Shown here: positions 1 through 35,304 of the stretch, piece by piece
Position numbering within the stretch: the stretch's first letter is position 1
Layout: every line of letters begins with the position of its first letter
From: a virus
Taxonomy: Duplodnaviria > Caudoviricetes
Reading direction: 5' to 3' (one strand)
Virus record (IMG/VR): IMGVR_UViG_3300017766_001811
Coordinates: 1 to 35,304 of that record
Length of the DNA stretch: 35,304 bases
Notes under the pieces: generated by a model
Told to the model about the DNA's origin: nothing
Seen by the model: only the letters and a program-made list of their open reading frames with translations
Database searches by the model: none
Made by a program: the position numbers and the translations under genes

Positions 1-76
1 AAGGAAGGGGGGAGGATGAGGAGGGGGTTGCGCCGGGGTCGGGAAACATTCCCCTATCAAAAAACATACCCATCCC

Positions 77-388
77 CTACCATGTCCTGGACTGGACACC
101 CACGACAGGACGGACTGACGCGCCACGACTCGAGTTGCATCTCCTGTGTGCAGCACGCATATTGGCAGGATCGAGCAAGGCACCTCCCCTAGACAGCGGT
201 ACCACGTGGTCCACAGTACCGGCCCCAGGGGTACCACAGATCCAGCAGATACCCCGGTCGCGCGCCAACACGACCTTCCGCATCTTCTGGTATGCGTAAG
301 TCCTACGCATCCTGTGAATCTCTGGGTCTTTCGACACTGCCAACCTGCTCGATCCTGCCAACACCACACTACCATATAGGTAGGGCAT
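77..388 (-). CDS. HNH endonuclease (packaging-associated, HK97 gp74-like)
   Basis: CWICG...TVDHVVPLSRGG...NMRAAHRRCNSSRG HNH motif. Last gene before terS if the ends are joined. The true start may be the ATG near 310. Confidence 0.9.
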   Translation of the reverse strand: MPYLYGSVVLAGSSRLAVSKDPEIHRMRRTYAYQKMRKVVLARDRGICWICGTPGAGTVDHVVPLSRGGALLDPANMRAAHRRCNSSRGASVRPVVGVQSRTW

Positions 389-391
389 CTA

Positions 392-1222
392 CTAGTGTCC
401 GCTGCTCCCGAAACCCTTCTCGCCACGTGTGGTCTCTGACAGAGCAGCATGGTCGATACGCAACACCTCCATACCCATGGCATAGGTGGGGAAGGGGATA
501 GCCTGCACCAACCGTTCACGTGGTTGGACAGTCACAGGCTGGTCACCGATGTTCTGACACACCACAAACATCGGACCCCTATACCCTGCATCGATCACAC
601 TGGGTGGGACATAGAGCCGACGTCTGGCAAACGTGGACGACCTACCCAACACCAAGGCCCACATACCATCAGGCCACTCAAGATGGACATCACACGGTAC
701 GGTGGTGATCTCACCAGGAGCCACAGTCACAGGCTGGTCGTTGCTGCAGAACAGGTCAAAACCCGCATCGTCATGATGTGCCTTGTCCGGTACCAATCCT
801 GAACCGGCGACCTTCAACACCGCTGGCTCAGACACGACAGATCCCAACCCGTCCAACCAACGGTACAGACTGTCCCAATCTCCCGGCTCGATCATCGTCA
901 CACCAGGAGTACCGAACAGCGCGAAACCCGCAGTCTGACCGATCACCAACACAGGGATACCCAGGGTGGTGGCTTCTCCGATCTCGACACCACAACCGAC
1001 CGAATGGACACCGGCCGGCCAGTAGACCACAACACCATCCGCAGCCTGGAGCGCGTACCGGTTGACAGTCTGAACCCGTGAATCCATGATCGTCAGGTCG
1101 ACATCCCATGCTCCTCCTGGGCGGTAGACGGTCAGTCCACAGTTGATGATCTCGTTGGTGAGTTCGCTGACCTCCAACGGGTTGATGGTGGCGAAGTCCA
1201 ACGGGTGGGCTAGGTAGATCAC
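392..1222 (-). CDS. Fusion of a nucleoside 2-deoxyribosyltransferase/dNMP N-glycosidase-like domain and a trimeric dUTPase-family domain
   Basis: N-terminal IYLAHP...ADGVVV...SVGCGVEIGEA...PVLV (NDT/DNPH1-like). C-terminal dUTPase motifs AGFDL, GRSS, VIDAGYRG, RLVQ, RGEKGFGSSG. GTG start at 1222 overlaps the upstream stop (GTGA) and follows GGAGG. Confidence 0.8.
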   Translation of the reverse strand: MIYLAHPLDFATINPLEVSELTNEIINCGLTVYRPGGAWDVDLTIMDSRVQTVNRYALQAADGVVVYWPAGVHSVGCGVEIGEATTLGIPVLVIGQTAGFALFGTPGVTMIEPGDWDSLYRWLDGLGSVVSEPAVLKVAGSGLVPDKAHHDDAGFDLFCSNDQPVTVAPGEITTVPCDVHLEWPDGMWALVLGRSSTFARRRLYVPPSVIDAGYRGPMFVVCQNIGDQPVTVQPRERLVQAIPFPTYAMGMEVLRIDHAALSETTRGEKGFGSSGH

Positions 1223-1566
1223 AGCCAGCCTCCTGTCTGGCGGATCTTCATGGCCATCATGCTGTAGAAATGCAGGTCGTACCATGAGTCACTGTCTGGG
1301 ATCTGACCCATCTCGTATCCTGAGAAGATCCGTGCGATCTTCCCCATGGTGTAGAACGCAACAGCGATCTCCTCATCGCTGATCTCGGTCGAGATACCGG
1401 GTGCGAGCCGGCGCATCGCTGCTCCGATAGTGTGGAGGTCACCTGATCCGTAACGGACGGTCTTACCCATGTCGTTGTTGATCCGTTCATGGAGACTGTT
1501 GATCCACTCTAGGAGTGGGGTCAGAGCGGGGTATTCCCACTCGAGTTCCTGGTTGGTTGGTTCCAT
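1219..1566 (-). CDS. All-helical MazG-like / DUF1599 (Nmad1)-like nucleotide-modification-associated protein
   Basis: K..RYGS ... GKIARI ... DSWYDL..Y pattern. Lies between purZ and the dUTPase fusion. Confidence 0.5.
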   Translation of the reverse strand: MEPTNQELEWEYPALTPLLEWINSLHERINNDMGKTVRYGSGDLHTIGAAMRRLAPGISTEISDEEIAVAFYTMGKIARIFSGYEMGQIPDSDSWYDLHFYSMMAMKIRQTGGWL

Positions 1567-1587
1567 CTTGTTTGCCCTTTCTTATGT

Positions 1588-2688
1588 TCAGATGGTGGGT
1601 AGGTCGCGGAGCCAGACGATGGTGTCGGGTCCGGTGGTGACTGCGGCTGGTGGGCAGATCTCTTCTGCGAACCGGTCCAACCATGTGTAGATCTCAGAGG
1701 TGAGGTCGGCACTGTTGGCGACGGTCGGATCGATGTAGTCCAGGAAGGACAGGATGATGTGGACGTTCGGGTTGGTGGGGTTGTCGATGTCTCCACCGTT
1801 TGCCTCGTACGCTCCGATCACCAGATCCTGGTCCCATTCTCCGATCCTACGGATCTTCTGTGTGACGGTGGTACGTTCGGGCTGGATGTAGCCGTTGCTC
1901 ATCTCGTTGAGGTCTGCCCAGTCGAGTTCCCCGTTGAGTGGTCCGCTGTTGCCAGCGACACGGATGGGGTAGGTGCGTGCGACGAGCCATGTGTCGGTGC
2001 GTGCGATCCTGTGGTCCCAGGGGTTGAGTCCGGCCATGGCGAGGAAGTCGATAGCGCGGGTGTTGCTGCTGGTGCAGTGGGGGTAGTGTCCGCTGTGGAG
2101 TCCTAGTCCGTAGCCCTGGGTGCCTTCGATGATGACGTCCCATGTGGTGTGGCTGGCGAGGAGCCGGTGTACGGGGTCGGGGGTGGTCCACTGTCGGGTG
2201 TAGGTGTTGTCTCGTGCGATGTTGGCCTGTCGCATGAGTCGTGCTGCTCGTGCTGCTCCGATGCCTTTGCCGGTGCTGCCGATCTTGCCGGTGAGGTCGG
2301 CTGTGGTTTCGGCCTGCTTGTGGTGGGGTTCGAGGATGGTGGCCTGTTCGGAGATGAGAAGCCGGTCGGATACGTGGTAGCCGGCCTGGTCGAGCCGGGT
2401 GATCTCGTCTTCGAGGACGTCGATGTCGATCTCGGAGCCGGCTGCGAGGATGAGGTCGCAGGTGGGGTCGACAACAGCGGTGATGGGGATGGTGCGTAGT
2501 GCCCAGATTTTTTGGTCGATGTTGCCCTGGGCGCTGTGGCCTGCGTTGGGTCCGGCTACTCGGATGGTGGCTCGGTTGGGGGTGTGGTTGGGGTGGTTGC
2601 GTCGGGCGCGGTTGATCTGGGCTGTGATGTGACCTTTTGCTTCGCTTCCGAACTGTGCTCCGACGATGATGTCGAGGTGTCTGATCAT
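1588..2688 (-). CDS. purZ: PurZ (PurZ0-type) 2-amino-deoxyadenylosuccinate synthetase, a PurA paralogue
   Basis: PurA-fold motifs GPNAGH, GSTGKGIG, EGTQG, YPHCTS. The P-loop GAQFGSEAKG has Ser where PurA has catalytic Asp (GDEGKG). Also PIRVAGNSG and ERTTVTQKIRR. SFLD keeps the guanine-binding Asp, as in GTP-using PurZ0. Confidence 0.85.
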   Translation of the reverse strand: MIRHLDIIVGAQFGSEAKGHITAQINRARRNHPNHTPNRATIRVAGPNAGHSAQGNIDQKIWALRTIPITAVVDPTCDLILAAGSEIDIDVLEDEITRLDQAGYHVSDRLLISEQATILEPHHKQAETTADLTGKIGSTGKGIGAARAARLMRQANIARDNTYTRQWTTPDPVHRLLASHTTWDVIIEGTQGYGLGLHSGHYPHCTSSNTRAIDFLAMAGLNPWDHRIARTDTWLVARTYPIRVAGNSGPLNGELDWADLNEMSNGYIQPERTTVTQKIRRIGEWDQDLVIGAYEANGGDIDNPTNPNVHIILSFLDYIDPTVANSADLTSEIYTWLDRFAEEICPPAAVTTGPDTIVWLRDLPTI

Positions 2689-2728
2689 TGGGTTTCTCCG
2701 GTTTCGGGTTGGGTCGGGTTGCCAAAAT

Positions 2729-2753
2729 GGACCACACTATGTGTGGTCCTTTT
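2729..2753. terminator. Perfect 9-bp inverted repeat with short T tracts on both strands (terminator or operator) upstream of purZ
   Basis: GGACCACAC-TAT-GTGTGGTCC, followed by TTTT on + and ATTTT on -. Confidence 0.5.
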
Positions 2754-2775
2754 GTCTGGACTTACCGTGCCAGAC

Positions 2776-2836
2776 GGTCTGTAGTGGTCTGTGGGGTGGT
2801 CTGTCGTGTCGTTACGGGGTGGTCTGTGTTGTCTGT
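2776..2836. repeat. Short direct repeats (GGTCTGT x4, including GGGGTGGTCTGT x2) downstream of the primase-helicase
   Basis: Copies at 2776, 2784, 2793 and 2816, with a partial copy at 2831. Confidence 0.55.
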
Positions 2837-2845
2837 CTCCTCCCC

Positions 2846-4579
2846 TTAAATGTCAACGTTATTGACGGTCTGGAAGTGGTCTGGACCGTTCTGAAGCCCT
2901 GCTAGGACCTCGAGGTCGTGTTTCTCGTGGTCCCGTCTGAGATCACTTCGACGGTATTTGAGCGCTGCTGACAGGACCGCGTTGTCTCCTTTGACATCAT
3001 GTTCCTGCATGATCTTCCTGGCTTCTCGTCGGCTGGCTTCAACCGGCACACCGATCGTGTCAAGTGTGTTGGCGAGGTCGGCTGTCCCGGCCGGCCAGCC
3101 ACCAGCCTTGGTCTTTTTGAAACGGTAGGTACCATCACCCTGGGGTTCGGTCAACACCGGGGTCTTCTCTGGGTACCAGGACATCCGGCGGTGGGTGGCG
3201 ACCAACTGTTGTCCTTGGTCGGTACGTTCAAGCCGGATAACGACATCTACATCGTCGTTCTTGGCACTTGATCCTCGCTGGCCGCGGTCGGCTGCTTTAC
3301 CTGCGTGGTCTAGCCGCATCCAACCGATCAACGCTTGTTTGAGCAACATACCTGTGCAGCGGTAGAACGCTCGCATGGTGTCTGCGCTGTTTTCTTCTCC
3401 TGAGATCGATCGGCTGGTGGTGTCGATGATCACGAACTGTGCTTCTACTGCTTGTGCCGATTCGAGCAGTGCTTGTCCTCCTGGTTCTGTGTCTAACGGT
3501 GGGAGGGTTGGGAGCAGTGCGTAGTGGAGGTGGGACAGGTCGTCATCTGGTCCGTATCCGTATTCTTCGAGCCGGTCTCGTACGTCTTCGGCTGTCATCT
3601 CAAAGTCGACGTACAACACGTGGACGGGTTCACCTCCTGGGTGGTCTAGGAAGGGTCGGCCTGTGGCCAGTGCGGCACATGCGGCGAGGATCAGGTAGGA
3701 TTTGCCGCTTTTGGCTCCTGCGTACAGTGCGTGGCTGCGTCCTTGGGCGAACAGCGGTTCTAACAGCCATTCTGCGCGGTATTCGGTGTGCCACAGTTCG
3801 TCCCAGTCGATCAACCATGGTGTGAGTGGGTGTGGTGTCTGGTTGAGATATGGGACAAGTTGGTCGGTGCTGTAACCATGTTGGATGTGGTCGGTGAGGT
3901 CTTTTCCGTGTCTGGCTAGCCAGATGGTGGATTCGGTGTCGATGTCCTGGAGGGTCTGTTGGATGTGAAGTGCGTGTTTGATACCGGGTTCGTCGTTGTC
4001 TGCAACGATGTGGATCTCGGCTCCTTCGAGCCATTGGCTGTGTTGTCCGGTCCACCGGCCGGCTCCTCCGCTGTTACAGGTTGCGGTGTGTCCTAGCCGG
4101 CGGAGGGTTTCGACGTCTTTTTCTCCTTCGACGACCCAGATGGGGTGTCCGGCGGCGATGGCGTCGATGACCTGTGGCAATCGGTAGGGGAGCGGTTCGA
4201 TCCCACGGATGTTCCACACCCATTCACCTGTTGGCCCTGGGTGGCGTTGTGCGAACCGTTTGCTGGAGTAGCGGAGCACTTGGTAACGGAGGTTGTTGTC
4301 TGCGTCTCGGTAGTCGTAGACGTCCATCACCGGGTCGGTGTTGGGCCGGTCGTTACACAGGTCTCCCCATGTGAGTCCGAGTGTCTCCAGGATGTGGCGT
4401 GGTTCACATCCTGCGTGGCAGTGGACAACTACGGGTTGTGTCTTCCCTTCACCTATACTGAGTGAGGGGTTTCGGTCGTCGTGGGCTGGGCATCGGGCGG
4501 TGATGTTGGCTCCGGTCTTACGTGGGTCGCATCCACGTTCGACCAGTGCTGCCATGACCGCATCTAGGGCTGCGGTCAC
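2846..4579 (-). CDS. DNA primase-helicase (zinc finger, TOPRIM, RecA-like AAA domain)
   Basis: CPAHDDRNPSLS...HCHAGC zinc finger; VEGEKD and ADNDEPG TOPRIM; Walker A AGAKSGKS, Walker B VIIDT. Start reassigned to GTG 4579, just after the upstream stop. Confidence 0.88.
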   Translation of the reverse strand: MTAALDAVMAALVERGCDPRKTGANITARCPAHDDRNPSLSIGEGKTQPVVVHCHAGCEPRHILETLGLTWGDLCNDRPNTDPVMDVYDYRDADNNLRYQVLRYSSKRFAQRHPGPTGEWVWNIRGIEPLPYRLPQVIDAIAAGHPIWVVEGEKDVETLRRLGHTATCNSGGAGRWTGQHSQWLEGAEIHIVADNDEPGIKHALHIQQTLQDIDTESTIWLARHGKDLTDHIQHGYSTDQLVPYLNQTPHPLTPWLIDWDELWHTEYRAEWLLEPLFAQGRSHALYAGAKSGKSYLILAACAALATGRPFLDHPGGEPVHVLYVDFEMTAEDVRDRLEEYGYGPDDDLSHLHYALLPTLPPLDTEPGGQALLESAQAVEAQFVIIDTTSRSISGEENSADTMRAFYRCTGMLLKQALIGWMRLDHAGKAADRGQRGSSAKNDDVDVVIRLERTDQGQQLVATHRRMSWYPEKTPVLTEPQGDGTYRFKKTKAGGWPAGTADLANTLDTIGVPVEASRREARKIMQEHDVKGDNAVLSAALKYRRSDLRRDHEKHDLEVLAGLQNGPDHFQTVNNVDI

Positions 4580-4584
4580 AGGGC

Positions 4585-4986
4585 TTAGAAGTCGTCTAGG
4601 GCTACGGGGGTGGGTGTGGTGTATGCGGCCTTGAACAGTTTGGGCGGGTTGAATCCTGCCTTGGGCTGTTCGCCTAGTCCGGTGTGCTTGAGTCGGAGTG
4701 TTCCTCCTGGCTCGAGGTTGGTGGCACCTGCGTCCTTCACGGCGTCTGCGACGGCCTGGGTGATGCGCTTTCCTCGTGGGAGCCACAGGCTGTAGGTGCC
4801 GTCGTTGGTCTCGATGTCGAGGACGAGTTTGGGGGTCCGTCCGCCGTCGAGGTCGTCGGTCTCGATGACTCGCGGCTCGTTGAGGATGGTTCCGTTGATT
4901 TCGTCTCCGATGTCGTTGAAACGGAAGGCGGGGTTGCTGTCGTAGGACCTCGACTGTGCGAGGAACTGCGTGGGGTCGTCTGACAC
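4585..4986 (-). CDS. Probable ssDNA-binding / replication accessory protein
   Basis: Beta-rich 133 aa protein with NPPKLF and acidic-aromatic tail LDDF. Between exonuclease and primase. AGGAG RBS before GTG 4986. Confidence 0.5.
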   Translation of the reverse strand: MSDDPTQFLAQSRSYDSNPAFRFNDIGDEINGTILNEPRVIETDDLDGGRTPKLVLDIETNDGTYSLWLPRGKRITQAVADAVKDAGATNLEPGGTLRLKHTGLGEQPKAGFNPPKLFKAAYTTPTPVALDDF

Positions 4987-5015
4987 TTGATGTGCTCCTG
5001 TTCTAGGGGTGGGGT

Positions 5016-6596
5016 TCACCATTCGGTGATCTGGTATTCACCATCTGTGTTGATGGAGATCTTGCCCAGGGTGGCGATCCTGGTTGCGAGTTGTAGTTGT
5101 TCGAGGGTCATGGTTCCGAGTTGGACACCGATGGGCCATTGGTCTGCGTGGGTATTGGTTCCTTCTCGTGCCAGCCTGAGACAGAGGTTGATGGGGGTCT
5201 GGTTGTTGTCTGGCTGGTCGTGTTCGTAGAGACGTTCGATGAGTTCGAGTGCGAGTGTGCAGGCTTGGAGCCGGCGGTTGCTGCGGTAGGTCTGGTGGTC
5301 CCATCGGACGGTCCGTCGGGTGGCTTGGGTGATCCAGCCTCGTAGGATCTCGGTGTCTGTGTCGTCGAGTGTTGCGGTCTTGTGGATGATCAGATCGCAT
5401 TGGTCGCGGTCTGCTTGTCCTCCTGGTGGTGGGCTGACCGGGGTGGGTGTGGGGTTGGTGTCGGTCTGTGGGAGGGTGGGGGTGAGGTCTAGATCGGTGG
5501 TGGGGTTGTGGTGCAGGTCGAGTTCGAGGGTCTGTTCGATCTTGGTGATGTGTTCCCATGTCCATTGGTCTGACCGGGCGGGTCCTGGGGTGCCGTGTGG
5601 CCAGCGGCTGGCGAGGTCTTTGCTGGCTGCGCTTCCGGTCTTTGGGAGTTGATCTAGGACGGTCTTGACCCGCTCAGCCAGCCTGTTGGGTTCTTCTTGG
5701 CTTTCCGGGGGGTCTCCGGTGACATCGGGACTGGTAGCGTTGTCTTCGTGGCTCTGAACCTCGAGAGGTGTCTCGACAGGTGTTCCCGGCTCAACCGTGC
5801 CGTGGTAAAGATCTTTACGTTTGCGCCAGTTGCGGACCCAGGCTGCTGGTTCCTGAGCAGCGATACCGGCAGAGATATCCAACCAGTGCAGCGTGCAGGT
5901 GTCACCGCTGGCGGGGAGGTGGATCACCACAGCACGTTCCTGCGACACCGGCAGCGGCTCCTGGTGGGTCTCGGAACGCCAGTCGTACCAAGTGGTTGCG
6001 GTGGCGTACAGCCCGAGTTGGATTGAGAACCCACGTGCAGACCATTCGATTGAAGATCCGGTCTTCAGATCTGCGATGTAGAGTTGGTCTCCGATCCTGA
6101 CCACCCGGTCGAACGTACCTGCGATCTGCAACGGCTCGTGGACAACAACCTGTTCCACATGGTCGACCAGGACCTCGACCTGTGCAGCCTCGAGAGCAGC
6201 GGTGTACCGGGCAACCTGTGTGGCGAACATCGCTGGGACAGGCTGGTTGAGATCTGCGAGTTCGGTGGCCTTGTGGAGCGCGGTACCCAGGGTGGCTGCA
6301 GCACCGGAACCGACCGCATCCATCGCATCCTGACAGACACGGTTGATGGTTTTCTTGTCGGTGGTCTCGGTGGTGGCCAACTGTGCGATCAGGTCGGGTC
6401 GGCCGGCTAGCCCGGTCGCCACCTGACGCATCTTCCACAGTTCAAGGTGGTACCGGTCATCTAGGAGGTCTGCGAAGGTGGTGGCCCGCTGGTAGGACTG
6501 TGGTTTGCCTCCACCGGGTGGGACGATCAGGTACCGACCGAACCTGTCTCGTCTCGGTTCTGTCAGTCCTGGGTCGAGGATGTCGCCCTGTTCCAT
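5016..6596 (-). CDS. PD-(D/E)XK exonuclease (RecB/Cas4-like) with long C-terminal extension
   Basis: GTALH, AGTFDR, IADLKTG, QLGLYA motifs. Confidence 0.8.
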   Translation of the reverse strand: MEQGDILDPGLTEPRRDRFGRYLIVPPGGGKPQSYQRATTFADLLDDRYHLELWKMRQVATGLAGRPDLIAQLATTETTDKKTINRVCQDAMDAVGSGAAATLGTALHKATELADLNQPVPAMFATQVARYTAALEAAQVEVLVDHVEQVVVHEPLQIAGTFDRVVRIGDQLYIADLKTGSSIEWSARGFSIQLGLYATATTWYDWRSETHQEPLPVSQERAVVIHLPASGDTCTLHWLDISAGIAAQEPAAWVRNWRKRKDLYHGTVEPGTPVETPLEVQSHEDNATSPDVTGDPPESQEEPNRLAERVKTVLDQLPKTGSAASKDLASRWPHGTPGPARSDQWTWEHITKIEQTLELDLHHNPTTDLDLTPTLPQTDTNPTPTPVSPPPGGQADRDQCDLIIHKTATLDDTDTEILRGWITQATRRTVRWDHQTYRSNRRLQACTLALELIERLYEHDQPDNNQTPINLCLRLAREGTNTHADQWPIGVQLGTMTLEQLQLATRIATLGKISINTDGEYQITEW

Positions 6597-6602
6597 GTGT
6601 TG

Positions 6603-7055
6603 TCAGCCCTTTCTCATCCGGTAGCGTTCACGTTCGTCGGTACCTGCCCAGATCCCTACGGTGTTGTGACGCAGTGCGTATTCTAGGCATTCGGCCTGCA
6701 CTCCACAAGTGGTACAGATCTGTCTTGCAGGTTTGGTCTTGTCCGGCTGGCGGTGTGCTGGCCGTCCAGCACGGTCCTGTGGGAAGAACAGATCGACCGG
6801 TTCACCTTTACACGCGGCATGGTCCATCCATTCGACCAGGACCGGCTGTGTTGGCATCTTGATCTTGAAGATCTTCACCTGTACCGACAGTGCACACCAT
6901 CGGGTGGTTGCACTCAACAGTTGATGTAGGTAACGGCGGTTGTAGCCGGTGATCTGTGAGATCTCGGTGTAGGTCATCCCTGACCGGTTCAGGTCACGTA
7001 ACCGTTGTTGGACTGCTGTGACCGGGACCAGCCCGAAGGGGTCATCGTCGGTCAC
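6603..7055 (-). CDS. whiB: WhiB-family transcription factor with N-terminal HTH
   Basis: WMDHAAC...LFFP...ICTTC.V.AECLEYAL...GIWAGT..RER. N-terminal GMTYTEISQITGYNRRYL is HTH-like. Confidence 0.88.
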   Translation of the reverse strand: MTDDDPFGLVPVTAVQQRLRDLNRSGMTYTEISQITGYNRRYLHQLLSATTRWCALSVQVKIFKIKMPTQPVLVEWMDHAACKGEPVDLFFPQDRAGRPAHRQPDKTKPARQICTTCGVQAECLEYALRHNTVGIWAGTDERERYRMRKG

Positions 7056-7810
7056 CGCACAGGGTCCACATCTGCTGCGAACGCCAACCCTGGGAGCGCA
7101 ACCCTACGGATCACGGATGACGACACGTCACCCTCGTTCCATGTGTCACCAGCATACTGGGCCACCATCTGGAGGTAACCGGCTGCGAGGATCTGAGCAG
7201 ATCGGTTTGAGATCCCGACCGCGATAGCACTAGCAACCTGCAGGTCTGTGGATCTCATACCGGTCTGACCAACACTGTTCATCACCTTTGTGAACCCGAA
7301 CTGTTGTGCAACAGCAAGATCCAACCGGGTGCAGAGATCTGCGGTACCCAGGAGATCCATCTGATCCTGGTGGGTACCGACTGCTCCTTTGATCCCACGG
7401 AACGGGTACCAGTCAGGCCAGTTGACCAAGGTGGGGTTCTGATGTCGACTGGCCAACAGCGACATGGTTTGAGCCATCTGTACCTGTGTGGCGTTGTCTA
7501 CCACATCGGCAGAGGTCATACCTAGATGGAGGATCTGATCACAACCGATCTCGTCGATGGTCTGTTCCAACAGCGCTTTGATGTCATGTCGGGTGGTGCG
7601 TTCTCGTTTCTCGAGTTCCCACAGGTCGATCTTCCCCTGACGCCACCGGAGCGCATCGACCACCCATCTCCAAGATGGATCTACAACATCGTGGTCGATA
7701 TGGAACTGCAACACTGTTGCCCATATCTGGTGGATGATCTGCCGGCGGTTCTGGTCGGACCAGATGTGGACCATCTCAGATGTCGGTGTCAGGTAGGTCT
7801 CTGGTGGCAT
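7052..7810 (-). CDS. Minimised adenylosuccinate lyase (PurB)-like protein
   Basis: EM..IWS, ERTTRHDIKA, HLGMTSAD, YPFRGIKGAVGT, SVGQ..RS.D and GDTWNEGDVSSSVIRRVALP match actinobacterial PurB. The GR(S/T)H and SSxMPxKxN motifs and the C-terminal domain are absent. Confidence 0.8.
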   Translation of the reverse strand: MPPETYLTPTSEMVHIWSDQNRRQIIHQIWATVLQFHIDHDVVDPSWRWVVDALRWRQGKIDLWELEKRERTTRHDIKALLEQTIDEIGCDQILHLGMTSADVVDNATQVQMAQTMSLLASRHQNPTLVNWPDWYPFRGIKGAVGTHQDQMDLLGTADLCTRLDLAVAQQFGFTKVMNSVGQTGMRSTDLQVASAIAVGISNRSAQILAAGYLQMVAQYAGDTWNEGDVSSSVIRRVALPGLAFAADVDPVR

Positions 7811-8126
7811 CGTAGGAGGTTGCCCACTGGTCGAGGGTCTGTACTGCTCGCCACAACCCGCCGCGTAGACGGATGAATGTGACGGCGTGGGTGGTGTCTG
7901 CGTTCAACCGTTGGTCTTCGGCTGCTTCTGGTTTCTCACGTATGGCGCGAAGTGCGTTGGACCAGTCTGCGACCTGTGCGGTCCAGTCTTCTAGCCCGTG
8001 GAGGTCACCGACGTCTTCTCGTCGGCCGGCTCCGAGTTTCCTAACGATGTGCTGTCCGGTCAGGCCGGAGATCAGCCGTGCGATCTCTCGTTCTGCTCTG
8101 TCGCCCTTTGCCTTACCATCAGTCAC
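7776..8126 (-). CDS. Holliday junction resolvase-like PD-(D/E)XK nuclease
   Basis: KAKGDRAEREIA...DVGDL...W..QV pattern. Start taken as GTG 8126. Confidence 0.6.
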   Translation of the reverse strand: MTDGKAKGDRAEREIARLISGLTGQHIVRKLGAGRREDVGDLHGLEDWTAQVADWSNALRAIREKPEAAEDQRLNADTTHAVTFIRLRGGLWRAVQTLDQWATSYDATRDLPDTDI

Positions 8127-8343
8127 CGGGCTGGTGTTGGTTGCGGATCTTGGCGATGGTCGGTGCGGTGACACCGGCTGCGGCTGCGACAGTACGCAGA
8201 CTGAGACCCTGGGTGAGTGCTTCCAGGATCAACCGTTCCTGTTCTGTGCGCGTGACGGCCAGAACAGCAGTACAGGACGACAGCCGTTCAAGCGTGTTGA
8301 ACTGTTTGTCGATGTCGGTAGTGTGGTCGGTGTCCGGTGTCAT
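8119..8343 (-). CDS. Small HTH DNA-binding protein
   Basis: GLSLRTVAAAAGVTAPTIAKI helix-turn-helix. Confidence 0.7.
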   Translation of the reverse strand: MTPDTDHTTDIDKQFNTLERLSSCTAVLAVTRTEQERLILEALTQGLSLRTVAAAAGVTAPTIAKIRNQHQPGD

Positions 8344-8489
8344 CTGATCCGGCCTTTCTTGTCGATGGTTTCGGTCTTCTCACTGCGGACGGTCCACTCA
8401 CCGCGGCTGTTCCTGGTGATCTCTTGGACCGTGACGGCATGTACGGTCCATCGGGTGTGGCTGTTGTTGTCGACTGGTGTTGGTCTCAT
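8340..8489 (-). CDS. Hypothetical protein (49 aa)
   Basis: AAGGA RBS, ATG 8489, ATGA overlap with the next gene. Translated by hand (MRPTPVDNNSH...KKGRIR). Confidence 0.5.
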   Translation of the reverse strand: MRPTPVDNNSHTRWTVHAVTVQEITRNSRGEWTVRSEKTETIDKKGRIR

Positions 8490-8503
8490 CTGTGGTCCTT
8501 AGC

Positions 8504-8776
8504 CTAGCATCCGAACGGGCACAGGTCGCTGTCTAGTGGTGTCCAACATTCGGTACACAGTCCGAGTTTGATGGCCAACAGGTGGGTGTGTCCGCGTACG
8601 TCGAGAGCGTCAAGTATCCATCCTCGGACCTGGGCTGCGAGCCGGTGGCCGGTCTGGTCACCAGGCTTGACCCCATCGTAGGCGAGGTTCCAGATGTCGA
8701 CCAGGGTTGAAGTCGGGGCTGCGGCTAGGAGATCTTTGGCCTGTTGGTGGATTTCTGCTGCACGTCGGTTCTCCAT
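8504..8776 (-). CDS. Hypothetical protein with C-terminal Cys cluster
   Basis: GGGAGG RBS; CTEC...CPFGC tail. Confidence 0.6.
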   Translation of the reverse strand: MENRRAAEIHQQAKDLLAAAPTSTLVDIWNLAYDGVKPGDQTGHRLAAQVRGWILDALDVRGHTHLLAIKLGLCTECWTPLDSDLCPFGC

Positions 8777-8778
8777 GA

Positions 8779-8979
8779 TCAACCTCCCACCGTGTAAAGG
8801 ATGACACCGGTCTCGGTGTCTCGCAACACGGCCTGTTGACCACTGCCGTTGTAGGCGCTCTCAGTCGCCACCATCGCCCACTCACGGTCATCAGTGGTCA
8901 GGATGACACCAACTGGGATCGAGACGCAGTACCTGCGTCGTTCAGTGGTGCGGCTCGTGTCTGTCGGCCAGTTCGCCAT
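8779..8979 (-). CDS. Hypothetical protein, first gene of cassette 1
   Basis: ATG 5 nt after GAGGAGG of the repeated leader. Confidence 0.65.
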   Translation of the reverse strand: MANWPTDTSRTTERRRYCVSIPVGVILTTDDREWAMVATESAYNGSGQQAVLRDTETGVILYTVGG

Positions 8980-9066
8980 GTCTGCCTCCTCAGGCTCTGT
9001 CGGTGGTGTCTCCTCCGACCCCCAAAGTAAACCACACCCCAACCACCCATGTCAAGTCCTTTTACG
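8980..9066 (-). promoter_or_regulatory. Repeated promoter/leader/RBS element, copy 1
   Basis: GTAAAA, TTGACA (9055-9050), 18-nt spacer ending TGG, TTTACT, then GGGGGTCGG...CCGACAGAGCCTGAGGAGGC-ATG. Confidence 0.8.
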
Positions 9067-10339
9067 CGTCGGGTGGGTCTGTGGCGTCGATCCTACGCGC
9101 AACCCAGGCTGCTACCGGAGCCACCACACCGTTACCACACAACGTGTAACGGGCACCGTCACGCATCTCGATAGTATCACCAGCCTCATCTACACCCAGG
9201 GCTGTGTGCAGGTCGGGCCAACCCATAAGACGTTCACATTCCAACGGGGTCAGACGACGAACTGCGAGATCCGGTATGTTGTACAGATCTTCTACCTTAG
9301 CAACAGCATAAGTCTTGCTAGTGGTCAGAGGTGGAACAGTGTCTTCATGGATATCACCAGCGAGTTGGTTTCCTTGCCAACCTAAACTGACCACTTCAGT
9401 GGCATCTCCGATCGTGGGTATAAGATTGCCCTCACCAGCATCGATCCGAGTCGGTGGCCCACCAGCATCCCGCGCCAACAACTGGTTAGCGACCTTCGGC
9501 AAGGCCTGCGCCAAAAACAGGTTCGCATCGACCTCTGGGGCACCCATCACCTGATTGCCATAGGCTGCAGTCAAAGAACCAACAATATCCGGCACCAACG
9601 GTTCCTTACCCATCAACGGCGTTGGGGTCTGTGTCCCATCCGGCTCTACCACAACATGGGTCCCGATACCATCTAGGTCGGAGTGGCTTCGCGAGATACG
9701 ACCCGCTCCAAGGCTGCCTGCAACACCACCGGCAGTGTCTTCTCGCGTCTGGCGGATCTCCTGATGATACCTGCGCATGCCTTCGCTGTCAGAAAGTACT
9801 TCTGACCAGGATTCGGCTCGAGGATCGAAACCAACGACACCGATAACACGTCGACGTCGCTGGGGGACTCCGAAGAACTGTGAATCAACAACCCGGTGTT
9901 CCTGGACCACCGCGCCGATTTCGTCCCACGCGGCATAACAAGATCCCAGGGTGTTTCCGAGTGTGAGGAGTCCTTGGACGTTCTCCCAGACGACCCACCT
10001 AGGGGAAGCACCCATTGTTCCATCTCGCATCTCCTTTACAATCCTGACGAACTCGTAGAACAAACCTGAACGGGTACCTTCAACCATACCGGCACGCTGG
10101 CCGGCAGACGACAGGTCCTGACAGGGGAAACCACCGACGATCACATCGACCGGTTCGATCTCAGCACCGTTGATCTCGGTCACATCAGGGTAACGGGCCA
10201 CATCAGGCCAGTGGTACCGTTCAACCATCTGTGCATGTTTGTTGATCTCAACCTGCCAACGGCACGACCAACCTTCGGACTCTAGCCCGAGATCGATACC
10301 GCCGGCACCAGCAAAAAGACTACCGAACGTCCTGGTCAT
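9062..10339 (-). CDS. C5-cytosine DNA methyltransferase
   Basis: Motifs FAGAGG, GGFPCQ, WENV, PQRRRR, RRLTPLECERLMGWP, GNGV. Confidence 0.93.
   Translation of the reverse strand: MTRTFGSLFAGAGGIDLGLESEGWSCRWQVEINKHAQMVERYHWPDVARYPDVTEINGAEIEPVDVIVGGFPCQDLSSAGQRAGMVEGTRSGLFYEFVRIVKEMRDGTMGASPRWVVWENVQGLLTLGNTLGSCYAAWDEIGAVVQEHRVVDSQFFGVPQRRRRVIGVVGFDPRAESWSEVLSDSEGMRRYHQEIRQTREDTAGGVAGSLGAGRISRSHSDLDGIGTHVVVEPDGTQTPTPLMGKEPLVPDIVGSLTAAYGNQVMGAPEVDANLFLAQALPKVANQLLARDAGGPPTRIDAGEGNLIPTIGDATEVVSLGWQGNQLAGDIHEDTVPPLTTSKTYAVAKVEDLYNIPDLAVRRLTPLECERLMGWPDLHTALGVDEAGDTIEMRDGARYTLCGNGVVAPVAAWVARRIDATDPPDA
9673..10023 (-). CDS. Overprinted alternative-frame polypeptide inside the methyltransferase (M.EcoHK31I beta-like)
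   Basis: Own AAGGAG RBS. ESPS...SLVSILE...KYFLTAKACAGIIRRS.RR.K.LP..LQAAL pattern. Confidence 0.65.
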   Translation of the reverse strand: MEQWVLPLGGSSGRTSKDSSHSETPWDLVMPRGTKSARWSRNTGLLIHSSSESPSDVDVLSVSLVSILEPNPGQKYFLTAKACAGIIRRSARREKTLPVVLQAALERVVSREATPT

Positions 10340-10680
10340 TCGAACTCCTTACCGGATTTCGACTGTAGCAGAGTGATGGACAGCCATTCGTGGCCGCAAC
10401 TGCCACACTTTAGCATAGCCTGGGTACGTGCCCCGCTGGCTGACACTCGACCTGCAGCCAACAGGTGGAGCATCCCACCACAATCCAGACAGGACACCGT
10501 TACTCGGATCTCTGGCATCGCTGGCAGGTTGTCGCGTTCTGCCTGTCGTCTAGCCTGAGCGATCTTTGTCCGCTCAGCCAGATACTGGTCCCGGTCGGTT
10601 GCACACAGGTCACACCGGCAACCGTAGTTCTTCCAACCGGTTTTTGTACCGTGGTGGTTTGTACGGTGGTCGTTCTTCAC
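10336..10680 (-). CDS. Cys-rich zinc-binding hypothetical protein
   Basis: HGT...YGCRCDLC plus CLDC/CGSC zinc ribbon. GTGA and ATGA overlaps with neighbours. Confidence 0.65.
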   Translation of the reverse strand: MKNDHRTNHHGTKTGWKNYGCRCDLCATDRDQYLAERTKIAQARRQAERDNLPAMPEIRVTVSCLDCGGMLHLLAAGRVSASGARTQAMLKCGSCGHEWLSITLLQSKSGKEFE

Positions 10681-11033
10681 CTGACTCTCCACGGTCGGGC
10701 ACCAGCCTTCGCATAGAGCGCCCAGGCTGCACGCACGTTACAGTCAGCGTTCATCCATTGGCTGTTGTTACAGCCGGCGGACCGGTAGAAAGGAGCCGAA
10801 TAACGTAGCAACATCTGGAAACAACCTCGAGCGGAAGACCGGCGGTTTGCAGCGGTCGGGATACCACGTGACTCCCGGTGGACGATCCTGTGTGCCCAGG
10901 GTCGCAGGTTGGCTGGCCAGTAACGGTCCACCGCTGCGTGACACGGACCGGACCAGACCGGTGCGGCATCGGTAGTGTCGGTGGCCACCAGTACAGAACT
11001 GACGGTCACCAGGATCAACAGGATCTTTCTCAC
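10677..11033 (-). CDS. Secreted lytic transglycosylase (SLT / lysozyme-like fold)
   Basis: Signal-peptide-like N-terminus; HRESRG...N..SSARGCFQ catalytic motif; G..PW ending. Confidence 0.8.
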   Translation of the reverse strand: MRKILLILVTVSSVLVATDTTDAAPVWSGPCHAAVDRYWPANLRPWAHRIVHRESRGIPTAANRRSSARGCFQMLLRYSAPFYRSAGCNNSQWMNADCNVRAAWALYAKAGARPWRVR

Positions 11034-11281
11034 AGTCCTACCTCTTTCTTTGCTTGTTCGAGCAGTTGACGCCACACATCTGGGTGGTGTTGTTTGATCC
11101 AGCGGATCGCCAGCCGGTTGGTGAGACTGCCGGCACGCATATGGAGGTTGGTCCTGGTGGTCCGGTCCTCTCGTCTACGTCGGGTGTAGGTTGCGTTGGC
11201 TTCACGACATCCGTCGCAACGACAGCCCTTCAGATAGGTGCTGCGTGTGACCGGTGCATCGACCATGTGGGCATCGTTCAT
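11030..11281 (-). CDS. Hypothetical protein with GCRCxxC motif
   Basis: TYLKGCRCDGCREAN. ATG 11281 after AGAGG. Confidence 0.6.
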   Translation of the reverse strand: MNDAHMVDAPVTRSTYLKGCRCDGCREANATYTRRRREDRTTRTNLHMRAGSLTNRLAIRWIKQHHPDVWRQLLEQAKKEVGL

Positions 11282-11448
11282 CGTGTCTCTACCTCTCTGG
11301 TGTTCTTGGTGGCTCGAGCGATCATCCGACGGCGACGCGCTTCCTGCCGATGGTGGAACTCCTGAAAACCGGCTCCACACCAGAACCCGAGAACGATCCC
11401 GAACACCAGTGCTAGCCCTGCAGCCTGGGCGACTGTGGCGAGGATCAT
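11278..11448 (-). CDS. Small membrane protein (56 aa)
   Basis: MILATVAQAAGLALVFGIVLGFWCGAG then a basic tail. ATGA overlaps at both ends. Confidence 0.55.
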   Translation of the reverse strand: MILATVAQAAGLALVFGIVLGFWCGAGFQEFHHRQEARRRRMIARATKNTREVETR

Positions 11449-11840
11449 GGCTGGTTCTCCTCGTTACGTGCAGCCTGGAGCAGCCGTTCACGGTTACGGA
11501 TGATCAACGGTACCGCATCAGGGACGAACCGGTCTTCACCATCGATGGTGCGGACCGAACCGAACATCGTTGCCTCTGTGAACAGGATGATCTTGAACGG
11601 TCCGAACATCCGAGACACCATACAGAAAAAAGTGGTGTGTTTGGATGCGGTGATCTGCCACTCGTCATCTAGCAGATCCATCACCACGTCGGCCGGGCAG
11701 GACACCATCTCGAACTTCGGATGTGGCACATGTGGGTGGATCGCCAGCCATGCGGCGAGGTCACGTAGGCTGTCGACTGCGTTTGACAGCCGGTGCAGGT
11801 CGGGTCGGGTCGCTGGGATCCCATCGTACATCTTAGCCAT
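11445..11840 (-). CDS. Hypothetical protein
   Basis: Open frame, ATG 11840 after AGAAAG; fills the gap after the hairpin. Confidence 0.6.
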   Translation of the reverse strand: MAKMYDGIPATRPDLHRLSNAVDSLRDLAAWLAIHPHVPHPKFEMVSCPADVVMDLLDDEWQITASKHTTFFCMVSRMFGPFKIILFTEATMFGSVRTIDGEDRFVPDAVPLIIRNRERLLQAARNEENQP

Positions 11841-11865
11841 GTTGTTGTTCTTTCTGTGGGTGGGT

Positions 11866-11915
11866 GTGCCGGCCGGACCGGGAGAGGAAGGAAGGGTGGT
11901 TGGTCCGACCGGCAC
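11866..11915 (-). terminator. 14-bp hairpin closing the cassette-2 transcript
   Basis: GTGCCGGTCGGACC...GGTCCGGCCGGCAC. One G-U pair forms only on the minus strand. Starts 4 nt after a stop codon. Confidence 0.65.
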
Positions 11916-11919
11916 GATC

Positions 11920-12237
11920 TTATAGGAGTGCTCGAGCAGCCTGGAGACGTTCTCGGACTGAGATCGCTAGGTCGTACCCGGTTTGGTCTGCCTGTTCGTA
12001 ACAGGTGTCGATCTCGAGGTCGGTGGCGAACAGCCACAGATCCCAGATCCTGGGTTGGTCTTCTGGCAGCCGGACAACACAGACATACCGGCTGTGCTTG
12101 TTGGCATATCGGACCGCATCTGAGAGCAGTTCCACCAGCCGGACCATAAGATCTTCATCTCCTGGTTCACCATCCCAATAGTCAAGGTTGGTGTGGAGGT
12201 TCTCGATGGCGTCGGCTGCACTTGAGATCTCTGGCAT
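11920..12237 (-). CDS. Hypothetical protein
   Basis: Open frame; start uncertain, MPEISS chosen. Confidence 0.55.
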   Translation of the reverse strand: MPEISSAADAIENLHTNLDYWDGEPGDEDLMVRLVELLSDAVRYANKHSRYVCVVRLPEDQPRIWDLWLFATDLEIDTCYEQADQTGYDLAISVRERLQAARALL

Positions 12238-12254
12238 TGTGATGAACACTCTGA

Positions 12255-12452
12255 TCACTGGTTGTCCCCTGGGTCCTGTCGGTGGGTGCCACGGTCGGTG
12301 GTCTCGCGTCGCACACGGTCCCAGATGGTCCAGGATCGTACACCGGGTTGGTTTTTGATCGACCGGTAGGCTGCGGTCAAGGTGGATGTGGTGTACACCG
12401 GTCGTAGCCTGTGGTTGTCGTCGGTGGAGATGTTGATCTGGTAACGGTCCAT
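12255..12452 (-). CDS. Hypothetical protein
   Basis: GGGAGGA RBS before the ATG. Confidence 0.6.
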   Translation of the reverse strand: MDRYQINISTDDNHRLRPVYTTSTLTAAYRSIKNQPGVRSWTIWDRVRRETTDRGTHRQDPGDNQ

Positions 12453-12455
12453 CGG

Positions 12456-12839
12456 TCAGTCCTCCCACAACGTGCCGGTGTAGCAGGCGTCAAGCACGGC
12501 GAGGATCTCATCCATACCGGTGATGGTGAACGAACCCTGCTGGTAGCCTTTCGGCTCGTCGACCGGGATACCAGCCAGGATCTGCAGCAGCGGCTCAACA
12601 AGAGCGGTAGAACGCTGCATACGGTGCGGGAACCGACCGAGTGCACGTGTGATCAAGGTGTGGAACCGGGCAACGGTGGCGTAGGAGATGTCCCAGATCT
12701 CAAGTGCCGGTACCGTGTCGCTACCCAGGTCAAGGTAGGTCTCGGTGATGTTCATCCGGCGAGCATCGAACCCGAACTCATCCACCAGGATGGTGGTCAG
12801 TTCTTCCAGCGATGCGGTGCTGTTAGCGGTGGTGTTCAT
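12456..12839 (-). CDS. Hypothetical protein, first gene of cassette 2
   Basis: ATG directly after the repeated leader/RBS. Confidence 0.7.
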   Translation of the reverse strand: MNTTANSTASLEELTTILVDEFGFDARRMNITETYLDLGSDTVPALEIWDISYATVARFHTLITRALGRFPHRMQRSTALVEPLLQILAGIPVDEPKGYQQGSFTITGMDEILAVLDACYTGTLWED

Positions 12840-12932
12840 TCTGTTTGCCTCCTCAGGCTCTGTCGTCGGGAACCGTTCCCTCCGACCCCCATATCTTATC
12901 AGACCCTACAACCCATGTCAAGCATTTTTACA
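12840..12932 (-). promoter_or_regulatory. Repeated promoter/leader/RBS element, copy 2
   Basis: TGTAAAAA, TTGACA (12921-12916)-N17-TAAGAT (12898-12893), leader hairpin, AGAGCCTGAGGAGGC. Confidence 0.85.
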
Positions 12933-13434
12933 GGTCGGGTGGTGGTCCGGTCTTCTCCAACCGGCGCACCGTACCTTCAGCACTGGAACACAGGTACTGT
13001 TGGTCCCATTCGAACTGGCTACGGTCGCTGTAGTGCCGAGCATCGGACAGCATTTCATCGAACTCGGCTGCGGTCAGTTCGACCGTCACCTCGTTCTTAC
13101 GTCGCGAGATCAGCCGGCCACCAGGAAGGTCACGGGCAACATGGTCGTCGTAGAAACGGGCCAGCAACCGGTACTTCTTGACGGTCACCGTTGGCTGGCT
13201 AGCCTCTGTGGCATCGTCACCCTGGGTGTCTGGCTGGTCAGACGCCTCGTCAGCAAACACCCACCAGTCAAAGGTGTGGTTGGTGGTGGTGACCCGTTCA
13301 AGTCTGGCGACACCAGGCGTACCGTCGGGCCAGATGAACGGCACAAGGTCACCTGCCTTGTGTTCTTTCCTGGACAGCAGGATTCGGATCTCGTCACCTG
13401 AGACGCTGATCCTGTCGCGGTATGGGGTGTTCAT
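12928..13434 (-). CDS. Hypothetical protein
   Basis: Open frame ending at the TAA inside the copy-2 promoter. Start at 13434 or 13443. Confidence 0.6.
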   Translation of the reverse strand: MNTPYRDRISVSGDEIRILLSRKEHKAGDLVPFIWPDGTPGVARLERVTTTNHTFDWWVFADEASDQPDTQGDDATEASQPTVTVKKYRLLARFYDDHVARDLPGGRLISRRKNEVTVELTAAEFDEMLSDARHYSDRSQFEWDQQYLCSSAEGTVRRLEKTGPPPDL

Positions 13435-13445
13435 CTTGTCCATCC

Positions 13446-13715
13446 TCACTTTGCTCGGTGTGTCTTCGGGATCTTCTTGGCACATTCATTACCGACTGGG
13501 AACCAACCCTGGGACTCGACACCGGCTGGCCAGTCCTGTTCTGGCAGGTCGACCGGTGCGATGGTCAGGTCTACGGTCATGTGGACCCACCAACCGCGTT
13601 CTGCTGCTCGAGCGGTCAGACCTCGACCGCAGAGCCAACACTGGTCTGTGTGTCGCTGCGGGTCGTAGGTCGGGTGTGTGTCTGCGTCATGTGTGATACT
13701 GATGAACTCATCCAT
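13446..13715 (-). CDS. Hypothetical zinc-binding protein
   Basis: CWLCGR...H...PVGNECAKK. ATG follows leader copy 3. Confidence 0.7.
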   Translation of the reverse strand: MDEFISITHDADTHPTYDPQRHTDQCWLCGRGLTARAAERGWWVHMTVDLTIAPVDLPEQDWPAGVESQGWFPVGNECAKKIPKTHRAK

Positions 13716-13743
13716 CTGTGCCTCCTCAGGCTCTTGTGTCGGG
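13716..13743 (-). promoter_or_regulatory. Repeated RBS element, copy 3 (no promoter part)
   Basis: CCGACACAAGAGCCTGAGGAGGCACAG-ATG. Confidence 0.75.
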
Positions 13744-13759
13744 TCGGTGTTGGTGCGGG

Positions 13760-13927
13760 TCACCGGATGACCCGCACCGTCACCCCCTGGGGAAGGATCC
13801 CCAGGGACTGGTAATGGACGATGTGTCGACGGCAGTCCTTGATCGTCCACGCACCAGCCAGGTACGGGTGGACCGGGGTGGAGACCCGGTAGGCACCCTG
13901 GCTGTTCTTGCGGATGGTCACGTTCAT
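13760..13927 (-). CDS. Hypothetical protein (55 aa), first gene of cassette 4
   Basis: ATG 5 nt after GAGGAGG. Confidence 0.6.
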   Translation of the reverse strand: MNVTIRKNSQGAYRVSTPVHPYLAGAWTIKDCRRHIVHYQSLGILPQGVTVRVIR

Positions 13928-14013
13928 TTTGGCCTCCTCAGGCTCTGTCGGGGGTGTTTCCCTCGACCCCCATATCTTACCAGACCCTCCCACCCGTGTC
14001 AAGGATTTTTACA
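13928..14013 (-). promoter_or_regulatory. Repeated promoter/leader/RBS element, copy 4
   Basis: TGTAAAAA, TTGACA (14002-13997)-N17-TAAGAT (13979-13974), leader hairpin, AGAGCCTGAGGAGGC. Confidence 0.85.
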
Positions 14014-14220
14014 TCATGGGGTGAAGGAAGGATCGTCAGGATCACCAAACTGCCGCGCCACGACCGACATCGCAGCCGACACACCAGCAGCAACAGCCAC
14101 CAGAACAGCAGCACGCCACTCACCAGCCGTGTCCGCACCAACCGCAGCAGCAGCCAAAGCGCCAGCAGCAGCAGCCACCGCAGCCCTGACCATACGCTCG
14201 AGCGTCCTACGCCACCACAT
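14014..14220 (-). CDS. Holin (r1t-like)
   Basis: W...LERMVR, two hydrophobic helices, GDPDDPSF tail. TGATG overlap with the endolysin. Confidence 0.7.
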   Translation of the reverse strand: MWWRRTLERMVRAAVAAAAGALAAAAVGADTAGEWRAAVLVAVAAGVSAAMSVVARQFGDPDDPSFTP

Positions 14221-14678
14221 CAGCCTGGACCCACAAACAAGAAATGATCGAACCAACGTCGCAGATCTGGCGTGTCAGGATGTGAAGCGACATCGACGAT
14301 CATGCCGGCATGTACGTGGTCTGTATGTGGGTTCACACCACGATACGGTTTGACCTTGTTGCTGGTACCATCCCAACGGTTACGGTTCCAGATCACTTCA
14401 CACACACCGGTCTGTTCCGCAGCGTTGATCAACCGCAGAAACAGTTCATCACCAGTCTGACGGTTAGGGACCATCCAATCGATCCCACGACCCACACTGT
14501 GCAACGACCAGGAGGTTCCACCGCGGACACGTCGCTTGTTGTAGATACCACCGGTCTTGACCTGTACACCGACAGACAAGAAATGTTTGATCACCACATC
14601 AGACAGAGCACGCGCCCCAGGGCGTGGACCCTGAACCTGCCGCACTTCGTCCCATGTTGCTTTCTCATATTTAGGCAT
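14220..14678 (-). CDS. Endolysin, zinc peptidase (M15-like fold), catalytic domain only
   Basis: R...SLHSVGRGID ... HTDHVH zinc-binding motifs. Flanked by two membrane genes. Confidence 0.7.
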   Translation of the reverse strand: MPKYEKATWDEVRQVQGPRPGARALSDVVIKHFLSVGVQVKTGGIYNKRRVRGGTSWSLHSVGRGIDWMVPNRQTGDELFLRLINAAEQTGVCEVIWNRNRWDGTSNKVKPYRGVNPHTDHVHAGMIVDVASHPDTPDLRRWFDHFLFVGPG

Positions 14679-14952
14679 CAGACCTGTCCTGGTTCATGTG
14701 TCGGTGTAGCCGTTCAGCAACAACCTCGTGACGGACACTCAGATCGTCCACCCGGTCACCCAGATGGTCGACCTTTCTACCTGTGATCTCAACATGTCGG
14801 GCCACAATATCGAGTTTCTGTTGGCTCTGACCATGCTGTTCGGTGTTCTCCTGCCGTGTCTTCTGTGTGAGATAGGCAGTCACTATCGCTGGCACACCAG
14901 CCAGCACACCGAACACACCTGCGATAACAGCGATAGTGATCGGTTCACTCAT
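14671..14952 (-). CDS. Membrane protein with coiled coil (lysis cassette)
   Basis: One N-terminal TM segment then a heptad-like region; directly upstream of the endolysin. Confidence 0.6.
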   Translation of the reverse strand: MSEPITIAVIAGVFGVLAGVPAIVTAYLTQKTRQENTEQHGQSQQKLDIVARHVEITGRKVDHLGDRVDDLSVRHEVVAERLHRHMNQDRSDA

Positions 14953-15293
14953 CAGCCGACGCTCCATGCCAATGCTTCATGCTCGAGGTGTGCCGGTTCC
15001 TCTCTGATGGCGTTCGCAGCGTCTTGGAGCGGCAGTACACCTTCAACCACCAGGAGTGTGGCGAGCGCACCGGTCGTGTCCAACGGTGGGTAGATGGGTG
15101 GACCGTTGTGGTTTGAGATGGTGACCGATGCAGCCAACTGGTCACCAGCGGTCAACGGCTGGTCGGTGTAGACAGCGATCTGTCCGGCCACATCGTTGGT
15201 GGCGATGAACCCTGGGACGGCGGTCTGTAGGTCGGTGGACAGAGCAGCCCAGTCGACAGCAGCCGGCGGATCAAACAGGTAACGTTCCGTCAT
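14952..15293 (-). CDS. Tail-fibre-associated protein
   Basis: Follows the tail fibre gene with an ATGA overlap. Confidence 0.5.
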   Translation of the reverse strand: MTERYLFDPPAAVDWAALSTDLQTAVPGFIATNDVAGQIAVYTDQPLTAGDQLAASVTISNHNGPPIYPPLDTTGALATLLVVEGVLPLQDAANAIREEPAHLEHEALAWSVG

Positions 15294-16879
15294 AGTGTGG
15301 TTCTTTTCACGCTGAACGATTGCAGTGCAAAGGTCTGTGTGGCACCGCTGGCTGAGGTCTGACCGGTCAGGTCAAGTGTGAGGCTGCCGCTTCCGATGTT
15401 CTCGGTCGCTACACCGTTTGAGGTAGCCGTGTTGCCGGTACCACCCGAGATGTTTTGGACAAGATATCCGGTACCGTTGATGTCGCTGGTTCCTTCAACA
15501 CGCAGAACAGCACCGAAAGTAACAACACGGGTGCTAGCACTTGAGGTGAGGCTGGTGAACGACCAGGTGAGGACGGATGTACTACCGATCTTCAACACGA
15601 GCGTGATGGTTTTAGACGTACCGCTGTTCTGGACCAGTGTCAGACCACCCTGGATCTGTAACACATCCCCGGCAGTACACGCAGGAAGCGTGATGGCGCT
15701 GTCTAGGAGGCTGGTGGCAGAAGTAGGTTCGGTAACAGTGCTTCCCTCATCCTGACCAGCAACCACATATCCCTTGTTTACTGGAGCAGCCCAGGTCTGG
15801 TCACCACGTAGGAACGTCGACGATGACGCGGTGCCGCTGGTGGCGAGATATCCGGTGCCGATCAGGTTGGGGACGTCGTTTGACCGGCCGGGACCCAGGA
15901 CCAGGATCTCACCGGTCGACCCGTGGACCCTGATCACACGACCGATGTTCTGCACCAAGGTGGTTGAACCGGTCGGCCTAGTCCCGGTCAACCCACCACC
16001 CGACGCGATAAAAGTAGTACCGTTGATCGTGTAACCAGACGTGTTCAGACCTCTCAGGACACCCATCACTCGGACGTAGCCGGTGGCGTTCACCCCTAGG
16101 CTGGTGGTGGTCAGGCCGATCGCTGGCATCGTGCCGCTGCTCGCAGCATCAGCCGGAGCAATCTCAACCGTGTCGCTGGCACCGACAGACCCGGTGACAT
16201 AGACCGGTGTGCCCTTAGCGATCGTACTGGCGGTGGTGTTCTTACACGCCACATCGAGCGGTACCGCATCCTGCCAAGTCAGATCACCAGCCAAGAAATG
16301 GTTAGCGTCCGCAGTACCGGCACCGAGATCGGAAGCCTGGACCGCAGACCACGCGGGTGCAGACGCACCCATCCTGACATACTGGCCGGCGGGGATCGAC
16401 AGACCAGCCCACGCGGGTAGATCGTAGGAGGAGCCTTGTCGGGTGGCGATGGCCCACCCCCAGGTGCCTCCAGCATTGAGAGCAGTAAACCCGACACCGT
16501 TATTGGTGCGGACCAAGAACGTAGTGGAACCGACACCATCAAGGAACACGTCGGTACCAGCACGAGTGACGGTGACATCAGCACCAGCACCCACCAGGAT
16601 GGTTCTACCGCTATTTGCTTGTGCGCTTGGGAGGATAACCGTAGAACCGGTTGAGACCACGATAGTCTCGTCGGTGATGGTGTAGGAACTCGCTGTGGTG
16701 TAGACCGATTCGGACCGTTGATATTGTGGGTGGTCGTCGCCGGTGGCTAGCCCGGTCAACGCTGAGTGTGCCGTCACTCCACCACCACCGGCGGGGTTGG
16801 CTGCCTGGATGGTCAGTCGGATCGGGCTGTTGTCTACGGTCAGACCGACACCTTCGGTGATGGTGAGCCGGAGAGCCAT
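15290..16879 (-). CDS. Tail fibre / receptor-binding-like protein
   Basis: Gly/Thr/Ser-rich and modular. HSALTGL..DDHPQY motif and two GTA...FL.GD.TW repeats. Confidence 0.7.
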   Translation of the reverse strand: MALRLTITEGVGLTVDNSPIRLTIQAANPAGGGGVTAHSALTGLATGDDHPQYQRSESVYTTASSYTITDETIVVSTGSTVILPSAQANSGRTILVGAGADVTVTRAGTDVFLDGVGSTTFLVRTNNGVGFTALNAGGTWGWAIATRQGSSYDLPAWAGLSIPAGQYVRMGASAPAWSAVQASDLGAGTADANHFLAGDLTWQDAVPLDVACKNTTASTIAKGTPVYVTGSVGASDTVEIAPADAASSGTMPAIGLTTTSLGVNATGYVRVMGVLRGLNTSGYTINGTTFIASGGGLTGTRPTGSTTLVQNIGRVIRVHGSTGEILVLGPGRSNDVPNLIGTGYLATSGTASSSTFLRGDQTWAAPVNKGYVVAGQDEGSTVTEPTSATSLLDSAITLPACTAGDVLQIQGGLTLVQNSGTSKTITLVLKIGSTSVLTWSFTSLTSSASTRVVTFGAVLRVEGTSDINGTGYLVQNISGGTGNTATSNGVATENIGSGSLTLDLTGQTSASGATQTFALQSFSVKRTTL

Positions 16880-17223
16880 CAGACAACCACCCAGGGTTCG
16901 ATCAGGAACGGACCAGACGCCAACGGTTCATCACCGGTACCGCTGTCCCACTCGAGCGCCCACCAGTAGGTTCCGGTGTCTAGGTTGGCGTCTGCTTCTG
17001 CGATCGAGATGGTGAAAATACCGGCGGCTGCGTTGTCCTTAGTGACCGTAAAGGTCTTCAACGCGGTGGTGCTGGTGCGGCTAGCGGTGATCCTGGCTGA
17101 GATGGTGATCGAGGTGAGGTTTACGGGGGTGCCGTCGATGTCTGCGGTCATGGTGGCGTGCCACACACAGTTCTTTCGGACTTTCCATGGCAGGTCACCA
17201 CCGAGATGGTCGAGTGTCGCCAT
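16879..17223 (-). CDS. Minor tail / baseplate-upper-like beta protein
   Basis: GTPVNLT...GTYWWALE...G.F.I pattern; in the tail module. Confidence 0.55.
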   Translation of the reverse strand: MATLDHLGGDLPWKVRKNCVWHATMTADIDGTPVNLTSITISARITASRTSTTALKTFTVTKDNAAAGIFTISIAEADANLDTGTYWWALEWDSGTGDEPLASGPFLIEPWVVV

Positions 17224-17282
17224 TCATCTGCTCCATCGTTCGCAACCGGTCTGATCCTATCAGACCGGAGATGTCTACCGCA

Positions 17283-18047
17283 TCAGTATCGGATCTGATC
17301 CACGGACCAACCGGTGCCGAGTGCCGGGTCCTCGACGTCCAGCGCGAACAACAGGTTCACCGCCGGACCGTTCGACTTGTTGAAGACAATCGCGCCGGTC
17401 GTCCCGGTTGACGAGAACGACTTGTCAGCAATAGTAAACGAACCGCCTAGGCCGGCTATCGACGCCTGCGTGTACTGAACCGAAAACCCATTGGCGGTAG
17501 AGACCGAGCCAAGATCGCCAGCAGCCAAAAAGGTCGCCTCGACGAACTGGCCCGATCCAACACCAGTCACAGACATGCTATCGTCCGGCGAAAGTTTTAC
17601 CGGCGCAGTCTGACTGTCGGTGTCGCTGGCGTTAGCGCGTCCGCTCCATCCATAAGAAGGCCGCCAAGCCGCCACCGTCAAACGATAGGAGCCATAATTG
17701 ACTGGGACATAAGTCGCACCCGTCGGATCAAGCGGAATGATCGTGAGCGGAAGTAGGCCAGAGGTCAGCCTGGTTGTGAATGAGTAGATCTTAGTCCATA
17801 TGACTGCACCGGTGAAGGTCTGAGCGAAAGAGGCCTGGGGAACGGTGCTCCAGTCGGAAAACCCGCTGAAGCCGTTGAGAGTCGTGTCGGCTGGCGGCGA
17901 CAATTTCTGCGAGTAGGAGACGGTCACAAAGGCGACGAGCCGATCGCCGGTCGTGGTTCCGGCTGGCAGGTCTGACGCCGTGAACGACAACGAAGTCGGC
18001 CAACTCGTGGAACCGTAGACCGTGGACGCACCGACGAACGCAGCCAC
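17283..18047 (-). CDS. Minor tail protein
   Basis: AFVGAS...LPAGTTTGDRLVAFV beta-rich pattern; in the tail module. Confidence 0.55.
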   Translation of the reverse strand: MAAFVGASTVYGSTSWPTSLSFTASDLPAGTTTGDRLVAFVTVSYSQKLSPPADTTLNGFSGFSDWSTVPQASFAQTFTGAVIWTKIYSFTTRLTSGLLPLTIIPLDPTGATYVPVNYGSYRLTVAAWRPSYGWSGRANASDTDSQTAPVKLSPDDSMSVTGVGSGQFVEATFLAAGDLGSVSTANGFSVQYTQASIAGLGGSFTIADKSFSSTGTTGAIVFNKSNGPAVNLLFALDVEDPALGTGWSVDQIRY

Positions 18048-18049
18048 GT

Positions 18050-18889
18050 TTAGGCCTCGCCCACCACAACCTTGACAGCCAACCCAGCCGCGCCAGTACC
18101 GACAGCAGTTGTCGAACAGCGGATGTTGGTGAGTGCTGACACATCAACCTGAGAAGAAACCATCCCGAACACGTTGTACCGACCGGCCGGAACCGTCAAG
18201 GTTGATGACACAGACCCGTTTACGCTGATCGATATCGGTGAACTGTTCACCAGGATCTGTAGCGTGGTGGAGGTCGACCCTGGGGTTACGATCGTCGCAT
18301 TGACAGTCAACAACCGCCCATAATCAGAAGGTACCCAATCGGGTGACACAGCAACCTCAGGAGTCTCCTGACTGAACACCTGTTCCCAAGTCTGGACCCG
18401 ACCCGACTTCATATCAGGATCGATATCTCCAGCAACCGTCGCAGCCGCAGCACGACCGTTCAACGTCCCCTCACCCAACCGACGGAGATACAGATCGGTC
18501 TGTGCAGCACGGGTCTCGAGCAACGTCAACAGTTCAGGTGAGAACACGACATTACCCACGTCGTCTTCGGTCATCGTGATCGCTCTGACCTGAGCCACAG
18601 AATCAGTACCTGTAGACGGACGTGGGATCGTTACCGTCGCACCAGGATGCCACTGCCCGACATACGGTGTCGCCGCGACAGAGGTAGGCGAGAGACGTGC
18701 CACGACAGACGAGAACGGCGACCCGAAACGACCAAGATACCTGTCAGTGGCGATCCCCACATTGGGTACGTTCGTCACCTCAGTAAGCGACAGGTACCCC
18801 TCCCGACGTCCATAGACACCGACCGACGTTGCATCAGTATCGGTCGAGAAACCACCCTTATGTCTGGCAAGCAACGAGTTGATGATCAT
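18050..18889 (-). CDS. Minor tail protein
   Basis: S..VYGRREGYL pattern; position after the tail hub gene. Confidence 0.6.
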   Translation of the reverse strand: MIINSLLARHKGGFSTDTDATSVGVYGRREGYLSLTEVTNVPNVGIATDRYLGRFGSPFSSVVARLSPTSVAATPYVGQWHPGATVTIPRPSTGTDSVAQVRAITMTEDDVGNVVFSPELLTLLETRAAQTDLYLRRLGEGTLNGRAAAATVAGDIDPDMKSGRVQTWEQVFSQETPEVAVSPDWVPSDYGRLLTVNATIVTPGSTSTTLQILVNSSPISISVNGSVSSTLTVPAGRYNVFGMVSSQVDVSALTNIRCSTTAVGTGAAGLAVKVVVGEA

Positions 18890-20280
18890 ATGGAAAGGGT
18901 CTCTTCTAGTTCAAGGATATCGGTACCGGCAGTGAAACCGACACCGGTAGCCTGGGTAACCGTGTCTTTCACCCACACATCGAGGATCTTTCCGGCCGGA
19001 CGTGCCCGGAAATCGATACTGACATCTGCAAGTGCTTTCAAGACAGACAGGTAGGTGTCACCGACACGGAACACATAGGCTGCATCTACAGGCCAAGGCT
19101 GGCCAGCCGAATCAACCGTATCGGTACAACCGAGAGACCAACCCGTGAGCGTGCCACGTGCCTGGGCTTCAGTCAACAAGGTTGAGAGGATCTTGCCCGG
19201 TGTCGGAGCAGGGTAGACCGACGGGTAGTCTAGACATTTCCACGTGCTGTCTGTCATCAACAGCCGGGATGAACTGTTGAATGTGCCACCGACCCCACCA
19301 GTGTAGACAGCACACACAACCAGACCACGGATACTTCCTGGCAGAGCCTCGATCCATGCCTGACTGTCTCCCTCGATAGCGATCGTGTGATTGCCGGCAG
19401 AAACCACAGGTGTTGAACGGTACGCGTTGAGGAATGACCGTTCGTTCGGCTGTGATGTCCAGTCAGACAACATGACACCATCCAACCACACTCGACATCG
19501 TGAATCTGCCGTGTAGAAGATCGAAACACGACCGGTGCTAGCAGCGGTAAAGGTCGATCGGAACAGAGAAGAACCGGCCGGCATGTTGGTACTGTTTTGG
19601 CCACGTGACCAGATCCAGGATGGTGACAGGTCGTTAGATGGCCAGCCCAACGGTGGGAACCAAGGCGCGTGCAGAGGAGGATCGATCTGTTCCTGGGTTG
19701 CCAACTCTGTCAGTTCTGTGACTGCTACAGGCCACCCGGTTGTGGACAGTTCCGGTGATGCCCAGGTGAAGGCACGACTGTCTGAGATGGGTCGTTGGGA
19801 CAACCCGCCGTAGGGGTAGACAACAGCATCCTCCCACTCAGCGACCAACCCCCGGCCGGACATCTGGACGATCTGATCGGCTTCTTCACCGACAGTGATA
19901 CTCTCAAACTGTTTACGTTCAAGACGCACAGCGAAAGCGTAAGTGTCATCTATCTTGAAACGGATGGTTTCAGCACCATCGTCCAAAGTGCTGTCGGTGG
20001 CCAACAATGACAACTGGCCAGAACCGGTGTCTGAGATCCCATCCTGGAACTGACGGTTGAAACTGTCTGTAAAGGTTGTGACCAATGTGTTGTTGGCTGC
20101 GTCCCAACCCTCAACAGTGAGGACAGGCTGGGAGAATGTGGTAGATGCGACAGCCCTGAAACCCTGGGGTGTTGCTGCCCTGAACAGAGTGTCAAAGAAC
20201 ATCTCACCGGCAGCGGTGCTGGTGGTGAAATCAACCGGCCCACCGGTACCTGTGAGCGTGTCAAACGTCTCGCTTGGCAT
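18886..20280 (-). CDS. Minor tail (hub/Tal-like) protein with inserted beta-sandwich domain
   Basis: Position after the distal tail gene. FR.TF...TADS..RVWLDG...GNHTIAI insertion. Confidence 0.6.
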   Translation of the reverse strand: MPSETFDTLTGTGGPVDFTTSTAAGEMFFDTLFRAATPQGFRAVASTTFSQPVLTVEGWDAANNTLVTTFTDSFNRQFQDGISDTGSGQLSLLATDSTLDDGAETIRFKIDDTYAFAVRLERKQFESITVGEEADQIVQMSGRGLVAEWEDAVVYPYGGLSQRPISDSRAFTWASPELSTTGWPVAVTELTELATQEQIDPPLHAPWFPPLGWPSNDLSPSWIWSRGQNSTNMPAGSSLFRSTFTAASTGRVSIFYTADSRCRVWLDGVMLSDWTSQPNERSFLNAYRSTPVVSAGNHTIAIEGDSQAWIEALPGSIRGLVVCAVYTGGVGGTFNSSSRLLMTDSTWKCLDYPSVYPAPTPGKILSTLLTEAQARGTLTGWSLGCTDTVDSAGQPWPVDAAYVFRVGDTYLSVLKALADVSIDFRARPAGKILDVWVKDTVTQATGVGFTAGTDILELEETLSI

Positions 20281-20281
20281 G

Positions 20282-20686
20282 TCAGATCGTGAAGATACCT
20301 GAGGCACCAAACACGAGCGTCAGGTTGTTACCGTTCGGTGTGTAGTTGAACGATCCACCACCCGACAACGTGTCGAAGTACGCCAACAGTTGAGATGTAG
20401 ATTCGGTACCTGTGTCTTTGAACAGGACCCAGGAACGGACAACCGAACCGGTCAACGCAGCAAACGTGACATCTGCAGCATCAAAAGCACCTGCGGTGGT
20501 GGTCTTGGACGATAGAGCAGAAGAGGTCGCTACCCGGTAGCCGGCGGTGATGTCATTGAGGAAATCGTGGCTGGCTGAGTAGGTGTAACTCGAGGTGAGC
20601 AGCACGATCTTGATCGTGTCGTTCAACAGATCGACATCTGCATCAAGTAGTGCTTTCTTACCGATCGGGTAGACAGCGTTGGCCAT
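20282..20686 (-). CDS. Virion structural protein
   Basis: MANAVY...DTIKIVL...FDAADVTF...TPNG...GIFTI pattern typical of phage tail modules. Confidence 0.6.
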   Translation of the reverse strand: MANAVYPIGKKALLDADVDLLNDTIKIVLLTSSYTYSASHDFLNDITAGYRVATSSALSSKTTTAGAFDAADVTFAALTGSVVRSWVLFKDTGTESTSQLLAYFDTLSGGGSFNYTPNGNNLTLVFGASGIFTI

Positions 20687-20687
20687 G

Positions 20688-21161
20688 TCAGGTAAACCTT
20701 CCTGAGGGGATGGAGATCTCAAGTATAGCCTTCATCCATGCACCGTCTGGACTGACATCACCGAACTCCATGCCGGTCACGTGGACAGGTTCGGTACGTG
20801 TGGTCCCACCTGGCATGGTGAGTACTGCACTGCGGGTACCGTCACCGGTTCCGGTCGGACGGACCACGTAGAACTCTAGATAGTCGATGTTGGATGCGAG
20901 TTGTGCGAAACTGTCAACGTTGGCTACCCCGGTCCGGTCGTGGGTGCCGGAGATCAACAACTGCAGTCCGTGGCGTGTGACCGTAGCACGTCTGCGGAGC
21001 GGTAGGACACCGTTGGTGCCTGGGATCAACCGGTCGTCTCCACGTTGATCCGCCGGCTGCTGCAAGATGTGGAGGTTCATGATCTTCCACGCGGGACAGT
21101 TCATGGCGATCCCACCAATGGTGAGATCGCCAGCAGCAGTGTTGTAGGTGAATCTAGGCAT
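20688..21161 (-). CDS. Distal tail protein-like
   Basis: Immediately after the tape measure gene; RGDDRLIPG..G motif. Confidence 0.6.
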   Translation of the reverse strand: MPRFTYNTAAGDLTIGGIAMNCPAWKIMNLHILQQPADQRGDDRLIPGTNGVLPLRRRATVTRHGLQLLISGTHDRTGVANVDSFAQLASNIDYLEFYVVRPTGTGDGTRSAVLTMPGGTTRTEPVHVTGMEFGDVSPDGAWMKAILEISIPSGRFT

Positions 21162-21164
21162 AGG

Positions 21165-23762
21165 TCAACGTCCCAACAGGAACTGTGCGTCTCGCTGGCG
21201 GCGAACCACTTCTGCCGCTGCGAGGGTCGGGTCGGTTGATGTGATGTTCACGGTGCCGATCGACACTCCGTTGCTCGAGCCGCCGGCTGCAACCATCTGA
21301 GACACATCGGCCAGCAGCCGTTGGCTGTCCTGGGCTGACAGGATGAACCCGTTGGTGCGTGGTACGAACATCTCGCGCCGGCCGGTCTCGTTGACGTTGT
21401 ACATCTGACCGGCCAGAACATCACCACCGATAGCGCGGCCAGGAGGCAACGACGCAGACGGCGGTGAAGGAGCCTCACCCCTGGGGGCACCGGTACGTCG
21501 ACCAGTACGCGGATTGCGCTGATTGCCAGACCTACCACCGGACGGGTTGGTACTGGGTGGGGGTGTGACGACAGAAGGCACTTCCACCGGGTTCTTGTTA
21601 GCCTCACCCTGAAGGGTAGCCAACAGCGGTGCTAGGGACGGGTACGCACCTAGGATGAAGTTGATCTTGGTCTGGTCACCTTCAATCGTAGCCTGCCACA
21701 GAGCGATAGCAGCGTTAGCCTCAGCGAACTTGTCCTGTGTGATGTTACCGACAACCACGTTCAACACGGCTGGTGGCAACTGGTCACCGATCACCGTGGT
21801 CAGAGTCGTCAGTTTCTGCCGTTCAGCCTCCGAGACCGAGAATGCGATAGCAGCATCGATCTGAACCTCAGTCAGACCCATCGCCTCAAGGTATTCCTGC
21901 GGGTTGATACCCTGGGCTGCCAACGCCTTGGTGATCTCATCCCGGTACCGGGCTGCGGTCTGTCGCACGAACTCAGGTGACGCACCACCAGCGATCAACG
22001 ACTGGAGGAAACCACCGATCGCATCACCGGTCGAGAGCAGCGAGTTAGTCGCGTCACGCTGTGCTTCAGTCAGGCCACCAAACGCCAACTGTGCCAGATC
22101 CAGATCCTTAGGCAGGTTCTTGACGATCTCACCGAGTTTACCGAGTTCCGTACCTGCCCGGTTCGCTGCAGATGTCTGATCGTCAAGAGCGCTGCTACGT
22201 TCGATGTTGTCCTGGAATGCCTTAGCACCAGCCTGAGCCGCATCGTACTGGACCGACAGCAGTTTCAACTCATCAGTGTGCTCTTTGAGCAGTTCGGTCG
22301 CACCTTCGATAGTGCCGTTCTGGATATCGAGTGCTTTGGTCTGTTCCGCTACTGCTTTCTTCTGGTCACGTTCTGCACGGGTAGCAGCAACAGTCGCTTC
22401 GGTCCTAGCATCGATCCGTGTCTGTGCATCTGCGATCGCAGCAGCGTTTTCCTGATACTGGCCGCTGTTCTCGTCCAACGCTGCGTTCTGCCGACGCAGA
22501 CCATCCACCACAACCTGGGCTGCTCCAGGACCAGCCGTCTCCAACAGGTTGTCAAACGCATCGTTGAACTCTTCAATATCAACCTTGGCGTCACCGAACT
22601 GGACCTCAGCACCGAAACCTTCCCAGATGCCGGAGAACTCAGCGCTCTTGTCTGACAGTTCAAGCAGTTTACCGAACGACTCTGCTGCAGCATCGGGACC
22701 CTTGGTGACTGCGATACGCAGTTCGTCGCTGGCCAACGTGGTCTTACGCTGGATGTCGTTGATCGTGTTCGCTAGGCTAGCGACAGCCTCGATCGTGGCA
22801 GCGATAGCACCGACGATAGCGATCCCTGATGCAGCCTTACCGAGTTTCGTGAATGACCGTTCACCATCTGCTCCGACCGGTGCGATGATGTTCCGCAGTT
22901 TGGTGACCTGACCACCCAGGGCTAGCACACCACCACCGGAGATGGCTGCGATCGATGCGATAGAACCGATAGCACCGACCGACTCCAGGATGGCCGGGTT
23001 CACATCGTTGAGACCCTTGGCTGCTTTGGCTGCTCCGCCGGCCAGCCCAGAGAACACGTTGACCGCGCCCTTGCCGACCGATTCCCCTACATCACCTAGG
23101 TTGTTCTTGAGGATGGCCAACTGGCCGGAGAACGACTGTCCTTCTTTGGTGGCGAACCCACCTGCAGCCTTGGACACAGCCTCGAGGGTCGCCGCGAACG
23201 GGTCCACCTTGGCTTTCGTCTGGTCTACCTGGACACCCATCTTCTTGAGTGCGGTGACGTTACCGGTAGCGCTTTTGGCTACGGTCTTTGCTGCGGTGTC
23301 TAGGTCGACACCCATCTTCCTAGAGAGGTCCACCACCAGTGGGGTGAGTGCCAGGATCTGGTCTTCGGTCAGACCGAACTGGGTGAGGAGCGATTCGGCT
23401 CCGATGATCGCGTCACCATCTGCAGCGGTCTTCTGCTGGAGTGCATCTGCGAGATCTCGCAGTCTGGCACCGTTGTCCTTGAAAGACTGGCTACTACCAG
23501 CGATACTGTTGTCGAGTTTCCGGCTCTGCTGTTCTGCTTCTTCGCTGGCCTGGGCGAGTTTGTAGAACCCGGTGGCAGCAACAGCACCGGCTGCAGCCAT
23601 GGCGATACCGTAAGAGGTTGCCTTGTTCGCTAGCCGTTCGCTGGTCTTCTCAGCCTTGCCGAGTTCTCTGGTGGCTTCGTCACCGACCTTGCTGAAGGCA
23701 CGTTCGGCACCCTTGCTGTCTGCATCGATGATGATGCGTAGGGTTTCGGTGATGTTGGCCAT
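21165..23762 (-). CDS. Tape measure protein
   Basis: Longest ORF (865 aa), Ala-rich and helical, after the chaperones. RAIGG.V..G..Y.VNE.G.EMF.P near the C-terminus. Confidence 0.92.
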   Translation of the reverse strand: MANITETLRIIIDADSKGAERAFSKVGDEATRELGKAEKTSERLANKATSYGIAMAAAGAVAATGFYKLAQASEEAEQQSRKLDNSIAGSSQSFKDNGARLRDLADALQQKTAADGDAIIGAESLLTQFGLTEDQILALTPLVVDLSRKMGVDLDTAAKTVAKSATGNVTALKKMGVQVDQTKAKVDPFAATLEAVSKAAGGFATKEGQSFSGQLAILKNNLGDVGESVGKGAVNVFSGLAGGAAKAAKGLNDVNPAILESVGAIGSIASIAAISGGGVLALGGQVTKLRNIIAPVGADGERSFTKLGKAASGIAIVGAIAATIEAVASLANTINDIQRKTTLASDELRIAVTKGPDAAAESFGKLLELSDKSAEFSGIWEGFGAEVQFGDAKVDIEEFNDAFDNLLETAGPGAAQVVVDGLRRQNAALDENSGQYQENAAAIADAQTRIDARTEATVAATRAERDQKKAVAEQTKALDIQNGTIEGATELLKEHTDELKLLSVQYDAAQAGAKAFQDNIERSSALDDQTSAANRAGTELGKLGEIVKNLPKDLDLAQLAFGGLTEAQRDATNSLLSTGDAIGGFLQSLIAGGASPEFVRQTAARYRDEITKALAAQGINPQEYLEAMGLTEVQIDAAIAFSVSEAERQKLTTLTTVIGDQLPPAVLNVVVGNITQDKFAEANAAIALWQATIEGDQTKINFILGAYPSLAPLLATLQGEANKNPVEVPSVVTPPPSTNPSGGRSGNQRNPRTGRRTGAPRGEAPSPPSASLPPGRAIGGDVLAGQMYNVNETGRREMFVPRTNGFILSAQDSQRLLADVSQMVAAGGSSNGVSIGTVNITSTDPTLAAAEVVRRQRDAQFLLGR

Positions 23763-23763
23763 G

Positions 23764-23892
23764 TCAGATGTCGCTGTCGCTCAATAGACGCAGGTTACGC
23801 CAAGACTGGCGGATGGTCACATCGGGTGGCCAGCCGTATTTACGCGCACACCAGACTACCCATCCGTCTGTGCTGCGTCCTCCGCTTTTGGG
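23764..23892 (-). other. Programmed -1 frameshift site and extension of the tail assembly chaperone
   Basis: In-frame C CCA AAA heptamer (23892-23886). The -1 frame stays open (SGGRSTDGWVVWCARKYGWPPDV...DI) to TGA 23764, 1 nt before the tape measure ATG. Confidence 0.8.
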
Positions 23893-24170
23893 ATGCCGTT
23901 TTCATACACGTCGGGCATGTCGTCTTCGACCTGTTCGAAGATCTTACCGTCAACCAGGTCACCCAGGGCTAGCGGTTTTGGGTCACATCCTAGGTTGGCA
24001 CATGCGACTGTGTAGACGGCGCGTGCAACCTTGGCAAGCCGGAAAGGATGTGATGCGATGTTCCACCACTCTAGCCCGGTCTGTTCCTCAAGAGTGATTG
24101 CTTCTTCCAGAGTCAGATCTGACAGTCGCAGTGTCCCACCAGGAGTGTGGACAACCCATTCGCTCGCCAT
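23856..24170 (-). CDS. Tail assembly chaperone
   Basis: Between major tail and tape measure genes; carries the slippery site. Confidence 0.8.
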   Translation of the reverse strand: MASEWVVHTPGGTLRLSDLTLEEAITLEEQTGLEWWNIASHPFRLAKVARAVYTVACANLGCDPKPLALGDLVDGKIFEQVEDDMPDVYENGIPKAEDAAQTDG

Positions 24171-24197
24171 GTTCAGCCCTTTCTAGATGTGTTCGGT

Positions 24198-24608
24198 TCA
24201 GAACCCTGCCGACTGGGTGGAGGTGGCAGCAGCCCACGAGCCGGAGACCTCAACAGCACCGGAGACCTGCGAGGAGACCGAGATGTCGAAGTGGGCGGTG
24301 CCGAACCAGTACTTGGTGGTGTCGTCGGTGGTCGGGTAGATGTAGAACTTCCGACCGCCATCGATGGCGGCAGACACCTTGTACTGGTCACCTGCGGTGT
24401 CCCAGAAACCGGAGAAGTCACCCTGGGCGTCGGCCAGCGACACGACGTAGGTCTTGGTGGTGTCACCGAACGAGGTGACCTCGATCTTGTCGGTGGTCCG
24501 GTTGATGGACCAACTCGACAGGTTGGCGATCGGGACTGCGGCAGAGGTGCCGGCGGTCGACACGTCTACGTAGATGCGACCCTTACGGCCTGCGATCGGT
24601 GCTGCCAT
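24198..24608 (-). CDS. Major tail (tube) protein
   Basis: WSIN...IEVTSFGD..K.YV..L.D..G..SGFWD pattern; strong AGGAGG RBS. Confidence 0.8.
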   Translation of the reverse strand: MAAPIAGRKGRIYVDVSTAGTSAAVPIANLSSWSINRTTDKIEVTSFGDTTKTYVVSLADAQGDFSGFWDTAGDQYKVSAAIDGGRKFYIYPTTDDTTKYWFGTAHFDISVSSQVSGAVEVSGSWAAATSTQSAGF

Positions 24609-24627
24609 GGGGTGTCCTCCTGGACTG

Positions 24628-25641
24628 TCAGATGTCTAGCCTCTGAAGTAGAGACTGTGCATGTCGTTCAAACGTCCGGTCGGCTACCGCACGTCTGGCT
24701 TCCTCTGCTGCACGGTCGCGCAACGTCGGGTTGTTCGCTGCCCATCGTAGCACGTCACCCAACTCACTTGGGTTGTCTACCACCGGCAACATCGGAAACA
24801 CCCGGTCGCTCTCCGGCCGGCTCTGACGTGCAAACCACAAACCACATGCAGCCATCTCAACCTCACGTGGTCCCATCGCCCAACCATCCTGGAGGTCTGG
24901 CCGGTTGGCTTCTGTCCTATATAGGTTGAACGATGTTTTGGAACGCCGGTAGATCTCTGCGGTCTGGTCGTTGTCAAGACATTCATCCAGGCCATGGATG
25001 ACATGTGGCTCAAGGGTTGGACCGCAATCTTTCCAGTTGCCAGCCAAGGTCAGCCCGATACCGTCCCAGTCGACCTGTTCGAGCCACTGTACGCGGCTGG
25101 GATAGCCGGTCCCGACGAACGAACAGTCTAGATCTCGGTCGTTGGTCCCAGGGTAGTGGACCGTCGGATCGTGCGCATGTGGGATGTAGACCGTATCAGT
25201 GATCGGGCTGTAGAGATCGATATTGGTAGGGTCGTTCAAAACCACATGATCAAACAGATGTGCCAGCCCGATCTGTCGGTCGTCCTCGTATGGACTTTCG
25301 GTGTAGATCGCCACCAGCCGGTGCCGACGTGCCCGCATCACCTCGAGGACAAACGGCGGTATCCAGAACGCAGAGACGACCACCACGATGTCGGGCCACC
25401 AGTCATAACATGCCGACCGGAGATGTTGTGCTGCGACCTCCATAGCAGCCTCTGTCGGGAACGCCTTCACGTATTCACCCTCAGGTGATTTGACGTAGGC
25501 TCCGGTGTAAAAGGTCAACCGGTCGTTCAGATTGTACTCACGTACCTGCACGCCACACGTTGTAAGTCCTCGCACCCAACCACGATAGACATCGGCTACA
25601 CTGAACTCAGGTCCTGGATGTACAACCAGAGCGCGTGTCAC
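24628..25641 (-). CDS. Glycosyltransferase, GT-B fold (CgeB / Glyco_trans_1_2-like)
   Basis: TESPYED, SFVGTGYPSR, IYRRSKTSFNL, MGPREVEMAACG, HAQSLL ending. Confidence 0.8.
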   Translation of the reverse strand: MTRALVVHPGPEFSVADVYRGWVRGLTTCGVQVREYNLNDRLTFYTGAYVKSPEGEYVKAFPTEAAMEVAAQHLRSACYDWWPDIVVVVSAFWIPPFVLEVMRARRHRLVAIYTESPYEDDRQIGLAHLFDHVVLNDPTNIDLYSPITDTVYIPHAHDPTVHYPGTNDRDLDCSFVGTGYPSRVQWLEQVDWDGIGLTLAGNWKDCGPTLEPHVIHGLDECLDNDQTAEIYRRSKTSFNLYRTEANRPDLQDGWAMGPREVEMAACGLWFARQSRPESDRVFPMLPVVDNPSELGDVLRWAANNPTLRDRAAEEARRAVADRTFERHAQSLLQRLDI

Positions 25642-26249
25642 TTCAACAGGTCCACATGGCTGTTGAACGTGCTGGCCGCAAACACATCTTGTGCCTTGGG
25701 TCGGGCTGAGGTGATCGCCTTACTCCAGGTACTGCGACCCTTCACCCCTGGGTGCATAACAGCGGCTCTGAAACCACCACCGGCTAGTGCTAGTGCTCGC
25801 TGCCGTTCACCCGATTTGCGTGACGACAGAAGCCGGTTCTTACTGAGTCCGTAACCGCGCTCAGCCAACTTCCTTTTGGTCATGTTGTACCGACGGACAG
25901 AGACACCAGCCACCATCGGGTGTTCGGGTGCACCAGCCTCTAGGACCTTCCAGATACCCTGTGGTCTCGGGTAGAGGATCGACGTGGCACGCACAGTGCC
26001 TTTGATATCGAACCCGGCTGTGATCTTACGTCCGGTACGTTCCTTCACACCGGCCTGGTCGCTCTTACGTTTCGCTCCCCAACGAGACAACCGCATATCC
26101 GAACCAGCGACGCGCCGGCCGGCCAGCAACACGTGGTCCTTGTAGACGAACGTCGCTGCAAACACAGCCTTACGGTTGGTCTCACCACTATGTTTGGCGA
26201 CACTCTCCATCTTCTGAGCCAACTGTGTGACAGAGAACGACGTACCCAT
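25638..26249 (-). CDS. Neck / tail completion protein (HK97 gp10-like)
   Basis: Basic protein with LEAGAPEH and V.HPG.KG...W; position in the neck module. Confidence 0.6.
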   Translation of the reverse strand: MGTSFSVTQLAQKMESVAKHSGETNRKAVFAATFVYKDHVLLAGRRVAGSDMRLSRWGAKRKSDQAGVKERTGRKITAGFDIKGTVRATSILYPRPQGIWKVLEAGAPEHPMVAGVSVRRYNMTKRKLAERGYGLSKNRLLSSRKSGERQRALALAGGGFRAAVMHPGVKGRSTWSKAITSARPKAQDVFAASTFNSHVDLLK

Positions 26250-26653
26250 CAGCCCATGACCTCAACCGCTACGGTCGCTGCCCACATCGGGATCTCACCT
26301 ACCGACAGTTCACGGATACTACCAACCTGGGTGACCATCACAGACCCAACCGTGCCATCCAACGTCGGATCAAGTTCAACCGCACAGACCACACTACTGT
26401 CAACGGTAGGATCGATCAACGTCAGGAGATCGTCCCAACGGTCGGTGTTCCTGGCTGAGACCACCACGGTCAGTTAGACCTCTGTCCTACGGGCGGTCTC
26501 ACCGTACAACAGGTGTGGGGTGTAGTCAAACCCGGTGACCATCACGGCTGGCGGTTCAACCATCTGAGGTGGGACACGGTAGATGTTCAGCCCGGTGGTG
26601 TGCTCTTCAAGCATGACCACCAGCCCCTCAAGGATCTGACTGTTGGAGATCAT
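26249..26653 (-). pseudogene. Tail terminator-like gene interrupted by an in-frame TAA at 26476-26474
   Basis: ATG 26653 (ATGA overlap) reads MISNSQILEGL...PPAVMV...RTEV*LTVVVSARN...VEVMG in one frame; 134 aa if read through. Confidence 0.7.
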
Positions 26654-27270
26654 GCGGTGAACCCGTCTAGGATACGGTACGGATCGAGCAGGGTTCGAAC
26701 ATCTGGGTCGGGCTGGCTAGAGACACGAACCACACCGAACTCACCGAACCCGGCCACACCAAGCGGCGATTCTTGACGTCGGGCTACTCGAGCGATCTGG
26801 ATCAGACAAGCGCGTTCAATAGCAGCCGGCACAGCCGACCAGCCCCAGACACCTGTGATCTTCACACGGTTGAGACGGTCCTGGTCGATCAACGGTACGG
26901 GCCACAGGAAATCACCCAGGGCACGAACCTGTCGGACCGGGCTGGTCTCCGGTACGGACCGGTTGACCGGGAGGGTCTGGTACTCGCCTGCGGTGAGGGT
27001 CTTACCGTAGGTACCGTCGCCTTCCTCATCGATCTCGATTGAGGTTAGCGTGGTCAGGTCGTTGAACGCACCAAGATCCAGGATCATGTAGTCGTCGGGT
27101 GTGAACGTGCGTGCTTCGGTGACTTGGAAGAAATGCCGCCGGCAATACCGGTCGATCATCCGCGACACGGTGGTGATGACATCATCGAGATCGGTGGTGT
27201 CGATGGTGTCGTTGAGACCGACGTAACGTCGTGCTTCTGCGGTGGTGGTGTAGCCGTTGGTGATGGTCAT
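26650..27270 (-). CDS. Head-to-tail adaptor
   Basis: NGYTT.AE, SRMIDRYCRRHF, GVWGWSAVP..IERACL, DPDV..LLDPY. Confidence 0.85.
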   Translation of the reverse strand: MTITNGYTTTAEARRYVGLNDTIDTTDLDDVITTVSRMIDRYCRRHFFQVTEARTFTPDDYMILDLGAFNDLTTLTSIEIDEEGDGTYGKTLTAGEYQTLPVNRSVPETSPVRQVRALGDFLWPVPLIDQDRLNRVKITGVWGWSAVPAAIERACLIQIARVARRQESPLGVAGFGEFGVVRVSSQPDPDVRTLLDPYRILDGFTA

Positions 27271-27275
27271 CGCGG

Positions 27276-28094
27276 TCAGATCCGTTCAGGGTTGCGCCAC
27301 CAGAACACACAGAGGATGGCTACTGCTGGTGTCCATACTACAGGCACTGTGCGCATCGCTGCTATCGCCACCATCGGACCGGCTGCGGTCTGTACCAGCC
27401 GTACGGTGTCGGTCGCCACCAAGACCTGCAGATGTGCCATCACGAGGGTTGTAGCAGTCTGCAGGTCGAGACTGCCTAGGGCTAGCAGCAACGGTCCCCA
27501 TGGCTCGAGCCACAACCGGGCGTCTCGCCACCTGCCGGAGTGGGCTGCGAGTGCGGTCCTGACCGGATGGTCGTGTACCATCCTCAGATGTGGTTGGTTG
27601 GTGACCGGATCGATCTGTGGCCGGCGTACCAGCCCGGTGACCGCGGGTAGCAACAGGACGGGTAGCAACAACGGTGTCCATGCCCACAGTGCAGCCCAGA
27701 CCGGTGTGGTCTCTTTGATGCAGGAGGCCACGATCAACAGCCCGATGGCCAGCCACCACAGGTCTGATCTCCAGGCTGCTGCAGCCAGCACCGCTAGTGC
27801 TATGGCGGGGAGGTCAACACCGACCGGTCTGACCACCGCCGGACCCAAGACACCAGGCATCGCCAGAAGAGCCACGGAAGCAGCCACGGAAGCCACCAGA
27901 GCCAACCCCGCTGTCGACGCCAACCAGAACTGACCTAGGCCAAGGAGAACCCACGAGAGACCCCAGACGACCCACCACCGTCGCAACCGGTCCCGACAGA
28001 TGGCAGGTAGGAGCCACCGCAGGTTGAACGGACGGGCCACAGACTGGCCCGAACCGGCCAACAGGTACCGGGCTGCGTCAGGTCCCAGAGACAT
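27276..28094 (-). CDS. Multi-pass membrane protein, possibly a GT-C-type glycosyltransferase
   Basis: Many hydrophobic segments; PD..RY N-terminus, PF.LRWLLP, IKET motif, DTVR; coupled to the GT-A gene. Confidence 0.5.
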   Translation of the reverse strand: MSLGPDAARYLLAGSGQSVARPFNLRWLLPAICRDRLRRWWVVWGLSWVLLGLGQFWLASTAGLALVASVAASVALLAMPGVLGPAVVRPVGVDLPAIALAVLAAAAWRSDLWWLAIGLLIVASCIKETTPVWAALWAWTPLLLPVLLLPAVTGLVRRPQIDPVTNQPHLRMVHDHPVRTALAAHSGRWRDARLWLEPWGPLLLALGSLDLQTATTLVMAHLQVLVATDTVRLVQTAAGPMVAIAAMRTVPVVWTPAVAILCVFWWRNPERI

Positions 28095-28848
28095 CTAGGA
28101 CCTTCACCGGCTCGTCACGGACATCGGCTGGCCACAGGACCCTGGGACCCTTGTGGTGTCCCACGTGGGTGGTACAGTCAACATGGACCGTATAGCCGTG
28201 TTCACGGGCACGCAGACAGAAAGTGATGTCTTCACCGATCCACCACTCAGATCCGCTCTCACCATAACGGATCTCTTCACCGAACCAACAGTTGTTCGAT
28301 CCGTCAGCGTTCTCACGCATCGTCTCAAACACCTCACGGTGTATCAGGAGACATCCGGTACCGGTTGCACCGACCTCAGCCACCACATCATCAGGCCAGT
28401 CCAACAGGACCTGAGTCACAGTCTCAGGATCGTCACTGAACAAGGTTGGGATCAGCCCTTCTGCGGTCTGGATCACACACAGTCCACCCAGGATCTTGGT
28501 GTCTGTCTGGATCGCACGCGCCACCAACCTGTGCAACAGGTCAGGTTCGAACACCATATCGGTGTCACAGAACCACAGCCATTGGCACTGTGGGTACTCG
28601 TCGAGGAACACGGCCACAGCCCGGTTCCTGGCTTTGGTGATGTTGGCACCGGACTCTACACATAGGTAGTTGTCCAACATCCGCAGGTCCAACGGGGTCG
28701 GCTGGTCTGGTGCACCGGCCTTCTCCCACTGCATGACCGCGTATTCCCGGTCAAAGGTCTCAAGTTCGGTCAGTGACCGCATGAAACGAGAAGAGATGTC
28801 GTGGCCCGATGATGGGAACGCCAACAGTGCTCGACCAGGATGGTCCAT
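28078..28848 (-). CDS. Glycosyltransferase, GT-A fold (GT2-like)
   Basis: ITKARN, WLWFCDTD (DxD), TGTGCLLIHR, GEDITFC, VGHHK. Confidence 0.85.
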   Translation of the reverse strand: MDHPGRALLAFPSSGHDISSRFMRSLTELETFDREYAVMQWEKAGAPDQPTPLDLRMLDNYLCVESGANITKARNRAVAVFLDEYPQCQWLWFCDTDMVFEPDLLHRLVARAIQTDTKILGGLCVIQTAEGLIPTLFSDDPETVTQVLLDWPDDVVAEVGATGTGCLLIHREVFETMRENADGSNNCWFGEEIRYGESGSEWWIGEDITFCLRAREHGYTVHVDCTTHVGHHKGPRVLWPADVRDEPVKVLDVSGT

Positions 28849-28853
28849 GGATG

Positions 28854-28883
28854 CCTCCTACAGGGATCGGCACCATCATACCA
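28854..28883 (-). promoter_or_regulatory. Putative extended -10 promoter and RBS for the GT-A gene
   Basis: TGGTATGAT (28883-28875), then AGGAGG 5 nt before ATG 28848. No consensus -35. Confidence 0.45.
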
Positions 28884-28892
28884 TACACAGGT

Positions 28893-28947
28893 GTCCGACC
28901 ATAGCGGAGCACTTACTGAGGAGGCAAGGTGTACACTATGGCCGGAC
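28893..28947 (-). terminator. Long hairpin closing the cassette-5 transcript; apex antisense to the cassette RBS
   Basis: GTCCGGCCATAGTG...CGCTATGGTCGGAC (14 bp, two G-U pairs) enclosing TTGCCTCCTCAG. Confidence 0.65.
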
Positions 28948-28959
28948 TGGTCCAGTCTA

Positions 28960-29217
28960 TCAGGTGTCGTTATCGGTCTGTCTGATAACGATCTCCCACA
29001 TAGCAGTTCTTGTCCTGTGGCTGTCCCACCGGCCGGCGGTGATGGTGACCGGACTGGTCATCTCGCCACATGCGATAGCCGATGCTGTGCGTTGGGCTAC
29101 TTCACCCAGGGCACGCCACACATCGATCTCCTGGTCGGTCCACGCTGTACGTGGACCACCAGAGATCTCGAACTCGGCCTGTGGATGTTCGGTGTTCAAC
29201 GACCACCATATTGACAT
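28960..29217 (-). CDS. Hypothetical protein, second gene of cassette 5
   Basis: AGGAG RBS; ATG 1 nt after the upstream stop. Confidence 0.6.
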   Translation of the reverse strand: MSIWWSLNTEHPQAEFEISGGPRTAWTDQEIDVWRALGEVAQRTASAIACGEMTSPVTITAGRWDSHRTRTAMWEIVIRQTDNDT

Positions 29218-29218
29218 G

Positions 29219-29587
29219 TCACTCTCCTGTGCTCTCGTGCCAACCTTCGTCGTCCATCTCTGCGTTGACGACTGCGGACCACCACTCGTCTGCGACGTCC
29301 GACACGTTCATGGCGTAACGGCCTTCGTGCCGGGTGTTGGCCAGGACGGTCATCGCTTCGTTCATGTTGATGATCGCAGCGTCAGACAGGTTGAACCTCA
29401 GCGTGATCTCACGGCGGGTACCGGGGAGGATTCCGGCCGGCATCGCTCGGCTGAGCACGTCGGACACGTGGCCAGAGGTAGAGTCTGCGTCGACCCGGTC
29501 ACAGAACTTGTTGATGCTGTGTGCTGCGTCGAACAGGATCTCTGCCTGTCGCCAGCCGGTCACGGTGATGGTGAGTGTGTTCGTCAT
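29219..29587 (-). CDS. Hypothetical protein, first gene of cassette 5
   Basis: ATG 5 nt after GAGGAGG of the repeated leader. Confidence 0.7.
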   Translation of the reverse strand: MTNTLTITVTGWRQAEILFDAAHSINKFCDRVDADSTSGHVSDVLSRAMPAGILPGTRREITLRFNLSDAAIINMNEAMTVLANTRHEGRYAMNVSDVADEWWSAVVNAEMDDEGWHESTGE

Positions 29588-29678
29588 GTTTGCCTCCTCA
29601 GGCTCTGTCGTCAGGAACTGTTCCCTCCGACCCCCAAAGTAAACCACACACGACACATCTGTGTCAAGTGTTTTTACA
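29588..29678 (-). promoter_or_regulatory. Repeated promoter/leader/RBS element, copy 5
   Basis: TGTAAAAA, TTGACA (29667-29662)-N18-TTTACT (29643-29638), leader hairpin, AGAGCCTGAGGAGGC. Confidence 0.8.
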
Positions 29679-29682
29679 CAGA

Positions 29683-29730
29683 GGGACCGGACCACCACAG
29701 GAAAGGGCTAACCTGCAGTGGCCCGGTCCC
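29683..29730 (-). terminator. 19-bp hairpin after the major capsid gene
   Basis: GGGACCGGGCCACTGCAGG-TTAGCCCTTT-CCTGTGGTGGTCCGGTCCC, fully paired on the minus strand with three G-U pairs. Confidence 0.75.
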
Positions 29731-29749
29731 AACCGGGTGAGTCAGATGA

Positions 29750-31105
29750 TCAACTCAGGACGTTGGCGAGACCCGTACCCTGGATCACACAGGTGCTGAC
29801 CGGGTAACGGCCGGCGGTGAAGGCGCTGTAGCCGTACACGACCATCCGCACGCTCAACTGGTCAGCCAGGACCTCCTCAAGTTCGAGACCGACCGGCGCA
29901 CCAGCATCCTCCATGAACAGCACGTCGGAACGGCGGGTCACGATGATCCGGTCCTCGTTGGTGGAAGTGCCCAGGGTGGTGGGCACCGCAGCATCAGTGA
30001 TGACCGGGATACCGGCGATCGAGCCGACCGCGTTGTACCCAGGAGCGGAACCCTGACCGATCACGTTCATGCCAGAACCACCGACGATCTCCACCAGCGG
30101 ACGGTTGCTGCTGTCCGAACCGGCACAGAGGAACGCCCAACGGCGGGGATGCATCACGATCAGGTCGGGAGCAGCGTAACGGCCAGCATTGACCTTGCCG
30201 ATCGCGTTGTGGATCGACGACACCAGCGCGGTAGCGGTGGTGCCGGTGAACCCGGCGGTCTGGACCGACGTGGTGGACAGGATGCCCCAGTGGCCACCGG
30301 CGGTGCCGTCACCAGTGATGGCCGAGACGTTGACCTTCGTGGCGTACTGCTGGAACAGGTCAGCCATGAGGATGCCATCGATCCCGGTACCACGATCGAT
30401 CGACTGCTTCGACACGACCTGCTGACCAGCGAACGTGCGGACCGGCACGACGAGATCGGACTCGGTGAAGGTCTGGTTGGTGACCGCGGTGTTCTCGGTG
30501 GTCTGGGCGGCGACGCTCGTCCCGGTGGCTCCACGCGGGATGGTGAGGTTCATGCCCTGCGCCGGCAGAGCGACGTTGGTGACAGCCGACAGGAACGGAC
30601 GACCCGAGACCAGCACCGGAGCGAACTGCTCGGTCAGGTACTGCGGGACGACAAGACCACCGAAGTTGCCGGTCGTCGACCGGTAGTCGATCTCAGCCTC
30701 GCGACGGTTCCGCTCGAGCCGGTCAGCGGCACGGGCATCGCCGCGCTTGGCAGCGAGCACGTCACCCAGGAAGTCAAACTCACCGTCAGGACGGTACGTG
30801 CGAGCCTCAGTGCGGACCGTGACGCTACGCGCCTGGACCACGCCCAGGGCGTCACGGGTGTCCTCAGCGGCGGACTTGCGCTGCTCGATCTCCATCAGGT
30901 CTGCCTCTCGGCTCCGCAGGTTCTCGACCTTGGTGTCGATCTCCTGGAGAGCGGTACGTGCCTCGTCGAACGAGGCGGTCTCGTCAGCCGTCAGGTCAGA
31001 ACGACCCTCAGACTCTGCAGCAGCGATGATCGCGTCCAGAGCGGCCTGCTTGTCGCCGCGCTGGTCGAGGAAATCGCTGATCTCGGTGCGGATCTGCTCC
31101 AGCAT
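29750..31105 (-). CDS. Major capsid protein (HK97 fold with N-terminal scaffolding domain)
   Basis: Coiled-coil N-terminus, GGLVVPQ, ITGDGT, VMHPRRW, IAGIPV; GGGAGG RBS. Confidence 0.92.
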   Translation of the reverse strand: MLEQIRTEISDFLDQRGDKQAALDAIIAAAESEGRSDLTADETASFDEARTALQEIDTKVENLRSREADLMEIEQRKSAAEDTRDALGVVQARSVTVRTEARTYRPDGEFDFLGDVLAAKRGDARAADRLERNRREAEIDYRSTTGNFGGLVVPQYLTEQFAPVLVSGRPFLSAVTNVALPAQGMNLTIPRGATGTSVAAQTTENTAVTNQTFTESDLVVPVRTFAGQQVVSKQSIDRGTGIDGILMADLFQQYATKVNVSAITGDGTAGGHWGILSTTSVQTAGFTGTTATALVSSIHNAIGKVNAGRYAAPDLIVMHPRRWAFLCAGSDSSNRPLVEIVGGSGMNVIGQGSAPGYNAVGSIAGIPVITDAAVPTTLGTSTNEDRIIVTRRSDVLFMEDAGAPVGLELEEVLADQLSVRMVVYGYSAFTAGRYPVSTCVIQGTGLANVLS

Positions 31106-31200
31106 TTCATGTCCTCCCGGACTCGTAGTGGGTTGGTACGAGTGTAGTCGGGTGGTACGGGTGCGGATCTACCGCGGCGCGTATCCGGCCTGACTGCGGC

Positions 31201-32349
31201 TCAGTCTCTGGTCTTGATATGCTCGGCCTGCCGGCGAGCCATCTCGACAGAACGACCGTTCTTGTGGTCGCCAACAGAGATTACATCACTACTGCGCATC
31301 TTTACCACAGTCGCAGGGTTCGCAGGGAACGTCACCACCGACACATCGTACAGCCGGACCTCAGAAATGGTCCTGGTGGTGTAGTCGTCAGACCAGGACT
31401 GTCGGATCGCGCGGAAGGCAAAAGACATCTGGTCAACATCACCACGTTCCATGGCAGAACGCAGTTCAGCGACCTTCGGATTGGCCGGATCGAGTTCGGC
31501 ACGGACACGTAGCCCGATGTCGTCGCTCGACAGTTCAAGGGTACCGCTGCGGGTACGGGCCAGCGGGGTTCCTGCGTGGTCGATCAACAGCCGCACATCG
31601 TCACGGTTGCCAGACTCTGCCACACTCTTGGTGGCTGCACCACGAGCGATGATCTCCTGGAACCCACCGGCATCAGGACCGCCAGCGACATCGTAGGGGT
31701 AGTTGTAAACCGTGGCGTACCCCTCGATCACAGGACGGTCACCATCCATACGGATCTCAACATCGGACAGAGCACGTCGCTCGATCTCTGGGACCGCCCA
31801 ACCCTCGCCGTCCTTCCGGTATTCGGCACCGGTCAGAGCAGAGACACGGGCAGCCGGCTGGTCATCAGGCTGGTCCACAGTGGTCTGGTCGGCCGGAACC
31901 AGATCACCAGGAATGATCCACATCTTGCAGACACCTTCAGGGTCGATGTCTCCTTCAACAACCTCACATGCACGTGGTCCCTCGTAGAACGCACATGAAC
32001 TGCACATAAGCCCTGGGAACGGGGACACCTCGACGTAGTGGGCACCGTCCGGCCCACTGCTCTTGTCCCACCTGCCGAACAGTTCAGCCACAGATTCAAG
32101 CGCATCGTACTGTGCGATCTGCCGCGGTGTCAGAGGATAGATGCTCTCGTCCGCTGCGCGTTCTTCGTTGTGCTGTTCCATGCTGTTTGTCTCCTGGTCG
32201 CTCTCAGAAGCGTGTAGTGCAGCCATCTGCTCTAACGCGTCTGCCTGCGTCGGGTGGCATCCTTCTAGATCTCCACCGTCCTGCTTATGTACACCCCAGG
32301 GGCGCGATACAGGACATGCATTGTCGTCCGGCACGATCTCCCACGGCAT
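31201..32349 (-). CDS. HK97-family prohead protease with N-terminal extension containing a HiPIP-like Cys domain
   Basis: EGYATVYN, LLIDH, LARTRSGTL.L..D..GL, QMSFAF, DVSVVTFPA. CSSC...C.VVEG.I.PEGVC..W at aa 116-144. Confidence 0.9.
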   Translation of the reverse strand: MPWEIVPDDNACPVSRPWGVHKQDGGDLEGCHPTQADALEQMAALHASESDQETNSMEQHNEERAADESIYPLTPRQIAQYDALESVAELFGRWDKSSGPDGAHYVEVSPFPGLMCSSCAFYEGPRACEVVEGDIDPEGVCKMWIIPGDLVPADQTTVDQPDDQPAARVSALTGAEYRKDGEGWAVPEIERRALSDVEIRMDGDRPVIEGYATVYNYPYDVAGGPDAGGFQEIIARGAATKSVAESGNRDDVRLLIDHAGTPLARTRSGTLELSSDDIGLRVRAELDPANPKVAELRSAMERGDVDQMSFAFRAIRQSWSDDYTTRTISEVRLYDVSVVTFPANPATVVKMRSSDVISVGDHKNGRSVEMARRQAEHIKTRD

Positions 32350-33494
32350 CAGCCAGCCACCTGATCCTCGACCGGTGGGACGATCTCAGGCTGGTCCGGC
32401 TTGATCGGTGGCAGATCTTCGATCCCACGTACCTCGTCCACCGTCATCCACCCGGCAGCGATCGCAGACGCGTGGGCATCATACCGGTCTCGGGTGGTCA
32501 TCCGCAGCAGCGCGTCACGGTTGGCCTGGACATATTGTGGAGCAGGCAACATCTCAGTGAGACCGGCTTCTACCTCTACCAGCACCGGATCGATCGCATA
32601 ACGCAACAGGTCCAACGCGCGACTTTCAACGTTACTGTATGTCATCGACGAGCCAGATTCAGCACCAACCATCTCCGGCGGGATCGCAAAGAACCTGCAC
32701 ACATCCTGCACAGACAGTTTGTACGCGTTGAGGAACTCAGTGTCTGACGGTGACACCTGCACAGGTCGGTAACCGAAACCTAGCCCTAGGACAGCGACAC
32801 CACGGTCATCCTGGACCGCCATCTGCCAACGTCGCTTTATCGCATCAGCCTGTTCACCTGTGATCTCCTGCTCAGTCTCCAACACACCGGTCGGATGGCC
32901 ACCAGTACCGAAGAAATCCGAACCATACTGCTGAGCCGCAACACCAAGACCCACAGACTGAGCAGCGTACTCTAGGACCGACTTGCCGAAAGGTGAACCA
33001 GGACCCACATTGATCGCACAACGCCACACCGAAGAAGCCGGAACCTCAACACCACCGATCCGATAAGAGATCTCATCAGTCCGATAGTCATAACGGGCAG
33101 ACACCAGATCAGGATGGAGGATCTGCACACCCGACGGCCGGCCAGCAGCAGTCGTACCCAGGACCAGCCCGAACGCATTACCACGCAGGACCAGAGATTC
33201 AACAACCTGCGACAACCAATGAGGCAACCGCTGCCCAGGGTTAGGCTCCTTCAACACCGTCGGAGTCGGGATCTTCCGAGACACACCACCCTGATCACGG
33301 TACGCATGGAACGGAAGCGACGACACCAACCGGCTGTACAGCGACGTACACGCCCAAACCGCAGAATGGGCCATCGCCACCTGGTCAGTGACCACCACAC
33401 CGGCCGGTGTGGTCCGGTACCGCCCAGACAGACGTAGGACATCAGCAAACCTGTCACCACGTGCTCGTGTCTCAAAAGGTCTGAACAGACCCAT
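32349..33494 (-). CDS. Portal protein (HK97 family)
   Basis: SAVWAC, LRGNAF, FF..GGHPTGVL, RFFAIPPEMVG, YSNVE, GWMTVDEVR..EDLPP. Confidence 0.95.
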   Translation of the reverse strand: MGLFRPFETRARGDRFADVLRLSGRYRTTPAGVVVTDQVAMAHSAVWACTSLYSRLVSSLPFHAYRDQGGVSRKIPTPTVLKEPNPGQRLPHWLSQVVESLVLRGNAFGLVLGTTAAGRPSGVQILHPDLVSARYDYRTDEISYRIGGVEVPASSVWRCAINVGPGSPFGKSVLEYAAQSVGLGVAAQQYGSDFFGTGGHPTGVLETEQEITGEQADAIKRRWQMAVQDDRGVAVLGLGFGYRPVQVSPSDTEFLNAYKLSVQDVCRFFAIPPEMVGAESGSSMTYSNVESRALDLLRYAIDPVLVEVEAGLTEMLPAPQYVQANRDALLRMTTRDRYDAHASAIAAGWMTVDEVRGIEDLPPIKPDQPEIVPPVEDQVAG

Positions 33495-33641
33495 CTACCG
33501 GCTCCAGAGTTCGAGGACCACAACCACCAGTATCGAACCGACCAACAGAGCCACATCCACCGAAGTGAGACGCGCCAACGCCACCAGCCCGACCGACAGA
33601 GCGACCAACTGCAAAACCAACACTAGCAGACGTGCTCGCAT
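33495..33641 (-). CDS. Small two-helix membrane protein between terminase and portal (48 aa)
   Basis: TGATG overlap with the terL stop; its TAG abuts the portal ATG. MRARLLVLVLQLVALSVGLVAL... is hydrophobic. Confidence 0.65.
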   Translation of the reverse strand: MRARLLVLVLQLVALSVGLVALARLTSVDVALLVGSILVVVVLELWSR

Positions 33642-35065
33642 CACCACACCGCCATCACAGGATCGACCACACCAGGAGGTTCAAACATCGACACACCCCA
33701 CAGAGCCAAAGTGACCGCCACCAAAGGCGAGATATCCACAGCAGAACTCGACCTCGAGAAAGCCCACCGGTCACCCAAAGAACGCTTCTGAGCACCAGCC
33801 ACAGCAGCCGTCAGATCAGGCTGGCCACGATGATACAACTGTCCAGAAACCACAGCATCATACAACCGACCACAAGCAGTAGCCATATCCTTACCGTTCG
33901 ACACCATCACACGCAGACCACCCACCTCCAGATCATGCACCAACGTCGACGCAGGACCGACAGAATCCACCACAAACCCGATCGGATCCCAACGGTCAGC
34001 CAGTTCCACACACCTGCCCACCACCCAATCCGCACCTTCCCGATGGTCAACCAGTTCCACAGCCCAACCATCCTCCACCCCACCAGCCACAGCGATAGAC
34101 GCAGCCGAACGGTCAGGAGCAATATCAACAGCAAAACACAACGGACCACCAGGAGACACAGACTGAGACTCACGGCGGTTCCACGACGCAACCGGGATCG
34201 GACCCGCAACCAACCCACCAGTCCACCGGTTCAGATATGCACGTTCCGCTTCAGCCAGTTCCATGCTGGCGAAATCGGTAGACAGAGCATCCAGAGTGAT
34301 CGTGTGCCCCAGGGCAGGATGGCAACGACGCCACGTGTCAGGATCACTAGGATCATCCTCATCCGCAGCCGACCACTCAAAATAGACCGACCCAGACACC
34401 TCCCCAGACTGAGCGACCTCCCGACCACGATCAACCTTAGAACGCAGATACGCAGACTGAGGAGTACCAGCCGTAGAAATAATCCACAACTGCGGCTCCG
34501 GCCTGGTGATCATAGCCGGCTTCAACGCCTGTTCAAGACGGAAATCAACCTGGGCAAAAGCCTCATCGATCACAGCCAGATCCAAAGACTGACCATGGCC
34601 AGCACGTTCAGTAGTGGCCACAATCTGTTGCAACGAACCGTTCTGCCAACGGACAGCCTCAGAACCGTTACTGTGTCGGACCTCGAACAACGTGTCAAAC
34701 AGCGAACGCTCCAACAACGGCACATGTTCATCGCGCCACTTCTGCCGCGCATCCTGCGCAGTCTGAGCAGTATATACGATCCGTTGGTTCTCCCACTGGA
34801 TCGCACGCCACACCATGATGCTCAACAGAAGAGTGGTCTTACCCGCCTGACGTGGAACCGTCACACACACCTCACGGTGTGCCAACCGGCCGGTCTCATC
34901 ATCGATCTCCAACGCCACATCGACAACATGCCGCTGCCAAGGCATCAGACTGAAACCCAACATCTTGGCGACCTCAGCCACCGCACCACCATAGGTGCGG
35001 GGGTGGGTACGCTCACTCGCCCAGCGAGGTGGACAGTCGAGATGTGAGGATTCGGAATGCATCAT
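33641..35065 (-). CDS. terL: Terminase large subunit
   Basis: LMPWQ, Walker A VPRQAGKT, Walker B AVIDEA, ISTAG, nuclease AVDIAPDR and DISPLVA. Confidence 0.95.
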   Translation of the reverse strand: MMHSESSHLDCPPRWASERTHPRTYGGAVAEVAKMLGFSLMPWQRHVVDVALEIDDETGRLAHREVCVTVPRQAGKTTLLLSIMVWRAIQWENQRIVYTAQTAQDARQKWRDEHVPLLERSLFDTLFEVRHSNGSEAVRWQNGSLQQIVATTERAGHGQSLDLAVIDEAFAQVDFRLEQALKPAMITRPEPQLWIISTAGTPQSAYLRSKVDRGREVAQSGEVSGSVYFEWSAADEDDPSDPDTWRRCHPALGHTITLDALSTDFASMELAEAERAYLNRWTGGLVAGPIPVASWNRRESQSVSPGGPLCFAVDIAPDRSAASIAVAGGVEDGWAVELVDHREGADWVVGRCVELADRWDPIGFVVDSVGPASTLVHDLEVGGLRVMVSNGKDMATACGRLYDAVVSGQLYHRGQPDLTAAVAGAQKRSLGDRWAFSRSSSAVDISPLVAVTLALWGVSMFEPPGVVDPVMAVW

Positions 35066-35261
35066 TGTCCGCTCGAGGTCTCAGATCATCCAGGATCATA
35101 CGGATCTCACGTACCACACCTGCAGGGTTGGAACAGGTACCCAGGTCGAGATCGTTCGCCAGCCCGGTAGCAAGACTAGCGCGTACTTCCATCTCCAACG
35201 TCCAGTCGCTGTCCTGCCGGCGCACAGCCAACATAGCCTGAAGAGCCTCAGAGATGGTCAC
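35013..35261 (-). CDS. Terminase small subunit (probable)
   Basis: Short helical ORF directly upstream of terL; LA..LD...VREIR..L..L pattern; GGAG RBS. Confidence 0.65.
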   Translation of the reverse strand: MTISEALQAMLAVRRQDSDWTLEMEVRASLATGLANDLDLGTCSNPAGVVREIRMILDDLRPRADNDAFRILTSRLSTSLGE

Positions 35262-35304
35262 CGGGTCTCCGTCGGAGAGAGAGAACTCCGACTTGCGCCG
35301 GGCT

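Follow-up and report, generated by a model that had tools for sequence, protein, structure and literature searches.

A conserved short form of PurB that lacks the catalytic loops, found in a PurZ0 virus, and its possible co-assembly with host PurB

The window analysed here, a virus record of 35,304 bases, is linear and is estimated to be 93% complete. An intact open reading frame (ORF) of 252 aa on its minus strand (7810-7052), confirmed by translation, encodes a short PurB-like protein that is called mini-PurB in the following (Table 1). The gene overlaps its neighbours at both ends, the start of a WhiB gene with its stop codon and a RusA-like resolvase ORF with its own start; therefore, it lies within the replication operon. 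No sigma-70 promoter or terminator was matched between 6400 and 9200 of the window. Near-identical DNA is present in freshwater metagenome runs; run X3 (share 0.96) was not marked as a possible source, and no RNA dataset was found among the listed holders of such DNA. The motifs named by the initial annotation, RHD (from residue 74), HLGMTSAD (95), GQ (181) and NEGDVSSSVIRR (225), as well as His123, were all found where it had placed them. By homology, we take Ser232 and Arg236 to be involved in phosphate binding.

Table 1. Features of the mini-PurB gene and of the putative Z-pathway genes in the window
Feature	Position	Strand	Evidence or remark
Pocket-only PurB (mini-PurB), 252 aa	7052..7810	minus	ORF translation and homology
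RHD motif, residues 74-76	7583..7591	minus	His75 and Asp76 invariant, 112/112
HLGMTSAD, residues 95-102	7505..7528	minus	Thr99 and Ser100 invariant; Ala101 in place of the Arg of cellular TSRD
Junction 1, about residues 122-132	7415..7447	minus	Segment with the catalytic His (GR[S/T]HN) deleted
GQ, residues 181-182	7265..7270	minus	Gln182 invariant
Junction 2, about residues 199-204	7199..7216	minus	SSAMPHKxN loop deleted
NEGDVSSSVIRR, residues 225-236	7103..7138	minus	Ser232 and Arg236 invariant
PurZ0-type synthetase, 366 aa, GSEAKG motif	1588..2688	minus	NCBIfam NF038379, 303.6 bits (cut-off 300)
115-aa ORF of no listed family	1219..1566	minus	Follows purZ0 in 25/52 PurZ0 loci
NDT-like and dUTPase-like fusion, likely DmtZ-DutZ	392..1285	minus	Match to phage fusions

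The best solved relative of mini-PurB is the PurB of M. smegmatis (4NLE; total E 6e-34). The two proteins align in three blocks (residues 10-121 with 29-137, 132-198 with 194-261, and 205-247 with 311-353), the alignment skips about 138-193 and 262-310 of 4NLE, and it stops at 353. Therefore, mini-PurB is missing two internal segments as well as the C-terminal domain, and the absence of the catalytic His loop, the Ser loop and domain 3, which the initial annotation had read from the sequence, was borne out by alignment to actinobacterial PurB. An AlphaFold2 model of mini-PurB alone, based on an alignment of 111 sequences, had a confident fold (mean pLDDT 92.6, pTM 0.91). It superposes on PurB along its full length (Foldseek TM 0.81-0.82 by query; VIA: Z 23.9, rmsd 3.0, 244-248 residues aligned, 37% identity), and according to the model and the structure comparison, domains 1 and 2 of the fumarase/aspartase-superfamily fold are present. 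Taken together, mini-PurB shares the fold and the RHD, TS, GQ and WNEGDVS motifs with actinobacterial PurB (M. smegmatis 4NLE; M. tuberculosis 9OO0/9OP0; TIGR00928), but it lacks the His loop, the Ser loop, domain 3, the N-terminal Arg-Tyr and the TSRD motif, which is replaced by TSAD. Under curated cut-offs, it reached a TIGR00928 score of 93 versus the 326 needed and had no Pfam match (PF00206) at E 0.01. By catalytic criteria, its sequence places mini-PurB outside PurB.

The missing PurB segments were encoded nowhere in the window record or in the whole records of two other viral carriers (L001 and L002), while the positive control L205 was detected. A split gene was rejected on this basis. 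The 61 proteins that matched at E 1e-20 and have a length of 598-2000 aa all had PF00206, and a fusion partner was seen in none of them; lengths of 442-597 aa were covered only by a search of representatives at 50% identity. The extra tail of one protein, P0155, consisted of low-complexity sequence only.

A protein search with mini-PurB yielded 295 matches, and 113 of the 120 listed matches are not longer than 345 aa. The main alignment comprised 112 short forms, namely the query, 110 of these 113 proteins (P0002, P0020 and P0021 were left out) and the L002 protein, and it was compared with 155 cellular PurBs (from 160 loci listed, on metagenome and genome contigs) and three full-length phage lyases. 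The matches listed from the metagenome and genome contigs, which stem from 4 of 64 parts, were all full-length cellular PurBs. The median pairwise identity of the short forms was 44%. Representatives at 50% identity included further members. When viral contigs were scanned with single proteins, nothing matched; pattern scans of viral contigs added one full-length lyase (L238) and zero new short forms, and a BFVD search found only full-length lyases. The ESM Atlas contains an unnamed cluster of 78 members, which may be the mini-PurB family; its commonest phylum is Pseudomonadota (37 of 78 labelled). The family is real and conserved.

The same two segments were removed throughout the family. The spacing between S100 and G139 was 29-78 residues (median 39) in the short forms versus a median of 85 in cellular PurB, and the spacing between Q182 and W224 was 40-59 residues (median 46), again versus 85. 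The tail after R236 had a median of 20 residues versus 148 in the cellular proteins, and domain 3 was absent. Thus, the deletions described in the initial annotation as clean and in-frame recur family-wide, but their edges vary and are not base-exact.

In PurB, each of the four active sites is built from the regions C1, C2 and C3 of three monomers; C2 contains the catalytic His and C3 the catalytic Ser, and phosphate binding is aided by an N-terminal Arg-Tyr from a different monomer than the one that contributes the D119/R370-type pocket residues (accessible text of PMC13539675). Seven residues, H75, D76, T99, S100, Q182, S232 and R236, were invariant in 112/112 short forms. In contrast, the N-terminal Arg-Tyr was present in only 5 of the 99 short forms with enough N-terminus, versus 152/152 cellular PurBs, and the SSxMxxK Ser loop (C3) was present in 0/112 versus 153/155. 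The His-loop segment (C2) was deleted in all 112; an [RK][TS]H triplet occurs elsewhere in seven of them, and their His-loop columns are empty. In summary, the short forms keep what a subunit gives to its own site and have lost what PurB lends to its neighbours, that is, C2, C3, domain 3 and Arg-Tyr. The finer assignment of residues to subunits rests on the human numbering, which we assume to apply. Because the short forms were gathered for their resemblance to the query, and the NEGDV and TSxD motifs were used to pick the cellular set, the conservation of such motifs is partly built in, whereas the counts for Arg-Tyr, the His loop and the Ser loop are free of this bias. Regardless of its function, it is unusual for a conserved family to retain just one side of an active site that is shared between subunits.

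Position 101 was Ala in 110 and Cys in 2 of the 112 short forms, but Arg in 155/155 cellular PurBs. The TSRD Arg is also changed in the three full-length phage lyases of the actinobacterial type (to Cys, Ser and Ala). Apart from R101A and T104V, the changes specific to the family were a few conservative swaps. Several residues on the retained helices that are near-invariant in cellular PurB are changed in the short forms (equivalents of 22, 108, 198, 241, 247 and 248), and the central and last helix, 237-250, is hydrophobic at nearly every position.

Strain variants were analyzed in the contigs of run X5; contig cover was uneven in runs X4, X6, X7, X9 and X11 and played no part in the interpretation. 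The 34 differences listed inside the gene (the table has 15 further rows) fall into 32 codons, 24 of which are synonymous and 8 non-synonymous, and the pN/pS of mini-PurB among these listed differences is about 0.10. Together with the 112 homologues that share the deletions and the invariant pocket residues, this agrees with the earlier view that the protein is under selection. Decay or an assembly artefact was ruled out by the homologue family sharing both deletions and by the pN/pS value.

In a tree with broad outgroups, the 26 sampled short forms formed one side of a branch among actinobacterial-type PurBs, with a support of 91/95, which is under the starred threshold; the main TSAD clade had a support of 100/99. 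The earliest short-form branches are P0146 and P0132, which have TGRD and hence retain the Arg, and P0107, P0112, P0136 and P0160, which have TSCD. Two of these, P0107 (WP_320783417.1) and P0112 (CAM5397442.1), come from Streptomyces assemblies. Most of the earliest branches keep longer helix remnants, but they are already without the loops, without domain 3 and, where the N-terminus is present, without its Arg; P0146, P0136, P0107 and P0112 have lost all three while retaining long helices. By descent, the short forms belong to the TSRD/NEGDVS (actinobacterial) type of PurB. The three full-length phage lyases were placed within or beside the short forms in smaller trees and outside of them with broader outgroups, and because of this unstable placement the claim that the short forms descend from these lyases was dropped.

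One explanation is that mini-PurB is a self-sufficient enzyme with a rebuilt mechanism, either a slow lyase that would use His75, Glu226, Asp228 or substrate assistance, or a catalyst of another reaction on the open pocket, which could admit larger nucleotides. E70, H75, H95, D102, E226 and D228 are invariant in the short forms, and the protein occupies the functional slot of a lyase. However, these residues are equally conserved in cellular PurB, the family-specific changes such as R101A and T104V are non-catalytic swaps, and the 112-row alignment contains no family-specific invariant polar residue and hence no new catalytic candidate. The initial annotation had proposed a lyase that uses a relocated His123, but column 123 is a gap in 54/112 homologues, the commonest residues in this column do not include His, and the sequence of both junctions varies across the short forms; His123 as a catalytic residue was rejected for this lack of conservation. 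Moreover, known members of the superfamily build their site from three conserved regions (accessible text of PMC2779060). A self-sufficient enzyme therefore seems quite unlikely.

The synthetase of the window is closest to PurZ0 (45% to that of Gordonia phage Archimedes) and has a Ser in place of the catalytic Asp of PurA in its GSEAKG motif. The 115-aa ORF had no Pfam, PHROGs or NCBIfam match and, as we take it, resembles all-alpha NTP pyrophosphatases; together with its counterparts in L168-L219, it is a candidate Z-pathway gene. The NDT-dUTPase fusion matches proteins of Arthrobacter and Streptomyces phages at about 31-33% along 93-96% of its length and, judged by this similarity, is likely to be DmtZ-DutZ. 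In PurZ0 phages, dATP and dAMP are removed by proteins of the DutZ and DmtZ kind (accessible text of PMC12884076). The window record had no DatZ-type match, and no PF00476 match (PolA, the family-A polymerase DpoZ) was found in this linear, 93% complete record. The window belongs to a lineage of about 32-35 kb with PurZ0 and a DutZ-like protein, which also has a primase-helicase, an exonuclease, WhiB and a resolvase (L169, L172, L174, L175, L178, L180, L184 and L188). Neither the window nor the flanks examined in this lineage had a PolA match, and Z DNA may be copied by a host polymerase there, or the substitution may be partial.

Two other IMG/VR records carry the short gene. In L001, purZ0, a 116-aa ORF, the fusion and a PolA-like gene lie within 10 kb. 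G002 (61% complete) had no PurA-like match; its contig ends about 1 kb past the short-gene locus and, with the gene order compared by eye, before the place at which purZ0 would be expected from L001. PurZ0 is thus present in 2 of the 3 viral records that give context to the short form, which upholds the proposed link to purZ, albeit on few records. The mini-PurB gene is 4.4 kb and about 8 kb away from purZ0 in the two records and is not adjacent to it. It could be argued that mini-PurB has a role outside of Z synthesis, that it binds a purine-nucleotide signal (ZMP/ZTP or a defence messenger), and that the link to purZ0 is a by-product of shared ancestry. These distances, the restriction of the link to 2 records, the approximately 110 protein clusters without visible context and the homologues in Streptomyces assemblies all fit such a role. 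Nevertheless, it is very improbable, as both records with a complete replication region carry PurZ0, the succinyl-binding TS motif is invariant, and, of the three full-length phage lyases that share its PurB type, two (L205 and L238) are in PurZ0 records. From the sequence evidence, mini-PurB likely acts as part of the PurB step in Z synthesis.

PurB homologues beside PurZ0 are already annotated in GenBank as PurB-like adenylosuccinate lyases (Gordonia phages Ghobes gp36, Archimedes gp38, Frizzle and Sapo; Streptomyces phages Hiyaa gp76, Galactica, Keanu and Spocter). Like mini-PurB, they are phage PurB homologues in genomes with purZ0 and a dUTPase-like gene, and several are shortened at the C-terminus. 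However, RTH and SSxxHK are retained in the ones that were examined, which represent another type of PurB, whereas mini-PurB is without the loops. A tblastn search with mini-PurB (P0001) at E 0.01 misses these Gordonia and Streptomyces lyases, and the protein had no real match among cultured phage records.

Of 50,697 records of cultured phages, 194 have a match to PurZ0, including 105 from Arthrobacter, 18 from Microbacterium, 6 from Gordonia and 5 from Streptomyces. Three full-length PurB queries of different types matched 5-6 Gordonia and 5 Streptomyces phage records, but no Arthrobacter or Microbacterium record in this collection; for two of the queries, the matching organisms were listed in full, and for the third, all but one record. 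The records that match PurB and PurZ0 were seen to be identical for Archimedes, Ghobes and Hiyaa; for the others, this was deduced from equal counts. The PurB of Arthrobacter is of the E. coli type, as are those of 41/41 genomes sampled from its order; across the class, this type was found in only 1/51 genomes sampled (the unpublished G472 was counted as a non-match). Streptomyces and Mycobacterium have the TSRD type, and the types of Gordonia and Microbacterium are presumed from those of their relatives. The Streptomyces-type motif was absent from 401 genomes of the genus of G486 and from 401 genomes of the family of G004, which is not the relevant group. In PurZ0 phages, the presence of a phage lyase thus tracks the PurB type of the host (yes for Gordonia and Streptomyces, no for Arthrobacter and Microbacterium), on a handful of related phage lineages whose records are not independent. 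With so few independent lineages, the pattern fits the assumption that TSRD-type PurB probably handles the PurZ0 product, 2-amino-succinyl-dAMP (dSMP), poorly.

In addition, 52 PurZ0 loci were analyzed, one of them in L001; of the remaining 51 records, 50 were searched whole. Full lyases were found in 11 of the other PurZ0 viral records, 9 by the whole-record search and 2 in flanks with the same profile. No short form is among them; both catalytic loops (His and Ser) are retained in all 11, and 10 of the 11 are of types unlike the TSRD type. The short form itself is present in only 1/52 loci (L001). The initial annotation took it as established that host PurB performs the step after PurZ; as a universal premise this is incomplete, because several PurZ0 phages encode a full, annotated lyase. 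Relatives with the gene set of the window often have PurZ0 without any PurB (L169, L175, L184 and L188, 89-100% complete), and therefore, the mini-PurB gene is accessory. Full-length actinobacterial-type phage lyases with intact catalytic loops are located at L205:10423-11853, L238:9431-10897 and L003:6951-8384. A very divergent phage lyase, in which YTH and SSTLVHK replace the usual motifs, was observed in a PurZ-like record (L209:12537-13637).

We favour the reading, with a probability of roughly 0.45, that mini-PurB would be a subunit that co-assembles with the TSRD-type PurB of the host, contributes a pocket for the Z precursor, borrows the catalytic loops of the host and silences the host pockets. 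dSMP would sit in the phage pocket of the mixed PurB and would be cleaved to dZMP by catalytic residues of host subunits. The Arg-to-Ala change after the TS motif would presumably widen the pocket for the 2-amino group. Phages of TSRD-type hosts would appear to need their own dSMP pocket; a phage lyase of a foreign type would have to keep its catalytic loops, while one of the host type could lean on host subunits. In a 2:2 tetramer with the phage subunits at two positions that do not serve each other, two phage pockets would be live and two host pockets dead, and such a tetramer would make dZMP while, as a predicted side effect, AMP synthesis of the host falls. The more specific proposal that mini-PurB takes two positions of the host tetramer, that only hybrid sites work, and that it thereby both completes Z-nucleotide synthesis and switches off host AMP synthesis, is possible but on balance doubtful. 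We infer the ligand, the partner, the stoichiometry and the effect on AMP.

Several results support co-assembly. The loss is one-sided, as the own pocket is retained in 112/112 short forms and the lent parts are gone, and the earliest short forms were already without the loops, domain 3 and the Arg while their helices were still long. The 11 full lyases with their loops are a natural control that favours this reading, because the 10 of foreign types presumably could not mix with TSRD-type host PurB. The association of phage lyases with Gordonia and Streptomyces, and not with Arthrobacter or Microbacterium, points to a need for a phage pocket. The replacement of the TSRD Arg in all short forms of the alignment and in three full-length phage lyases also counts for co-assembly, as does purifying selection (as estimated among the differences listed), and a hydrophobic helix 237-250 would be expected if it were buried in an oligomer.

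Other points count against it. Host PurB tetramers are probably slow to exchange subunits. Random assembly would leave many sites dead and could block the SAICAR step, on which the supply of dGMP for the phage depends. If the changed helix residues are at the tetramer interface, they would weaken the pairing with host PurB. Likewise, the link to purZ rests on 2 records and 1/52 loci, P0146 and P0132 keep the Arg and two basal forms come from Streptomyces assemblies, Pseudomonadota is the commonest phylum in the ESM Atlas cluster, and the host-type pattern comes from few related phage lineages.

Alternatively, mini-PurB could act on its own as a monomer or homo-oligomer that holds dSMP or a related succinyl-nucleotide uncleaved, and shields it, hands it on or relieves product inhibition of PurZ0. 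The model folds confidently alone (pLDDT 92.6, pTM 0.91), several cellular-invariant helix residues are changed, and self-association could bury the hydrophobic last helix. On the other hand, the invariant T99/S100 and H75, which presumably hold the succinyl arm, suggest that this arm is in a reactive pose, and a stoichiometric sponge should not be able to drain a flux metabolite. Furthermore, much of the PurB site comes from other subunits (accessible text of PMC13539675), so that a lone half-site should bind weakly, and a stand-alone binder leaves unexplained why other PurZ0 phages have full lyases in the same slot. It appears unlikely.

It is also conceivable that mini-PurB is a dominant-negative inhibitor only, which would enter host PurB tetramers and poison AMP synthesis without making dZMP. 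With sites made by three subunits (accessible text of PMC13539675), a subunit without His and Ser loops would kill neighbouring host sites, and a lower dATP level favours Z incorporation, in a record without a PolA or DatZ match. However, a pure poison needs no intact pocket, and yet seven pocket residues are invariant in 112/112; in addition, the phage would still need a dSMP lyase. The initial annotation had suggested that such an inhibitor replaces DatZ, which is unnecessary, as the window has a DmtZ-DutZ-like fusion that already covers dATP removal. This role of mini-PurB is decidedly unlikely.

A co-assembling subunit with one side of the site has partial parallels in the superfamily. In argininosuccinate lyase, shared active sites permit intragenic complementation between subunits. 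The Agrobacterium CMLE (2FEN/2FEL; Z 21.6) is a chain of the same fold that is short at the C-terminus, to which the nearest named Atlas clusters by features belong, but it matches PF00206 and keeps its internal loops, whereas mini-PurB has two internal deletions. Delta1-crystallin is an inactive paralogue (accessible text of PMC2779060); it is full-length, eukaryotic and structural, whereas mini-PurB is viral and retains one side of the site only.

For Z synthesis, a bioRxiv preprint (2025.10.22.683976, accessible text) assigns the step after PurZ to host PurB, and the supplement of PMC12884076, as far as accessible, has PurB supplied by hosts "or uncharacterized phage proteins". The accessible main text of PMC12884076 does not mention PurB or a lyase, and neither does that of PMC8342488 by term search. 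No description of a loop-less PurB form was found in the open literature searched, the scope of which did not include the original PurZ/PurZ0 and mycobacterial PurB papers, and Pfam, PHROGs and NCBIfam contain no entry for it. This is in congruence with the initial annotation, which knew of no such protein, and the mini-PurB family is apparently undescribed. If co-assembly is true, it would be a new viral route to redirect host metabolism, in which the specificity of an enzyme is changed from inside the oligomer. If the heteromer holds, mini-PurB would be categorically new. No description of a viral specificity-swap subunit of this kind was found. The analysis also makes a neglected question testable, namely whether host PurB is sufficient for Z synthesis. 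From the comparison of host types, E. coli-type PurB is predicted to suffice and TSRD-type PurB to be insufficient; such a difference would account for the presence of a lyase in only a part of the PurZ0 phages.

Two further observations were made in these genomes. The window encodes a C5 cytosine methyltransferase on the minus strand (9062-10339), in a PurZ0 genome, and in L001 a methyltransferase-like gene lies just upstream of purZ0. Two glycosyltransferase-like genes and a gene for a membrane protein are situated among the head and tail genes of the window (24628-28848, minus strand), which suggests glycosylation of the virion.

Follow-up and report, generated by a model that had tools for sequence, protein, structure and literature searches.

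The locus raises the question of whether a small hairpin, whose apex is complementary to a ribosome-binding site (RBS) repeated across its own phage genome, acts on that RBS as an RNA. The genome, which we call the window and which is the whole record (35,304 bp), is that of a tailed phage with HK97-type head genes and tail genes, two glycosyltransferases, a C5 methylase, WhiB, a PurZ-like synthetase and a dUTPase, with every annotated gene on the minus strand. The WhiB gene suggests an actinobacterial host, and the metagenomes that best cover the phage are from freshwater. Using the capsid protein as a query against viral, metagenome and genome collections, we found that the nearest match besides the phage itself is at 69%, and that the best matches in genome collections are MAG contigs with mixed labels. 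BLAST searches with positions 27000–31000 gave no match to annotated phages, the hairpin region resembles none of 50,697 phage records in sequence, and a scan of the whole window against Rfam (E up to 1) returned 0 matches. The exact apex 17-mer has two matches in viral contigs (a 99.98% copy of this phage, and a chance match in an A+T-rich gene), and searches of viral contigs with leader and promoter patterns returned only the same copy and three unrelated loci, or nothing.

Some features elsewhere in the window are worth recording. The PurZ-like adenylosuccinate synthetase (1588–2688, minus strand) found no relatives when used as a query against viral contigs, and the dUTPase ORF (392–1285, minus strand) carries a weak N-terminal match to deoxyribosyltransferase; together with the C5 methylase, these sequences could point to a modified-base genome. 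The two glycosyltransferases and a predicted membrane-type protein lie among the head and tail genes (24628–25641, 27276–28094 and 28078–28848, minus strand) and are kept across about 50 freshwater relatives, possibly as a virion glycosylation module. At the end of the record (1–54, minus strand) a C/U-rich run with CCUCCUCA, an 8-nt anti-tag, follows a small hairpin.

A hairpin and the repeated leaders that it matches

A family of repeats marks five translation starts in the window, with the tag AGAGCCTGAGGAGGC placed before the ATG. The repeat is asymmetric, and its GGAGG sits 5–8 nt ahead of the ATG in all five copies. Four of the leaders consist of TTGACA, a gap of 17–18 nt, TAAGAT or TTTACT, a G-run and a small stem-loop, followed by the tag and ATG, and these same four also carry a TGTAAAA/CGTAAAA upstream element. 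Copy 3 (13718) comprises the RBS part only and has no promoter of its own, so the five cassette leaders of the initial annotation are better described as four promoter-bearing leaders and one RBS-only copy. The cassette-5 leader (29602–29680, minus strand) contains an A-rich element, TTGACA (29667–29662), 18 nt, TTTACT (29643–29638), a G-run and the small stem-loop. It precedes gene a (29219–29587, minus strand; 122 amino acids, with 2 database matches, and contained in a longer ORF at 29219–29698 that has no family) and gene b (28960–29217, minus strand), an 85-amino acid orphan whose stop is 12 nt before the hairpin. Each of the five tags also folds as a 4-bp mini-hairpin, GCCU-GAGG-AGGC, whose loop holds the SD core (e.g. 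29593–29604, minus strand) and which in folding models might be a loop-loop entry point or a protein site.

The hairpin itself, a candidate anti-RBS RNA element of 55 nt (28893–28947, minus strand), has a 14-bp base stem with two G-U pairs and a 7-nt loop. Its minus-strand fold has an energy of −27.5 kcal/mol (z −5.1; 0 of 200 shuffles as good), compared to −22.7 kcal/mol (z −3.6) for the plus strand, which agrees with the initial annotation that the structure forms best where its G-U pairs exist. In a genome-wide ranking stepped by 2, which passes over the exact frame of the hairpin, the share of windows with a fold as good or better is 0.33%. The apex UUGCCUCCUCAG (28916–28927, minus strand) is the complement of the leader RBS. 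The 12-mer CTGAGGAGGCAA occurs exactly on the minus strand at 12845–12856 and 29590–29601, and its single inverted occurrence is on the plus strand at 28916–28927; similarly, GAGGAGGC has one plus-strand copy, away from gene starts, versus five on the coding strand. The antisense matches that had been read by eye hold up on measurement, at 11, 12, 11, 10 and 12 nt for copies 1 to 5: leader 1 (8982–8993; 11 nt plus one G-U), leader 2 (12845–12856; 12 of 12), the promoterless copy 3 (13718–13729; 11 nt), leader 4 (13930–13941; 10 nt) and leader 5 (29590–29601; 12 of 12), all on the minus strand. The description of this match as the tip of the hairpin is right as to location but too generous as to accessibility: the open loop is CUCCUCA only (28923–28917; 7 of the 12 nt), the other 5 nt being in, or closing, a weak 4-bp top stem, and freeing all 12 is predicted to cost 4.2 kcal/mol.

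Match length alone proves little: a 12-mer antisense to any of the five RBS windows is expected 0.12–0.17 times genome-wide, and 5 of 32 other genes also have a 12-mer antisense match somewhere. Position is more informative. With 189 apex sites available from 21 strong single-hairpin loops, the expected number of apex-located matches is 6–9 x 10−4, a post hoc value for this motif as chosen. As a background from outside, 84 inverted minor-repeat copies were taken from other phages, of which 2 lie at an apex. The hairpin element is real and the position of its match is beyond chance.

The window contains a second 14-bp hairpin (11915–11866, minus strand; z −6.4) with a 22-nt C/U loop, AACCACCCUUCCUUCCUCUCCC, which closes the run of short genes that leaders 4, 3 and 2 precede. 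Its loop is predicted to pair weakly (−6 to −8 kcal/mol) with the G-rich 5' ends of the leaders, and the duplex GUCCGGCC/GGUCGGAC, wobble included, is common to both hairpins with its arms swapped.

Gene order in relatives and a second strain

A capsid-protein search gave 154 loci, 61 of which also hold a glycosyltransferase gene, and in 57 of these 61 the gap between the capsid and glycosyltransferase genes is at most 130 nt. None of the 154 loci has a match to the cassette genes or the hairpin, and none of 26 distinct capsid-glycosyltransferase spacers contains an anti-SD loop. A hairpin that follows the capsid gene in the relatives is kept in the window at 29683–29730 (minus strand). It marks the upstream edge of an inserted unit consisting of leader 5, the two orphan genes and the 28893–28947 hairpin, which by this sequence comparison added about 800 bp to the late operon. 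The 28893–28947 hairpin was also considered as the ancestral post-capsid terminator, which is ruled out because that one persists at 29730–29683. Among nine longer relatives, all but one of them fragments, no SD 10-mer occurs more than 4 times before an ATG; 7 further relative stretches have no leader-like repeat, and the promoter pattern is found in 2 of 10 relative records, once each. Since the relatives read have neither the repeated RBS nor the anti-SD loop, tag and anti-tag are absent together there.

Some of the relatives' spacers have loop and repeat pairs of their own. In L007, L008, L010, L011 and L012, a spacer loop UGACAGC complements three GCUGUCA repeats before the next RBS (e.g. 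L007:1413–1533), and the capsid-glycosyltransferase spacer of L009 has a loop UAGGCAG and one downstream CUGCCUA. From their sequences these pairs may be pseudoknot switches or DNA iterons.

Strain variation came from 4 of 16 metagenome runs and amounts to one diverged strain (run X4), whose contig over 28300–29208 has 20 differences, or about 2% divergence. None of the 16 runs listed is an RNA run, which speaks neither for nor against expression. Among the 19 of the 20 differences that are listed, two are in the hairpin, where they turn both G-U pairs into G-C, and none is in the loop. Changes at both G-U pairs fit a minus-strand RNA stem, as a weak indication from sequence, and the resulting stem is a perfect inverted repeat that folds better on the plus strand (−35.3 versus −32.1). 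The intact loop is weak support because an intact 12-mer is expected about 77% of the time at this divergence. The second strain also has one base apparently inserted at the 3' edge of the leader-5 tag, and 789 more nucleotides inside the cassette, with the hairpin retained.

Predicted pairing and competing explanations

We ranked 35 phage start regions as partners of the apex using a duplex-plus-opening heuristic that ignores loop topology. The five leaders take ranks 1 to 5 (−10.1 to −13.3 kcal/mol), and the sixth-ranked start, that of the glycosyltransferase gene, is at −4.8 kcal/mol; the interaction prediction proposed as a check in the initial annotation thus came out in favor of the leaders. 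The apex match also spans the tag flanks CUG and CAA, which we take to be outside the pairing reach of the 16S tail. The RBS of the glycosyltransferase gene, AGGAGGCA (28852–28859, minus strand), has an 8-nt match to the apex and in this model is a possible weak target in cis.

From these models we think it reasonably likely that the hairpin is a trans-acting anti-RBS RNA that represses the five tagged leaders. Its apex would pair with all five in trans and block their translation together, starting from a 7-bp loop-only kiss, CUCCUCA on UGAGGAG (about −6 kcal/mol), that would extend to 10–12 bp once the weak stem at the top is open (−10 to −13 kcal/mol). The RNA could be the stable 3' end of the cassette-5 transcript made from its early-type promoter, giving negative feedback, and could also be made as part of late read-through from the capsid gene. 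After the capsid hairpin, a −10-like hexamer is missing from 18 of 26 relative spacers, which makes late read-through probable there, and the other 8 have TAnnnT. Less convincingly, the hairpin might have a promoter of its own, TGA-TAGACT, an extended −10-like motif (28954–28962, minus strand) 6 nt before the hairpin, from which a short primary RNA would start at 28947/28948. TGA-TAGACT is weak as a promoter because its TGA TAG serves gene b as a pair of tandem stops, and extended −10-like motifs are weak in general because matches to the broad pattern TGnTAnnnT are so frequent in the window (18 on the minus strand and 16 on the plus strand). An 8-bp inverted repeat (28967–28991), inside the 3' end of gene b, flanks the −35 position of TGA-TAGACT, and another extended −10-like motif, TGG-TATGAT, lies without a −35 before the glycosyltransferase gene (28875–28883, minus strand). 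From the first two sources, the hairpin RNA would build up and turn down the strong early-type cassettes as infection proceeds. The proposal of a trans-acting RNA in the initial annotation thus gains from the predicted target specificity, from the modeled preference of each loop for its own tag family and from the analogy with cluster K phages (below); its late timing is a conjecture, because the cassette that the hairpin closes has a TTGACA promoter of the early type.

It is unlikely, in our judgment, that this is instead an ordinary 3'-end hairpin (a terminator, attenuator or stabilizer) whose apex is the relic of an inverted leader or a chance match without a pairing role. Such a hairpin would be well placed just behind gene b, the last of the cassette, a 14-bp hairpin likewise closes the other cassette block (11915–11866), several tag-bearing phages have no anti-tag hairpin, and by eye the plus strand before the 12-mer is loosely leader-like (CCGAC..AG..AGC). 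However, there is no U-tract after the hairpin and the terminator scan did not list it (U-less terminators do occur in actinobacteria), no plus-strand TTGACA or consensus −10 is left upstream to mark an inverted leader, the low expectation for apex-located matches argues against chance, and cluster K shows the same arrangement at an apex with a different tag. A 3'-end role can in any case coexist with the trans anti-RBS role. Control solely in cis seems to us a little less probable again. Here the loop would kiss either its own cassette RBS, 670 nt upstream, which would time-limit the mRNA, or the RBS of the glycosyltransferase gene, some 60 nt downstream, which would stop early read-through from translating late genes. 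Leader 5 does match all 12 nt, and the glycosyltransferase RBS ranks sixth of 35 with its 8-nt match, but that pairing is worth just −4.8 kcal/mol, and the distance to leader 5 is 789 nt greater in the second strain. In addition, nested folding of the 747-nt cassette-5 transcript, a model that does not extend to pseudoknots, gives RBS-apex pairing a probability of 0.003 and keeps the hairpin stem at 0.93–1.0. A fold-back silencing the first gene of the cassette in the manner of type I toxin mRNAs, as initially suggested, is therefore not predicted. Type I toxin ORFs are under 60 codons long and encode small hydrophobic proteins, and the first cassette-5 gene encodes 122 amino acids with no family.

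The two readings that remain are improbable. CCUCCU is the standard anti-SD core, so the loop might belong to a general anti-Shine-Dalgarno RNA directed at host mRNAs, its match to the phage leaders being incidental. The mycobacterial 6C RNA, which targets many actinobacterial mRNAs with a C-rich loop, is a precedent (PMC6486639), but six flanking bases of the apex match the phage tag, and its best targets among the 35 phage starts ranked are the phage's own five leaders. We put this at very unlikely, and give the lowest probability of all to a plus-strand role, either as the RBS of a short peptide or as a DNA operator readable in either direction. A GTG located 4 nt after GGAGG does open a frame of 18 codons, and the 3' arm of the hairpin overlaps the −35 position of the TATGAT motif. 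The peptide is disfavored because codon 9 of its frame is turned into a stop in the second strain (28953 C>T). There is no promoter-like site on the plus strand, which has no annotated genes, and the two G-U pairs exist on the minus strand alone. The initial annotation had named a functional plus-strand RBS as an observation that would overturn the RNA reading, and we did not find one.

Comparison with cluster K phages and other known systems

The closest parallel to the trans-acting RNA that we favor comes from SAS (start-associated sequence), a repeat in cluster K mycobacteriophages. In four K1 phages one SAS copy is reversed and unlinked to any start, and the question of whether SAS is read by RNA or protein was left open in 2011, in the sections cited here (Pope et al. 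2011, PMC3203893). In the cited sections of the SAS papers the reversed copy is noted without a structure or a role (PMC3203893, PMC11373665, PMC12699233), and the role of SAS itself was called "ill-defined" in 2024 (PMC11373665) and described as needing a test in 2025 (PMC12699233). Our search, confined to open-access literature, found no description of an anti-SAS hairpin.

Of the 17 SAS matches in phage Anaya one is reversed, and it provides the 10-nt loop CCUCCUAUCC of a 54-nt intergenic hairpin (sense strand; z −2.9). This hairpin region is covered to at least 80% in 144 phage records, duplicates included. In six aligned copies, 97.9% of stem cells are paired and there are 4 two-sided changes, a number reached by 2 of 500 shuffles that ignore relatedness. 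All 15 SAS genes are within the top 20 of 59 starts when ranked as targets of the Anaya loop, the top-ranked target being a non-SAS gene. In Adephagia the anti-SAS element lies in the gene 92–93 spacer, the site at which late transcription begins (PMC11373665). In the Kratiovirus-type phages Omnicron, Kratio, Larva and Edugator, UGCCUCCUAUCCC is on a different stem at the left genome end, before the small terminase region, and the Omnicron and Kratio hairpins have z values of about −6. The two cluster K placements have a common top stem and probably one origin, so we count them as one lineage beside that of the window. In cross-family comparisons, scores are above zero for 6 of 8 SAS leaders tried with the window apex and for 4 of 5 window leaders tried with the Anaya loop; in these models each loop prefers the tag of its own family.

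A clear anti-SAS loop is present in 8 of 17 SAS-bearing cluster K phages (Anaya, Adephagia, Niklas, SgtBeansprout, Omnicron, Kratio, Larva and Edugator, the call in SgtBeansprout being from local alignment only), a tally that is not a frequency because most of the 17 were picked by searches with the hairpin itself. The loop is degenerate in 3 of the 17 (DarthP, MacnCheese and Shandong1), and in DarthP and Shandong1 it has drifted where SAS has not. It was not found in the other 6, namely the near-whole sequences of TM4 and Pixie and parts of Hurricane, Yuna, SirPhilip and Fionnbharth. Boilgate, which has no SAS, is covered for 3 kb and is no real control. The whole genomes of the Microbacterium phages AnnaSerena (10 SAS) and Ilzat contain no anti-tag apex, and Ilzat has the tag CTGAGGAGG exactly before 3 genes. 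An anti-tag loop is not required by all tag-bearing phages. Rfam searches in cluster K gave only sub-threshold chance matches, at 5 loci.

Two further observations concern these phages. The cluster K late-promoter spacer (L172:357–791 and homologs) is a long structured leader after an invariant TAGACT, with a GCACA/UGUGC hairpin, a 13–18 bp hairpin, the anti-SAS hairpin and a multi-stem domain with a conserved GCUGGUCACC, and it matches no Rfam family. In Ilzat (L161:39285, 39717 and 37739), three early-region genes have the same tag, CCTGAGGAGG, then 5–6 nt, then ATG, and 121 Microbacterium phage records match the leader end of the window.

More speculatively, and with rather more doubt than belief, we suggest that actinophages have built a protein-free translational regulon more than once, by placing a private, over-conserved RBS tag on early or accessory genes that an anti-tag hairpin loop in a late RNA silences, in which case late transcription would itself turn the tagged genes off. 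If so, this would explain the roles of SAS and of its lone reversed copy in cluster K, with the tag serving as an address label read by RNA. It would also be an RNA counterpart of T4 RegB, and would offer a compact orthogonal tag/anti-tag pair for translation control in actinobacteria. The window points to an RNA reader of the tag, and the cluster K parallel puts a candidate in Adephagia on M. smegmatis; Adephagia is culturable and transcript-mapped, which makes the SAS-reader question directly testable.

The window tag resembles SAS/ESAS in being an asymmetric repeat that sits at the RBS, is conserved past the bases matching 16S and often follows a SigA-like promoter (PMC3203893, PMC11373665, PMC12699233), and both have a single reversed copy, off any start, that forms a hairpin loop. 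The tag AGAGCCTGAGGAGGC would work like SAS but is not a member of it, as the SAS consensus is GGGATAGGAGCCC, which the tag does not match, versus CTGAGGAGGCAA here, and SAS has 11–19 copies versus 5.

The initial annotation had recognized no circuit like this one, but the circuit has more precedent than that implies. RNAs that block an RBS through their loops are known from P1/P7 c4 (PMC12197685), and multi-target C-rich loops from 6C, which binds many mRNAs without a chaperone (PMC6486639). By analogy the hairpin most likely works as c4 or 6C RNA does, by loop pairing with RBSs; it is a member of neither family, having no Rfam match. The c4 RNA (RF01695) is, like the hairpin is predicted to be, a phage RNA with a loop complementary to the RBS of its own mRNA (PMC12197685, PMC2864571), but in the sections cited it controls one antirepressor operon for immunity, whereas the hairpin loop matches five dispersed leaders. 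The RF01695 covariance model has no match in the window, there is no antirepressor family among the 44 ORFs scanned, and the targets of the hairpin are orphan genes. S. aureus RNAIII and RsaE are also C-rich-loop sRNAs. These sRNAs are host RNAs with imperfect and varied targets, in contrast to the perfect match of the hairpin to a phage-private repeat. The 6C RNA shares with the hairpin, as modeled, chaperone-free multi-target pairing through a pyrimidine-rich loop in high-GC Gram-positives (PMC6486639).

The leaders have their own counterpart in the PeSL cassettes of T4-like phages, in which repeated units of about 100 bp, each with a promoter, stem-loop and SD, precede orphan genes in variable regions (PMC2839356). 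For the recombination between copies, with mini-circles, that marks PeSL cassettes, the nearest observation here is the 789-nt difference in cassette content between the two strains. Four of the window's leaders have the PeSL combination of a repeated sigma70-like promoter, an AT-rich upstream element, a stem-loop and an SD. PeSL stem-loops are mostly in the promoter and terminating, according to the sections cited, whereas those of the window leaders are downstream of the −10; the term "antisense" occurs 0 times in the PeSL paper (PMC2839356). T4 RegB resembles our proposal in shutting off early mRNAs, by way of an SD motif that they share, when infection passes from early to late, but RegB is a protein nuclease, and here the reader would be an RNA (PMC9409239). 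By analogy with these systems, what is new in the window would be that a single loop corresponds to a repeated tag private to the phage, with an RNA in the part that RegB plays in T4.
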